Shown here: piece by piece, positions 1 through 64,000 of the stretch
Layout of the letters: each line of letters opens with the position of its first letter
How positions within the stretch are numbered: the first letter of the stretch is position 1
Assembly (NCBI GenBank): GCA_965644315.1
Contig: CBFFRQ010000018.1
Location: forward strand, 558,001 to 622,000
DNA length: 64,000 bases
Reading direction: 5' to 3'
Source: Caecitellus pseudoparvulus
Taxonomy: Eukaryota; Protista; Bigyra: Bicosoecida
Made by a program: the position numbers and the translations under genes
The notes under the pieces: generated by a model
Database searches by the model: none
What the model saw: only the letters and a program-made list of their open reading frames with translations
What the model was told of the DNA's origin: nothing

Positions 1-2081
1 CCCTCTTGTCATCCTTGCGGCAAGATGGGACCAGCCTCCGCGAAACCGAGACCGAGTGGGCCGGCGTTCCCGAGGCTCAGTGGATGCTGCTGTTGGAACC
101 AGTGCGCACTGTGACAACAGACACAGAGGGTCGTGTCAAGGGGGTTGTGTCCCCACCTTCCACACCAGCCCAAGTTGCTACCGTTGTTACTGATGCCAAA
201 CACCGGGAAGCTGCATGGGTGCGGCACTGGCTGAGTTTCCCTCTGTCCTCCGCGGATGTGGTGCGGAGCTTCACAGCTCTGGTGCTTGCCTTGGTTGTTG
301 CTACCACGCTGTACTGTGTGTACATCGGCTCCTCCGTCTTCGGAACGCTCTCTAGCACTCCATTTGTCGTGCGATTCGCGCTTCCATCTGTCTTCGGTCA
401 GCTGACGTCAGCTCCGTTTCACTCGCAGCTGTTACTGGCAGGCGCTGGGTCTGCGGCGGCCGGGGCCAACACCACGGAGCCATCGGCGCTTCTGGCCGCA
501 GCTAGTGGATCTCTGCGGGAGTGGGCTGATGCTATTTCTGAAGCCCCTCCCCAAGCGCTTCTGTTGCAGCAAGTGGTGGAGCAAGGCGAATTCTGTGCGC
601 GCTGTGAGCTGCTGGAGGCAGCATCCGGCGCCTCAAGCACGCTGCCGGACGGGATCCAAGCTGTACATTCTACCCTACACCAAGAGGCTTTGGCTAGTAG
701 CGAAGGCGGTGCTGTCTTCAGATTCACGCAGGTGCCCTCCTTACTCCAGGCGCTCGTGTCGGCGACCTTGGACGCTAGTACGTTGGCAGCATCGAAAATG
801 TCTGCGTCATTCGCTGCCACTTTGGCTGCGCGCAATTACCTTGCTGGTGTGACAATCGTTTTCTTGACCGCCTCAGCTTCCTTTTCAGCAGCAATGTTTA
901 CCCGAGCCAGTAACCGCAAGGGAGCGAACATCCTTTCGAGGACTCTGCAAGACCTGTCGGGTAGCCAATCGTCAAGGGACCTGGCCAAGTCAGCACGAGT
1001 GAAGGCTGGTGTCTCTTGTGCAACCGACCAACTCATTCCCGGGATCACTCTGGGGTCCCTGTTAGTGGCGGGTTTTGCCGCTTTCATGACAGTCTCCCGG
1101 AACGAACCGGAGGGATTGTACCCCACCACTGTAAACGCGCTGCATGCATCTTTTGCGTTTCATGCTGCCGCAGGCAACGCCACGCTTGCGTTTCATCAGT
1201 TTCTAGCCGCTGCGGCGAGTGGTGGTGCGCTTGCTCTTGACGAGGCCATGTCGGGCTTGTCCGCAGCACAAGCAGAGGAAGAACGGTGGCGGAAAGTGCT
1301 TTTCTCCCAAGGCGAGGAGGATACAGGATACATGGTGGCAGGCACACCTCAGGGTCAGCGAGGAGCTGGGGTTACACCTCATGGCACCGCGTGGACGATG
1401 TTTTTCTTCGATGCCTGCTCCCAGCAGGTGACCGCAGCTGAAGACCCACAGGCAGCCAGCCTACTGCCGGGTGGAGGGGTTGCTCGCGACGACAGTCGTG
1501 TGTTGAGCAAGGCTCACCAGCACCTTTGCAGGACGACAGGGAATGGTGTCTTGAGTGAAGGCTGGCTAGCTGCTGCTCTTATGATGCGAAAACATCGAAC
1601 AGTGGCTGCCAGGGCGCTGCTGAGTTGGGGGGGGGCTGGCCGCCAGGTTAGCCAATCCTGCGCACGAGCCCTCCAGCAGGAGCACTGGCAGCAAATGGAG
1701 GCCCTGCTTTCGTTGGAAACAGCAACGGTTCGGCGTATTGCAAACGCCTCGCAGTCCCTCAGACTGCACTGCGCTAACTCCACGGAAGAAGAGCTTGAGC
1801 ACTGGCTGGAGATGGCAGTTGACTCATCCCTGCTTGCCATCGTGCACGGTGAGACGCTGTCCAAGGAAGTCCACCTGCTGCTGGCGAGGCAGTACCTTGA
1901 AGCGGCAGCTCTGTATGCCAGAGTGACAATGATTCCCCTGTCTTGCATCCCTGTCCTCATCGTCCTCATGTACTCTGTGATGATGCCAGTCGCGCTCGTC
2001 AATGCCAGTCAAGTGGCTGCCTCGGAGCTCATGAGGCGATTGTTGCGGGCAAAAGCCCTCAGTAAGAGAGGGCTACCGTGA
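1..2081 (+). CDS. Multi-pass membrane protein, TmcB/TmcC (tiny macrocysts)-like C-terminal region; 5' end lies outside the window
   Basis: Frame is open to the window edge. Four hydrophobic segments (FTALVLALVVATTLYCVYI; YLAGVTIVFLTASASF; LIPGITLGSLLVAGFAAF; IPLSCIPVLIVLMYSVMMP). The FFFDAC...CRTTGNGVLSEGW segment before a terminal TM helix resembles TmcB-like proteins as recalled from memory. Confidence 0.45.
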   Translation, partial: LLSSLRQDGTSLRETETEWAGVPEAQWMLLLEPVRTVTTDTEGRVKGVVSPPSTPAQVATVVTDAKHREAAWVRHWLSFPLSSADVVRSFTALVLALVVATTLYCVYIGSSVFGTLSSTPFVVRFALPSVFGQLTSAPFHSQLLLAGAGSAAAGANTTEPSALLAAASGSLREWADAISEAPPQALLLQQVVEQGEFCARCELLEAASGASSTLPDGIQAVHSTLHQEALASSEGGAVFRFTQVPSLLQALVSATLDASTLAASKMSASFAATLAARNYLAGVTIVFLTASASFSAAMFTRASNRKGANILSRTLQDLSGSQSSRDLAKSARVKAGVSCATDQLIPGITLGSLLVAGFAAFMTVSRNEPEGLYPTTVNALHASFAFHAAAGNATLAFHQFLAAAASGGALALDEAMSGLSAAQAEEERWRKVLFSQGEEDTGYMVAGTPQGQRGAGVTPHGTAWTMFFFDACSQQVTAAEDPQAASLLPGGGVARDDSRVLSKAHQHLCRTTGNGVLSEGWLAAALMMRKHRTVAARALLSWGGAGRQVSQSCARALQQEHWQQMEALLSLETATVRRIANASQSLRLHCANSTEEELEHWLEMAVDSSLLAIVHGETLSKEVHLLLARQYLEAAALYARVTMIPLSCIPVLIVLMYSVMMPVALVNASQVAASELMRRLLRAKALSKRGLP

Positions 2082-2299
2082 TCTTTTTGTGACACACTTA
2101 GACCCTCTGCGGCCCTGTGTGAGTATGTTTGAGGGCCGCGCAGACACCTGGCGTAGTGCAGGGACCACCGGCTTCTGCCTTGCTGGCCTCGTCAGGCGCG
2201 CCCGCCATGGGGACAAAACTGAAACCCCGGAGCATGCGTGACAAGCACAAGCTCATTCCAGTTGTGTTCTTTAACTGCCGTACGCTTTCCAACCTCGGA

Positions 2300-3412
2300 A
2301 TGGCGCTGGAGGCGTCCAGCAGCAGCCGCCAGTGGAGACCTGTCGCGGAATTCGACACGCCCACTCGCAAACACGGGACAGCTGGCTCCTACTCCTTGGA
2401 GCGCATCCAAGATGATTCAGTGTTTGCATATATCCAAGAACTGGCAAAACACACCTACGATGGGCACGATTTCATCACAGTCATGTTTCACAAGTGGCTG
2501 AAGAGCGCACAAACATACTTGTGCGGCATTCGGTACGCTGTTGAGGGTGGTGTGTCTACACCTGCAGTCCCAGAGGACCTACCCAGCTCCCAGGCGGCGG
2601 CTGCTGACGAAACGCATGATCAGCAGACTCTTGCCCCCCAAGGCATCATTGCTTTCATGCTGGTAGACATGCTTGATGCTGGCACAACAGCCTGGCTCGA
2701 AGGCCTGCGAGTGCACCCAGCACACCGGGGCCAAGGGTTGGCCAAGTGGATCAGCCAGCTGTGCGCCTGGCAAGCCGAACACCTCCACGGCTGCCTGCGT
2801 ATTCGGTACACGACCACAACCCAGAACGGTGCAAGCCTGGCCATTGCCAGCAGCCTGGGCATGCACCAATCTGCACAGTGGCTCTTTACAGCCGAGAAGC
2901 TGACACAGGGAAGCCCCTTCGTTGCAGCGCTGCAAGAGCACGCAAGCACCGAGGCAGCGGATGGCATCTCACAGGTTGCCCCCTTGGAGGCCGCTGCAGC
3001 GCTGCTATCGGACCTCGAGCCACGCCCTGCGGCACTCATCCATGATTGGGTAGCGCGGCAAAACGCACCAGAAACCCTGACTGAGTGGGCCGCTACCGGC
3101 GTTACCGTGCATGCTGTTGGGGATAACCCATCCGCAGGCGTGTCATGGAGCAGCACGCGGAGTGTGTTCTCAGGCGGCACTGTGTACCTTTGCGGAGTGG
3201 CTTCCGCCTCCACTCCGGCAACCCTCAGCCACATGCTCTACCACCTTCATGCAGCGCAAGAGAAGGAAGCAGACGCTCTGTGGTGTTTTACGCCTCATGA
3301 CCAGGCAGCTGAGCTGGAGTCCTTCGGCTGCACCGGCATTGGCAGCGTGGGCAGTGTCGCACAGGCGAGCCCCACGTGTGTCATGGTGGAACGCGAGCTT
3401 TCGTCTGGCTAG
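2300..3412 (+). CDS. GNAT N-acetyltransferase, NAT16/histidine N-acetyltransferase-like
   Basis: Acetyl-CoA motif A (LEGLRVHPAHRGQGLA) and the N-terminal TYDGHDFITVMFHKWL, resembling NAT16 YGGLDYL..RYHSWL. No intron apparent. Start ATG 2300 is a guess; in-frame ATGs exist upstream. Confidence 0.75.
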   Translation: MALEASSSSRQWRPVAEFDTPTRKHGTAGSYSLERIQDDSVFAYIQELAKHTYDGHDFITVMFHKWLKSAQTYLCGIRYAVEGGVSTPAVPEDLPSSQAAAADETHDQQTLAPQGIIAFMLVDMLDAGTTAWLEGLRVHPAHRGQGLAKWISQLCAWQAEHLHGCLRIRYTTTTQNGASLAIASSLGMHQSAQWLFTAEKLTQGSPFVAALQEHASTEAADGISQVAPLEAAAALLSDLEPRPAALIHDWVARQNAPETLTEWAATGVTVHAVGDNPSAGVSWSSTRSVFSGGTVYLCGVASASTPATLSHMLYHLHAAQEKEADALWCFTPHDQAAELESFGCTGIGSVGSVAQASPTCVMVERELSSG

Positions 3413-3703
3413 CAGCCACCGCCGTCCAGCTGCGAGGTTTTGTCAATTCCGCGAAACTCATGCTGGGGGCATGCTGCAGGCACGGCGTGCTGCCTCGCAC
3501 ACCGTCTGCCCACATGAGTTGGCATCGCACAGGGCCAGCGCGAGCAAATTACACCCAACCCCTAGTGCAGCACCTTCTCAGACGGGTGTCAAGTGGCTTG
3601 GACACAGTCCTCAAAGTGCGAGTTCCCCCTGCAAGTTGCGCCTTGCTTTCAGCGGCCACTCGCACGAGCAGCTGCCGCTGCATCGCCAGAGAGACAGTTC
3701 ACC

Positions 3704-4240
3704 ATGTCGGCTGCCGAAGACGCTGCCAAGCGGCATGGAGCGCTGGACGTGACGCTCCAACTTGCTGGCCAGCAAATGTATTTGAATGAGCGAGGCGTCT
3801 GGGTCTCAAGTGCGGCTGCTCTGCGCGCTGCCTGCCCTGCGCCTCCGCTGCACCGTAACGCCAATCCTCGACGCAGGCGCCGCACACTCAGTGCCGGACA
3901 CTGACATGACGTCCTACAAAGAGCGAGTCGAAAGGGTGGAGTCCGAGGCTACAACTCTGCTTGCCAAGGTGCACAAGCTGGAGGAACAGCGCCAGCTATT
4001 GGAGTTCAAGAACCGCGTCCTCACCGAGATGGTGTGTGAAACACTGGCGAAACGCTCGACGGCTCGTGCGAACCCACAGGAAGCTTCCCACGCGCGCCTA
4101 CTTGCTTGCTGCCGCAGCTTGCAGTTTCACAGTTGGACACACAGAAGTCCATGGCCGAGTTGAAGCGGGAGAAGTTGAAGGTGGAAGCTCTCAAGTGGGA
4201 GCTGGCCCATGTGTCCCTGCACCGAGCCGAGCAAGAGTGA
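3704..4240 (+). CDS. CBY1: Chibby-family coiled-coil basal-body protein (3 exons)
   Basis: Spliced by hand (introns 3810-3876 or 3810-3891, and 4032-4117): MSAAEDAAKRHGALDVTLQLAGQQMYLNERGVWVS...VHKLEEQRQLLEFKNRVLTEM|LAVSQLDTQKSMAELKREK. This matches the Chibby pattern LAGQSLKFENGQW...LEEENNLLRLKVDILLDML. Confidence 0.75.
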
Positions 4241-4316
4241 CTGCGCAGCAAGGTGGTGCCAGCTTGCCACGCTATGCCAGCACGCTGCATTGGGCAGGCC
4301 TGAGATGTTCCGCCAA

Positions 4317-7300
4317 CTACTCCGTATCGGAAGAGTCACTGCCTCCCTGAGCTGCTGCCAGCATGGCAGCCTGCCTTGCGGAGTGTCCAGTCACAGCCCG
4401 GAGTAACAGGGCCCGGTTCAAGTGGGCAGTTTGGTCCACGACCGTTCCCACGGAGCCCAATGCAGAAACCACATTCACTGGCACGGGAAGCTTCGTGCTC
4501 TGGCGCACGCTTGGCCCGCTGCCCCCGTCAGACGCAGTGGAGTCGCTGTCGTCACTGTTGCTGCTGCCAGCCGCATCTGCACCGGCGGCCTCCGCATAGC
4601 GATCAAGTTGCTGCACAAGTTGGAAGCGGGGCGCACCTTCTGTACCACTGGAACGCACTTGCTGCATCACATAGCGTTTTGTGACTGGAGGTGAAGGTGC
4701 AAAGCCTGCTGCGGGTGGCTTGCTGCCGCCCCGCCCGAAGTCAGGCGAGCGGATGTACTTCTCAGCACTCTCGCTGTCCATGCGCATGCTCCGCAACACC
4801 TCCAGGGTGCCCTTCAGCTCGTCCAAAGATGCCTGTGAGGACACTTCAGCTCCTGAAGACGCTCCTGGCGAGCTTGCACCCTTGGAGTGTACCGAAAAAT
4901 ACGACTTGTGATCAGTTGAGTGTCCGCTGCCGCGTGCAGGCACTTGGCCGGCCAAGGCTTGGCCCTCCCTGATATGCCCATGCCCGACCATATCTGCGTG
5001 ATCTGCGGGAGAGGCTGGATGGGACGCGTCAGGGGACAGGGACATGGAGATTGAGTGCGGCGTGTCAGGGAGGGAGGCGTGCCCCTTCCCAGCACCTCGC
5101 ACAGGAACTGGTGGGGAAACCAGCCCAGACGCGATGCCAGGCAGAGGCAGCTGTCCAGCAGCTCGTGCTGCCGCGGCAGCCTCGGCTGCTTGCCGTGAAG
5201 GCGTGTGCACGTCCAGGGCCAACCCGCTGCCCCCTCCTCGCCGACCCGATTGAGGTGTGTTGGACACTGAGCTCAGGGGCACAGCCACCGACTCCGATCC
5301 GGGCACTGCCAGGCCAAGCTCCTCACGGGCAGGGGAGCCTTGCTCGCTGTCAGAGCTTGCCCGAGGTGGCACATGGGCCACACCACCCTCCACAGTGCCC
5401 TCAGACTCCCCCTCCTCCGAGTCGGCATCTGAGCCCGTACCGCTGTCCGACGCACCCTCGTAACCCAGCCCACCGCAGTCTGAGCTACTGTCACCCCCTG
5501 CCGAAGACGAAGCAAGGTCCAAACTTGAGTCGGCACGGGTGGCCTGGTGCGAGGAGCGTCCCCACACAGCAGCCCAGTGCTGGGCGGCGGGTGCGGCCCT
5601 GGCGACTGCCTCCCACCCCTCCTCCTCTTCCTCGATGTCCTCGTCTGCGCAATCATAAAGTGCCTGCGCGCTGCCACTGCCACGCCGGCGCCGGCGGCCG
5701 TGCTGCAGGGCCTGACGCGACCACCTGGGCACACGCACCTCCTGCCCCACCACCACGCCGCTATCGGCAGCATCGTGACCGACCTCCCCGCCTGCCGCAG
5801 CAGAGTCCCAAGCCGCAACGCTGCCAGTGGCCTGGGAGTCTATATCGTTGTCCCAGCTCCCCACGGACTCGCCGTCGTCAGGCAAGGGTGGCGTGGCGTC
5901 AAAGTCATCCTCATGCGCCTGCCAGTGTCCATCACTCCCTGGCGCATGCAGCACTCGTTCAGTGGGCACGGCGCCTGGGAAGGCGTCAGGCAGCGGAATG
6001 GGGGACTCCTCCCCGCCACCGGCTGCCTCGTCGCCTCCAACTGGAGCGCTCCACGTCCATGAGCCCTCCTCCTCCTCCTCTTCCTCCGCATCTTTCTGTC
6101 TCTCATCGCGCCCCTCCCTCGCGCCAGCTGCCCCAGGGGTGTGGGTCTTAGATTGCAGCTGGCGCCCATGAAAATCCCACCCAGGGCTGTCAGGTTCACT
6201 TGCCTTGGGTGCGTCGGAAGCCCATATGTTCACGGGGGCGGCGGAGGAGGAGGTGGGGGAGGCCGCCACGCCCCCTCGCTGCGTGCTCATGCCTGGAGGT
6301 GCAGGTGGGGGGAAGGCGATGCCGCCGGACGCCGTCACCAGCACAGGGATGGGCAGGCCGCCTCGTCCTTGGGCGTCCAGGCGCGGGGCATGGCGGATGT
6401 ACCGAACTTCCCTTGCAGAGGGGCGGTCCACCGCCAGCCAGTCCCCGCCCTCGCCGTCCTCGACCTCGGAGCCCACGGCGCTGTCTGCTTCGCTAAAGTC
6501 AGTCAGCGGCGTCGCCACAGACTCGCTGTCGGTGGAGACGCGGGAAGAATTGGGAGCGAAGCCCTCTGCGGGCCACTCGGCACCCCCTTCGACCGTTGGG
6601 TCAGACCGGATGGCGTGCTCGTCGATTTCATAATCGTGCACGCCTGCCGCCACGGTGCGGCCCATGGCCACCACAGGGCTGCTGGGGCCACTGGCCAGGG
6701 CGCCGGGTGGCCCGCGAGGCGACTGTGCAGCTGCTCTACCGCCTCGATGGGGTGACGGCCTGGCCCGCATGCCGGCCAGCTGCTGCTTCACGCCCTTGAC
6801 CTTGCTCATGGCCTGCTCCATGTCGGAGGGTGCAGGGCCTGAGACATGCACGCGGACACCGCCCTCGGGCCCCGTGTGCACGCTGCGCTGGGTCCACCCT
6901 GGGCCGGGACTGCCCAGAGGCTGTGCCTCCGCAGGTGCCCCATCCCTGCCTCGCGGGGTGGAGGGGGTGGAGGAAGCATCGCTGCCGTCCACCTGCCACG
7001 GCAGGTCAGCGGGCTCAGGAGAGGGCACCTTGCCAGCCCCTCCCACGCCTCGCCGCTTCACGCCAGACTTGGAGCCGCCCGTTGCCGTCGCACGGCGCTT
7101 GTGCCTGTGCACTGTGGTGGGCTCAGCGGCCGCACGGCGAGAGACGAGTCCCTTGCGGCCCGTGGCACCACGTGGCCGCCGGACCCCGCCCACGTGGGGC
7201 TTGCCTTTCGCTTTGCCCTTGCGCACACTGCCACGCTGGCCGCTGGTGCTGGCTTTGGCTTTGTTGCGCTTGCGGGTGGCACGGCGCACGACAGTGTCGG

Positions 7301-10117
7301 GAGGCACCTCCAGGCTGCCGTTCACAGCCTCCCCCGCACTGAGGGGGGCGGTATCCGAATCGAAGCCAGGGGGCACAAAGCGAGGCGGCTTGCCGAATGG
7401 GAGGTCAGAGCCGGTTGGCGCAGCGGGCGGTCTTGCACGCACACGTTTCCCAACGCGAGCCCGGGTGACGCCTGCAGACGCCGCGCCTCGCGTCGCCTTG
7501 CGCAGGTCCTTGCGGAACGCTGACGTCTTCAGCACTGACTTGGGCACCGTAGCCAGGGCTGCCGCCACATCGGACAAGTACTGCTGCATGATGCTCGCGG
7601 TGTCCGCGCTGATAGTGGAGGCGCCGTCCTCCCACGCACTGCTGCTCTCTGTGCCGCTGTCTTCCGTCGTGTCGGCCGCCCGGTTCTGGAGGAGAGATGC
7701 TGCTGCCAAGGCGGCTGCACTAGCCTGCTCAGCTGCAGCTTGGGCTGCGCGGGCAGCGACTCGAGCATCTTCTGCAGCCTTTTGTGGCGTGAGGTGCCCC
7801 TCTTCGCCAGCAGCGCTGCCCTTCCGAGCTGCTTTGGCCGCATCTGAGTCCAGCGTCAGCACTTCCGCAACCCCCTGGTCCCGGCCTGTGTCGTGAATGC
7901 TCAGCACGCCAACATGGCCCTCCTCGCCTGCCACAGGGGAGTGCGTGTCGGCGCTGTCCCCTGCCACATCTGGCTGGAATGCATCAGGGATGTGGCCCGT
8001 GCGAGAGACGTAGTCGTGGAAAACATCTGGAGATGGGTTGGCGACTTTCCGGCTGGTAGACGGGCGGGGGGAGGCGTGGGGCGGACGAGAGGCGCCAGCG
8101 TCGCCCTGCGACTGCGCAGGCTGGGTTGTGGCCTGGCCTGGGCTGCCCCGCTCGGCTTGTCCCTGTTGCAGCTCCTGGGCAAGGAACTGCCCCATGGGCA
8201 GGTCCCCGAACAGAGCCTTCGTCAGGGCCGCTGCAAGGGCGCCCGAGTCCTGCCCTGCTCCGCCCACCAAATCCTCCTGGGAAAGCCCCCCCGCAGCGAG
8301 GAGGGGCGCCACCACCTGGGCAAGGCCCGAGAGGTCGCCTGCCTCGGCTTGCTCCGAGGCTTGTGCCATGGCGGCCATGACGGAGTCCAGACGGCCGTTC
8401 ATGGTGCTCAGCTGTGCCAACATGGCCTCGTCCTCCTCACCGCCCTCCTGTGAGGCCTGGGGATTGGGCTGCGGGGCAGTTGGTGAGCTGTCCTCCTCGA
8501 AGTCCTCCGTATACTGCGCTGAGTCCTCCGAGGCGGCCTCATCGCCGGCGCCCTCGGCGCCTGGCGTGCCTGCCGAGGGCGCCTCCTCTGGCAGCTCAGG
8601 CACGGTGTCCAGGTCCCCCGTGCCGGCGGGCTTGGCCAAGTGAGGCGGCACGTCAGCTGCCTCGGCGGCCTCCAGCTGCTGCGACAAGTTGTCCCGCAGG
8701 CTGTGCAGATCAGTCAGGCGCTGCTGCAGAGCGGCACGCTGGGCCTGCATGTCCAGCAGCTGCTGGTGCATGCTTCGCAGTTGCTGCAAGTCTTCAGCAG
8801 ACATGGCTTCTTCGCCCGCTTCCCCGTCCGCACCACCCTCTGCGCCGTCTTGCTGGCCCATGTACGTTTGCAAGAACTGCTCGGCCGATGGGCCGCCTTC
8901 TGCACTGGGCTGGGCAGCGCCGTCATCACCTTGCGACACTAGCGCATCATGCAGCGCCAGCAGGCGCGTGAGGCGGTCAGAGAAGCCGGCAAGCTTGCCA
9001 ATCGTCTCCACATCCAGGTCCTCGGGCGGGCCTGCATCCTCCTCTTCGTCGCCCTCTCCACTGCCTTTGTCGGCTGAGTCACCCTCCTCGTCAGGTGCAC
9101 CAGCAGGTGCGGGCTGTGGTGCGTCAGGCACCACCCCCGCCTCGCCATCTTCGCCCTGCAATGCCTCCAGGGACTGCAGCAGCTCTGCCCTCCGCTGCAG
9201 GCGCTCCTGCAGCCTGTGGCGGTGCACAAGCAGGGCCAGCAGCTGGCGCATGTCCTGCTCCTCAATGTCGGAAGTCTCACTCACGTCCAGGCCGAAGGAT
9301 TGCAAGAGGTCCACCACCTGCGCCATGCTGATGGCCTGCGCAAGTTCGTCGGGGGAGATGTCCTCCTCGCCCTCACCCCCTTCGCCCCCCTCACCCTCGT
9401 CCCCCTCCCCGCTGCCGCCGAACTCTGGCGCCTCGCCAGCTGAACCACCAGCAGGTGCTGTGGTTCCGGTCGCAGCATCGGCTTGGGGGCCCTCATGGGC
9501 CTGACTGGCAGCCTCCATCTGTGCCATGCGTGAGGCTAGGTATGCTCGTGTGGCCTCCAGCTGGCGCTTCTGCTCTTGCAGCTCCTGCAGCTGTGCCATG
9601 CGCTCTTGCAGCTGAGCCATGGCCTCCGCACGCGCTGCCAAGTCAGCCTCCTCGCCGGATGCAGCCTCAGCAGTCATTTCTGGTGCTGCGGTGGCGCCTT
9701 TAGATCCATCTGAGGAAGCATCTGTTGGCTGGGGGGCAGGCGGGGCATCTGCTGCGCAGGGGAGGGGGGTGGCAGCTCGGTCGATCGGCGTGGTGTGAAG
9801 CCCCGCACAACGGCGAAACGCCGCTGCCAGCACTGCTCACCCTCCGCCTTGCTCTCCACAGCCGACGGGCCAGAGACTTCCTGCTCTGTAGCAGCCTCAG
9901 GGCTGTGTCCTGCACTCTCGCCTTCCTCAGCCGCAACTCTGCTGGCCAGCTCCTCTCGCAGTGCGGTGAGGCGTGCTGCCTCTTCCTGCTGCACTGCCAG
10001 CTGCCGCAGCAAGCTCTCGCGCTGAGCCATGAGGCTTGCGAGGTACATCTCCTCGTCCTGGGTGCCTTGGGCGCCACGGTCATCCCCGTCGGGATGCCTC
10101 TGGCGGTCACCGTCCAT
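4317..10117 (-). CDS. Very large (~1900 aa) low-complexity protein with N-terminal coiled coils, function unknown
   Basis: 1838-codon ORF plus an upstream exon starting MDGDRQRH at 10117 (intron ~9840-9750, GTGAGC...GCAG). Heptad Q/E/L-rich segments, acidic tracts and a basic K/R-rich middle. Confidence 0.7.
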
Positions 10118-10333
10118 GCTCAACACGAGCACGCAGCCACGTGCGGGCCGTTGGAGCGGAGCACGACCTCTGGCCCTGGTTTGAGGGGCGTCAACCTGCG
10201 AGCAGGTCAGGCAGAGGCTGCAAGCGCCTCCAGGCCGTTGAAGTGACAGTGTGGGCAGGATTGTAGCCACACCCTGCCACTGCAGGTGAAGGGGCGCACT
10301 GCGTTGAGGTGTGGATTGGGGACTGCACGGCGG

Positions 10334-11646
10334 TCATGCCTTGGAGGTCATCTCAGGGACCGCGTCGAACAAATCAGCCACGAGGCCGTAGTCGGCGATC
10401 TCCAGGATGGGTGCCTCGGCGTCCTTGTTGATGGCAACGATGACCTTGCTGTCCTTCATGCCAGCAACGTGCTGGATGGCACCAGAGATGCCCGCGCCGA
10501 TGTACAGTTCGGGCGCCACAATCTTGCCGGTCTGGCCGATCTGCCAGTCGTTGGGGGCATACCCCGCGTCCACAGCTGCGCGAGACGCGCCCACGGCGCC
10601 GCCCAGCTTGTCTGCCAGCTCTTCGATGATCTTGAAGTTCTCAGAGGACTTCAGGGCACGGCCGCCAGCCACGACGACGCGGGCGCCCTCCAGGGCAGGG
10701 CGATCACTGTGCAGGGCAGGAGCAGACAAGGGGGCGCGTGCGGGGGGGCGGGGATGTGCTGCGCGGGGTCGGCGGCATGGCACGCACCTGGCAGCTAGCT
10801 CCTCCGAGACGAACTTGGACAGGCCAGCGTCACCGGCGGAAGCCACGTCCTCCTTGGCCGCGGAGCCGCCCTCTGCGGCGGCCTTCTCGAAGGCCGTGCC
10901 TCGCACGGAGAAGACCTTGATGCTGTCGGACGACTTGACCTTGGACACGGCGTTGCCGGCGTACATGGGGCGCTCGAACGTGTCCTCGTCGAAGACGGCG
11001 GTGATGTCTGAGATGGCGGCCACGTCCAGCTTGGCGGCCACGCGAGGCGTGAAGTTCTTGCCCTGAGCTGATGCTGGTGTGCACATGTGGGTGTAGCCTG
11101 CGCAGGAGGAGGGGGGGGGGTCAAGCAGCGTTTCAGTGGGGAGGGCGCAGCCTCCGCAAGACGCACCTGAAGACTTGACGACGTCAACGACGAGCTTGGT
11201 GATGTTCTCAGCAATGCCGTGTGCATATGCCTGTAGGGTAAAGGAGCAGTGGGGCTTGTGGCTGCTGCCGCTGTGGCCCTGCGCATGAGCACTTCGCAGA
11301 GGTGGCAGGCCAGCCCACGCACGTCATCATCGGCCACCAAGACCTTGCTCACGCCGTCCACTGCAGAGGCGGCATCAGCAACTGCGCCACATGCTTTACC
11401 GGCAACCAGGACATGCACCTGCGCGTGCAGACGGACGCGGAGGGGTGTGCGGTGAGGCCTAGCACAATACGCATGAAGTGCACGCACGTCTCCTCCGACG
11501 GCCTTGGCGGCAGACACGGCGGCGAGGGTGGCAGGGTTCAGCTCCGCGTTGTTGTGCTCGGCCACGACCAAAGTGGAGGCAGCACGGGCGCCGGACATGG
11601 CACGGGCGGCAGCGCGAGCTGCAGGGGCAGCGGCACGGGCCAGCAT
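10334..11646 (-). CDS. ETFA: Electron transfer flavoprotein alpha subunit, mitochondrial (multi-exon)
   Basis: Presequence-like [18 protein letters not shown], then [83 protein letters not shown]. Confidence 0.97.
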
Positions 11647-11800
11647 GGTGCAGCGGTGGCAGCGGAAATATGCAGCAGGTGCAGTGCACTTGGGCAGGGC
11701 AGCAACGCAGGCGGTGCTGTGATGTTGGGCGGGTGAGAGTGCGGTGTGTTGGTGAATTGACAGGCCACGCTGGGTGTTAGCAGGCCCCCTTTGTATGGCG

Positions 11801-12991
11801 TCACTTGTGACTGGCTGCGACCTTGGACTCTGCCCCGGACCCAGCATGCACCTCGTCACGGTCCTGCACGACGATGACATTCACCTCACTGTGCTTCACG
11901 ACGTACTCTGTGAAGCTGCCGAGGTTGACAGACTGCTTGCCAGCCGCAAAAGCGCTCATGCCGTCGGCACCCACAGCCAGGAACGCCGTGGCCTCCTCAT
12001 CCTCGTGAGGCTGGGCCACCAGCGCCGCTGCCAGGCTGGGGAAGGACTTGCCCGTGGTGTCCACAGTGGAGAAGGAGCAGCGGGAGTCCTGCTTGATGAA
12101 GTCTGTGTAGAAGTGCTTCACCCCTGACACCTTGAAGGCCTCCGACAGGTCACCCTGCGAGGTGCTGTTGTACACGTGCACAATGGCAATGCTGTCCTCT
12201 GGCCCTGCCAGCTCCTGCACCGCTTTCACCGTCACCAGTGCGCGGTGGGAGCCGTCCACGCCCACCATGAAGCGCTTGCTGCCGTCCTTCGTCCCAGTCT
12301 TGTTCTTCACCACGATGGCAGACATGAGCGCCCCACGCAGACTCAGGTCTGTCGTGCTGCCCAGCACGGTGCGGTCTGCCTTGGGCCCTTTGGACCCAGT
12401 CACGCCCACCACGAGGAAGTCCCCAGGCGGGCGCAGGCCGTTCACGTACTTCAGCAGGGTCTCCCTGCGGGGCGCCTCCACGCGCATGCTCTCAACCATC
12501 TCCATGCTCGCGCGCGCTTCCGAGTACTGCGGAAGGTGGCAAGTGAAGCATGCACAGCTGAAGCCAGGAGGGGAGGGAGAGAGGGGGGCGGCGCACCTTC
12601 GAAGCCAGCGTCGCGGAGTACACACTCTCCACTGCCTGAGACTTGAACTGGCGATTCAGGGTTGAATCTGCGGCGAGTCTCTCGCAGTTGCAGTGCGGGA
12701 AACGCTGGCGAAACGTGCAGGCGCCTCAGGGGGCTGCTGCACCCCAGCCCGCCACGCACCGCGCTCCTTGTTGAACACGTGGAAAACAGACATGTGTCCA
12801 TCCTTCTTCAGCAGCTGGCATGCTGTCAGGAAGGCGTTGTGGGCTCTGCGATGCAGCACAACGCGCCAGGTGCGGCATCGCCTCGCCCAGCGCCGCGGAG
12901 GACAAACGCCTTACGCTGCAGAGCCATCCACACCCACGACGAGGCGCACGCCAGTCTGTTTCGACGACGTTGTGGGTCCCCCAGCCGCCAT
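11801..12991 (-). CDS. Universal stress protein with tandem USP domains (multi-exon)
   Basis: Exon 1 MAAGGPTTSSKQTGVRLVVGVDGSA; second domain RFMVGVDGSHRA; USP ATP-loop-type motifs VVGVTGSKG...LGSTTD and VGADG...LGSFTEYVVKHSEVNVIVV. Confidence 0.85.
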
Positions 12992-13187
12992 GTGAGAGCC
13001 CTGTTGCTGAAGGTGTCAGGAGGGTGCACTGCAGGCAGTGGCAGGTCTGGCGATGGGAGAAGTGCCCAGGAGAGACCCCTTGGGCGAGCTCGTGATGCCT
13101 GGGAGTTCGCTGGGTCGTGTGCATTGGCTTCATGTGCGATGTGGTGCGGTCTGCACGGGGCCTGAAGCAAGTGGAGGGGGGGGGGCG

Positions 13188-16100
13188 TCACGGACGCAGG
13201 GGGGGGTCAGCCTTTGGCGCCTGCACGTGGGCCAAGTCCACGAGGTGGCGCATGGTGGGTCGCCCGTGGGGGCAGTTCCACGGCTGGTCCAGCGGCGCCA
13301 TGCCCGTGACCACCCGGCGCATCTGGTCCCGCGTCAGGGGGTCCCCGATCATGATGGCGGACCGGCAGGCCCGCGACGCCAGCATGTACTCAATGCGGGG
13401 CAGGCGCAGCGTGCCCCGCCGGGCGGCAAAGGGGTCTTGCGCCAGCATGGACGCCAGCTCCCGGACGTCCTCCACGCCGAACTGGCGTTTTTGGGAGAAG
13501 GGGATGCTGCGCAGCTTGGCCCGGTGCCCCGGCGCCGCGTCCTCGTCCACCACAAAAGTGAACCCGTTGGCCCTGAAGACGTCCAAGTGCTCCAGGACAA
13601 TCAACTCTTCCGCAGCAGTCATGTCCAGGGGCTGGGGCACGATGAGCGGCTGCTGGTGCAGGTGCAGGTTCTCCGTGTACCGCTCGTACCGCACCTTCTC
13701 GTCACAGGCGTGCTGGTCCAGGATGAACAGGTCCGAGCCACTGGCTGCGACGATGAAGCCGAGGTTGAACTGCCCCAGCACTTGCATGCTCTTGAACTTC
13801 TCCTTCGTGAGCACCCGGGACATGGCTGCGTCGGCTGTGGGGCCTACGGGGGGTGGGGCCTCAGCCGCGCCCTCCTCCCCCTCCTCGTCTGTGTCGGCTT
13901 CGAAGACGTTGCAAGGCGCTGACACAAGGGCGGCGGTGTCCTGCCCCGCCCTGTCTCGGGCTGCCGTGTGTCCCAGGGGCGGGGCGTCCGGGGTCTGTAC
14001 GGGCCCGACACCCCCCAAGAACCCCCAATCCATGTGCTCCGTCTGCTGCACCCCCGCCGAGTCCCGCCGCCTCCGCTTCGCACGGGGGGGGGTGACACAC
14101 TGGGCATGTTGGTCAACCGACTTCTCCGTGCTCTGCTCCGCGGCCACCACACTCACGTCGCCCTCCTCGCCCTCCTCCTCGCTGTCCACGGCAGTTCCCT
14201 GCGTCGGCGGCACATCCGGCTGCTGCTCCTGATCCTCGTCCGAGGAGTCGTCATCGTCGCTCTGAATGACCACCGCAGCCCGCGGACGCTTCGTGCCTCG
14301 GTGGCGCGGGGAAGGCACTGCTTGCGGCGGCGCTGCAGTGGCCACTGGCGGTTCCAGTGCGTGTTGCTCGGTCGCGTGCGCGCCACTCTGTGCAGGCGGA
14401 GGCAGCACGGCGGCAGGGGGCGAAGGCGCGTCCTGGACCAGCCCCCCGCCACCTGCTTGCGGCGCGCGTCGTGACCGGCCTCGCGTCGTCGTTATGGTGC
14501 GCTTGCCTGACTGGGGCGGCGGGCTCGCGGGTGTGGGGGAGGGCGCCAGCACAGAGGCGATGTGCCACCCGCTGCCCTGAGCAGGAGCCACAGCGCCCAC
14601 TGCCGTCACGCTCTGTGACTCGCCGCCATCACTGGCCCCGTCGGTGTCGCGCGCGGGGGGGTGCTGTCCGACCCCCACCTGCTCCGCCGCTGCAGGCTCC
14701 TCCCCCTCGGCCTGAGGCGGCTGGGAGACAACGGCGTCCCCATGGAACCCTGCCTCCCCCACAGCCCCAGGCGCAGCACTTGCAGTGGGCGACCCCGGCA
14801 CTGCCTCGGGGGTTCCTGGGCGGGCATGTGTGGCCACCGGTGACTCCGGGCGTGGCAGGGCTCCCTCGCTCTGCGCTCTGGCGGCCCGCGCGGCCAGCAT
14901 GCCCTGGATCGTGGGGATGCTGCCCTGGCCTGCCTTGGCTGCCAAGGAGCCGTTGGCGCCAGACACCGCGAAGCGGCCGCGGGACACCACCCAGCGCTCG
15001 TGCAGAGCCGCTTTCAAGGCATCCAGCAACGCGCCCTGCTCTGTCAGGATGATGTCTCGCTTGTCGGGAGCGACGTTGATGTCGAAGGTGCGGGGGGGCA
15101 GGTTGAGGTCCAGGATGAAGGCTGGCTTGTGCTTCATCTCGTACTTCCGCCACACTTCGTTCACGACGCGGGCCAGGGCGGGCATGTCCACCGGGCGGCG
15201 GTTCACGAACAGGAACTGCCGGTCGTTGTTGGACCGCCCCACCCCGGCGCCAGCCGCGCTGACAAAGCCTTCGATAGAGCCCGTCAGCAGCGGCTTTGCC
15301 GGAGAGCATGGCGCGGGTGGGGCGCCTTGCACGCCAGGCGTGGAGTTCAGGGATGTCTCCAGCGCCTGCCCTGCCCCCTCGGGTGAGCCGAGCGTGGAGG
15401 GGGTGGAGGCGGCGACGGGTGCTGCTTGAGGCTGTAGCTGCGTGGCTTGTGCGAGGTCCACGTGCAGCGGCTCCAGGCCGCCGAGGAACTTGGGCCCAAA
15501 CACCCGGGACACGGCGTCACGCATGCGCCCGTTGCCGGCGGTGGACAGCACCGTGCTCCACTTGCCCCCCGGTGTCGCCTTATGCCGCACGAGGAAACGC
15601 ACCTGACTGCAAATCACCGCGTAGGCGTTGAGGAGGTGCAGGGCGCGGGAGAGCTGTTTCTTCAGCGCCTTGGAGAACTCCCGGCGGCGCACTGGCAGCG
15701 GCACAAACAGGCCCTGCGCCGTGACTGTCGTGCCGGTGGTGCGAGCAGCGGGCTCAGACTTGGCCAGAACTCCCTGGCGGTCGTAGGTGAGCTTGGTCGC
15801 CATGTCGTCTTCCTCGCAACGAGTGGTGACGGTGAAGTCCTCGCACAGCTCACACAGGGAGGAGAGGGCTTCGCCTCTGCGTAAAGTGTGCGGGTTGCAA
15901 GCTGCACACGCTGCAGGGCGCGCACAAGCCACGGCACGCACCGGAAACCAAAGGAAGCAACGCCCCAGATGTCATCAAACTGCCGGATTTTGGACGTGTG
16001 GTACTTCGCCACAAGGCCTGCATAGTTGTCCTTGGGCACACCACAACCTGCGGGGCCAGGGCAAGTGTGCGTGGCGGCGCACCGGGCGCGCTGCTGCACA

Positions 16101-16392
16101 CGCCCTGCCACGCACCATTGTCGGACACCTCCAGCAAGTCTGCACCATAGCGAACGAGGTTCACTTCTACGCTTTTGGCGCCAGCATCCTGTGCAGCGCA
16201 GATGGGGCACGGGTGGGCTGCCCGCCGCTCGCCGAAACGCAGGTGAAACGAACTCACAACGGCATTCTCCACCAGCTCCTTCACAGCAGTCTTCAGGTCC
16301 GTGATGACCTGACCACTGCATATCCTGTGCACGTCGCGCTGAGATATGGCCTTGATTGGGCCCTTTCCCCGCTCGCTCGCACGAGCTGCCAT
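13188..16392 (-). CDS. PMS2: MutL-family mismatch repair endonuclease PMS2 (yeast PMS1)
   Basis: [39 protein letters not shown]|[13 protein letters not shown]; endonuclease motifs [25 protein letters not shown] and CPHGRP. Confidence 0.96.
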
Positions 16393-16546
16393 TCCAACGG
16401 ACTGCGCGCAGAGCAGCAGTGGGAATCGAAAGCGGGTCCACAGTCTCTGCACTGCAGCTCCAGACATGCAATGCAGCAGCACCAGGCCCGCCCCACTGCG
16501 AGCAAGCAGCATGACAGAGCTCTTGTGAATTGGGCGTGGGGTCCAA

Positions 16547-17877
16547 TTACTCCTGCTTGGCAGCAAGGGCCTTCTCGCGGTAGCCCTTGACCTTGAGCAC
16601 GCTGCGGTAGCGCACGGTGTTCTCGCGCATCTTCTTGAAGCCGGTGTTGGCGTCGTCGAACTCCAGCAGCTCCACTTGGGGGAAGACGGACTTCTCCGCG
16701 GAGAAAGCCAGCATGTCGTCGAAGTCCTGCGTGCCGCCGATCATGCTGCCCACGAGCTGCTTCTCCCCGCCAACCAGGGAGAACGGCTTGAAGGTCAGGC
16801 TGGTCTCAGCAGGGGGCAGCCCGACCAGGATGAACTTGCCACGGGGCTTCAGCAGGCCCAGGTACAGGTCCACGCTGAAGTGCGCCGCTGCAGTGCAGAG
16901 GATGGCGTCGAACGTGCCGGCGGCGGCCTTCACGGCAGCAGCGTCAGAGGTGGCCAGGAAGGCGGTGGCCCCGAACGACCGCGCCTCCTCCTCCTTGGCA
17001 GTGGAGCGGGAGATGGCGACGGTCTCGCAGCCCATCTTCGCAGCGTACTGCACTGCGACGTGGCCCAGGCCGCCAATGCCGACGACGCCGACGCGATCGC
17101 CGGCCTTGGTGTGGCGGTGCAGGGGCGCATACGTCGTCACGCCGGCACACAGAAGGGGCGCCATCTCATCGGGAATGCCCTCAGGCACGTGGAAAGTGAA
17201 GCGCTCAGGCACCTGGATGCTGGTGGCGTACCCTCCGAAGTCCCGGTCGTACAGGCCCTTGAAGGAGGAGCACAGCTGCTCGGCCTTGGCCTCGCAGTGC
17301 TCGCAGGCCTTGCACGAGTCGCGCTGAGGGCCAAAGCCCACACGGTCCCCCACCTTGAACTTGGTCACTTTGGGGCCCACTTCCACCACCTGCCCGATGA
17401 CTTCGTGGCCTGGCACCATGGGGAACTGCCCCTCGCCCCAGTCGTTGTCCACCATGTGGATGTCCGAGTGGCACATGCCGGAGGCCTGGGAGGCGGTCCG
17501 TGTCGAGTTCCATGCGGGTACTCTTCCGCCCAGTGCAGTTGCCGTCCACTCACGTGCACGTCCACGAGGACCTCGTCCTCACCAAGGGGGGGCCTTTCAA
17601 ACTCAATCTGAAAGGGGGGGGCAAAGGGAAGCTCCGTGCAAGTGTGGGCCGCCCGGGAAGGATGGTTGTGTGGGCAGCCACGCCCGGCGTGGTGGGAAGT
17701 GCACTGCAAGTCATGCATGGCACCCACCAACTCAAGGGGCCCACCGGGGGTCTTGGCACCCATGGCAAATTGAGTCGTAGGGAAAGATGTTGCGGTGGCT
17801 GCAGCCATGGTGGACGAATGCAGGAAGCGGCGGGAAGCTGTGGCGGCGAAGCGGCTGGCAATGGCACGTGGAAGCAT
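16547..17877 (-). CDS. Zn-dependent NAD(P) alcohol dehydrogenase, cinnamyl-alcohol dehydrogenase/YahK-like, with a presequence-like N-terminus
   Basis: CHSD and GHE catalytic-Zn motifs, structural Zn cluster CKACEHC...[11 protein letters not shown] and GIGGLGH. Two introns near the 5' end. Confidence 0.92.
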
Positions 17878-18064
17878 GCTCTGGAGCAAAGTTGCGACAC
17901 GGTCGTGGGGAAGTTAGCGAGAAGAGGAGGACAGTGAGCGGTGAAGGGCGAGAAAGAAGTGACAGACTGAGTGTATTGCAGAGACATGGCGGTCCAGCCC
18001 TGGCGCAAGTTCCACGAAGGCGAGCAATTGCTCCAGGGCAAAGATCAACCCAGCATCGCAGGCG

Positions 18065-21000
18065 CTACCGCCCCCCTGGAGACCGTGCCAGCGCATGGTG
18101 TGGGCGGAACACCTGCGCCTGGGGCACAGACGGCGACATCAGCGCCGTGAACGCCTCGTCCCCTTGCCGGGCGGCCGTCATCACGGGTCGCTGCCTGTGG
18201 GAGGGGCGGGCAGGCGACGGCGCTGGCTCCTTGCCCTCCCCCAACCCCCCTCGCTGAGGCAGGCTGCCGATCACGCGCACCGTGGGGCGCCCCGTGGACG
18301 CTGCCTCCGCTGTGGCGCTGGCTTCTGGCACGATGCTGAGGCCCAGCGCCTCCTTGGTCTCTGGCCCCTGTGGCAGGCCCCGGCTGACGAAGGGGGCGGG
18401 CACCTGACCCTCGCCGCCTTCCCTGCCGTGCGACGTGGCGGCCGCCTGGCCACCAGGCAGCAGCAAGCTGCGACTGACCACCCGTCTGGGCTTGTGCTGC
18501 TGTGGCTGGTGGCTGTGGGCGACGCCGTCAGCGAGCAAGGCCTCCCCCCACACATCGCGGACGGTGGCGACGACAGGGTCCCCTTCGTCCCCGTCCTCGG
18601 CGTCCCAGGAGGAGGAGCCCGCCGTGTCGCCGCCGTCGCCGCTGGAGGTGGTGGTTGCCCCCAACCACTGCGTCATGGCACCCTCCTCGTCGCTGTCGTA
18701 CCCCTCGCCATCCGAGCAGTCGGACTCCTCCCCCGCGGTGCCCTCCTCCCCCTCCAGCCGGGTCAAGATGAAGGACAGCCCGGCCTTGCCCTGGCCAGAC
18801 CTGTCTATGAGCGCCTTCACCACCGTGCGCAGCCCCATGCGCCGGGCCTGGTCCCGGATGTGCGCGTTGGCCAGCAGGCTGTACACGGCTGCCGCCGCGA
18901 AGCCAGCCACGTCGTCCGTCGGCGAGTCCAGGAACTCCATGAGCGTCTCCAGCGCACCAGCCGGGGCACTCACTGCACTGCGCCGGCCTGCCGCCCGCTG
19001 CGCAAGCGTCGTCACCAGTGCACATGTGTACTGGATGGAGTAATGCGAGGCGCCGCCGTGGCCACCCGCCTCCGATGGCGCCGCCGCCTCGCGCAGGGTG
19101 CGCAGCGCCCATGCCATGACCCCCGTGCGCACCATGATGTCCTGCGGCACTCTCAGTGTGGACACCTTCTGCAGGATCCCCGCGGCAGACTGCCTGGGGC
19201 CGGTGTCCCCCCCGTGTAGCAGCAGCACGCGCACGACCGCCGGAACCAGGCACGGGTCGCGCAGGAGGTACGCACGAGCCGCAGGCGTGGAAGCACAGGC
19301 ATTCAACAGGCGCAGAGTGCTGTCCAGGACCAGGGGGTGGCCGCAGCCCAGCAGCACGGCCACCAGCGAGGCACGCGCCACTGCCGCCACGCTGGCGGGC
19401 GCACCCCCCGCATCGCCCGCTGCGACGACATCCCCCACTGGGACAGCCTGCACGGCTGCTGCGGCAGCAGACGCGCCCAGGAAGTCGCTGCGCACGAGTG
19501 CGCGCAGCTGGCTATCACGGGCCGCCCCAGCTGCCACACGCGTGATGCGCCACCGCACCGCCTGCAACGCCAGCACCAGCTCACGCACGGGGCCAGTGGC
19601 AGCCAGCCACGCCTCGTGCAGGTACGCTGCGTACTCCACGGCGCTCCTGCAGACACTGGGGCCCATGGTGCCGTCCAGGGTGGCGAACAGGCTCAGCACG
19701 GGGGCCAGGGAGGGGTCGCTGCCCTCCAACGCCAGCTGCAAGCTCTGGCCTGGAAACAGCACATGGTGGGGCCCCCGTCCAGCAGCGTCTGCAGGGGAGG
19801 CCGCGTAGTCCAGCGCAGCCAGGCCCGGGTGCGCCTCTGCTGCAGCCGTCGCGTCGCTCTCCGCGTCTTGCTGAAAGCGGGCAGCCCAAGGCGGCACGGC
19901 CAGCAGGCCCAGTGGCGCTGCGAGGGCGACAGTGGAGCCCAGTCGGAACACGCGCTCCTCTTCGTCTGTCGGAGCTATCTCAGGGAAGGCGCTGCCTTGG
20001 CCCCGCCTGTGTCTGGCTGGCCCGCCAGTGGCCGGCGTCTCCGCAACAAACACCGCCGAGGCGCTGCTGCCTGGGCGGGACCTGCTGGGGGACGGCGTGG
20101 GAGCCCCTGGGGGTGGACCCGTCAGGGCAGAGGGCGAGACAGGCCCCCCTCCCTCCAGCCCCCCCTCATCCTCGTCACTGTCCCCGCTGGCATCTGGCGG
20201 AGCGATGCGCGCCCGCACCTCCGTTGCCAGGCGCCTCACCCGCTTGGCGAGGGACGGCAAATCCACCGGTGGCAAGGCTCCTGTGTACGCCCTGCCGTCA
20301 TCCTTGGCTGGGACGGGGGGCGAGTGCCGCTCGGGCGTTGAGGTGTGACTGCGCCGGTGTGGCCGCTGGGGCGTCGAGGCCTGCCCAGGGCTGTCCCGGG
20401 ACTCGGCCGCTTGCACTGCGGCAGAGAGGGGCGTCAGGGCGCTGCCTCCCCGCGGCAGTGGCTGCAGCGGCACTTGGTTTGCACTGTGCATGGGCGGCGC
20501 CTGCAGCGCGGCCACCTGCCCGGCCCGCAGCACTGGGCGGGACAGGTTCGCAGTGTGCTCCAGCACACGCCCCTCCATGGCCAGCAGCGCTGAGCGGGAC
20601 ACGGACAGGCGCTCCCTGGCGTTGCGGCACACCTCTGCGATGTAGGCGGTGTTCACGGGCACGGGGACGACAGGCTTGCTGTGTGAGACGACGCCCCCAG
20701 AGCAAGCCAGCGCATCTGCCGCGATGCGCTCGAGCGCCGAAAGCAGCACCAGCGATGACCTGAACACCTCCAGAGACGTGACGAGGCCTTCCTGCTCACC
20801 AGCTGCATAGGCTTGCCGCAAGTCTTGAGGCTCCTGCCCGCCTTGCTGCAAGCGGGGCAGGGGTCCGCTTCCTCCAGGCGTGCTCTGCCGCAACCGAAAG
20901 GCGGCTGCAGGGCCACTGCCGTGGGCTGGCCCGCCTGTCAGGCCCTGCTCTGTATCAGGGGGTGCTTGAAAGAGACGCCGAGGGATGGTGGATTCCTGCG

Positions 21001-21406
21001 TGTCCAAGCGGGGTGACGGTGGGCCTTGCTTGGTGTTGGGACAGCTCTGCTGGGCTGGCGTTTCTGTCGCGAAACGCTGGCTATGGTAACCACGACGCAC
21101 CTTGTCCATTGCGAAGGAGAATTGGCGGAGGGACGACCAACCCTGGACTTCTCGGCACTGACCACAAAGGGCGGCGTGCTTGGGGCTGGCGATGCAGCTG
21201 CTCACGTCCTCTGGCCTGGACTGCGCAGGGCACAGCGACGAAGCTTGGCTGCTGGTAGAGGTGTCACTGTGCCCGCTTCCAGGCCGTCCAAAAGTACACC
21301 GGGCAGTGCTTGCACTGCCTTGCTGGCATGCGTTTGTTGATCCAATTCTTTGACTGGTTGTTTTTGCCGTGTTGCATTTATCATTGCTATGCATCTGCAC
21401 GTACAA
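18065..21406 (-). CDS. ARMC9: ARMC9-like armadillo-repeat ciliary protein (5' end uncertain)
   Basis: LQAVRWRIT..RDSQLRALVRSDFL, LLNACASTPAARAYL, ILQKVSTLRVPQDIMVRTG, YSIQYTCALV and AVYSLLANAHIRDQARRMG are collinear with ARMC9 conserved blocks as recalled. Confidence 0.8.
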   Translation of the reverse strand: MYVQMHSNDKCNTAKTTSQRIGSTNACQQGSASTARCTFGRPGSGHSDTSTSSQASSLCPAQSRPEDVSSCIASPKHAALCGQCREVQGWSSLRQFSFAMDKVRRGYHSQRFATETPAQQSCPNTKQGPPSPRLDTQESTIPRRLFQAPPDTEQGLTGGPAHGSGPAAAFRLRQSTPGGSGPLPRLQQGGQEPQDLRQAYAAGEQEGLVTSLEVFRSSLVLLSALERIAADALACSGGVVSHSKPVVPVPVNTAYIAEVCRNARERLSVSRSALLAMEGRVLEHTANLSRPVLRAGQVAALQAPPMHSANQVPLQPLPRGGSALTPLSAAVQAAESRDSPGQASTPQRPHRRSHTSTPERHSPPVPAKDDGRAYTGALPPVDLPSLAKRVRRLATEVRARIAPPDASGDSDEDEGGLEGGGPVSPSALTGPPPGAPTPSPSRSRPGSSASAVFVAETPATGGPARHRRGQGSAFPEIAPTDEEERVFRLGSTVALAAPLGLLAVPPWAARFQQDAESDATAAAEAHPGLAALDYAASPADAAGRGPHHVLFPGQSLQLALEGSDPSLAPVLSLFATLDGTMGPSVCRSAVEYAAYLHEAWLAATGPVRELVLALQAVRWRITRVAAGAARDSQLRALVRSDFLGASAAAAAVQAVPVGDVVAAGDAGGAPASVAAVARASLVAVLLGCGHPLVLDSTLRLLNACASTPAARAYLLRDPCLVPAVVRVLLLHGGDTGPRQSAAGILQKVSTLRVPQDIMVRTGVMAWALRTLREAAAPSEAGGHGGASHYSIQYTCALVTTLAQRAAGRRSAVSAPAGALETLMEFLDSPTDDVAGFAAAAVYSLLANAHIRDQARRMGLRTVVKALIDRSGQGKAGLSFILTRLEGEEGTAGEESDCSDGEGYDSDEEGAMTQWLGATTTSSGDGGDTAGSSSWDAEDGDEGDPVVATVRDVWGEALLADGVAHSHQPQQHKPRRVVSRSLLLPGGQAAATSHGREGGEGQVPAPFVSRGLPQGPETKEALGLSIVPEASATAEAASTGRPTVRVIGSLPQRGGLGEGKEPAPSPARPSHRQRPVMTAARQGDEAFTALMSPSVPQAQVFRPHHALARSPGGR

Positions 21407-21602
21407 TATTAAGATCTTCTACCCTGTACATGCCGTACGTCGGAGAGCTAGACACGGCTGCCCTCGCTGCTCGAGTTACTATGGTCCTCTGCAATGGTGC
21501 ACAAGTGGATGCGTGGTGCAAAACCCGCTCGAATACTCAACCGCACCTGATTGCCGTATTCAGCAGCTCGGCTCAGGCGCCCACTGCCTTCACTGGCTCA
21601 CC

Positions 21603-24370
21603 ATGGCGTCTCGGCGGGCCAGGCTAATGGCCAGCCGAGTGGCGGCCCCTGGCAGCCGAGCACGAGTGAAGTCTGCTTCTGCTGCGCTGGTCGCCCACCA
21701 CCTCATGAGCGTCGTGGCAAGCCCATCTGGTGTCAAGGGAATCCTCAAGTCTCCTCCTCTGCGGCCATCTCGCGCTGGCGGCGCCAAGCGCGTTCGCTTT
21801 GTGGTGGGTGCAGCCCGCCGGGCACGTTTGAAATTCCGCCAGCCCAACCTCAGTCCCGACACGCGTGTTGGCACAGAGTGGAGACGTCTCGGACACCTCT
21901 TCCGACAGCAACTCACCACAACAAGCCAAGGTGCGCTCTTGTCCCGCCCAGGCTACTCGCTCGTGTGGAGGGCGACGTTGACAACAGCGTCCCTGCCACC
22001 CCCAGCCCCTGACACATGCGCACCTCTCCCTGGCGCTCTGCACAGGCTGCGGACAAGACATACGGACAACTGGACAGGAATGGTCATGATTCACCCCCTG
22101 CAAGGGTGGGTCGTGCCGTGCTGCAGCGCCATGCGCACACGTGCCACTGCACCCTCCGCCTGGTGTCACCTCCGCAGATGCAGTCCAAGGTCACCGTTGA
22201 GGAGATGAATGCCATTGCCGTGAAGCTCTTCCCGGAGCCAAACGAGGTGGCTGCTGCCCAGTCTGGCTGCACCGACTCGATTGGCACCCCCGAAGGCGAT
22301 GCAGCGCAGACGCTGCCTCCCAGCGCGGCTTCAAACCCGGCCCGCACGGTGGCGCCTGACGCGGCTTCCTCCCCCACCGCACACTCACCGAGCGTGGCGC
22401 AGACGCCGCCCAGCTCGCAGACACACTCAGGGCTGGGGCCACGGCGTGCCAAGACCAGGGCTCGCATGGAGGGCACCCCCTCCCCTCTGCCCTTCTCACT
22501 GGAGGGCGCCGGCTCTCCTGACGAGACCCCCCCGCCACCCCTCCGCGTGCCCCCCTCAGCGACAGAGGCGCCCACGCCCCAGCCACCCCGGACCAGGGCT
22601 CCCACCCCCTCCCCTCCGACCCGGGGCCGCTCCTCTGCCCACCGCCAGGCCGCAGCTGGCCGGGCCATGGGCCTTCGCAGCCGCCTTGCAGCTCGGGCCC
22701 TGCAGCGGGAGGAGGTGTGGCGGGACCTGATGCAGGCCAACCGGGTGTCCATGGCCCTGGCCAAAGCTGCCGCTGCCTTGGACCCGCATGCTGAGCCAGC
22801 CTCGCCCAGCACCCCAACTGCTGGGTCCCAGGCGACCTCTGGCGGGAGCAGCACCCCAACGCCAGTGTCCCCCGCTGCCGCCGAGCCAGGTACACCCACC
22901 AGTGCACCCACCCGTCCCCTGAGTCAGCGCGGAGGAGCACTGCAGGTGTCTCCACAGCCCAGGCAGGCAACGCAAGCCGCTGGGGCTGCACAGCCACGTC
23001 AGGCAACCACGCCCTCCCCGCCTCACTCAGGACTGTCCCTGGAAGAGCTATCTCCCAGAGCCACAGCACTGGCGCGGAGCTCTCCTCAACCGCGTGACCA
23101 AAGCGTCCTCCCCACCACGGCACCACCGGCGGGCAGCTCGGCGAGGGCGGGTGCCAGCTCACCTGCAAGGGAAGGCGCCGCTTCTTCGCGCAGCCCGGAG
23201 CCGTCAAGTCCTGCACCTGGCGAGGTGCGGCACCCCGCGGATAGCATTGCCAAGGCCACTACGGCCGTTGTCTCGGCTTCACCCCTAGGCGACGAGAGCC
23301 CGCCTGGCGCCGAGTCAACTCCCACACCTACTCCAGTGCCCCGCCCCAGCGCCCCAGCGCAGCGGGCAGACCTGCGTACACCTGTAGCGGAGGACAAAGA
23401 GCGCCGCCCATTCCGGGATGGTGGCGCTGCACAGGAGGCCTCGGCTGCTCACGGCTCCGCGGCGGGTTCCGGCAGCCCCACGCACATGCAGGGAGTGACT
23501 CGCTCTGCGCGCCGGGGGTGGACGGCGTCGGGGGGGGCCACGCCATCGCCTGTGCCGAGGACGAGCGACAGGAGCCCACCGCGGCGCCCACACAAGCCTC
23601 CTGGTCGCCGCGATTTCACATCGGGAGTCCCGGCGTCCCTGGTGGTGTCCCTGTTCCAGGGGGAGGGGGGGGAGGCACGCGCTGCCGGCCGAGCCCACCA
23701 CGAAGGCTTGGGGGACAGCAGTGACTCAGACGTGGAGGGCATTCTGGCGCCGTGGCAGCGCCGGGGGCGGGACTCGCCCAAGGTCTGGATGGACGTGTCG
23801 CAGACCACCTCCTCAAGTAGCACCACCACGGCCCGGAGCGGGCGCGTGGGTGCTCCGCGCGCCCCACAGCAAGCTCGGCAGCGCCGCGGCTCGAAGCGAC
23901 CCCGACAAGACTCCGCGAGCTCCTCGTCACAGGGGCCAAAGCCAAAGAAAGCAACCTCTCGCAAACGAACTCCCTTCGAGATGCTGATGGAAAGTGTCGC
24001 CTGGAGTGCTGAGACCATCCAGGCAGTGGCACGCAAGGCGACACGGCACTCCAGCGGCAAGAAGCCCCCCCCACGGTCCAGTGCAGACGATGTCGTCTCA
24101 CTTGCCCGAAAGGCTGCCATGCGGGGAGGTGCCAAGCGCAGGTACACTCGGGCCGCCGAGGAGCGAGTGGCGGCGACTTTGAGGGCTGCAGTGAAAGGCC
24201 GCGCAGCCCCCAGTGCCCGGCGCCCCAGCAGCGAGCGCTCATCTGCTCAGAGCGCTCCCCCCAGGAGACAGCGTCCTGTGCGCTCCGCCGTGCTGAACCG
24301 TGAAGCATATGCGGCCCGAGACGCATTCTTGGGAACTTTCCCAAGCAAAGGAGGAATTGTTCCAAAATGA
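21603..24370 (+). CDS. Disordered S/P/R-rich protein with N-terminal GILK and RVxF PP1-docking motifs (4 exons)
   Basis: ATG 21603; phase-0 introns 21804-21876, 21931-22045 and ~22106-22177 join exon 1 (VKGILKSPP...AKRVRFV) to the 22016-24370 ORF. Confidence 0.65.
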
Positions 24371-24505
24371 GCACACCTTGAAATCCAAGTGTTTGCTTCC
24401 TTGGGGCGGGCATGTCAGGGTGCTGACACGCCCAGGGCTTGCTCCCCGCGCACTGCTTTCTCTTTCGCCGCGTTTCAGCTTCGTTTCACTCTGCGCCTCG
24501 GTACC

Positions 24506-26671
24506 ATGGCTTCTTGCTTTGGAGCCGGCATGTTTGCCCACAAGGGAGAAGCCAGTAGCATCCACCTGGTAAGCATCTTCTGCATCCCCCCCCACATCCC
24601 TCACGCCCAGCGTGCGTCTTTAGCTGGCACGGTGCCCCCCTTCCCGCTGACGCAGGTGGAGCCGAGTGCCACCGAGCTGGACGAAGCCTCTGTCTCCCCG
24701 GGGCAGCTGGTGCACCGGCTCGGCCACACGTTTGCCTGGAGCTCCCTGCATCAGAAGCCATCTCAGCTTGCTCCCCTGCGCCAGCTCGGGGACGAGTCTG
24801 CAGACGCTGCCTGCGTCGCAGTGGCCTCCCTTGGCAAGGCGGGTCACAAAGCGCTTGATGCTGCGTTCCAGTTCTGCCCCTTCGCCCGTGAATCAGAGGT
24901 GGGGATGGGAAGCCCCCTCGTCTGGCGAGTCTTTGGCTTTGGCGGCACCAAGCCGCGCTTTCTGCAACGTGGATTCACCGCTTTCCGGCGTGTGATGGTC
25001 ATCGCTTGGCTGCACTCGTCAGCTGTGCAGGGGGCAGGCCTCTGCAGCAGCCTGTCCGCATCCACCTTACACAAAGACGGCACTGTGAATTTGGAAGTGC
25101 AATCCTCAGGCCAGTCGCTCACTTGCGCTCTCCCGGCTGCTGTGGGCCGAGTGTGTGCAGAGTTCCTGGAAGAGGTATCAGCTGTGCCTGACTGGGTCGA
25201 CGCCGCGACTGTGTCCCGGGCCCAAGCGTTTTTCAGAAGTCGAGCAGTGGGGTGCAACTTAGCCTTGCTGCACCTGTCACTGGTGGGGGGCTTCGGTGCT
25301 CCCCTCGTGAACCGCGTGCTGTCCTCCACCGGGTACTTGATTGGGCACTCAGCGGCGCCGCAGCGCCACAGCGAAAACATCATCTCAAAACGGCTGTTCG
25401 AAACCAGCAGCATGGTGCATGCATGCATGCTTGAGGGTGGTCTCTCCCCTGGGAGCCCGGGTTGGGAGCACACAGTGGCTGTGCGCTTGCTTCATGCGTC
25501 GGTGCGAATTGGCCTTTGCTCTCAGACGCGGCGAGCTGCCAGGGCTCGCGCGGGCCTTCCAGCAGAGGTCCAGTCCAGCAGTGATCAGAGTCACAGGCCA
25601 GTGCCACCAACTTGCCCTCTGTCTTCCGGACAGTCGGTCGCACGCAGCGAGTGGGACAAGGAGGAGTGGGGTGTGCCCATTAACCAGGAGGACTTGATGA
25701 TCACGCAGCTCGTCTTTTCCTTCGTCGTGGTGGCTGCACTTGAACTCATGCAGTTGTGGGATGCTCATGAAGTTTTGCCCCTTCACTCTGACCATGCTCA
25801 CGTTGCACTGTCCCAGAGCGAAGAAGCTGATTTTGAAGTGCTGCTCAGCAACATGCCCGACGACATCCGGCGCCGACACTCTCGAGCGACTTACCTGCGT
25901 CGCTTTGAGCAGTACTCCGCCTATATGCACTTGTGGCGGTACATTGGACACCTTATGGGCGTGAAAGAGTCATCCCACATGATGTCGCTCGCTTCCGCGA
26001 AAGCCATGACCGAGAGCGTCGTGTTGCACCTGGTACAGCCAGATGGAGTCTCGGCCTTGCTGGCAGACTCTGTACTGACTGGCATGGCAGATACATTTCC
26101 AGCCTTCATCCCACGCCCCTTTCTGGTGGGCATGACGTGGCGGCTGCAGGGGGAGGCGCTTGCTCGCAAGTTGCGCATCCCGTGGGTGCCTGGGATGCGC
26201 GCGTCCCTGCAGGCCTCTCATGGAGGCGCGGTCAGCAGTGCTGGTCACAGCATCTTTGACTCTTCGCTTTGCGGGTACCTACTATGGGCGGCAGTGGAGT
26301 CAAGAATGCTGTTCATTCGAAGCATGACGCTAATGAGCGACCTTCCTTGGTTTGGTCCGCTCTTCCAAGGCCTTCAAATCGCCGGCATCATGACGTTCCT
26401 GGACCTCTCTCTGGATGACGGTGGGAAGCACGACTATTCTCTGAAGGCCAAGCCCAGCATGGCACTGCAGCACAAGGTTTGGCGCCTGGGAGAAGCCAAG
26501 CAAGCGGCTGCATTAGCGCCGTGCCAGGAGCAGTCATTGGCGACTGTTGCCTACTATGCGAGCATGTTCGCACCGATGCACTTGCGCCGGCTGGTGTACG
26601 CACCCAGCAAAGGGTTGATTGGACTGCTTTGCATTGCTGTTCTACTCCTTGCACTGCTCCTTGTCCCGTAA
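24506..26671 (+). CDS. MpaB/Lcp (rubber oxygenase catalytic domain, DUF2236)-family heme oxygenase with C-terminal TM anchor
   Basis: PDWVD...AQAFF, SLVGGF...VLSSTGYL, KRLFETS, VRLLHASVR, WGVPINQEDL, YMHLWRYIGHLMGV and a hydrophobic C-terminus. Likely in-frame intron 24569-24655. Confidence 0.88.
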   Translation: MASCFGAGMFAHKGEASSIHLVSIFCIPPHIPHAQRASLAGTVPPFPLTQVEPSATELDEASVSPGQLVHRLGHTFAWSSLHQKPSQLAPLRQLGDESADAACVAVASLGKAGHKALDAAFQFCPFARESEVGMGSPLVWRVFGFGGTKPRFLQRGFTAFRRVMVIAWLHSSAVQGAGLCSSLSASTLHKDGTVNLEVQSSGQSLTCALPAAVGRVCAEFLEEVSAVPDWVDAATVSRAQAFFRSRAVGCNLALLHLSLVGGFGAPLVNRVLSSTGYLIGHSAAPQRHSENIISKRLFETSSMVHACMLEGGLSPGSPGWEHTVAVRLLHASVRIGLCSQTRRAARARAGLPAEVQSSSDQSHRPVPPTCPLSSGQSVARSEWDKEEWGVPINQEDLMITQLVFSFVVVAALELMQLWDAHEVLPLHSDHAHVALSQSEEADFEVLLSNMPDDIRRRHSRATYLRRFEQYSAYMHLWRYIGHLMGVKESSHMMSLASAKAMTESVVLHLVQPDGVSALLADSVLTGMADTFPAFIPRPFLVGMTWRLQGEALARKLRIPWVPGMRASLQASHGGAVSSAGHSIFDSSLCGYLLWAAVESRMLFIRSMTLMSDLPWFGPLFQGLQIAGIMTFLDLSLDDGGKHDYSLKAKPSMALQHKVWRLGEAKQAAALAPCQEQSLATVAYYASMFAPMHLRRLVYAPSKGLIGLLCIAVLLLALLLVP

Positions 26672-29600
26672 GACAGCGAGGGCCTCCCTTGGCACTGAGA
26701 AGCCAGTGGCCCCTGCACGAACAAGCAAGGCAAGCGCATCGTCCACGGAGAGCAAGCCAGTGCAGGCAAGCAGCAGTGGAGCCACTGCCCAGGTGACGAG
26801 ACAGCAAGGGCTGTGAAGTATAGCGTCAAGGGCCAGACGCTTCCTGCGCTGCCTCGACTTCCCTTCTGAACGGGATGGCAGCGAGAGTGCCCAGGCAGCC
26901 CTGGAAGTGGTTGCTTGGGCGCCCTGGCTCGGCGGAGCGCTTCCACCTGCTTGCATGCACTGCAAGCCCCACGGAAACAAGTCCTCCCTGCTCATGGCAA
27001 ACTGCGCAGCAGCAAATATGCCAGCAGGAATGCTCGGCTCACCTGCACTGTGAATCTGCCTCAGCACCGCTGCCTGCCACATAGCAGGGGTGGGGGCGAG
27101 GGGGTCACTAGACATTTCGGGCTGTTCCAGCATGCACCTTAGCAAGACGCCAAAGCACTGGCTCTGAATGGTGGGGTTGCCCTGCCACGCGAAGGCTGCC
27201 TGGCAGGAGAGCTGCACCCCCCTGCTTGCTCCCCAGCTGGGCAAGGAAGACGTCAGCGCAACAGCCCCAATCGCGATGTCAAGGCCAACACCTGCGTTGC
27301 CAGGTGCCCTCGTCATGCACGACATTGAAAGGTCAACCAGCTGTCTCGCCTGGTGGCTTGCTGGGCGGCAGCCTGACTCGAGCAGCATGGCACAAATACA
27401 CCGCCACACTTCCATCATGCGATGGTCGAGGGTCGCAAGGCCGACAGCGCCAGCAGCAGCTTGGCAGTTGTACCCACCTTCGGCGGCACCTGCAGCGCAT
27501 TCAGCCTGCACATGTTCTCGGAGCTTGTCGATGGGGTTCTGCTGGCCTATTCCAGCCGCAGGAACCTTGTCCCAGATTTCCCTCAGGAGAGGAATCCCTT
27601 CGATGCACCGCTGCTTTTCCACCTGGAGGGACCGCCACAGCCCCGCCAGGCACAGCCTTCGTGCAGTGCTTGCCAGAATAAAGAGGGCTGTCGGGCTTTC
27701 TTGGGAGGTTTCGCTGCTCAGCACCTTCCCGAGCGCTGAGTACCACTTCCGCACATCGGGTGGCTGGCTTGAGCCCCCAGCCAAGCTAACTTCGAGCATT
27801 GCATCAAGGTATGCCGCCCACAGCTCAGGGGCTTGAGCAGGAGGGGCTTCTGAAATGCACGCCAGTCCGAGTGGCTTTAGGGCCTTGAGCTTGGCTCCCG
27901 CTGGTGCTTGAACGCCTGCAAGGTGCTGGCCCACCCTCTGCAGCAACGCCAGCTGCCCGTTCGGTTCAACAAGGGAGAGCATTGCAAGCACACGTTGGCG
28001 TTGGCTAGAGGACAGGAGGGCCCGTTGAGCGAGCGAGGGCGACTGCCATTGCATGGCTTGCCAAGGCGCACTAGCAAGGCGGCGCCCAAGCTCCACAAGA
28101 GCCTCTCCATGCACCGGGCGGGGCAGCAGAACACGCACCAGCTCTTCGTCTGCAGCAGTGCTGCCTAATCCGCAGCACTCCCCCTCCAGGGATGCGAGGG
28201 CACGTGCAGCAGCAGCGCGATGGAGAGGCGGGGCTTCGGTGCCACTCAGTGCGTCTTGAACCGCTTCGGCCGACTCCACCTTGTCCCCTGAGCCATCTTC
28301 TCCTCGCAGCTTCAAGAGAGCGGACAAGTACGCCCCAGACGTCCCATGCTGGCCCATCTCACTTTGCACTACAGTGGAGATGCGATGGCGGTGTAAGGTA
28401 CTGAACATCTCCTCCGTGGACGCTGGCTCCGCCGGAAGCACGTGAGAGACCTCCTGCACTCTACCAGGCCGGCTTGCCTCGGGTCTGCTCTGCGCTCCCA
28501 TGGCCCGCAAGCGAGACAGCCATGCTTTTTCCCACAGCGTGGAGTCGTGACGATCGCACGGCAAGGCGAGGACCATCCTCCACGCGCCTGAGGCGCCCTG
28601 GGGTTCACTTCTGGCGCGGTCCCACCTCTTGCTTCCTCGGGCTCTACCAGCGTCCGCTGCTTGGTGTGCTGAATGAGACTGAAGCCAGGAATAGTACCCT
28701 GGCGCTTCGCAAGGATGCCCAACTTGCAACGGTGCAGCAGCATACTCCTGCAAGTACCTCCCCATCACCGCAGTCACTCCCCCGATGACCGAGCCTTCTT
28801 GCAAGCGCAATCGGGGGAGCCGTGCGCTGAGAGGCAGCGTGCCTGTCAAGGCGCTCTGCCCAAAGGAAGTGTCCCACCAGCTAGCAATCAACGCCTGAGC
28901 TGTTGAGCCCCTGCCTACGTTGCACAAGGCAGCATGGGTCCATGCAGCAAGGCGCCACTGCATCTCGAAGTGAGTGACTTCACCTTGTGTCGCTGGGCTC
29001 GCGACCGAGCTGGGCGAGCAAGCACGAGCGTGCCAAGCCTGCAGGCATTCCGAGGCAAAGCCCACAGTCTCCACAAGCCAGTCAAGGACATGAAAGTCAG
29101 ACACAGCGTTGCCGTCAGCCGCAGCTGCTTCAGCTGCCCGAAGAAGCTGCTGCAGGGCAAGGTCGGGCAGCACGCAGCCTGTGGAGAGGCACTTGCCTGC
29201 CGCTTCCACACACTCAGCAGCCGAGACTGGAGGGCGATCCAGCAAGCCATCCGGCACCACTGTACACCTTTCACCAGCACAAACATGCTCTACAGTCAGT
29301 AGGAGCCAAGCGCTGCGCATGTCTAGTGCGTGGCGCGCCGAGGCGGCGCTTGCCACAGGGCCACTGCACAGGTCCGCAGCAGCCTGAGCAGCGGCTGCCA
29401 GTGCCTTCGCACCCCGCCCAGTATCAGCGTGACGTACTGCCTGCTTCAGCGCGCACGCGATGTCCAATGCAGTGAGGGCATCTGGATCTTGCAGACGAAG
29501 CAGGGGAGAGAGCCAGAGTGCAGGTGCAGCCGACGCCGCTGCCGCTCCTGGTTCATCGCCACCTGGCCTCAAGTGTGCCAAGGCTGCTTCCATGCAACGC

Positions 29601-30766
29601 AGTGACAACCTTCGAACATTACACGAGCCTGGGTCCGGGTGCGAGGCTGTGGCTTCCTGCCGAGCGCGAGCAGCACGGGTGCGAGCCAGCCATGTGGACC
29701 ACGACTCCCAGGGTTGTCGACTTGTTGGGAGGGGCAGCGACTGCACAGTCCGCAGTGGCGCTCCACGTGTTGCTTCACTACCCTGTTCCAAGGAGGGCGG
29801 GTCCAGTGGTAGAAATGAACGAGAAGTGGACAGGCGCAGCGCGGAGGGGTCACTGCCTGCGCCGTGCGAGACAGCAGTTTCCTGCGGGGGATCTGTTCTA
29901 GGTACCATGGCCGCCGCACGTTTGTAGTGCAAGGGCATATGCAAGGGGAGTTCTAATCCCCCCCTTGCATCGCTCAGTAGCTGCTGCTGCTGGGATGTGT
30001 GCCAATAGCGCTGGCTGTGAGCTTGCAGCTCTGCGGCCGGGGCCCGCCGTGACGCGGACCGCGCGTTGGCAAACATCTCCGCCACAGAGCTTGAGGGTGT
30101 GAAAGCGGAACCACCTTGCTTGCCCACTTGCACAGCCACGACTCTCCCGGACGCATCGGTGTGATACCTGTGTGCAAGGCCAGACACGGCCCGACCTCCG
30201 AACCTGGACCTGTTCATGTGCCACAGGCGCGAGGCTTGCCGCATCTGCGCGGGGTTACCAAGGCGCCCGCCTCCAATGACAAAGAGCCCCACGTTTGGGC
30301 TGATTTGATCGTGAAAATGCTCCGTGGACACGCCACCTCTGGGTGGTGGGGGAGGGGGTCCGTGCAGTGGGAGGCCGCTCGTGTCGAGGATGTACCCTGC
30401 ATCTGAAATCGACGAGTGCGCCTCCTCCGCTCGCGACGCGGGTCTCCGCTTGGCAGGACCACCATCATAGCGACTGTTAGCACTGTGGCCAGCTCGCTTG
30501 AGGGGCCGCTTGCGCTGGCGTGCACTGTCTAGATCCACAGCGCTTTCTTGTGGAGGGGGCGGTAGCCCCAGCACGCCCAAGGAGGAGGCTGCTGCTGCGG
30601 GGTGGGAAGACAGCCCATGGGAGATACCAGTGGCACTGAGTTGCATCGAAGGCGGCCCAGGTGCCTTGCTTGTTTCCTTCAGGCATGTGGCGGCATCTTG
30701 TCCCTCAGCAGCTGCTAATCCCGCAGCAAAAGCCGCAAATGCAGGTTTGCTGCGCTGTGTAGCCAT
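26642..30766 (-). CDS. NRDE2: NRDE-2-like nuclear exosome/splicing regulator (HAT/TPR-like helical repeats), divergent
   Basis: 1374-aa ORF. YILDTSG, RYW and FLPL at the N-terminus; PELWAAY..RKWY; C-terminal ILHSPCC..W...LLVRAG..FSVPREAL. These loosely match NRDE2 blocks in order. Confidence 0.5.
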   Translation of the reverse strand: MATQRSKPAFAAFAAGLAAAEGQDAATCLKETSKAPGPPSMQLSATGISHGLSSHPAAAASSLGVLGLPPPPQESAVDLDSARQRKRPLKRAGHSANSRYDGGPAKRRPASRAEEAHSSISDAGYILDTSGLPLHGPPPPPPRGGVSTEHFHDQISPNVGLFVIGGGRLGNPAQMRQASRLWHMNRSRFGGRAVSGLAHRYHTDASGRVVAVQVGKQGGSAFTPSSSVAEMFANARSASRRAPAAELQAHSQRYWHTSQQQQLLSDARGGLELPLHMPLHYKRAAAMVPRTDPPQETAVSHGAGSDPSALRLSTSRSFLPLDPPSLEQGSEATRGAPLRTVQSLPLPTSRQPWESWSTWLARTRAARARQEATASHPDPGSCNVRRLSLRCMEAALAHLRPGGDEPGAAAASAAPALWLSPLLRLQDPDALTALDIACALKQAVRHADTGRGAKALAAAAQAAADLCSGPVASAASARHALDMRSAWLLLTVEHVCAGERCTVVPDGLLDRPPVSAAECVEAAGKCLSTGCVLPDLALQQLLRAAEAAAADGNAVSDFHVLDWLVETVGFASECLQAWHARACSPSSVASPATQGEVTHFEMQWRLAAWTHAALCNVGRGSTAQALIASWWDTSFGQSALTGTLPLSARLPRLRLQEGSVIGGVTAVMGRYLQEYAAAPLQVGHPCEAPGYYSWLQSHSAHQAADAGRARGSKRWDRARSEPQGASGAWRMVLALPCDRHDSTLWEKAWLSRLRAMGAQSRPEASRPGRVQEVSHVLPAEPASTEEMFSTLHRHRISTVVQSEMGQHGTSGAYLSALLKLRGEDGSGDKVESAEAVQDALSGTEAPPLHRAAAARALASLEGECCGLGSTAADEELVRVLLPRPVHGEALVELGRRLASAPWQAMQWQSPSLAQRALLSSSQRQRVLAMLSLVEPNGQLALLQRVGQHLAGVQAPAGAKLKALKPLGLACISEAPPAQAPELWAAYLDAMLEVSLAGGSSQPPDVRKWYSALGKVLSSETSQESPTALFILASTARRLCLAGLWRSLQVEKQRCIEGIPLLREIWDKVPAAGIGQQNPIDKLREHVQAECAAGAAEGGYNCQAAAGAVGLATLDHRMMEVWRCICAMLLESGCRPASHQARQLVDLSMSCMTRAPGNAGVGLDIAIGAVALTSSLPSWGASRGVQLSCQAAFAWQGNPTIQSQCFGVLLRCMLEQPEMSSDPLAPTPAMWQAAVLRQIHSAGEPSIPAGIFAAAQFAMSREDLFPWGLQCMQAGGSAPPSQGAQATTSRAAWALSLPSRSEGKSRQRRKRLALDAILHSPCCLVTWAVAPLLLACTGLLSVDDALALLVRAGATGFSVPREALAVLRDKEQCKE

Positions 30767-30842
30767 GGCCTGTACAAGCGCAAGCAGGGTTATGGCAAAC
30801 CATGCACTGTGTGTACAGGCTCAGTGGGGGCTGCAGGGGGAT

Positions 30843-32446
30843 TTATTTTGCCTTCTCTGCCGCCTGCACTGCGGGCGCCGCGTTTCCACCTGGCGTGTGC
30901 TGGCTCTGGAGCACGGCTTCCAAGTACAGGAGCCACCCAGGGGCGGAAGTAGTGGCAGCATACGGGACAGGCTCATCTTCCTGACCACCGCATGCTGCTG
31001 CGGCGATGGCTCCAATGACCGAGACAGTGGCCTGGCCATACTCCGCCACGGAGCAGTGCACAGGTGTGGGCGCAGTTCGGCCTTCCACTGCTGACGCCAC
31101 AAGGCGTTGGGGAGTGACCCACGGACAGCAAGACCTGTGAGCAACGAGAGGGTGGTGCACGGCATCGGTCTGAGCATTCACCACCTTGTCCGGGGACACT
31201 CCAGACAAGAGCCCAGTGGACGAGGGTGTGTGCGCCGCTGCCTGGCCGCCTTGCCCAGCCGGGGTGGTAGCAGAGGCGCTGGGGCTGGGCGTGCGCGCTT
31301 GGGCCTGGCGCAAGCGCTCAGCAACCTTATGAAATGCGTCAGACACGTCGTCTCGGTGCTGGTGCGCACTTCGCCGCCGCTTCGCGCCGGTGGGGGTGGA
31401 CAGCTTGGGTGTGCTCGAACTGGTGAAGGCCACTCGCGTCTGGCACGTGGCACATGACAACACAAGCGTGCCACCCCGACCCCGCTTGTGCCCCCCCTTA
31501 CTGCTTTGCACGCTCCAGCCTGTGATGGCCAGCAGCACGGCGCGCGCAGCTGGGGCATCCTCTGCTTCAACGCCCAAGGAGGCCTGGAGTGCCTGCACGG
31601 CATGCAGTGCCGTGCACCCTGCCGATGGCATGTGCAGAGTACTGAGGGATTCCAGGAACGATGTTTCAAGGCGAAGTGAGACCCCTGACTGCAGCTCCTG
31701 GGCTGCTCGGCGTGCAGATGTGGCCACATGCCGCAGGAGGCCTGGTCCAGGGCACGGCCGCAGCGTCGTGAATGACTCAGGGCTGTGTGTCACCCGCCAA
31801 GGGCAGGCAGGGAGATGCGAGGCCACCAAGCTTTGCTCGAATCGCCGGGCATTTTCAGCCACAGCTCGGTCCGAGTGAGATGCGGGAGGTGGCAGGTGCT
31901 TCACCACAGCTTGGCAAGTGCTGCACGCGAGTGTGTTCAGGGCCACGCACTCCCAGCCCCGCGCGGCACACTGCATGGCACTGATGGACAAGGCCTTGCA
32001 GTGCCATTTGAGCTGCGAGAACGTTCTGCGCGCAGGGAGGTGTGGGCATGAGGCTGTGCAGGGCTGCCTGGGTGAGTGCGGAAATCGAGCCCCATACCTC
32101 AAGCGTTGGCGAAAGGTTTGCAAGGAAAACGGCCGGAACTGGACAGCGCCTGCAATGCGAAGAGCGAAGGGACTTCATGTGAAGCCGAACTCAGGGCAGC
32201 CTTGCTGCCCTCCTCACTCGTCGAGGAACCTGGCTTGGAGGGGGCTTCGGCACCCTGGTTCATTCGAGATAGCATGTTGCGCAGATGCTGCATGCCCTCG
32301 TCGTCTTCATCGCCAGCGCACGACTTGCTTGGCAGCTCAGGGATGGAGGAGTGCAGCGGGTCTCCCTGCAGAGTCGCCGTGGCTTCCCTGAACTCCTCAA
32401 GCACCCTGGCTACACGCTGCTGCTGCTCGTGAACGTGCGACGCCAT
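30843..32446 (-). CDS. ZC3HC1: C3HC zinc-finger protein NIPA/Rsm1/Pml39 family
   Basis: Spliced FRPFSLQTFRQRL|TFSQLKW, CAARGW...LACSTC...HLPACPW (first BIR-like module); AITGW...LSCATCQTRV...HRSCCPWV (second module). Confidence 0.88.
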
Positions 32447-32647
32447 CCTGCTGCGCACCGAGCCTGCCCAGCGACAAGCGTGGTGGAAGCACAGGCAGTC
32501 TCGTTCGTGTGACAGCAGACCAAGAATCAGCAGACACTGCATTGGACAGTCGGCGAGGAACAATTGTGAAATCTGGGTTGGGTTGTGCTCCGCCGGGGGT
32601 TGTTCACGGCACTGGGAAAGGTGGCGGCATCGGAAGGAAGAACATAG

Positions 32648-34474
32648 CTAGGGTCTCTCTTCATCCTCCGGAATCGGCAAGGGACTGAAAGGGGTGCTGG
32701 TTGGGGAGGATACTTGGGGGGACAAGCGTTGGTGTTGAGCAGCGGCGCGCACAGTTCCAAAGGCAGATGGGGCTCCCTCACTCGCACCAACCCCACCCAC
32801 CGAGGGCTGGCTGGACAGACCCGAGTTGAAGGAGCCTTTGCTGCTTAGGCTCCCTGCCCTTGAGAGTTTGTCACTCGTGTGGCTGAGCCTGCGTGGCATG
32901 TCCCCGCTGCCGCCATGTCCGTGCAAGGTGCTGCACTGCACGGCAGTCGGAGCCACGAGGTGGCCAGAAGCACCGCTCCACACCGACGCTGTCGCAGATG
33001 GGGAGGCAGTGATAGAAGATCGCTGGGTGTGGGCCGTGGTCCCCCCCCCAGACGCAGCTGAGGGGCCTGAGGGGTACAGGCCTGAGTGCGAGCTGGACTC
33101 TCGCACAGCAGACTGGTGCCCAAAGGCAGGCGGACGAAGCTCTGGGTCCCACGAAGGGTCAATGAACCACTGGTGCTGCAGGACCTGCCCCATGCTCCAG
33201 CGCTCGCGTGGGTTCACGCGGAGGCACCGCAGCAACAGGTGGCGCAGGGAGGGTGGGAAGGAAGCAGGCCAGCTCCACGTCGAGGAATCGGGGCTGCTCG
33301 CCGCCCACGCCACATCGTGTTCCCAGACAGTGGAAGTCGCCCCAAGGAAGGCCAGCTGGGGCTTTGCTTGCAGGGTGTGGCCCTGCTGTTGCACTACAAA
33401 GGAGCGGAACTCGGGGTTGCTCACGCTGGCCGTGGGGAAGGGGAGGTGGCCAGCCACCATGAGGAACAGCGTCACACCGAAGGACCAGGTGTCCGCCTTG
33501 GTCGCGTCGTACCCCTCACGCCTGGCTTGCTCGGTTGCATCGGCGTCCGGCCACAGCGCCGCGACGGTCTCAGCAGGCATCTTCTTCAGGTTTGACAGGA
33601 AGGTCACCTCAGGAGCAGCGTACAGCGTCGAGCCGTGAGCAGTAAGTCCCTTCGGGACACCAGGACTGCCACTGCTGATCAATGCGGAGCCGAAGTCTGC
33701 GATCTTCACGAGGTACCCGTGCAGCGCGGAGGATGGTGAGGAGGCAAGTTTGCTCAGTGTCCTGCGCTCCGAAGCGTGGTGCGCACCAGACTTGAGCACG
33801 GCAGCACTCCCACATGTATCTGAATCAGCAGAGTACGAGAACAACAGGACATTCTCCGGCTTCACTGTGCAGCAGGAGAAGCAGTGGGCTGAGAGTGGAG
33901 GCTCCAGAAGTCCCAACACGCCAGGCATCCTGTTACGCACCGTCTCTGTGAGCTACCCCGAGCACTGTGTGGCAAAAGTTCAAAGCATGGGCCAACTGCA
34001 GCATCCACTCTCTGCAGAACGCCCAGTCGCCGCACCTGTGCGTTGTGGGTGCGCAGCATGCCGGTGGCAACTCGTTGGCCACACGTCGCCAGCGACCCGC
34101 AGCGTTACAGGCACGCACCTGTTCAGCGGCATGAGCGAGAGGAAGTCATGCAAGTCCATCAGGCCAAGTTCATAGTACAACAGCTCATCGTTCGTCCGTG
34201 TCGTCTGCCGTTGCAGCAGCTGCAGGATGTGGGCGTGGTGCTCCGGGAGCGTGCCCAGAGCTCCAGCCTGCGGCGTGGGCGGAGCAGTGCGCGGCTGGTA
34301 AGTGTGCCCCTCGAGACCAGAGGCACTCACCACGCCCAACTCTGCATGGGACACGCGGATTCGCTTCGCTGGTATCTTCTTGCACGCCAGAGCCATGTCT
34401 TGGGCTTGCACGATGGAAACACTGCCCTGCCCCCCCGAAGCCAGGGGAACAGGCGCGGCTTCTTGCCCAGCCAT
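32648..34474 (-). CDS. Ser/Thr protein kinase (CAMK-like), multi-exon; start uncertain
   Basis: ASGGQGSV G-loop, ACKK, AHRD|VKPEN, KIADFG, GSTLYAAPE, ADTWSFGV, PRERWSM..VLQHQWF; Ser-rich tail. Confidence 0.9.
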
Positions 34475-34946
34475 CGCTCAGTGCCTCAGCACGAGAAGCA
34501 CGTGATTGGCACCCCCAAGTCCGAGATATTACACGGGCGCATGTATGTGCTCAAGGGGGCAGGCAGGAGCGCCCTCACTCTCGTCTTCCGTGGGTGATGC
34601 TGGGCGCACGCTGTTGCCCCGCTCACAGCGGCCTAGTGGTAGTAGACGTGCCCACGGCGGGCCTGGTTCTGCGAGCGCAGAATGGATTGGAAAATGTTCA
34701 AAGCTTGCAACGGTTCGCCACGATGCCTGCATGGGAAGCGCCGGCCTCGTCCAAAGTGCACGATTTACGCCGGCGAGGTTTCTGCCAAGCTCGGCTCAGG
34801 CGGGCTGGCCTCGTGGACACCTTCGCATCACCAATCGAAGCGCCCGGCATCAAGCTGCTGCGTTGGCTTGGATGAGCACAGCCACGCACCACCCCCCATC
34901 CCCACCTCCATGGCACACTTGAACAGCCTCGGCAACTCTGTGCAGC

Positions 34947-37900
34947 TCAAGGCATCCTGCCTGCGCCCACCTTGCGCCCTGTGCGACGTCTCTTCGTGGG
35001 CTTCGGCTCCTTGACTCGGCACACTTCCACTTGCACCCCTGCCTCTGCTAGAATGCTAAGCCACGCACGTTGGGTATCAGACAGCACATCCCTGGGCCCC
35101 TTTACTTCGGAGAGCCGCACCTCGACGAGAATCTCAGACAGGTGGCTTGGAAGCAGCTCCCACAGGCAAGGCGGCGCAGAGAGCGGGACATCGCTCGGCC
35201 AGCGCAGCTCATCGCGGTGCGCCTGCCCTCCCCCAGGCCCTGCGTGCCGCAGCAGCCGAGCTGCTTCGGGTAGGGGCCGTCTGCAATTCGGAAGGCCCCC
35301 CTCCCCATGGCTCTCCTGCTGGGCTACCTCCACGCCGGGCGAGTCAAGCGGCACTAACACCCGCCACAATAGCAAGTCCGGGAGACCCCCGGACAAATGA
35401 GCACTATCAAGTGCAAGTGCTGCAAGGATACGAGCGAGGGCTGGTCCACCGAGCCCTACAGCCACCACCTGTAGGAAAGCAAGGGGGTAGGTGTCCCAGG
35501 CGACGCCTCGGATCGCCTGCCCGTAGTGCTTGCAATAGACTTGAGCGAGCAGGACCATGAGGTCCCAAGCGGAGCTCGATGCTATTCGCTGCAAGGCAGC
35601 ATCAAGCTCATGCTTCCTTCGCTCATAGAACAGCCCTGTCGTGCGAAGATCCAATGGCGCGTCCTGGTAGGGAGTGACGAACACGTCCGGCACCGGGTCA
35701 TGCCCTGTATCGCTGCGGGCCGCTGCCAGGCCAAACATGGGTTGCAGGAGAAGCAGCCCAAACAGTGCTCGCAAAGGACCACCTTCGCAATGCAGCCCCA
35801 CCCACGCGCCACTTTGGGCATACTCTTGCAGGCACAGTTGTTCGACAGACACGCCGATGCTCGCTCCGGCTGAGAATGCCTCGTGCCATTCAGCGTACGT
35901 TTGAGGGGAGCTGGGCGATGAAGTTGGCAGGCTCGCCATAGCTGTGGCATGTGGTGGTGGGGGCTCCGGAAGGCAACGCGGGAGCCAGTTCTCCGGAGAG
36001 CGGGGTGCGTGGTCGCATGCCTGGCTACCACCCGAGCGCGTCGCTCCCCCGCCGCGTGCTGTCGCACTGCGTGCTGCAAGGCGCGCAACGGCCGACGCGG
36101 CATCTTGCTGAGCCAAAAAAGGCCACTCTCTGAACAGGGCATGCTTCTCTGCCGGTGTATCGGCACCGAGCAGAGCATGTTGCGGCACGTCACGTTGCCA
36201 TGCAGCGTGTGATGCTTGTAGGGCAAACAGGAGAGGGGCGGATGCACTGCACCACAACCGCTGTGCACCGGTCGGTGTGTGTGGAAAAACAATTGCTGCA
36301 TCTGCGGCTGCTAGCACTCCTATTGGCCTGGTGAGGTCCAGTCCAAGCGTGCAGCACAGCTTGAGCCATGGTCTGGAAGCGTGTGGAAGGGACGTGGGCG
36401 GTGCAGGAAGGGGTGGAGTAGAGCATGCCGCGAGGTGCTCTCCATTCGCAATGTCCTTCCCGAGAAATCGGGAACTTTCCCCGACTACGCGGTTCAGTGG
36501 GCGGTGCTCCAGGAATACTTCAGGGGTGGTGGCCGGGGGCCCTGCGGAGGAGGTGGGTGCCCTCGCGCCGCTCTTCCACGGGCTGAACGCGTCGCTGGCA
36601 AGTGGCATGACATGAAGCAAATCGCATATGTTTTGAGGCAGAGAAGAAATGCACGTTTCAGGGGCTTCCTGACCAGGGGGCTGCCCTGGGAAGCAGCTCT
36701 TCTGTCGAGCCCAGCGCCTCTGCAGGTAGAGCCGCTCTCCACCCTGCACTTTTGGGTCACACAAGCCCTCCCAAGTTGCCATGGCCGAGGCGATTGCCAG
36801 ATTCATATGCGCCAGATTGATGGTCAGCCGCTGCCACAGCCGTCCTCTTCTCCTCGCCGGTGCCCCGATGTGAAGCAGCTGGCGAAGCAAAGGAACTGTG
36901 GCACCATGAAGCTGTTGGCGCTGGAGTTGTTCAACTGCAGCCCACAATTGACTCGCCAGTCTGCTCTCAGCGGAAAGTTTCCTCAAGTGGGCAGGGCATC
37001 TCTTATGAACAGTGCTTACACCATGCCCTGCACCTGAAGCCTCTGCCGCGGTGCGCTCCACCGCCGCTCGGTACGTTGGGGAGCGCTTCCACTGCATCAG
37101 CAGGTGAATGCAGAGACTGAGGCGCAAGCACAGAAGGTACACCGGAACACGCTGGGCCACATGCAAGGCCTTGTCCATGATTTCTAGCTCTGCCTGGGAC
37201 AGGACTTCTGCCGGGCCCCCATTCCACCCCTGCATCTGGGCTCCAAAAGCGACGTCCACAGCCACGAGGAGCATGGAGAGCCCAGCGGCGTGGGCCGGCG
37301 TCGGCCACGCAAACAGCAAGCTTGCAAGCTCAACGCACTGGTGGTCTGAAGCAGTGTCGGGGGAGCAAGCCATGCACAGCAGCCGAGCTAACGGTGCCCC
37401 CCAAACTGTGCAGCATGCCGTGTCCGCCGTCTCCCACGATGCCTTGCAAGGCAGGCTTCCTCCCAGCGCACCTGCATCGGCACTGTCACTGTCACTGTCG
37501 CTGATCAACACAACAACGTCACCTTCTTCAGTTCGGATTGTCGAAGCGGGCGGCTGCAAGTTCTGGAAGTGCACATCTTGCGTTTGCAAGAAGGCGCAGG
37601 CCGGGTCACTCCACAGTCCCTGCGCCTCTGACAGGATGCGCCACTCCTCAGGGGTGGTGCACACCGGTTGGGACCGCAGACACGTGTACGGAACAAAGTC
37701 AACCTTGTGGTACAAATGCATCATGCCTGGCGGTGTCCCGCTTTGACCCGGCTGCACAGAATCGAGCCCAGACAGGGAGGCAAGGAGGTAGTGCGGGGAA
37801 GGGCTTGGTGCAGGGCGTCCTTGGGCATGGGCTGTGCCGACAGAAGCACATGCCGAGGAATGCGATGTTTGCACAGCCCTGGGCATGATGCGTTCCGCCA

Positions 37901-39461
37901 AGCTCGCGCAAGGCGCCTGCGCAGCTGCACCATTGCCCAGCACGGAGCTGAGCGCCGGGAGAAGCACGACAGCCTGCGCATGGGCTTGTGGCGGAGGCGC
38001 CTTGCTCGACCAATCGTTTTGAGACTGGGAAAATGGGCCACTGCATGTGACAAAGTACTGCAACTGGCTGATCTTGGCGAGCAGGGCCCGCGTAGTAGGA
38101 GCGAGCTGAAGGGCCACGGGAAGGTCGACGCCAGACACGTGCAGCTCCTGCAGCTGTGGAGCATGTAGCCTGTGCAATACACCATGAAGAAGGCGCTCCA
38201 AGGGAAGAAAGCCCCCTGCCACGGTGCGCTGGCGCAGAACACTGTGCAGGACTCCTCGCAGTGCAGCAGGTTTGCCCGTTGCAGTGGCTGGCTTCTTTGC
38301 AGCTGCTCGAAGGTCGTCCAGCGCCTCGACTGTGAGAAAGTCAGGCACTGGTGCAGCATCCTCCGCAGCTGCAGATGAACCAGCTTGGCTGGTCTCCTCA
38401 TGAGCCCCGCCCACGTTCATGCTGCACCTGCCCGCGAGGAGTCGGGCTGCGGCAGCTCCTGCCCGGGTGGTGTGCTTGCCGGGCATGGACGGTGCTGGAG
38501 GGGCGACTGTTGCAGCCCGCGGCGCGCAGCGCAGCTCGGAAGCTACGCCCTGGAGAATCTGACTGGAGGCAGCTGTCGCAAGAAAGTGCAGCGCACGCAG
38601 CAGGGAGGGTGGCAGGGCGGGAAACGCTGCCTGCAGGTATGACTCGACACGGGCGTCCTTCTTGGCGTGTGTGCGGCGGCTGGGCAGCGGCAGCAAGGCT
38701 CCGCAGGACACTAACTGCTGAATGCTTTGCACAAGGGCCTCAGTTCCTTGTGCGTCATCTGAGCCTTTGTACCGCTTGAACACGTCAAGGGCCGTGAACC
38801 AAGAGGACTTCCTGCCGGCGAGACGGGCCAGCAAGCCTACTGCTCGCGGGGGTAGCTCGCGAAGCCTTGTGAGAAGGGCACGTTCATCGGAAGAGGAAAC
38901 ACATCGAAAGTCTAACGAAGTGTCAGCGCAGTCAAGCAGGTGCTGCAAGTGGTGCTGTGCGAGACTGCCAGGGGCCAGCGCTCGAGCGAGCAGCTCCAAA
39001 GCTGGTGGGTTCGCCAATGGTATGCGGGCCTCTCCAGACTGAAGGTCATAAAATTGAAGGTGAGGAAGAGGGCTCAGCAGCGAGGGCCCTGCTGCGCTGC
39101 CAAAGCTCGCCTGGGACTCGGGCTCCCCATCCTCGGCCTGGAGGGAGCTGTCGCTCAAATCCTCCACAACCGCCGCGCGAGCAGGTCTGCTGGCTGGCCT
39201 CGGGAGTGCTTGAGCGGCCTTGAAGGAAGAGCTCACCGGCCTTGGTAACTCAACACCAAAGCGAGCCTCTGTGTTGTCTCTCTTGTAGAACCATTTCATT
39301 AGGTGTGGAGACACTTGTGCGGTATTTGCTCCATCGTCGACACCACCTTGCCCTCCGCCAGCCCCACAAGCAGCCGCAGCCTCACCATGGCGAGGCTGTG
39401 CCATTGGCGTCGGTTGACTAGCTACCCGTACAGGACCTCGGGCCCCCCTTGGGGAGGCCAT
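34947..39461 (-). CDS. FAN1: Fanconi-associated nuclease 1 (VRR-NUC)
   Basis: RRRGRLWQRLTINLAH, VEQLCLQEY..W.GLHCEG, PDVFVTPYQDAPLDL, GGLPDLLLW, EVKGPRDVLSDTQRAWL (PD-(D/E)xK). Confidence 0.94.
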   Translation of the reverse strand: MASPRGARGPVRVASQPTPMAQPRHGEAAAACGAGGGQGGVDDGANTAQVSPHLMKWFYKRDNTEARFGVELPRPVSSSFKAAQALPRPASRPARAAVVEDLSDSSLQAEDGEPESQASFGSAAGPSLLSPLPHLQFYDLQSGEARIPLANPPALELLARALAPGSLAQHHLQHLLDCADTSLDFRCVSSSDERALLTRLRELPPRAVGLLARLAGRKSSWFTALDVFKRYKGSDDAQGTEALVQSIQQLVSCGALLPLPSRRTHAKKDARVESYLQAAFPALPPSLLRALHFLATAASSQILQGVASELRCAPRAATVAPPAPSMPGKHTTRAGAAAARLLAGRCSMNVGGAHEETSQAGSSAAAEDAAPVPDFLTVEALDDLRAAAKKPATATGKPAALRGVLHSVLRQRTVAGGFLPLERLLHGVLHRLHAPQLQELHVSGVDLPVALQLAPTTRALLAKISQLQYFVTCSGPFSQSQNDWSSKAPPPQAHAQAVVLLPALSSVLGNGAAAQAPCASLAERIMPRAVQTSHSSACASVGTAHAQGRPAPSPSPHYLLASLSGLDSVQPGQSGTPPGMMHLYHKVDFVPYTCLRSQPVCTTPEEWRILSEAQGLWSDPACAFLQTQDVHFQNLQPPASTIRTEEGDVVVLISDSDSDSADAGALGGSLPCKASWETADTACCTVWGAPLARLLCMACSPDTASDHQCVELASLLFAWPTPAHAAGLSMLLVAVDVAFGAQMQGWNGGPAEVLSQAELEIMDKALHVAQRVPVYLLCLRLSLCIHLLMQWKRSPTYRAAVERTAAEASGAGHGVSTVHKRCPAHLRKLSAESRLASQLWAAVEQLQRQQLHGATVPLLRQLLHIGAPARRRGRLWQRLTINLAHMNLAIASAMATWEGLCDPKVQGGERLYLQRRWARQKSCFPGQPPGQEAPETCISSLPQNICDLLHVMPLASDAFSPWKSGARAPTSSAGPPATTPEVFLEHRPLNRVVGESSRFLGKDIANGEHLAACSTPPLPAPPTSLPHASRPWLKLCCTLGLDLTRPIGVLAAADAAIVFPHTPTGAQRLWCSASAPLLFALQASHAAWQRDVPQHALLGADTPAEKHALFREWPFLAQQDAASAVARLAARSATARGGGATRSGGSQACDHAPRSPENWLPRCLPEPPPPHATAMASLPTSSPSSPQTYAEWHEAFSAGASIGVSVEQLCLQEYAQSGAWVGLHCEGGPLRALFGLLLLQPMFGLAAARSDTGHDPVPDVFVTPYQDAPLDLRTTGLFYERRKHELDAALQRIASSSAWDLMVLLAQVYCKHYGQAIRGVAWDTYPLAFLQVVAVGLGGPALARILAALALDSAHLSGGLPDLLLWRVLVPLDSPGVEVAQQESHGEGGLPNCRRPLPEAARLLRHAGPGGGQAHRDELRWPSDVPLSAPPCLWELLPSHLSEILVEVRLSEVKGPRDVLSDTQRAWLSILAEAGVQVEVCRVKEPKPTKRRRTGRKVGAGRMP

Positions 39462-39692
39462 ATGAGCGGGGAAGCCGAATCGCAGAGGCGTGTGCCTTCA
39501 CCTTGCTGGCCCGAGCACATTGGATAAACGTGGGCAAGTGATTGCGCCTGCTGTTGCACACAAGGACACACCTTTCGCAGCGGGCAAGCAGGAGGCACAA
39601 GATTGGCAAGTGGCCAGTCATATCGCGTTTCTCGCACATTTGCATTTGCAGCCTCTAACCCGCAGTCGGCAGGGCACTCTGACTACGGCCGC

Positions 39693-40475
39693 TCACTGTG
39701 CCCCCTTCTTCGAGGCGGCTGGAGACTTGAAGGCAACTTTGGTCATCTTGCGCCAGTGTATGGCTACCTCGATATCCCGTCTTGTCACTGTTGAGAAATC
39801 GAGGCTCTTGATCCACGGGACAGTAGCGATGATGAAGTTGCGGTAGTTGGGCTTCTCGCGAACGCCCGTCCCATGCAAAGACAAATGTGTGAGCTGTGGG
39901 GGTGTGTGTGTATGTTCATGTGAGACTCTTTGGAGCCGCAGCAGTAGGCAGCTCCACGCACCGAGGGGCAGTCCACCTGCAGGTGCAGCACTTCGGCGAA
40001 GGAATTCAGCTCCTTGTTTCCGTGCAAGTACAGTCTTTTCAGGCTGGGGAAGGCGTCAAAGGCTCCCTCGATTGTGGAGATCTTGTTGAAGGACAGGTCC
40101 AGTGTCGTGACCTTGCTCAGGTCACAGATCTCGCTCAGCACCGTATCCAGGCAGCTCACATCCTCCAGCCCATTGTTATGCAGCTTGACGATGAAGGGCG
40201 TCGCCTTGGGGTGCTCACTGTCATCTCCCATCAACAGCCCGCACACTTCTTCCCGGTATTTGGTCACGATTTCTGCATGTTTTTCAAGTGGCGTGGTGTC
40301 AACTTCCGCAACGTGCGCGACCTTGCCGTTTTACCGCACCTGGCTTCTCTGTGATCTCCATGAAACTGAGGTCGAGGGTGGTCTGGGCAGCGGATTTGGC
40401 GAGCACGCTCCGACTTGAAGCTTGCTCAGCCCCAGCTCCACCTGTTGCTGCTGCGGCCGCCCCAGTGCCGCTCAT
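39693..40475 (-). CDS. LRRC51: Leucine-rich repeat protein 51
   Basis: TLDLSFMEI, KLHNNGL, LDLSFNKI, LYLHGN, LSLHGTGVREKPNYRNFII..KSLDFSTVTRRD...W. This matches the LRRC51 architecture; 2 introns. Confidence 0.85.
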
Positions 40476-40919
40476 GCTTGACGCCGGATGTCCACCGATG
40501 AGGCGACTTCACGATGAAGCAAACTGGCAACGGCAAAGCCCTGCGGGACATTGTGTCTACAAGCAGTCACGCCAATGTGGGGTTTGTTTTCGTGGGGTGT
40601 GGTTTGCCGCAGCGAATGGACTGCTTCCACACGTTGCAGGCGACTGCCCCGAAGTGGTACTTTCCCGCTACCACACCACAATTCTCCAGACTCACAGCTT
40701 CTCCTAAGAAACACAGGATTTGCGAGTGTGCATCACAGCGCATTATTGTCTGGGCGGTCCGGTGTGCGTGTCCTGCTTCCAGCTGGAAGCGGTGTCGTCA
40801 TCGACGGCCACCACGCCCAAGTCTGCCAGTGCATCCCCCAGTGCTGATTCACGGGCAGGGTCCAGGAGGAGCCGTCTGTTTCTGTCAGCACGGCGTTGTA
40901 GTCGTTAACGTGTCTCATC

Positions 40920-43420
40920 ATGTCAGGGTCCTCGTGCGTGGCGCTGGTGTGGACGTGCCTTGGCGTTTCACACCTGAGCGAAAGAAACTCCCTGCGCAGA
41001 GCGGCTGCCCTGAGCGAATTTCGGCAAGCAGTGAGGGAGGAGTTTGAAAGACTCGTTGAGAGTGGAATGGAAGCCAACTCCGCCGCCTCGGCTGCTCTCA
41101 CGACGGTCAGCATGAGGCGAAGCATGGCTCAAACACCTGGTGAGCTTGCGCAGGTGCGCTGCGCGGCGTGCCGATTCGCTCTTCACACCTCACCACTCTA
41201 CTCTCAGCACCAAGCACACCAGTAGCAAGTGCCTTGATCCGTGCAATTAGTGGTGGGAGTGCTGCTCTGCCCACCCCGGTTCTTGCAGAGGCAGCAGCCG
41301 TGTCAGGATCTGCAGCAGAGTCTGGTGCTGGCGCGGCTGCTCCGCCACCAACTGCTTCTACCAGGCCCGCAGAGGCCCCCGCGAGGTCAGACGCGGCGAC
41401 TTTCCCCTTGACAAGTGAAAGGCATCTGCAGTACACTGGGCAGCGGGTTTCTACTGGCGAGATGCAGGCGCTCTTCGAGAAGGCCGCTGCTGAGGAGAAG
41501 TGGGGCCCCTTCGTGAGCATGCTCGGGGAGGTGTTCGGGAACGCTTTGCCGCAAGTCAACTCTTTTTTGACAAAGCCCGACCAGCAGCCTTCTCTGGAGC
41601 ACAGTGGCATCGACGTTGCTGGTCTGGAGGCGCTGTACGCGACAATGGCGGGGGCGCCAGTGGAGGGCGTCAGCGCTGCGCTGCTGGGTGCGCAGGAGCA
41701 TTTGTGGCGCCACGTGCCTTCCTTGCCACCGTACACGCTCGCTGCAGGCGTCGGCTTGCGAATCTTCATGGTTACAGCTCTGAACCCCGGCACCATTGAC
41801 CCGGACTACCATGAGCATGTGATGGTGCCCATGTGGAAGGAGTTCGCGGCGCTGCCCGCGGAAGCCTGTGAACTTCTCAGTCAGTGGCTGTCACACGTGT
41901 CGCCAGCTGCTATGCAGAACATGGTGGACAGCGTGCAGCAGTTCATCACGGTGAAGATCATTGGCGGCCAGGCAAACATCCACAACATGCCGCCCCCCGT
42001 GCAGTGGATGGCAATGCTGAAAGAGGCAAACGAACTGGCTCGCAAGCGGTTTGAGGGCGGCGGCGCGCCGGTGGAAGGGGCAGCCCCAGACGGTCGGTTG
42101 GTGCCTTACACAGCCTTCTACAATGACGTGGTGTGCAACCAGATCTCCTTGCAGAAGGAGTTCGAGCGCTGGATGCAGGACCGCCTCGACCACGGCCGTT
42201 CGCGCAGGGCTTGGGCTGGTCACAGCACGGGCGTGTTCAGCTTCGTCGCGTACCCATTCATCCTGGATGCCAACGCAAAGGCAACCATTCTGGAGCTGGA
42301 CTCAAGGTTCACCCAGCGGCGTATGGCCAGGCAGGGGCTCTGGACCTCACCTGGCCTGTCTCCGTTCTTCGAGGTGCAAGTACGCCGAGACGCACTTGGG
42401 GAGGATGCCATGAATGCCATCGTCAAGGTGCAGGACAAGGATACACTGAAGAAGCCGCTGCGGGTGAAGTTTTTCGGGGAAGAAGGCGTCGACGAAGGCG
42501 GTGTGCGGAAGGAGTTCTTCCAGCTGGCGGTGTCGCAGCTCTTCTCGCCCGACTTCGGCATGTTCAAGGAGGAGACTGAGAGCCACCGGCTCTGGTTCAA
42601 CGGCGACGCGTTTGAAGCGAACATACAGTTTGAGCTCTTAGGGTCTTTGGTGGGGCTTGCCATCTACAACAACGTCATCTTGAATGTCGCATTCCCCCTC
42701 TGCGTGTACCGCAAGCTGCTCGAGCAGCCCATGCGCCTGGGCGACCTCTTGGAACTCAAGCCTGCCCTGGCCAAGGGTCTGCAGCAACTGCTGGACTACG
42801 AGGGCGGGGACGACGAAGACATCTTCGCCCTGACGTGGACAGCAGCAGTGGACTCCTGGGGGGCGACGAAAGTCGTGCCTCTCGTGGAGGGTGGGGAGGC
42901 GCTGCCAGTGACGGCAGAGAACAAAGCTGCTTACGTGGACGCATACGTGACCTTTATCTTGGACACGCACGTCGAGAAGCAGTTCAAGGCATTCAAGCGA
43001 GGATTCATGAACGTGGCTAGCGGCCCTGCGCTGGACTTGTTCACTCCCGAAGAGCTGAAGCTGCTGGTGAACGGGGCGGAGACTTTGAACTTCGCCGACC
43101 TGGAGGCTGGAGCGCAGTACGAAGAGCCGTACAGCAAGGAGCACCCGACCATTATTGCCTTCTGGGAGGCAGTGCACGAGCTGAATGACAGCGACAAGCG
43201 CTCACTGCTCAAGTTTGCGACGGGCTCAGATCGCTCCCCAATCAAGGGCTTGCAAGACCTGAAGCTGACGCTGTCTCGTGGCGGGCCTGACAGCGAGCTG
43301 CTGCCGACATCACACACGTGCTTCAACCACATGCTGATACCAGAGTACTCCTCGGCCCAGAAGCTGAAGGACAAGCTTGCCATTGCCATTCGCGAGGCAG
43401 AGGGCTTCGGGCTGCTGTAG
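40920..43420 (+). CDS. HECT-domain E3 ubiquitin ligase (HERC/UBE3A/HECTD2-like)
   Basis: YPFILD..K, VRRD, KKPLRVKFFGEEGVDEGGVRKEFFQL, catalytic LPTSHTCFN and terminal EGFGLL. Intron 41140-41207 links an upstream exon; start uncertain. Confidence 0.95.
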
Positions 43421-43650
43421 CGCGACGAGGGGCAGGCACGCTTCTCCCCGGGGCACTTCGGGGCACACGGCTGCTGTGCACACGAGCAATGCACGCTGAA
43501 TACAAATCACATACCACCAAATCAGCGTGAGCTCCCCGTGGCAGGCAGAGGCGCGATAGCGGGGGCCAACGACGCTGTGGCCTGGTGTGTCCTTCGGCGA
43601 GGTTCAACGCTCGAGCCAGTCGTCGGGCAGTCTGCTTGCGAAGCTCCGGC

Positions 43651-46600
43651 ATGGCTCAAGGCCTGCAAGTTCCTCTGTCCGAGGCCTTGCAAGTGATCCA
43701 AGCATTCCTCAAAGGGTGCGGCTATGTGCACGCCATGCGCACCCTGGAGCTTGAGAGCGGAGTGGCAAATGTGCAAGCCTGCGAGGTATGGTCAGCGAAA
43801 CGGCAGCTGAAACTCCAGCGTTTCCTGCTTCCAAACGCGGAGCTACATGATTCCCTATCGCCCAATTGCCGCCCAGAAGCAACTTGATCTCCGAAGTTCT
43901 GCACTTGATGGCGATTTTCCCTCTGTACTTGCTTGGATAAAGGTGCGGGGCGCCTTGGCTGCAATGGGCCGCACTTGGCGCTCAGCCGACTTCCCTGCAC
44001 CACAGGAGGAGCTAGGCGGCGATGGCCAAGCTGCCCTGGACGCCGAGCGGGTGGCTCTGGAGCAGCTCTTTATAGAGATTGTTGCTGGAAGTGTGGGTCT
44101 TGCTCCACGCCTGGCTGGCGTTCCTTGTTCGACAGGCCCTTCTTGCCGATTGCGCAGTTTTCGCCGAGTCTCGGCTCCCCTCGAACTGTGTTGCAAGCAA
44201 CGCTCACGCGCCTCGAAGACCTCTGCGAGCATGACGCTTTCCAGTCCCTCTTGCTACTCCTGGAGTGTGACGATGTCCGACAGCACGCTGACTACTCGTC
44301 GTGGACGCCCCACAAAGGCCGCATGCACATGTACACCCACATCTCCAGTCTGCGCGCAAGCTTGCAAGAGCAAGGACCAACCGCCCCCACGTGCCCTGAT
44401 CATGTTGCTCCTGCCACCATGTTGCTGCGTGCCTTCGCACACGCCGCAGAGGCTCAGGCTGCCGACGTGCCACATGCCGTGTCAGGCCAGGGAGCATTCT
44501 ACTCACCTGTGCGCGACCGCATTTTGCTCCCAGCAGCAGCCTCCTCTGCTGCTGCAGGCCCGCTAGCCCCTGGTGATCCGGCATGGCGCCAAGTTGGCGG
44601 AGCTTCACCTGCCCTCATGAAGGTGAAGCAGAACTGTCCCGCAGTGTCATACGTTGCGGCACTTGCCAAGGCTGCATCCCCAGACACAGCTGCCGCTTCA
44701 AAGACGTCTGACAAGCAAAAGCGAAGCCCTAGAAAGCATCGTAGCCGGCACCGGTCCCGCCACGGGCGATCTCGGAGGTCCCACCGTCGTGGAGGCAGCC
44801 GCCATGGGCACAGACACAGGCGGCGACATCGCAAGCGGCGCAGCTACTCCTCCAGCTCATCAGCTTCTACGGCAGCCTCTGAGAGCTCCCCTCATACCTC
44901 ATCAGCTGAATCTGTGCCTGAGGTGTCTGAGCTGCTCCGTGTGCAGCGCTTGGCCAGTCACGCCAGCGCTTCCCCTGCTAGCGCAGTTGATCGAGAGGGC
45001 CGCACTGCGATTGCGGCTGCATTGCCAATGCCCGAGTCGCCCCCCCAGGCGCCCGAGCAGCAACTTCCTCCCAAGGTCCCCCCGCCGGTTGCATTTGTCG
45101 TGGACACGTCTTCTGGCGCGCCCAGTCACAGCGCCAAGCCTGCAGCCACCACGTCACAGCCACCAGTGCCTGCTGAGCAGCCCAAGCATCTGCCTGTGGC
45201 CTGGGAGATCGATGTGGCGGGCGATGGCGCTGGTTCCAAGGCGCAACTTGCATCAGCTTCTTTCTCTCCCCCTCCCCTGTCCAGCAGGCGGCGGGACCAG
45301 GCAGACGGGGCCCGCCGTCGCGGCGCGCGGCAGCCCAGCACCGGGTCTGGCCGCGCTCCCATGCGAAGGGCACGGTCCAGGGAGGCCACAGCACAGGTGC
45401 AACCTAGGGACTCAGGGACTGCACTCCCTCATGATGATGCCCTTTTGGTCGGGGCTGAGCATTTGGAGGGCTTGCCTCAGGCCGATGCGCAATCTCCCCT
45501 CCACGGTGACTCTGCCCTTGCCGCCGCTGCGTCCCCTCCTGCACCTGCGCCAGAGAACTCCGGCAATGCTGTCGCCGCAGGCTACTCCACATCTCCATCA
45601 GGTGTGGTTGCTGCTCTGGAAGCTGTGCTGATGGACTCACACCTTTCCGACGATGATCAGGGAGCTGACTTGGCTCTCTCTCCGACACCCTCCCCAGCCG
45701 CCGCGGCAGCTGCCGCGACTGCAGAGGGCCACGACACCCCACCACGCTCTGCTTCATCGCCAAGTGCTGCTGCGTCTCCCGACTTCCCGAAGCAGGTGCC
45801 CGATGAGGAGGTGGTACACCCCCAGACTGCCCTACACTCACCATCCACTGCTCCCCCTCAGCATGCAGCCGAGCTGGCGGCGGCGGACATGGTGCAGCCT
45901 GCACCTTTGAGCCCAGAAGGACCTCGAGAGACCATGGCTGAGGCACGATTCAACGCAAAAGCCCCAGACCACCTGTTACCGTGGGCCCCGGAACCCACTG
46001 AGGGCACGCATTGGTTCCCTGCTGACTGCTTGGAAGACCGCCTGCCAGTGCGCACTGCCGCGTTTGATGGAAGTGGGACGTTTCTCGCTGTGGGCACCAA
46101 CAGCAAGTCTCTGCTCATCGCAGCAGTCCCGCCCGAGGTGTGGAACCCTGCCCAGCCAGCGGTTGACGCAGGCTCTGGCGGGCACGTCACCCAAGCCCCA
46201 AGCGCAGTGCCAGCGCCCCTAGCCTTGACGCGGGAGTACTCCCCATTCCATGCTGGGTCCGTCTACTGCACCGCCTGGTCGAACAACTCCGGCAATGATA
46301 GCAGCATTCCTCCAGGCACAAGCAGCACCCCTGCCCTCCTCGCCACCTGCTCCAACGACACCACCATGCACGTGCTCAAGTGGACGTACAGCGAGCCGTG
46401 CCACGTCTTTCAGGAAGGAGATGCCGCTGGTCCCGAGGCAGTCGCTGTGCTGCGCGGCAACAGCGGCACCCTGCGTTCCGTCGCATTTCTGGGCCCCAGC
46501 ACGCTCACATGTGCAGGCGGGCGTGACTTTGCCCTGCGCCTGTGGGATGTGGCATCCCTCACGCGGGAGGCTCCGGGAGACCTGGACACAGACTCACCCA

Positions 46601-47190
46601 CGGCAGTGCTGGCTGGGCACACAGGCAGCGTCTTTGGAATTTCCAGGTACGGCCCTGCGGGGGACGCTGCGATGCTGGCGAGCTGCGCAGACGATGGCAC
46701 CGTTCGGCTGTGGGATGCCCGTGCGGGTGCCTGTGTGGACACCATCACCGTCACGACCATGGGCAGCCCTGGGCGGTCTGTGCGACCTGTAGCAGTGCAC
46801 GGAGTTGCGGTGGACCACGTCGCAAGCCGGGGAGTGGGGGGCAAAGTGCTCGCGGCTGCAGGTGCGGATGGCATCGTGCGCATCATTGACCCTCGCGGCA
46901 CCCGCTCAGCCCGCGTGGCAAGCAGCGCAGCCCTGCACGCGGGCAGCGACTCTCGGACTGTCGCGTTTGCGCCCTGTGGGAACTTGCTTGCTTCTGGCGG
47001 CTTTGATGGCAGCATTGCCGTCAGCAGCACTTTGGGGGGTGTCCTGGAGCCGTTGCAGCAGCTGCCTGCTGCGCACAGGGACAAAGTCCTGTGCGTTGCC
47101 TGGCATCCATGGGCAGCGTCCTTTGTTTCCACGGGCGCTGATTGTGCCACAAAGCTGTGGGTAGGCTATTCCGGAACAGCGGATGCTTGA
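43651..47190 (+). CDS. WDR47: WD repeat protein 47 (LisH-CTLH-WD40; nemitin), ciliary central-pair factor
   Basis: LisH-like ALQVIQAFLKGCGYVHAMRTLELESGV; WD40 blocks LEDRLPVRTAAF..LAVGTNSK, HAGSVYCTAWS, LLATCSND, HRDKVLCVAWHP..FVSTGAD. Confidence 0.9.
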
Positions 47191-47273
47191 CGTGGCAAAT
47201 GCAGCGGGCGGAAATGCCTGTGGCCTGCACAGCGCCCTTCTGACGCCCGCGACACCGTCACTGGAAGTCGGCC

Positions 47274-47622
47274 CACTAGTAATTTACGTCTTCGAACCCT
47301 CCCTGGCGTAGTGAGGAAACCCACAGTAGTGCGCTGAACTTGAGAAAATGATTGACTAGTGTGGGTGCCAGTGCGAGTTTTCACACGGTCGGCTGTGCTA
47401 GTGCCAAGTCTGCGCTAGTGAAGTGCACGGCGTGCATCACTGGGTTGATCTTGCTAGTGTGACCAGGATTTGCCAAAACTGTTCAACACTGATTTCTCTA
47501 GGGGTAGGTTGTGCGCTAGCGCGCTAGACCTTTGCGAAGCGTCGCTAGTGTGAGCGGGGTTGAGAGCTGGTGCAGGGTCAGCTGTACTAGTGCGAGAGCT
47601 GTACTAGTAAGGAGACCTGCCT
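47274..47622. repeat. Degenerate ~80-98 bp tandem repeat (4 units), each with three (C)TAG(TG) sites
   Basis: TAG triplets at 47277/47309/47327, 47357/47399/47416, 47455/47499/47517 and 47546/47588/47605. Segments 47354-47433 and 47543-47622 align ungapped at 50/80 by hand count. Confidence 0.7.
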
Positions 47623-48280
47623 CCAGCTGCTGTTATGGCAACACACCCACACTACTGAGCATGAAGCTGGCGGGGCCGCCGACTCTGTGCACCCTCTCCT
47701 TCGTTATTTCAAGCCATGCACGCTTCCTCTTTGGGCCGTGATGGTGTTAGTGGTCTGGGGGGTGCCCTGCGTCGACTGGCGTTGCGTTTCGCTGCTGGCC
47801 AACGCCTTCACAACGCCTGCCCCAGGGGGGCCGGGCGGGACTCCTACCTCATCCCCGGCACCCAGTATACCCATCATCACCTAGCTTTAGGTACGGCATG
47901 TCCCATTGCCCTGCGATGGTCTTTCAGGAAGGTCTGAGCGAGCGCCGCCCAAAGCAGCGTCTGGCCCAAACAGCTCTGTGACAAGGTGAAACGCCACGTG
48001 CTGAATTTCAGCCTGTGCAGCCGGTGCCGCATGGCAGGAACGGTGCATGCCCCAGATAGCGAACCTACCCTCCCATGGGTCATGGGTGCGTGCTGGGCTT
48101 CGGGCAATGCGGGCGGGTGGCCCCCACTTCTCGCTCCTGCATTTCCTGGCTTTCTCCACATCCCAGCGTTGCACCCACTTCCAGCCCTGAACCTGCCGGC
48201 ATTGCTGCGCACTCACCCCAAACGTTCACCATGTCACTCACATTCCCCATGGGGGACCTCCACAGCGAGGAGGGAGCCCA

Positions 48281-50349
48281 ATGGCAAGGGCCGAATTCAC
48301 TGGTGCAGGCGCTCATCTCTGCGATGCTGCCCGCCTGCTCAACTGCAGCAAGGCCGCCAGCGCTGTGATGACTCGGAAGCGTCCACTAAGTGTGGTACCT
48401 TCGTCTTCCAGAGCTATCAGCCGTGCTGCCGCCGTCGTTGAGACGCCTTTGATCCTACAAGGTGACGATGGTGCGGGCAGCTTCCCGCTGCGTGTGTGAC
48501 GCTCACGCCTCCACCCACCTTTCCCCCTGAAATCGTCTGCAGCCGAGACGGCCACTTTCACATCTTTATGTAACAAAGATCTCGTTGGCGCAGCTGCTAT
48601 TGGTAGTATCGCCGCTAAAGCTGCCCGTCCTTGCCTGTCAAACGGCTGCTGATGCCACAGCGATCGACGAGTTGCGTTGCAGAAGGCTAACGCCAACGCC
48701 AACGCCAACGCCAACCCAGAAGCCCTCATGGCAGAGGCGATGGCCGACTGCAGGCCTGTCAAGGCACCCAAGCCGCTTGATGTCGCAGAGGAAGTTGTTT
48801 CGCTGCTGGAGATGGCCACGTTTTCGGGTACTCCTCTCCAACAAGCGATTGTCAAGGCGATGCGCAGCATGTTTGTGTGCTCTGCAACCGACAGGCCCTA
48901 CCTCCACCGCGCAGCTGGTATGGGACAGGCGAGGATGTCCCATTTGGAGGACGCAGTGTCTCCAGCGGCGAAGGCGCAGGAGACGAAGACCTCCAAGAAG
49001 CATGCTGCGCATGCCAGAGACCACCTTGCTGCTATCCTGGAGAAGGAGACCGACGCCGACCCAGTTCCATGGGCCCCAAAGTTCAGGGCAGAAGCCCTCC
49101 GCATCGGAGTCGGCCTGATTCATAAAATCCCCAACTTCATCTTCGCTGACGCCAAAGTCTTGGTCGACACCCTGTAGGCAGCAATCAACACTGTCGCCTC
49201 CGAGCAGGTTCCTCCCCTCCAGGTGGTTGAAGACTTGGAGGAAGACGGGGAACAGCCAGATGCACATGACTCGAACCCTGCTCAGCATGACACCAACTTC
49301 TCTTCGCCATGGCAGAGTATGTGCCTCGAAAGTGTGCGAGCAGGAGCGAACAAGGCCTCTCTGCAAGAGGAGATGGCCGAGCAGGGTAGTGTGCTTCGTG
49401 CTCTGGAGGACATGGTGTCGGTCAGCAAGCATGCAAAATATGCAGGTCTCGCAAAGACACTGAAGAGTGCCAGCAACAAGTGCCGCGCGAAGATCACGAG
49501 GTGAGTGGACGGAAGGTGCCTGTCGTGCCTGCGCAGCACAGGATGGTGCACTCCTGGAGCTCTGTTCAGTGTGGAGTGCCTGGGAAGTTTTGGGGCGTGG
49601 AACGAGATGAAGAGGAAGTACAATCCTGTTCAAGAGAAGTGCACTGGAGGGGCGGCTGGTCGGTCTGACCACAGCATGACCCTGTTCGAGGTGTCATCCG
49701 AGGATCCCGAATACCGCCACAGCTGGGTGCCCAAGGTGTGTATGGGTATGCCTGTAGACCGGCTGGGGCGAAGCTGTGTCCAGTTGCTGCTTCTCCACCA
49801 TAGTTCTTCGTGCCGCAGGTCAGGGGCAAAAGAAGGACATCCGACCGCTTCAGTCAGCGTGCATCCGTGCTGGAGGTGGACGTTTGCCGCTCTCGCATCA
49901 TTGGAGACGACTCCATCAAGGCTGTCTTCGAGTGCCCACCCATCGGAGGATCGGGTGCCGCCTGCACACGGTACGGCCCCAGCCTCGATTGATTGGAAGA
50001 GGCCCTTCGCGGCCCGGAAGTTGTCGCCACAGGGGCTCGTGCTGTCTTGGGGTGGATGGAGGCTGTGTACAAAGTCGCTGTCAACTGCTTGAACATCAAG
50101 AACAAGCAATGGGTGGTTGGTTGTGGGGACCTGGGCGTCCTCACCCCCGCCGACAAGAAGCGTGCGTCCTGCATGTTGGCCATGGTGTGGACGTCCCTCC
50201 GCATGAAGCACCATGTACACACGGAGCTGGTCGGGCTCTCTCGTCGCCTCGTGTCCGCTTTGGGCTGTTGCTCTTTGGCTTGGTATTGGTGCCGGAGCAT
50301 TGAAGCTGAAGTGCTTGTGGTCATTGAACGGCTTTACAGGTGTTGTTGA
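48281..50349 (+). pseudogene. Spliced orphan gene (~614 codons) with three in-frame stops
   Basis: Consensus introns 48471-48542, 49501-49569 and 49736-49818 keep the phase and join the ORF pieces into one frame. Stops are TGA 48650, TAG 49175 and TGA 49990. Confidence 0.6.
48689..48715 (+). repeat. (AACGCC)4.5 microsatellite encoding a poly-(Asn-Ala) tract
   Basis: aacgcc x4 + aac, read directly. Confidence 0.9.
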
Positions 50350-50379
50350 ATGCATGTGGGTCACGGCAGGCTGGCCCTA

Positions 50380-50580
50380 CTTTACTAGTAAAGGATGTGC
50401 TACTAGGAGGAAGTGCTGCTTGCGGGAGCGCTAGTAGTGCCCAGGGCAGCTGCGCGCACTAGTAGCGCTCCCAGCACGCGGAAATTCACTAGTGCGAGGC
50501 TCCGCCACCACCTCTCACTAGTGCAGGCCTGGAGATGCATTCTCACTAGGAGCGCAGAACCTCCTCTCAAAAATACTAAT
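50380..50580. repeat. ~29-bp-period array of (C/T)ACTAG motifs with a 14-bp palindrome and a 17-bp hairpin
   Basis: CTAG at 50403, 50431, 50459, 50489, 50518, 50546 and CTAA at 50576 (spacings 28,28,30,29,28,30). Palindrome CTTTACTAGTAAAG at 50380-50393. Stem 50424-50440/50456-50472 with one mismatch. Confidence 0.75.
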
Positions 50581-50898
50581 ATGACCTTTGAACTCTGGTG
50601 AAAAAGCACGCGTCAAAACTCTGCTAGCGGAGCGCTGTCAGGTGACGGCATCCTGGTGCTCGGGGCTAGACGATAGGATGTGAGGCTCAGCCGATCCATC
50701 GCTCTTGCTAGTTGAAATCTACTTTCCGATCCCCGTGGGCATCGTAGCCTAGCTTCATGCCCCAATTTCTGTGCATCGTTGGCCTCTGGCCAACCCAAAC
50801 TCCTCAACACTGAAAACTACTTCACACCAACGCACTCTGAATCAAACGCGAAGGCTCCCTGACTGGCCTGAACATTGAAAGCTTGAGTGCAGTTCGCC

Positions 50899-51578
50899 AT
50901 GCTGGCCAGAGCGGCTCGCGTGTTGCGCCGCTGCCAACTTGGCGCACATGCTCCGAGACGAAGCAAGGCCAGTCTGTCACAGGTGCGTGCGCTCGTCGTG
51001 TTTCCAGGCTGGCACGAGGAATAAGCAAAGCACGGCTTTCGCATGTGTGATGAACGTCTGGTGCATTCGTGCGTCTGTGCAGGTGCTTGGTCAGCCAGCT
51101 TGGAGTTTGCGGAAGTTGGAGAGCCCAGTAGAGCACTCCGAGGCAGTCAGCGAGGAGGAGGTGAGCGCCTCTGATGCAGCCTGCACCGAGGTAGCACCCT
51201 GAACGCTCGATTTTGTTCTTGCAGTTGGATCACCTCCTGCGACTGTCCTTGTTGAGCGGCGCGAAGCTCAGTGCAGCCGAGCGTGCTGGCCTGAAGCAGG
51301 ACTTGGCAGCCATCTTGGCATTCGCCCGAATGGTCCAAGCAGAGGCGCACAGGCTAGGCGATGAACCACGAGAAGCCCTTTGGCAAGGTGACCTGCCTCT
51401 TTCTCTCAGTGCTTCTGACTGCCTCCCAGACCCCGACAAGCTGCCAGATGAGGCCAGTACCCTGCACACGCTGAGAGACGACACCATTGAAGGAGTGCTG
51501 CCGAGGGACAGCTTGCTGGAAAGTGCCCCCCAGTCTGAGCACGGCTTTTTCAGCGTTCCCAAGACCATGCAGCGCTGA
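50899..51578 (+). CDS. GATC: Glutamyl-tRNA(Gln) amidotransferase subunit C, mitochondrial (3 exons)
   Basis: Presequence MLARAARVLRRC, PAWSL, LDHLLRLSLL, LKQDLAAILAFARMVQ, TLRDD...LLESAPQSEHGFFSVPK. Confidence 0.85.
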
Positions 51579-51583
51579 TGCGA

Positions 51584-53136
51584 TCATAGCTCGGCCAGAA
51601 GAGACGCCAGCGGGCGGGCCCGGGGGCGCTGTGGTCTGGCTCGTTTTCGCCGTGCACTTTCTGCTGCTGCCTCGTGTACCTCAGCTGATGTCCCAATTGC
51701 AGGTGCTGCGCGAGGAGGAACGTCTCTAGAGGTAGCCAATTGATCGAGCCCCCTGAGCAGGTCGGCAGGCGTGCCACCGCTTGCAGCGAAGGCATCATAG
51801 GTGCCCACCGCCAGCCTACTCAGCGCTTGTTGCAGGGCACCGTCCCACTGTGGCACGGCTGGAAGCTCCGCCGCTTCTGGCTGCAGCAGTAGCCCCTGCC
51901 TGGTGCGCAGGCGGTGCACAAGTCCTCGCCCCCCGCTTTCTTCAGCTGCGCGTGGGCGGCGGCGAGCCAGGGTAGCGGACTCTGCTGCGGCTCGGCAGTG
52001 CACCACGTACGAATGAGCACGTGCATGCCACGAGGCGAGGACCATGCTTGGCTGTCACAGCAAAGCAGCAAGTAGCATTTCTGCAGTGCGGCAGCGACGT
52101 ACGTGGGAGCGTTTGGGAGGCGCTTGCTGCGGTGGCCAGCTGCGCTCAGCGCACCTTGCGCTGCAGTACCAGGCTGAGGTGCTGCCACATGACTGCTGCT
52201 TCTTCTGTTGCTGGCTTGACAAACCAGGCATCCGCCCTGTGGGGGCGGGCCGCGTATGTTGGCGCAGGGAGGCGCCGGCGTGCACATCAGCTCTACTCAC
52301 GCTAGGTCGGCGATGCTGAGTGAGGAAGAATGTATCAGTTTGGTGCCCAGGGCTTGGACCGCAGCATCATCACTCGAGTGCTTAAAGTGCCCGCTTCTAG
52401 GGTAGCCCGTCGGCAGGGCCGCTGGTGTCGCGTCAAGTTGCAGCGGCTGCAGATGTGGCGCGCCATCTTGAGGCGCCTCAAAGCTGATGGCGAATGCGAC
52501 CTTTTGCACAAAGGCGCGTGCAACATGACTAAGAGCGTGTTGCAGGGAAGCCGTATGGGCATAGATTGGCTGCAAAACTAGCCCTGGGCCGGCTGCTGCC
52601 TCCACCTCGCGGCCAGGCTGGCAAACTTGTGCCACGTGCAACACGGGTGCCACATCCTTGAGAGCCGCGAGGGATTCGTCACACAGCCGCTGAGGGGTGG
52701 GGGTCAGAACAAAGCAAAAGTCACCTTTGAGCTTCTTGCTTGCGGCCACCCAGACTCTACTTTCATCAGCGGCTGGGCGCGTGGCAGCCATGCTCCGCAC
52801 TTTGAGCTGCTCCAGCACAGCCTGTGAAGCTGCTCTAAAGTCCGCTGGCTTGCTGCTGGACATGTCGCAGCTAACCCGCGATAACTGGAGCGCGCCTGCT
52901 TCATCCTGGTGAATGACACAGCTGTGCAGAGCGTGGCAAGCCTGCCCTCCCAGGGACTGTCCTTGCACGCAAAGAAACGCAGCGCAAAGCACCTCGCTGA
53001 GCAGCGGCCCAAGCGCAGTCGACAGCTGCAGTGCTGCTCCAGGATGCGCGATTGGTGGTCTGAGGTCTACTAGCACCACTGCAGTGTGGTTTGGTGCGTC
53101 CTTTGGCTGCTTTTCGCCGCAGGCTGCGGCGGCCAT
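51584..53136 (-). CDS. Uncharacterised protein, possibly M1AP (meiosis 1 arrest protein)-like (4 exons)
   Basis: Spliced product: HTAVVLVDLRPP...AWFVKP..VMWQHLSLVLQRK|KCYLLLCC...MHVLIP|EESGGRGLVHRLRTRQGLLLQP...ALSRLAVGTYDAF. It is patterned like the M1AP N- and C-terminal blocks as recalled. The gene is well supported; the identity is tentative. Confidence 0.45.
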
Positions 53137-53445
53137 TGTGTGCAGTTTCAGTGCCGAAACGCGGCAAGGCCTGCCCTGGTGCGGAGAAGTGACCAGGCTC
53201 AAAGGCAGCGCTGCTTTTGTGAAAAGAAGAATGAGTGTGTAGCTTGTGTACTGAAATTGACAATCGCGCGCTCGTGAGCGTTGCCACTGATGCGAATGTG
53301 CACTTGGCAGGGCGCCAGAACCCGCGGCAGAGAAACTGCCTTCTCTCATGCAGAGGCAAAGAATCGCGCTCAGCACTTCCAAGACGGCGGCTGGGGAGCG
53401 CGAAAGTGACGAGCGGGCCTCGTCAGGACTTCCTGCTCGGAATTC

Positions 53446-55712
53446 ATGGCAGCAGCAGGTGGGGCGAGATCCCCAAGAGGTTTGGGCGCCGCGTCCGACC
53501 CCAGCAGTGCGGGCTTCGACAGCGGGCATGGCTCCTCGCCGCTTTCTAAGACACTGAGTGCTGGCACTTCTCAAGACGAGGAGGCTGGCCAGGGAAGGGG
53601 GGCTGATGCTCATCACCATGAGGCCCCCAGAGTTCTCGTCATCGGGCGCTCAGCGCGCTCCATTTGGCGCTCGGGATGGTGCGAGCCGCGGAGCGACGTG
53701 CTTGCGTTTGCTTGTCGCGTCCGAGCTCATTCACGCCGCCGCTTCTGTGCCGCAGCAAGTACACAATGGAAGCCAAGCTAAGTGGACTCATGATAGCCCT
53801 TATTTGCTGCCTGCCAGTGTACTTGCAGTGGAAGACAGCCATGGAGGCCTTTTCTGCGGCCGGTGAGGCAGCAGCGTGTGCGTTTCGGCTGCGTTCACTT
53901 GTCGGACCCAAGCCCTCCGAACCTCGAGCAGAAGCACAGGGGCAGACGTTTTCATCAAACGTCTCCCTGCCTGTCATCATCATGGAAACGGACATTTACC
54001 AGTCCGAAGCGTCAGCGGGAAGTGTAAGTGGTGGGTCAGGCCGGGCAGTGTAGAGGCGTTGGTCCACCTGCTGGCCTCGCTCGAATGCGCAGGAGCCGGC
54101 CATCATGTGGTTGGGGATGTGGTATGGCATGGGAGCAGGCCTCACCGCACTTGGTCTCGGCTACAGCATGTGGCTGGACTTGACAAGGTGGAGCTTCGTC
54201 AAGTGGTGGCACCTGGCCCTCCCTTTCGCTCTGAGCGTGGGGGCCAACGTGGCCTGGGTATGGGGCTGGTTCGTGCTGCACGCTCGAGGGTGGGTGACTC
54301 GGGAGCAGGGGTTCTTTCCAGGCTGGTTTGCACTCCAGCTCTTGGTGCTGCCCGTGTTTCCACTCATGCTGCGGGGTGTCATGCCCGTCATCACGAACTT
54401 CCCCTTCCGCTTGGCTGCGATGACAGCCCTGATAGCCCTGGTCTACGCATTCATATGTGCCAATGTGCTGCTCCCTCTCTTCATCAGGTCAAGCGACGCC
54501 TTCAGAGTGGTGCTGCGGTTGCTGGTGTTGCCGCTGCTGACCGAGTTCATGAGCATGCTGGTTCGGGCGACGAGCCGAGCCTGGCTTGGGCCAGGCGTAC
54601 CTGCGGCCTCTGTTGGGAACGTCATGGCTCCGACCATTCTCTTCTCCACCATCGTTGGCAAATACTTCTTGACGACTTTCAATGACACTGCCATTAGCCT
54701 CACTGTGTCGCTGATTGTCGCGGCCATGGAAGCGGGGCTGCGCATCACAAGCATCCCAAGAGACAGGGCCGCGGACCGCATGCTGCAGGTTGGCAGGGGC
54801 TGCTGCTGCAAGCCATCGCAGAGCGCCGTAGTCAACGGAGTTGAAAGCAAGGCAAAGTTGGTTGACCGCCCCCCACAGCAACTATCAAGTCATGCGTGGT
54901 ACAACCGCATGCACTTCGCAACCGTGATTGTCGACACGGTTGCCGAGGACTTGGGTGCGCTGCTGCTGGTTCCAATAGTGGCACTGTTCCGCATTCCCAG
55001 CCAGCAAGGTGCCAAGCCCTTGCCCCTCACCGTTGTCCTCTTTCGGGTCTTCTTCCAGTACGTCGTGGAGCTTGCCTCGGACGTAGGGCCCTTCTTCCTG
55101 TACGCTCTCCTGCGAAGGTACGATGGGACATCCGGTTACCGAGCTGTGTACAATGAGCAGCTTGCTGCTCTTTCCAGCGAGGAGGTGTCCTCAGCGCCCG
55201 ACGACCCACAGCCGCTCCAATCTGGCGCAGCAGTAGCCCAGGGTCCCAGCACCGAACTGGATGACGCGTCGCCGCTCACCGTGCTGCCTACTGCCGCACG
55301 CTCCCGGTCACAGGCGTGCTGCTCCAGCCTGGACCCAGGCTCACCTGAGTCCCAAGAAGCACAAGCAGAAGTGCTGCGCAGACGAGGCCCTGCGCTGGCT
55401 GAGCAGCAGTCTGTTCTGTGGCAAAGGCTACAGTGGACTCGCGTGTGGGCTGTGCTGCTCCAGGCGCACCCGGCGCCCAGTGCAGCCAACCGCTGGCTCG
55501 CGTGGTTCGTGTATCGACTGGAGCTTGTCAGCGCCCGCACTGCCCAGGCGTGGGAGTCGAGGCAGCGGGGGTGGGTGGCCATGGTGCTCATGCTGGGCAT
55601 TGTGCTGGCTGCCCATGCAATCCGGACGAACTTCGGGACGGGGGCGTACTGCCCCTTCCGAGACAGCGAGGGGTCGGACCAGGTGCATTTTGACGTGTGC
55701 TCACAGCCGTGA
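53446..55712 (+). CDS. Orphan multi-pass membrane protein (~9-10 TM)
   Basis: Many hydrophobic helices in the 54105-55712 ORF, plus upstream exons (53446 start; MEAKLSGLMIALICCLPVYL) joined by GTGCG/GCAG-type introns. Confidence 0.7.
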
Positions 55713-55718
55713 GCGGCT

Positions 55719-57041
55719 TCAAGCATCCTTGTCCTTTGGCGTCAGGGAGCCGTCCGGCCGCGCTGACCACAGTCCCAGGGCGTACGAAGCCCGAATGAGC
55801 ACGAGGTCGCGCGCCATTTGCAACGTGTCCCACACGACGTCAACTTTGCTGCCGTCAATCTCCTCCCAGTTCACGGCCACCTCCACGACAGGCACGTCTC
55901 CCCAGGTGGAAGCCAGGTACAGCAGCTCCACGTCAAAGGCCCAGCGTTCAATGTGCTGGGCAGGGAAGATGCGGGCGGCGGTTGCGCGCGTGAAGAGCTT
56001 GAACCCACACTGGGTGTCCTTCACGGCACTGCCGCCCAAGACGAGGCTCATCAGGACGTGAAAACCCCACATCAGGAACTTGCGAAAGGCAGACCTCTGT
56101 GCAGTGGTGGCGTGGATGCAGTGGGCGCTTGCACAATGTGGCGCAGGCAATTCATGCGCTCATGTCGGCTCACGCCACTCACAGATGCCTTGGCCTCGTC
56201 CTCAGCCTGCAGGTGGGCCCGGGAGCCCACAGCAATGCCCTGTCCTTTGGACTCGGCCTTCTGCAGTTGGCTCAGGAGGCTGCCCAGATCTGATGCCCGT
56301 GTGGCCCCGTCTGCGTCGGCCATGAGGATGTACTTGCCGCGGGCCCGCATGACTCCCTTGCGCACAGCACCCCCCTTGCCGTGATTGCGGTGCAAGTCGC
56401 AGAACCTGACGGTGTCGGAGCCGTAGCGCTCCACATACTCCATGGCAACTCGTGCTGTGCCATCCTTGCTGCCATCATTGACGATGATGACTTCTGCAGT
56501 GAAGTCCCTGCTCCAAGCCAGGCGCACAGGGTTGAGAGCAAGCGTCGGGCGCCACGTGGAGGAGGCGCTCACGCACCGGTCGCTGTTTCGCTTCTGCTCG
56601 ATGTAAGCCATCATGTCGTCCAGCATCGTGGGCATGCGGGCTTCCTCATTGTAGGCAGGCACCACTACGGACACCAGCACCTCAGGGTCCTGGTTCACGG
56701 AGGGGAAGGCCTGCCGGGCTCTGCGGGACACCAGGGAAAGCGCTGCGCCACCATGCACACGGCCCCGGCCACGTCGACTCACCCTGAAGAGCCGGTGACG
56801 AAAGTGGCCTCAAACGTATGGTCAGGAGTGGCATACATGGACTTGGCCATGACAAAGATGTACGCGTACAGCGCCTGCGGCAGGGGGAGGCGTGGCCAGT
56901 GCCAGCTGGCGTGCTGAGGCAGCCACCTGCGTCTGCACCCCATCCCACTGGCGGGCTACGCACCAGGGCAACAACTGCGACAGCCGAGATGAGCCCCACA
57001 GGGGACACCAAGAAGGTGGCCCAGCTGACCACCGCCTCCAT
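55719..57041 (-). CDS. ALG5: Dolichyl-phosphate beta-glucosyltransferase (GT2)
   Basis: N-terminal TM; SVVVPAYNEEARM, IIVNDGSKDGT, NHGKGGAVRKG, ILMADADGAT, GSRAHL, DTQCGFKLFTR, RWAFDVELL, VNWEEIDGSK. Confidence 0.96.
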
Positions 57042-57433
57042 GGTGCCTTGGCTTCCTGGACACTTCGTTCAGGCTGGTGCGTGCTGCAAGCGTCAACTGC
57101 ATGAAACGCTGGGCAGTTGCTTCCGAAAAGCACCGCATGCAGGGACGACACCTTCGGCCAGTCCACCTGCGTGAATTTTTTTCATTGAATTATATATCTT
57201 CTGAATCTGTTGCCTCGTGCATGTGCTCCTTGTCAGACCTCTGCCGCCAGAGTCCCCGGCTGCCCGCAGCTCTGGGAGCGTGCCATCCCAAGCACGACAG
57301 AACTCAAAACAACAAGGAGCCCACAACTCACACAGTAAAGTTCGGAAGGCTCGCTGCAGGCTTGCCAGGTTGGCTGCCTGGCACTCGTCTTTGCGGAATT
57401 TGACGCACAACCAAACCCTGGCCCCCCACAACT

Positions 57434-58829
57434 ATGGCGCTCCTGCGCTGCCTCGACGGCGCAACTGTCTCCATCGCCCCGGATTTCAGCACAGCAAATT
57501 TCAGACTGGTGTCCATGGGGAAGGAGCTTCTGCAGCAGGTGCAGGAGGGCGAGGAGTGAGCCAGCTGTGCACTGGCCCGCGAGCACGGTTTGAAGTGCAC
57601 AGCAGGTCTGCGCACCCCCCCTTCCAGGCTCACGATGAGAGGCTGCGACAAAGACGGCATGGTCATGTGCACTAGCTCTGCAACTTTCCGTCTTCAGGTC
57701 GTGGAGTCGTCCAACACGTCCCTTCTGCTGCAAGCCCCAGAGCACTCACCGCCCTCGCAACTAGCGACGCAGCAAGACTGCCCGACCCCGCTTGTGGCCA
57801 TAGCGTCCACCCCAGACGTCATTGAAGCTGTACGGACGGCTCCTCGCCTTGCGAGGCTGCATGACATGCTGGCAGCCGCCCCGTACGCCGGTCAGAGCGC
57901 CAATGCGGGGCACACACGTGCAGAGATCGAAGCAGCTGTGCAGTGCTCACCAAAAGAGTTGGAGGCAGCGCTGGACGCAGAGGGGGCCTTGGAGTGGCAA
58001 GGGCGGATCGCGGTGCTGGATCTCCAGTACTTCATTGCGCTGGCAGATGCTATCCTCACCACAGCAGTCGAGCAGGGGTGGGCGCTCAGCGCTCTCGTTC
58101 CGGTACGCCTGCAACGCGCCCCATGCTGCGCCCCACTGCCCGCTCACATACTGTGCTTCCCATGCGCAGTCTGACGTGCATGCTGCCATGCAAGCCCGAG
58201 TAGAGGGTGGCTCGGCGGAGGCGGCGCCAGCCTTGGAGGTAGTCGCCCACGCACTGCGACTGCTGGCTCGGGAAACCCGAGGTCATGGCGCAGTGGCAGT
58301 GCCTGCCCTCCCCCCATGCTCTGATTTCAGTCAGCCACTCTCTCTGTCCCCATCGCAAGTTGCTCGCACTCGGGGGCATGAGGTGCTGGCTGCCCTGCAG
58401 GCTGCCTCAGCTGGCGGCAGCATGCAGGCGCAAGAGTTCGTCCTGGCGTGGCAGGCAACTCTGGCCATGCACAGCGAAGTGCGGGCTGAGCACTGCTGCA
58501 TTGAAACCCTTGCAGGCTTGGCACTGCTTCACGGAGGGGTGGCGCTGCCAGCGGGGGAGGAGGGCGTCTTGGAGGGCTCACCCGCCTGCCCCGGCGCTGA
58601 CGCCTCGACGGCAGATGTCATTTCCTTCTTCCCACACTACACCCTTCCCGCCTCTGCCCCGGAGCGCTTTGCAGCCCTCTTCGCGGAGCGCACGCTGTGG
58701 CGTCTGGAGGACATGCTACCCTATCTGCAGGCGCTTGTGGGGCCGGGCAGCGCCGTCAGCGACTTGCTCCTGCTGCACACGCGGTACGTGACGCAAGGTG
58801 ATGGCAGCAAGCTGTACTGCGCACGGTGA
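57434..58829 (+). CDS. DSCC1: Sister chromatid cohesion protein DCC1 (Ctf18-RFC subunit)
   Basis: FRLVSMGKELL, RG..DGMVMCTSSATF...ESSNTSLL, PRLARL..L...PY.G, VQCSPKEL, LPASAPERFAALF.ER..W.LEDMLPYL. Confidence 0.9.
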
Positions 58830-58881
58830 TGGGCAAGTTGGCGTGCACTGCATTGCAACTTGCTGCGGCCAGCGCTCTGCC

Positions 58882-60059
58882 TCATTCGGCCTTGACCTTG
58901 CCAGTGCCAGGCTTGGGGCGGGGGAAGATGTACGCTTGCACGAAGAAGTTCGCGAAGAGGATGAAGAAGACAGCTGCCTGCAGCATGCCGAGGTAGATGG
59001 GCACCAGGGGCTTTGAGCAGGAGGTGGGATCGGGCAGCAGCAGCACCCAGACGGTGTGCCACAAGTACAGCACGAATTGAATCAGCTGAATGCTCGTCAA
59101 CGCAGCCTTCAAGGGGGTGTTAATACCAACTGCCCGTGCGGCGTAGTGCCTGTGGAGGGAGGCGGCGGGGGGCCTTGCGTTGGCGCTGGGTTCGAGCCTC
59201 TGCACGCTGCCCCGCACGCACGTGTACATGAACACATGAACCAGGGAGTTCACGCAGCAAGCGAACCAAGGCGAGCCACCAGGGGAATATGTCAAGAACA
59301 AAATCCACGTGATGATGACACTTGCGTGGTGGTAGACGTGCAGGAAGGAGATCTGCGTGTGCGAGGGCAAGCAGGCGTGTCAGTGCGCGGCATTGGGTGG
59401 AGTAGCACACCCCGCCCTCGCAGCCACGAGTTGGCGCCGCCTGCTTCTCCGCGTACCTGGTTCCAGTTCTGCTTGAACACCATGATGCAGGTGTCCCCAA
59501 GTTCCAGGATCTTCGTCAGGAAGTGGAAGTAGATGATGCTCGCAAGGCGGTGGGCAGCAGGGCTCTCCCACTTGCCGCGCCCAGCGTCAATACCGTCCAA
59601 TGGGAAGCACCACATGCGCTGGGGGTCCAGGAGGCGGCGGAAGTCATACAGCTCGTGGAAGGCGAGGGCAGTCTCCCACACCATGTACACTGACAGCAGC
59701 GCACAGACCAGGTTGTGCAAGAACACCAGCGGGGTCAGCTTGAGCTTGGGGAAGCCCACTGCCCGGACGAAGTAGCTTGCCAAGGCGATGCCCACGAGGT
59801 ACGTGAAGACGATGGTGAGGGGCAGCGCAGGGGCGCCAACCATGGGCCACTGCGCTGTGCGGGGATCGGCACCAGGCTCAAACACCTTGTCCACAGCCCC
59901 ACCAAAGCTGCGTTCGGGGTGAGGGTACGCCTTGTTCCATTCTCCAAAAATGCCAGAGCGCTCAAATTCCGCCACACCCCGCAACAGGTCACGGTACAGC
60001 GGGTTCAGGGGCTCCAGAACCCCGTACAGGGCAGGCAGATCAGTGTGCATGTTTGCCAT
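58882..60059 (-). CDS. ELO/GNS1 fatty-acid elongase (PUFA-elongase-like)
   Basis: DPRTAQWPM, HNLVCALLSVYM, KILELGDTCIMVFK, QISFLHVYHHAS (HxxHH), NSLVHVFMYT|HY, TSIQLIQF, LFANFFVQAY and a C-terminal dilysine-like tail. Confidence 0.95.
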
Positions 60060-60581
60060 GGTATCGCTGGGGTAAGGGGAGGGCAGGGGCCTCGCAACAA
60101 GCGACGCCTGTCTCACGAGCTTTGATGAGTGGCTGTGCAGTGCACACTGAGTATGCCTGAGCGAATCGGCACTGCAGCGTGGCGCAGCAGTGGCAGCAGA
60201 GGTAGGGTCGGGGGTTGTTGGCAGCGCGAGTTGTGTCGAAAGTGGGGGGTCATTTCTTCCTGTGGTTCTGGTTGCCCAGGGACCAAAAAGTGCGTGGGGG
60301 GTGCTCAGCGCTTTCTTTGTGTGCTCTGGCTCTGCCGTTGTTTGCTTCAACGAGACTGTCAGCGGCCGCTGCCAACAGTGGGCGGCACACTCACGACCCA
60401 ACAAGACAAAATAATGCGGAACCCCACTCTTGCCCCAAATCTCCATCGTCCTGTGCATTGCAGAGCATGTGCCACGATCGACGTGGGCACCCGGCGCTCA
60501 TCGCTTGCACACACACCAGTTGCCACCCGCTGTACCACTTGGAGGCGGCGTGGTGTGACTCTGGTGGGAAGTAAGGGTATC

Positions 60582-61125
60582 ATGGCTGCTACTGAGGCCG
60601 GCCCTTCTCTCCTTGCGTTGGCCAAGCTGAAGGCCAGCTCCGTCTTGAACGATGACGAGGCACAGTATGGAGCGAAGCTTGCAGCTGATGGGGATGACAG
60701 CAGCTGCTGGAACTCAGACCAGGTAAGCTGCAGCAGGCGCGCGAAGGCGAGAACCCCGGTGATTGATACTTAGCTATGATCTCTTGTTTCAGGGACTCCC
60801 TCAGTGGCTGGAGGCGAAGTTTAAGGAGGCAGTCTTGCTGTCCAGCGTTTCACTGACGTTTCAGGGCGGCTTTGCTGGCACACAGGTAAAGCTCAGCGCT
60901 GCAGCGACGAAGAAAGCAGAGCTGGAAGAAGTGACAACCTGGTACCCTGGAGATGAGAACCGCGAGCAGGTGTTTCGTTTGGAAGCCCCAGTGCAGGCCA
61001 GGCGAGTGAGGCTGACTTTCGAGGCTTCCAGCGATTTCTACGGGCGCATCGTCGTGTACAGCGTGGATTTCAAGGCGGCTGCAGGCGCTGCGGAGGGCGA
61101 CAGTTCAAGCAGGGCCCAAGGTTGA
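60582..61125 (+). CDS. NR2C2AP: Nuclear receptor 2C2-associated protein (TRA16), galactose-binding-like fold (2 exons)
   Basis: SSVLN....YG, CWNSDQ|GLPQW, FQGGF, YPGDEN..Q.F, LTFEASSDFYGRIVVY. Confidence 0.9.
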
Positions 61126-63077
61126 GCCTTTGTACGTCAGGAAGCCGGGGATGTTCTCCAGCACTTCCCCCGCCTGCTCCGCCAGCGCCTCAGGAACATC
61201 GGTGCCAGCAGACTCCAGCCTGCTCTGCAAGCCTGCTGTCGCGGTGGCCATGGTGGCGGCCAGGCGCAGCTCAGCACCCACCGCATTGATGGCAGGCTCG
61301 TCGCCAGACCACATGTCCACGAGGTTGTCCAGGCACACGACGTTGACGCTCAAGTGCTCAGACTGGAGCCCTGCCACCATGGCCTGCCCAACAGCCTTGT
61401 GCACTGCTGGCGAGCAGGCCACTTGGGCCAGGATGGACAGCAGCACAGCCAAGCTGGCTTGGGCGGCAGCAGGCCAAGTGCTGCAGCCCCCCCACAGCTC
61501 CAGCAGCGCCGTCAGCTGAGCCTCTGCCACCGCCGCGCCACTCCTGTGTGGCGTGGGGCTGGCCACGGCGGCTGCGGCTGCAAGCAAAGCCTCCAATGCA
61601 TCCCCTGCCTCTGGCACATGCCGCGCTGCCATGCCGACGCCCTCCAGGAGCAGGCCCCACACCGTGGTCAGGCTGTCTGGCCCCTCCCAGGCCAGGGCGG
61701 TGGCGGCGTTGCCCAGGGCAGCCACCGCTGCACACAGCACGCCTTGCATGTGAGCCCGTGCAGCTGGCGGCAGGGGCTTATGTGGAGAACTGCTGCCCGC
61801 CGCCCCATCGCCGCCGCCTTCCAAGGCAGCCTTGTAGTCCCCCAGGCAGGTGTTCACACACTGCAGCAGCTGGGCTGGCAGCGAGGTCTTGGCCAGGCCC
61901 TGCAGCACCTCAGCTGAGCGCGGATCCACCTCCCCCGCCAGCATGTTGGCGGTGACCTCCAGCACCAGCCTGGCGGTGCGCAGGCGGGCCAGCCAGGCTG
62001 CTCGAAGTGTACCCACGCGCCCCTCTGCCTTGTGCACCTCATCGGTGGAGGCGCCCGCCGTGCCGGGGGCGGGGGCCGCTGCCCCCTCGCCTGCCGCTGC
62101 CACGGGCTGGGCATCCCGCGAGAGGCACGCAGCCTCGATGGCGCCCTGCACCTCCAGTGCCCCGGCCAGCAGCGGGAGGGGGGGAATGATGCCCGCAAAC
62201 AGCGCAGCGAAGCCTGTTGCAAAGGCGGTGGGGGGCAGGCTCGGCAGCAGCCCTGCGTGCGCTGCAAAAGCGGTCACGTGGCACTGCGCTGCCAGGGCAG
62301 CCTGGGACGCTGCGCTCACAGCGGCGGCATCCACACTGCCCAGTGCCCCCGCGACAGCAGCTTGGACATCCTCCGCCCCTGCCAACTTGGATGCCAGGCT
62401 GGCGTTGTCCTCTGACAGCACGTGCAGGAACTTAGCGGCAGCGAGTGTAAGCAAGGCAGGGACGCCAGGGGAAGTGGCCGAGGCCAGGGCGCAGGCAAGC
62501 AGCGGGCCCAAGGCAGCATCGTTTGTGATGCGCTGCACGACGACGTCAGATGCCTCACACAGAGTGCTGAGCAGTTCCAAGCCATGCTCCAGCACAGCAG
62601 CCTGCTCCGGAGTCGTGCTGGCAGACGGAGTGGAGGAGCACAGCACGCCGACGACAGGCGGGACTGCATCCGCCCGAAGAACGGCCTCCACAGCGTCGTC
62701 GTGTTCCACAAGTAACAAGTTGCGAAGTGCCCCCAGGGCAGGGGCTGCCACATCCGGACTGTCGGCAACTCGAGCCAGGAGCTTGCTTGCCACGCCAGCC
62801 TTCAGCAGAGCGTCCGCATTGGCATGGCCAGCTTCTTCATCACCCAGCACAGCCGCAATCGAAGCACATGCTTCGGACCGGAAGCGGGCATCGGGGTGCT
62901 CAAGCTGAGAGGGGGGCAGTGGCAAGGGTGCGCCTGGAACATGGCGTTTCGAGCGCGTTTCACACTCACATGCTTCAAAATGTGCAGCTGCTGACCGCCC
63001 CCGGCGGCCTTGCCCCCACTCTTCCCACCATTTCGCCGTCCCCCTTTTCCCCTTCTAGACTTTGTCGACTTGCCCAT
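61105..63077 (-). CDS. HEATR3: HEAT repeat protein 3 (Syo1; 5S RNP assembly/import adaptor)
   Basis: Basic N-terminus MGKSTKSRR, LEHPDARFRSEACASIA, ALGALRNL, LSTLCEAS, FLHVLSEDN, LEVTANM, CLDNLVDMWSGDE, LENIPGFLTYK. Confidence 0.85.
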
Positions 63078-63369
63078 GGCGATCACACACCAGGCACCAG
63101 TTCCCGCCCAAAAGCCGCACCGGGTGGTTTGCAGGCAGCAGCTGCCGCTGAGCCCTGCGGGCGGCGCGGAGCGTAAGGTCGGTTGCAGACCTGGCACTGC
63201 ACTTCCACTCTATCAGCCTGGTTGTTTATGATTGGATTCGTTGTGCGTTTTTTCACCCTCGGCCCCTTGGCAAGGCCCAAGGCATTTTTTAGTTGGCTCC
63301 GAGGCACCACAGATCGCACATGTTCATTGCGGTGCATTGCTGGAAAGCGCCTGCCACTTCACGGCCCAG

Positions 63370-64000
63370 CTACATGACCAACGCGTTTTGATGGTCACAT
63401 GCTGCCCCAAAGTACCCGGCGAAGCACTTGCAGATCCCGCTGGCCTTGTCGCATGCTCCACGTCCGCTACACTCGAGCTCTTCCGTGTTCCCGACCTGCT
63501 CATAGGGCTCGCCATTGTCATCCACTGCGGTAACGTATGCAACACTTCCTGGTACAGCAGACTCCCCTGTCATTTCAATGAGCTCTTGCGACCCTGGCAG
63601 GCCGACGAAGGTGATGTGGTAGCGGTGAGCTGCAGCCATCGTCTCCTCATCTGCTGTGTACACTCCCGCAATGATCTTGCCAGTGGCCCGCACTTCGACA
63701 CGGTTCAATGTGTCCTCAGGGAAGTCGTTGCGGAGGGCGTACATCAACTGCCCTGCGATGGTGTCGGAGCCGGGCAGGGTTGTCGCCGCCTCTGCCTCCA
63801 CGACGAGGCCCGCGGCGTTGTCAACTGTGTTCAATGGTAGTGTGAGTGTCTGCTTGCGGCCTTTCCAGTCCTTAAAGGCAAATGTCAGATCATGCGCCCC
63901 CTCGGGTTTCAACTCGAACTGCTGCACTGTGTTGTGGCAAGGGCGATCTCCGCAGTGGTTGCGCTGGTTCGTCAATGGGTCATCACCACGCGGACACTCC
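63370..64000 (-). CDS. Tubular mastigoneme protein (OCM/SIG1-type EGF-repeat family), C-terminal part; 5' end lies outside the window
   Basis: ECPRGDDPLT at the window edge and a terminal EGF module GNTEELECSGRGACDKASGICKCFAGYFGAACDHQNALVM, typical of stramenopile flagellar-hair proteins. Confidence 0.8.
   Translation of the reverse strand, partial: ECPRGDDPLTNQRNHCGDRPCHNTVQQFELKPEGAHDLTFAFKDWKGRKQTLTLPLNTVDNAAGLVVEAEAATTLPGSDTIAGQLMYALRNDFPEDTLNRVEVRATGKIIAGVYTADEETMAAAHRYHITFVGLPGSQELIEMTGESAVPGSVAYVTAVDDNGEPYEQVGNTEELECSGRGACDKASGICKCFAGYFGAACDHQNALVM

Follow-up and report, generated by a model that had tools for sequence, protein, structure and literature searches.

In the 64-kb stretch of DNA analysed here (the window), the stop codon of the upstream gene WDR47 (47188–47190) and the ATG of the downstream gene GATC (50899) lie about 3.7 kb apart. 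The original prediction, whose coordinates for this gap hold, placed in it a mobile element consisting of an orphan gene between two inverted arrays of CTAG motifs. The question is whether the interval is such an element and, if so, of what kind, or whether the arrays serve the host as regulatory or structural sequence, such as promoter, terminator or insulator motifs, around an ordinary lineage-specific host gene, with nothing mobile. The position of the block between two host genes fits the latter reading, as do three more CTAGs in the single-copy flank at 50666–50749.

The WDR47–GATC interval contains a multi-copy element with base-precise ends

Comparison of copies across the genome delimited an element at 47255–50648 (+ strand), a 3,394-bp non-autonomous (short-family) Plavaka-like DNA transposon whose boundaries are common to seven copies. 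These copies share 95–99.8% mutual identity and the same sharp ends and have unrelated flanks; the block is thus multi-copy, not single-copy. Relative to the span first proposed, 47274–50752, the element starts 19 bp further left and its right end is 104 bp shorter. The left terminal inverted repeat (47255–47261, + strand) reads CCGTCAC and is imperfect beyond 7 bp, and the right one (50642–50648, + strand) reads GTGACGG. The CCGTCAC terminus is identical across all copies of the short family and of a longer sister family described below, one mutated copy excepted. Flank comparison identified a CA target-site duplication at 47253–47254 on the left and 50649–50650 on the right, in agreement with the two letters shared at the empty-site joint. 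Such 2-bp duplications agree in five of the six copies with both flanks (CA, CG, CA, AT and CG); in copy L006 the flanking dinucleotides are mismatched and the termini are also mutated. The insertion point lies 63 bp past the stop codon of the upstream gene and about 250 bp ahead of the ATG of the downstream gene. With multiple copies, base-precise ends, terminal inverted repeats and a fixed 2-bp duplication, the element is a class II TIR (cut-and-paste) transposon.

Four short copies and several long ones stop at contig ends, as might be seen if the copies were segmental duplications or an assembly artefact, with no transposition. Unrelated flanks, base-precise boundaries and terminal inverted repeats argue against this origin, and both the filled and the empty forms are reproduced in independent public runs; the target duplications and the empty-site contigs refute it, leaving it practically no probability. 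That contig ends coincide with these copies indicates that the assembly broke at the repeats. An association with telomeres, an idea raised by the same copies, was dropped because ordinary DNA surrounds the copies whose two flanks are available, and because the contigs break where the repeats begin or end.

The insertion site is empty in three sequencing runs

In contigs from runs X1, X5 and X12 (labelled as organism A, organism C and a marine metagenome), position 47252 is followed immediately by 50649, which is the exact empty WDR47–GATC site. The joint omits 3,396 bases, and two letters fit either side. The element family itself is present in each of these runs at several times the flank depth. 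In run X1 (organism A), which holds this DNA best and is possibly the assembly's own sample, the empty form reaches about half of the flank depth, a ratio that is no proof of heterozygosity. These results show that this copy is a recent insertion, still absent from a sister strain and from wild populations; the block is therefore not intact throughout its relatives. In some strains only, the insertion occupies what is probably the promoter of the downstream gene, a natural insertion polymorphism that is visible in public metagenomes.

The prediction that the gap holds an inserted element is thus borne out by shared sharp boundaries, short terminal inverted repeats, 2-bp target duplications and an exact empty site. 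Seven copies that share the same sharp ends and sit at unrelated sites between 2-bp duplications do not suit host regulatory DNA around a resident gene; multi-copy structure and empty site together refute that origin, to which we assign a negligible chance.

Autonomous relatives encode the transposase that the short element lacks

No transposase gene is present in the short element, which the original prediction had suspected might be a non-autonomous derivative. Transposase-encoding relatives with the same termini and arrays agree with that suspicion. One of them, on contig C44, is an 11,880-bp (11.9-kb) element whose ends are 87–91% identical to those of the short element and in which both the 1,133-codon transposase frame and the accessory gene are intact. 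The others form the long (sister) family of about 12 copies of 6,847–6,851 bp (6.85 kb), with 99.9–100% identity within the family; three of these copies combine intact 1,129-codon frames with an intact second accessory reading frame (ORF-b). In some of the long copies both genes are disrupted by runs of 5 versus 6 Gs, differences that may be genuine or may be homopolymer assembly errors. Both the C44 element and the long family have CCGTCAC/GTGACGG termini and CTAG arrays as in the short element. A 2-kb miniature copy also belongs to the system, and Harbinger transposases (DDE_Tnp_4) are nested inside two family members, in separate insertions that other copies lack.

The short element retains the terminus and the subterminal CTAG array at each end, together with the accessory gene. 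A 219-bp junction or filler segment lies at 47878–48096; its genome matches are the seven short copies only, and it has no match in the C44 or long elements. Judged by sequence comparison, the short element is an internal-deletion derivative of an autonomous two-gene element, the deletion having removed the transposase gene and left the 219-bp filler. With its autonomous element, sister family, deletion derivative and 2-kb miniature, the system is fully delimited and recently active.

The accessory gene is conserved in intact copies and decayed at this locus

The accessory gene (gene 2) has a transcribed region at 48176–50366 (+ strand) with exons at 48176–48470, 48543–49500, 49570–49735 and 49819–50366. 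Its introns of 72, 69 and 83 nt are all GT..AG, and the splice sites were checked. The three introns were confirmed by a spliced metatranscriptome contig of 1,998 nt (run X19, record 16), which comes not from this copy but from another member of the family with about 92% identity. An upstream ORF, ORF-a (48231–48652, + strand), covers exon 1 and the start of exon 2 and ends with TGA at 48650–48652; it is followed by ORF-b (48740–50349, + strand), which lies in three exons and encodes an accessory protein of 459 aa in intact family members. The long family has the same layout of ORF-a then ORF-b.

In this copy, a 4-bp deletion in exon 1, after 48270, shifts the frame of ORF-a, the extra 4 bp being present in the RNA contig and in copy L007, and ORF-b is interrupted by premature stops at 49175–49177 (TAG) and 49990–49992 (TGA). 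ORF-b is intact in copies L012, L014 and L015 and in the C44 element, and its dN/dS between the long and C44 lineages is 0.16–0.49. All seven short copies have at least one premature ORF-b stop, and four have the same TAG at codon 156, indicating that this stop was carried through transposition. These sequence data show an accessory gene that purifying selection maintains in intact copies and that is a pseudogene at this locus.

The original prediction had recognised no transposase motif in the internal protein, and rightly so, because the protein is the product of the family's spliced second gene and no transposase. Neither Pfam (exons) nor a word-based protein search (exon 2b) returned any relative of ORF-b, and hhalign found no similarity between the ORF-b exons and the second ORFs of the remaining transposase families in this genome. 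An AlphaFold model of exon 2b, built from a two-sequence alignment, was unusable (pLDDT 39), and the generic helical-repeat families returned by an ESM Atlas feature search were weak leads that we did not find credible. Separately, the second ORFs of the other in-genome transposase families gave a hint of relatedness to one another (probability 77%). For annotation, what was called an "orphan gene" between WDR47 and GATC is a decayed passenger of the transposon and does not belong to the host gene set.

Survival of the whole accessory gene through the deletion raises the alternative that the short element is a "helper-only" satellite, with a functional and needed ORF-b (for example, an array-binding protein) and with stops that are assembly errors or very recent damage. 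Purifying selection on ORF-b between lineages would suit such a satellite, as would a spliced short-family-like transcript without the 49175 stop in an RNA run. The ORF-b stops also vary from one sub-lineage to another, which would allow for an intact founder copy. Against it stand the premature stop or stops in seven of seven assembled copies, the codon-156 TAG common to four of them, and the 4-bp exon 1 deletion in this copy. We consider a functional helper very unlikely and retain the decayed deletion derivative as the preferred reading.

CTAGTG clusters are confined to the ends of this transposon family

The window contains 67 CTAG tetramers, 19 of which fall in two arrays just inside the element ends. 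As first counted, there were clusters of 11 at 47276–47604 and 11 at 50385–50749; these counts hold, and so does the impression that CTAG is sparse elsewhere, the background outside the element being 0.78 per kb. Assignment of both clusters to the element is correct for the left 11 and for the right 8, the last three right-hand CTAGs (50666, 50708 and 50749) being in single-copy host flank outside it. Enrichment was strong for the left array (Poisson P = 2e-14) and for the eight right-hand sites inside the element (P = 7e-11). The left subterminal array (47276–47607, + strand) comprises 11 CTAG cores with a consensus of about CTGTRCTAGTGYGA, arranged in three units of about 90–100 bp with site spacings of 42–44 and 17–18 bp; its first site, CACTAG at 47274, lies 19 bp inward of the element's actual left end. 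The right subterminal array (50385–50627, − strand) comprises eight cores, mostly at 28–30 bp spacing, of which three sites at 50489–50546 read CTAGTGA on the minus strand.

The sites are better conserved than the DNA between them. When the left array is compared with the sister family, a family 68% identical overall, site columns are 86% identical and spacers 58% (P = 4e-7); in the right array, the corresponding values against the long family are 77% and 63%. Genome-wide, all 87 clusters of three CTAGTG fall within ends of this transposon family, in every copy on the plus strand at left ends and on the minus strand at right ends. Absence of CTAGTG clusters from the rest of the genome, ordinary intergenic DNA included, further contradicts an origin as host regulatory motifs. 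The predicted counts of oriented motifs (eight TAGTG on the left, four CACTAG on the right) were confirmed. The opposite orientation proposed for the arrays is right for the sites nearest the termini, since the CTAGTG triplets lie on opposite strands at the two ends; most right-hand sites could not be oriented by a position-weight score, because the core motif ACTAGT is itself palindromic. As conserved candidate binding sites, these motifs make end recognition by such elements directly testable.

The transposase is Plavaka-like

The transposase of the autonomous elements is 1,087 aa long (open frames of 1,129–1,133 codons) and has an N-terminal C2H2 finger. Residues D391, D526 and E801 do not vary across 14 sequences, fungal Plavaka among them, and DxxH and PKxH...DTDxGE are further invariant motifs. 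H777-x3-H781 is present in five of the seven in-genome families. Past the second aspartate only C544-x-C546 is invariant, C-x2-C occurring in the long and C44 proteins only.

Pfam reported nothing above threshold and no Plavaka match on the long and C44 transposases, and the Plavaka model (PF18759) was below threshold in all seven in-genome families (best 16.5 bits vs 26.3, on two families). A word-based protein search with a 553-aa transposase piece returned no match, and a sequence-profile search of solved structures returned weak zinc-finger matches only, with no RAG1 or Transib. A transposase profile search retrieved matches bearing Pfam Plavaka at 46–255 bits. With hhalign, comparison to five PF18759-bearing proteins gave a probability of 99.7% and an E-value of 1.2e-25 over 539 columns, a result with mild circularity, as those proteins had been retrieved with this family's own profile. 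When the core was compared directly with P0011 and P0014 by BLASTP, the matches scored 2e-10 and 7e-9 in a small database. Plavaka had also appeared in an ESM Atlas feature search (0.89), a weak lead that later proved right.

The leading Foldseek matches of the AlphaFold core model (pLDDT 70) were nearly all RAG1, RAG-like and Transib chains. VIA-align of the predicted core gave Z 12.2 over 311–353 aligned residues for RAG1/Transib, compared with Z ≤7 for unrelated entries. Plavaka, comprising fungal PlavakaA and PlavakaB and the giant Plavaka of red algae, has been grouped in the CACTA/Mirage/Chapaev/Transib (CMCT) clade (PMC12730594; bioRxiv 10.1101/2025.02.11.637652). Homology at E 1e-25, the invariant DDE triad and the predicted fold place the transposase as Plavaka-like in this clade, with RAG1. 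The 2-bp target duplication falls in the 2–5 bp range expected for the clade. Reported termini are CA...TG in most cases for the clade, TGT...ACA for PlavakaA and CATCA...TGATG for PlavakaB (PMC12730594; bioRxiv 10.1101/2025.02.11.637652); those found here, CCGTCAC...GTGACGG, are of the form CC...GG and match none of the three. In an unrooted tree, a branch with 92/92 support separates the in-genome families and two metagenomic proteins from all five Pfam-Plavaka proteins. The suggestion of a perhaps undescribed family is borne out, with the refinement that the family can be classified as Plavaka-like within CMCT. A metagenome contig with P0002, considered as a relative, belongs to a different family (L021-like); it has no CCGTCAC ends or CTAG arrays and so offered no extra footprinting.

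Some observations would suit a different superfamily (hAT, PIF/Harbinger, Mutator, Helitron or canonical CACTA/En-Spm): subterminal repeat arrays are known in hAT, Mutator and En/Spm too, a P-element transposase matches the predicted fold at Z 11.3, and two family members contain nested Harbinger transposases. Target duplications are 8 bp in hAT, 9–10 bp in Mutator, 3 bp in PIF-Harbinger and in canonical CACTA, and 5 bp in Transib. The 2 bp observed here do not fit hAT, Mutator, Harbinger or canonical CACTA. No transposase domain of hAT, PIF-Harbinger or Mutator type was matched, DDE_Tnp_4 occurring only in the separate nested insertions missing from other copies, and CACTA termini, a 3-bp duplication and a Transposase_21/TnpD-type Pfam match were all absent. 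Plavaka is the only Pfam family linked through homologues, and RAG1 and Transib are the top structural matches. Membership of another superfamily is accordingly very unlikely, and the Plavaka-like assignment is preferred.

Proposed mechanism

Taken as a whole, the locus is very probably a recent insertion of a non-autonomous cut-and-paste Plavaka-like transposon, mobilised in trans, with the arrays as docking sites. An internal deletion in a two-gene autonomous Plavaka-like element removed the transposase gene and left the 219-bp filler, after which the accessory gene decayed, in this copy through two ORF-b stops and the 4-bp deletion in the upstream ORF. We infer that the 1,087-aa C2H2-finger DDE transposase from the C44 element and/or the 6.85-kb sister family acts in trans to move the short element. 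The phased CTAGTG/ACTAGT sites inside each end may serve as docking sites for an element-encoded protein, the candidate readers being the N-terminal zinc finger of the transposase and the accessory ORF-b product. Once bound, this protein would pair the two ends so that cleavage can take place at the terminal repeats. Integration duplicates 2 bp of the target.

A bolder version, which we put forward tentatively and hold to be possible rather than probable, is that the family is a separate CMCT lineage of marine stramenopile-like protists, outside PlavakaA and PlavakaB and with its own CC...GG ends, in which ORF-b, not the transposase, reads the phased near-palindromic CTAGTG arrays. If so, the fast-evolving ORF-b orphan protein, whose frame follows a long upstream ORF in translation, would do the work of En/Spm TnpA while having arisen from a sequence unrelated to it, and retention of the ORF-b gene by the deletion derivative would be explained.

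Comparison with known systems

The system resembles Plavaka in its DDE transposase of about 1,000–1,300 aa with an N-terminal C2H2 finger, found also in fungal protein P0013, in profile–profile homology (E 1e-25) across the whole catalytic region, in an H(3)H motif ahead of the catalytic glutamate in five of the seven in-genome families, and in accessory genes that ride with the transposase. It also shares a 2-bp target duplication, reported for PlavakaA and some PlavakaB (PMC12730594). It differs in that the Pfam Plavaka model is under threshold on all seven in-genome families, the termini are CCGTCAC...GTGACGG instead of TGT...ACA or CATCA...TGATG, CxC alone is conserved where C(2)C is expected, and the accessory gene is an orphan rather than a TET/JBP or PAG gene. 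The locus represents no new kind of genetic system; it adds a member to a little-known transposon group and extends a poorly characterised Plavaka-like branch, distant kin of RAG1 and Transib, beyond fungi and red algae to a marine protist.

In maize En/Spm, TnpA binds subterminal 12-bp motifs and TnpD acts at the termini. Similar here are the subterminal short-repeat arrays at both ends, unequal in number and spacing. By analogy with what is established for En/Spm and dSpm/I, the autonomous element would have two products and its internally deleted derivatives would be mobilised in trans. Unlike En/Spm, the present family has no CACTA termini, a 2-bp rather than a 3-bp target duplication, and two divergently transcribed genes in place of one alternatively spliced transcript, and ORF-b has no detectable similarity to TnpA or another known family.

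Transib and RAG1 are more distant in sequence (8–10% identity), and the sequence profile matched only the zinc finger. Transib duplicates 5 bp as against 2 bp here, and a RAG2-like partner is absent. The predicted core nevertheless superposes on Transib/RAG1 structures (e.g. 6pqx, 6oet and 6dbo) with Z ~12 over 311–353 residues, and in the model the superposition covers the RNase H-like domain, the helical insertion and the catalytic-glutamate region. This superposition fits the grouping of Plavaka with Transib and RAG1 in the literature.

Recent insertion of the element between WDR47 and GATC

A DNA search of the window's own assembly (30.6 Mb) recovered six additional copies of the block on other contigs at 95-99.8% identity, together with a more remote related family at about 68% identity. 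All copies share the same boundaries, starting at the equivalent of window 47255 and ending at the equivalent of 50648, with termini CCGTCAC...GTGACGG and flanks that are unrelated between copies. Six insertions have both flanks available, and in five of them the flanking dinucleotides are identical (CA/CA in the window, and CG/CG, CA/CA, AT/AT and CG/CG elsewhere), the sole mismatch being a copy with mutated termini; no target dinucleotide preference was apparent across all flanks. In the mismatched short copy (L006, G000:C94:119766-123157), both terminal repeats are altered, T-to-C and A-to-G (CCGCCAC...GGCGGCGG), and the flanks read TG/GC; this copy is probably immobile now. The window copy and the copy on contig C69 differ at just 0.18% of positions, indicating that the insertion is recent.

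Public sequencing runs were compared against window 46500-51500. The results showed that 47252 was joined directly to 50649 in contigs of three runs: X1 (labelled organism A), X12 (labelled organism C; a 3,814-nt contig with flanks about 98.5% identical to the window) and X5 (a marine metagenome; a 1,755-nt contig). The joint omits 3,396 bases, namely the 3,394-bp element and one copy of the 2-bp duplication, and two letters fit both sides. Sequence depth over the element was several times that of the flanks in all three runs, indicating that the family is present there and the window site is empty. The empty form in X1 had a depth of 24.7 versus about 50-60 for the flanking contigs, which fits an insertion that is heterozygous or polymorphic, although contig depth cannot prove it. 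With multiple copies, sharp shared ends, 2-bp duplications and an empty site in three runs, the original prediction of an inserted element is borne out; the two checks it had proposed, aligning copies from the same assembly and seeking an empty WDR47-GATC site, yielded defined termini with a 2-bp target duplication and the empty allele. The feature is solidly real, the observation behind it being confirmed and its interpretation supported.

Copies ending exactly at contig ends lie on C17, C24, C65 and C69 (short family) and on C15, C63, C27, C200, C51 and C36 (long family), and in four short copies the sequence runs out 10-18 bp short of the right end of the element. The family therefore breaks the assembly, and copy numbers are lower bounds.

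Subterminal CTAG arrays, with CTAGTG clusters specific to the family ends

The window is eukaryotic DNA of about 62% GC, and CTAG is under-represented across it (67 observed versus 216 expected from base composition). Eleven CTAG sites fall at 47276-47604 and 11 at 50385-50749; recounting reproduced the motif tallies originally noted (TAGTG, 8 on the left; CACTAG, 4 on the right), and the upstream stop (47188-47190) and downstream ATG (50899) had likewise been placed correctly. Against a background of 0.78 CTAG per kb in the window minus the element, Poisson P was 2e-14 for the 11 left sites and 7e-11 for the eight right sites within the element. The host flank to the right carries three further CTAGs in 84 bp (50666-50749) at a spacing of about 41-42 bp (Poisson P about 1e-4, computed post hoc). 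This stretch lies outside the element, since it is single-copy DNA that is also found in the empty-site contigs; the trio may have arisen by chance, may belong to the downstream gene's promoter or may hint at a target preference.

When the short, C44, long and miniature elements were aligned at their ends, the CTAG sites were co-positioned and the spacers had diverged. Comparison of the short and long families gave 86% identity in site columns versus 58% in spacer columns for the left array (P 4e-7), and 77% versus 63% for the right array (P 0.04). Counted from the left end of the element, the left sites lie at positions 22, 71, 101, 143, 160, 200, 244, 262, 291, 334 and 352; they are grouped into three units, each some 90-100 bp long and containing 42-44-bp and 17-18-bp spacings between sites, whereas the right array is a ladder with a step of 28-29 bp in this alignment and of 28-30 bp by site spacing; the two ends are therefore differently constructed. 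Genome-wide, all 87 matches to three CTAGTG at 10-40-bp gaps fell in ends of this transposon family; those at left ends read on the plus strand of the element and those at right ends on its minus strand, in agreement with the opposed orientation originally noted. In En/Spm and similar established systems, conserved, phased, end-specific sites are protein docking sites, and by analogy the CTAG arrays are putative docking sites.

The short family derives from a larger element by deletion

The 68% family (the long family) comprises about 12 copies of 6,847-6,851 bp at 99.9-100% identity, whose first 11 and last 10 bases are the same as those of the window element, which together with its six near-identical copies makes up the short family. 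It carries a large minus-strand frame (1,129 open codons in three copies) and a divergently transcribed gene homologous to the window's orphan gene. Contig C44 contains one 11,880-bp element whose ends match the short family at 87-91% identity; its 1,133-codon frame and its accessory gene are both intact, and a 5-kb Harbinger-type transposon is nested in its non-coding DNA. The short family is a C44-like element minus about 8.7 kb, including the nested element and the entire transposase gene, with a 219-bp filler in their place that occurs only in the seven short copies. These results indicate that the short family is a deletion derivative requiring mobilisation in trans, which settles on the non-autonomous derivative that had been offered as one option. 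The long family has also given rise to a 2-kb miniature element, located elsewhere on the window's own contig.

Several features of individual copies were also recorded. Nested PIF/Harbinger-type transposons with DDE_Tnp_4 are present in the C44 element (L029/L019, G000:C44:140497-152380; about 5 kb) and in long copy L016 (G000:C19, long-element position 5049; about 4.4 kb), one of them also with a SAP domain. The breaks in contigs C51 and C36 coincide, exactly or to within about 10 bp, with the place in the element where the C19 insertion lies. Long copy L015 (G000:C49:146500-156000) lacks the first ~19 bp at its left end (locus position ~1260), replaced by an 18-bp copy of its right-flank DNA, suggesting abnormal insertion or repair. 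Synonymous divergence between L012 (long) and L019 is 0.36 in the transposase gene and 0.75-1.0 in the accessory gene, with ends only 68% identical; the elements have a mosaic appearance, as would follow if the transposase module had been exchanged between lineages later than the remainder. Across the 2.1-kb accessory-gene region, eight long copies differ only in the length of one G run, 5 or 6, and the 5-G form breaks the main frame, ORF-b (L011, L013, L017 and L018, compared with L012, L014 and L015). The L011 transposase frame is likewise broken by G-run differences, and these may be homopolymer assembly errors, not true mutations.

The accessory gene encodes a protein and is defective in short copies

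A marine metatranscriptome yielded a spliced 1,998-nt contig spanning 48176-50366, with three GT..AG introns of 72, 69 and 83 nt; the family member it derives from shares about 92% identity with the window copy. ORF-a (118-158 codons) comes first on the mRNA, running through exon 1 into the beginning of exon 2. The main frame, ORF-b, starts at a conserved ATG at window 48740 and encodes 459 aa in intact long-family copies, and C44 keeps all three of its exon frames open. In comparisons of the long with the C44 lineage, dN/dS was 0.16-0.49 for ORF-b, indicating that it encodes a real protein, and an ambiguous 0.58 for ORF-a exon 1. Searching the exons separately gave no Pfam family for ORF-b, a word-based protein search with exon 2b found no relatives, and modelling produced no usable structure.

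Two premature stops, 49175-49177 (TAG) and 49990-49992 (TGA), interrupt the window's ORF-b; each is a C-to-T change relative to other copies, and exon 1 lacks 4 bp retained in the RNA contig and short copy L007. The earlier claim of three nonsense codons without frameshifts requires correction: TGA 48650 is the natural end of ORF-a, and the exon 1 deletion shifts the frame. No short copy is free of premature stops, and four share a stop at codon 156, indicating that the defect was carried through transposition.

The relatives' transposase and its place beside Plavaka

Pfam gave zero matches above threshold for the transposase; partial matches comprised an N-terminal C2H2 finger and, in two more distant in-genome families, sub-threshold Plavaka (E 0.005-0.008). 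The single finger (L012:5263-5325, minus strand) has an ALGGH motif and resembles only weakly its best solved-structure match, the plant SUPERMAN finger (QALGGH type; E 0.034). At least six other families of the protein occur in the genome (22-30% identity; frames of 1,100-1,240 aa), each with a divergent second ORF. At L021-L028 (G000 contigs C147, C68, C30, C149, C43, C111, C169 and C190), this ORF is intronless, divergently oriented and 450-580 aa long, forming two groups with barely any relationship between them (hhalign probability 77%) and no detectable relation to ORF-b.

Seven in-genome proteins share invariant D391, D526 (D-x2-E-x-W), CxC, D607-x2-H610, YPKxH and DTDxGE801. When 1.84 billion representative proteins were searched exhaustively with a profile, only 22 matched at E <= 0.001; the distant full-length matches, among them proteins of the fungi Ciborinia camelliae and Sporobolomyces johnsonii, bear Pfam Plavaka at 46-255 bits. 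Profile-profile comparison of the seven with five Plavaka-bearing proteins (probability 99.7%, E 1.2e-25, 539 columns) brought all these motifs into register, and the DDE triad was also invariant in a core alignment of 14 sequences. An AlphaFold model of the core (501 residues, pLDDT 70, pTM 0.71) retrieved nearly exclusively RAG1, amphioxus RAG-like and Transib among the first ~40 Foldseek matches (E from 3e-3); VIA-align gave Z 12.2 over 311-353 residues, with P-element transposase at 11.3 and unrelated chains at <=7.

The element inserted at the window site with duplication of CA and cannot encode a transposase, and intact DDE transposases are encoded by relatives whose terminal bases are identical to its own and whose array sites are conserved. 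These enzymes would mobilise the short element in trans; the arrays may recruit an element-encoded DNA-binding protein, either the transposase zinc finger or ORF-b, to pair the ends, and cleavage and integration would proceed by the RNase H-like DDE chemistry of the RAG1/Transib-related clade.

The case is useful and solid, yet unsurprising: the element adds a member, perhaps one of a lineage of its own, to an already known element type. Plavaka is grouped with EnSpm, Mirage, Chapaev and Transib/RAG1 in the 'CMCT' clade, with target duplications of 2-5 bp, and 2-bp duplications are reported for PlavakaA and some PlavakaB (PMC12730594); red-algal Plavaka carry accessory genes (bioRxiv 10.1101/2025.02.11.637652). 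The element's family resembles Plavaka in homology, fold and duplication length. However, its termini are CC...GG rather than TGT...ACA or CATCA...TGATG, it conserves CxC alone where CxxC is expected, and its transposase misses the Pfam Plavaka threshold. In an unrooted tree, the genome's families and two metagenomic proteins lie beyond a 92/92 branch, apart from all five Pfam-Plavaka proteins. Given these likenesses and differences, we label the family Plavaka-like, assigned to neither PlavakaA nor PlavakaB.
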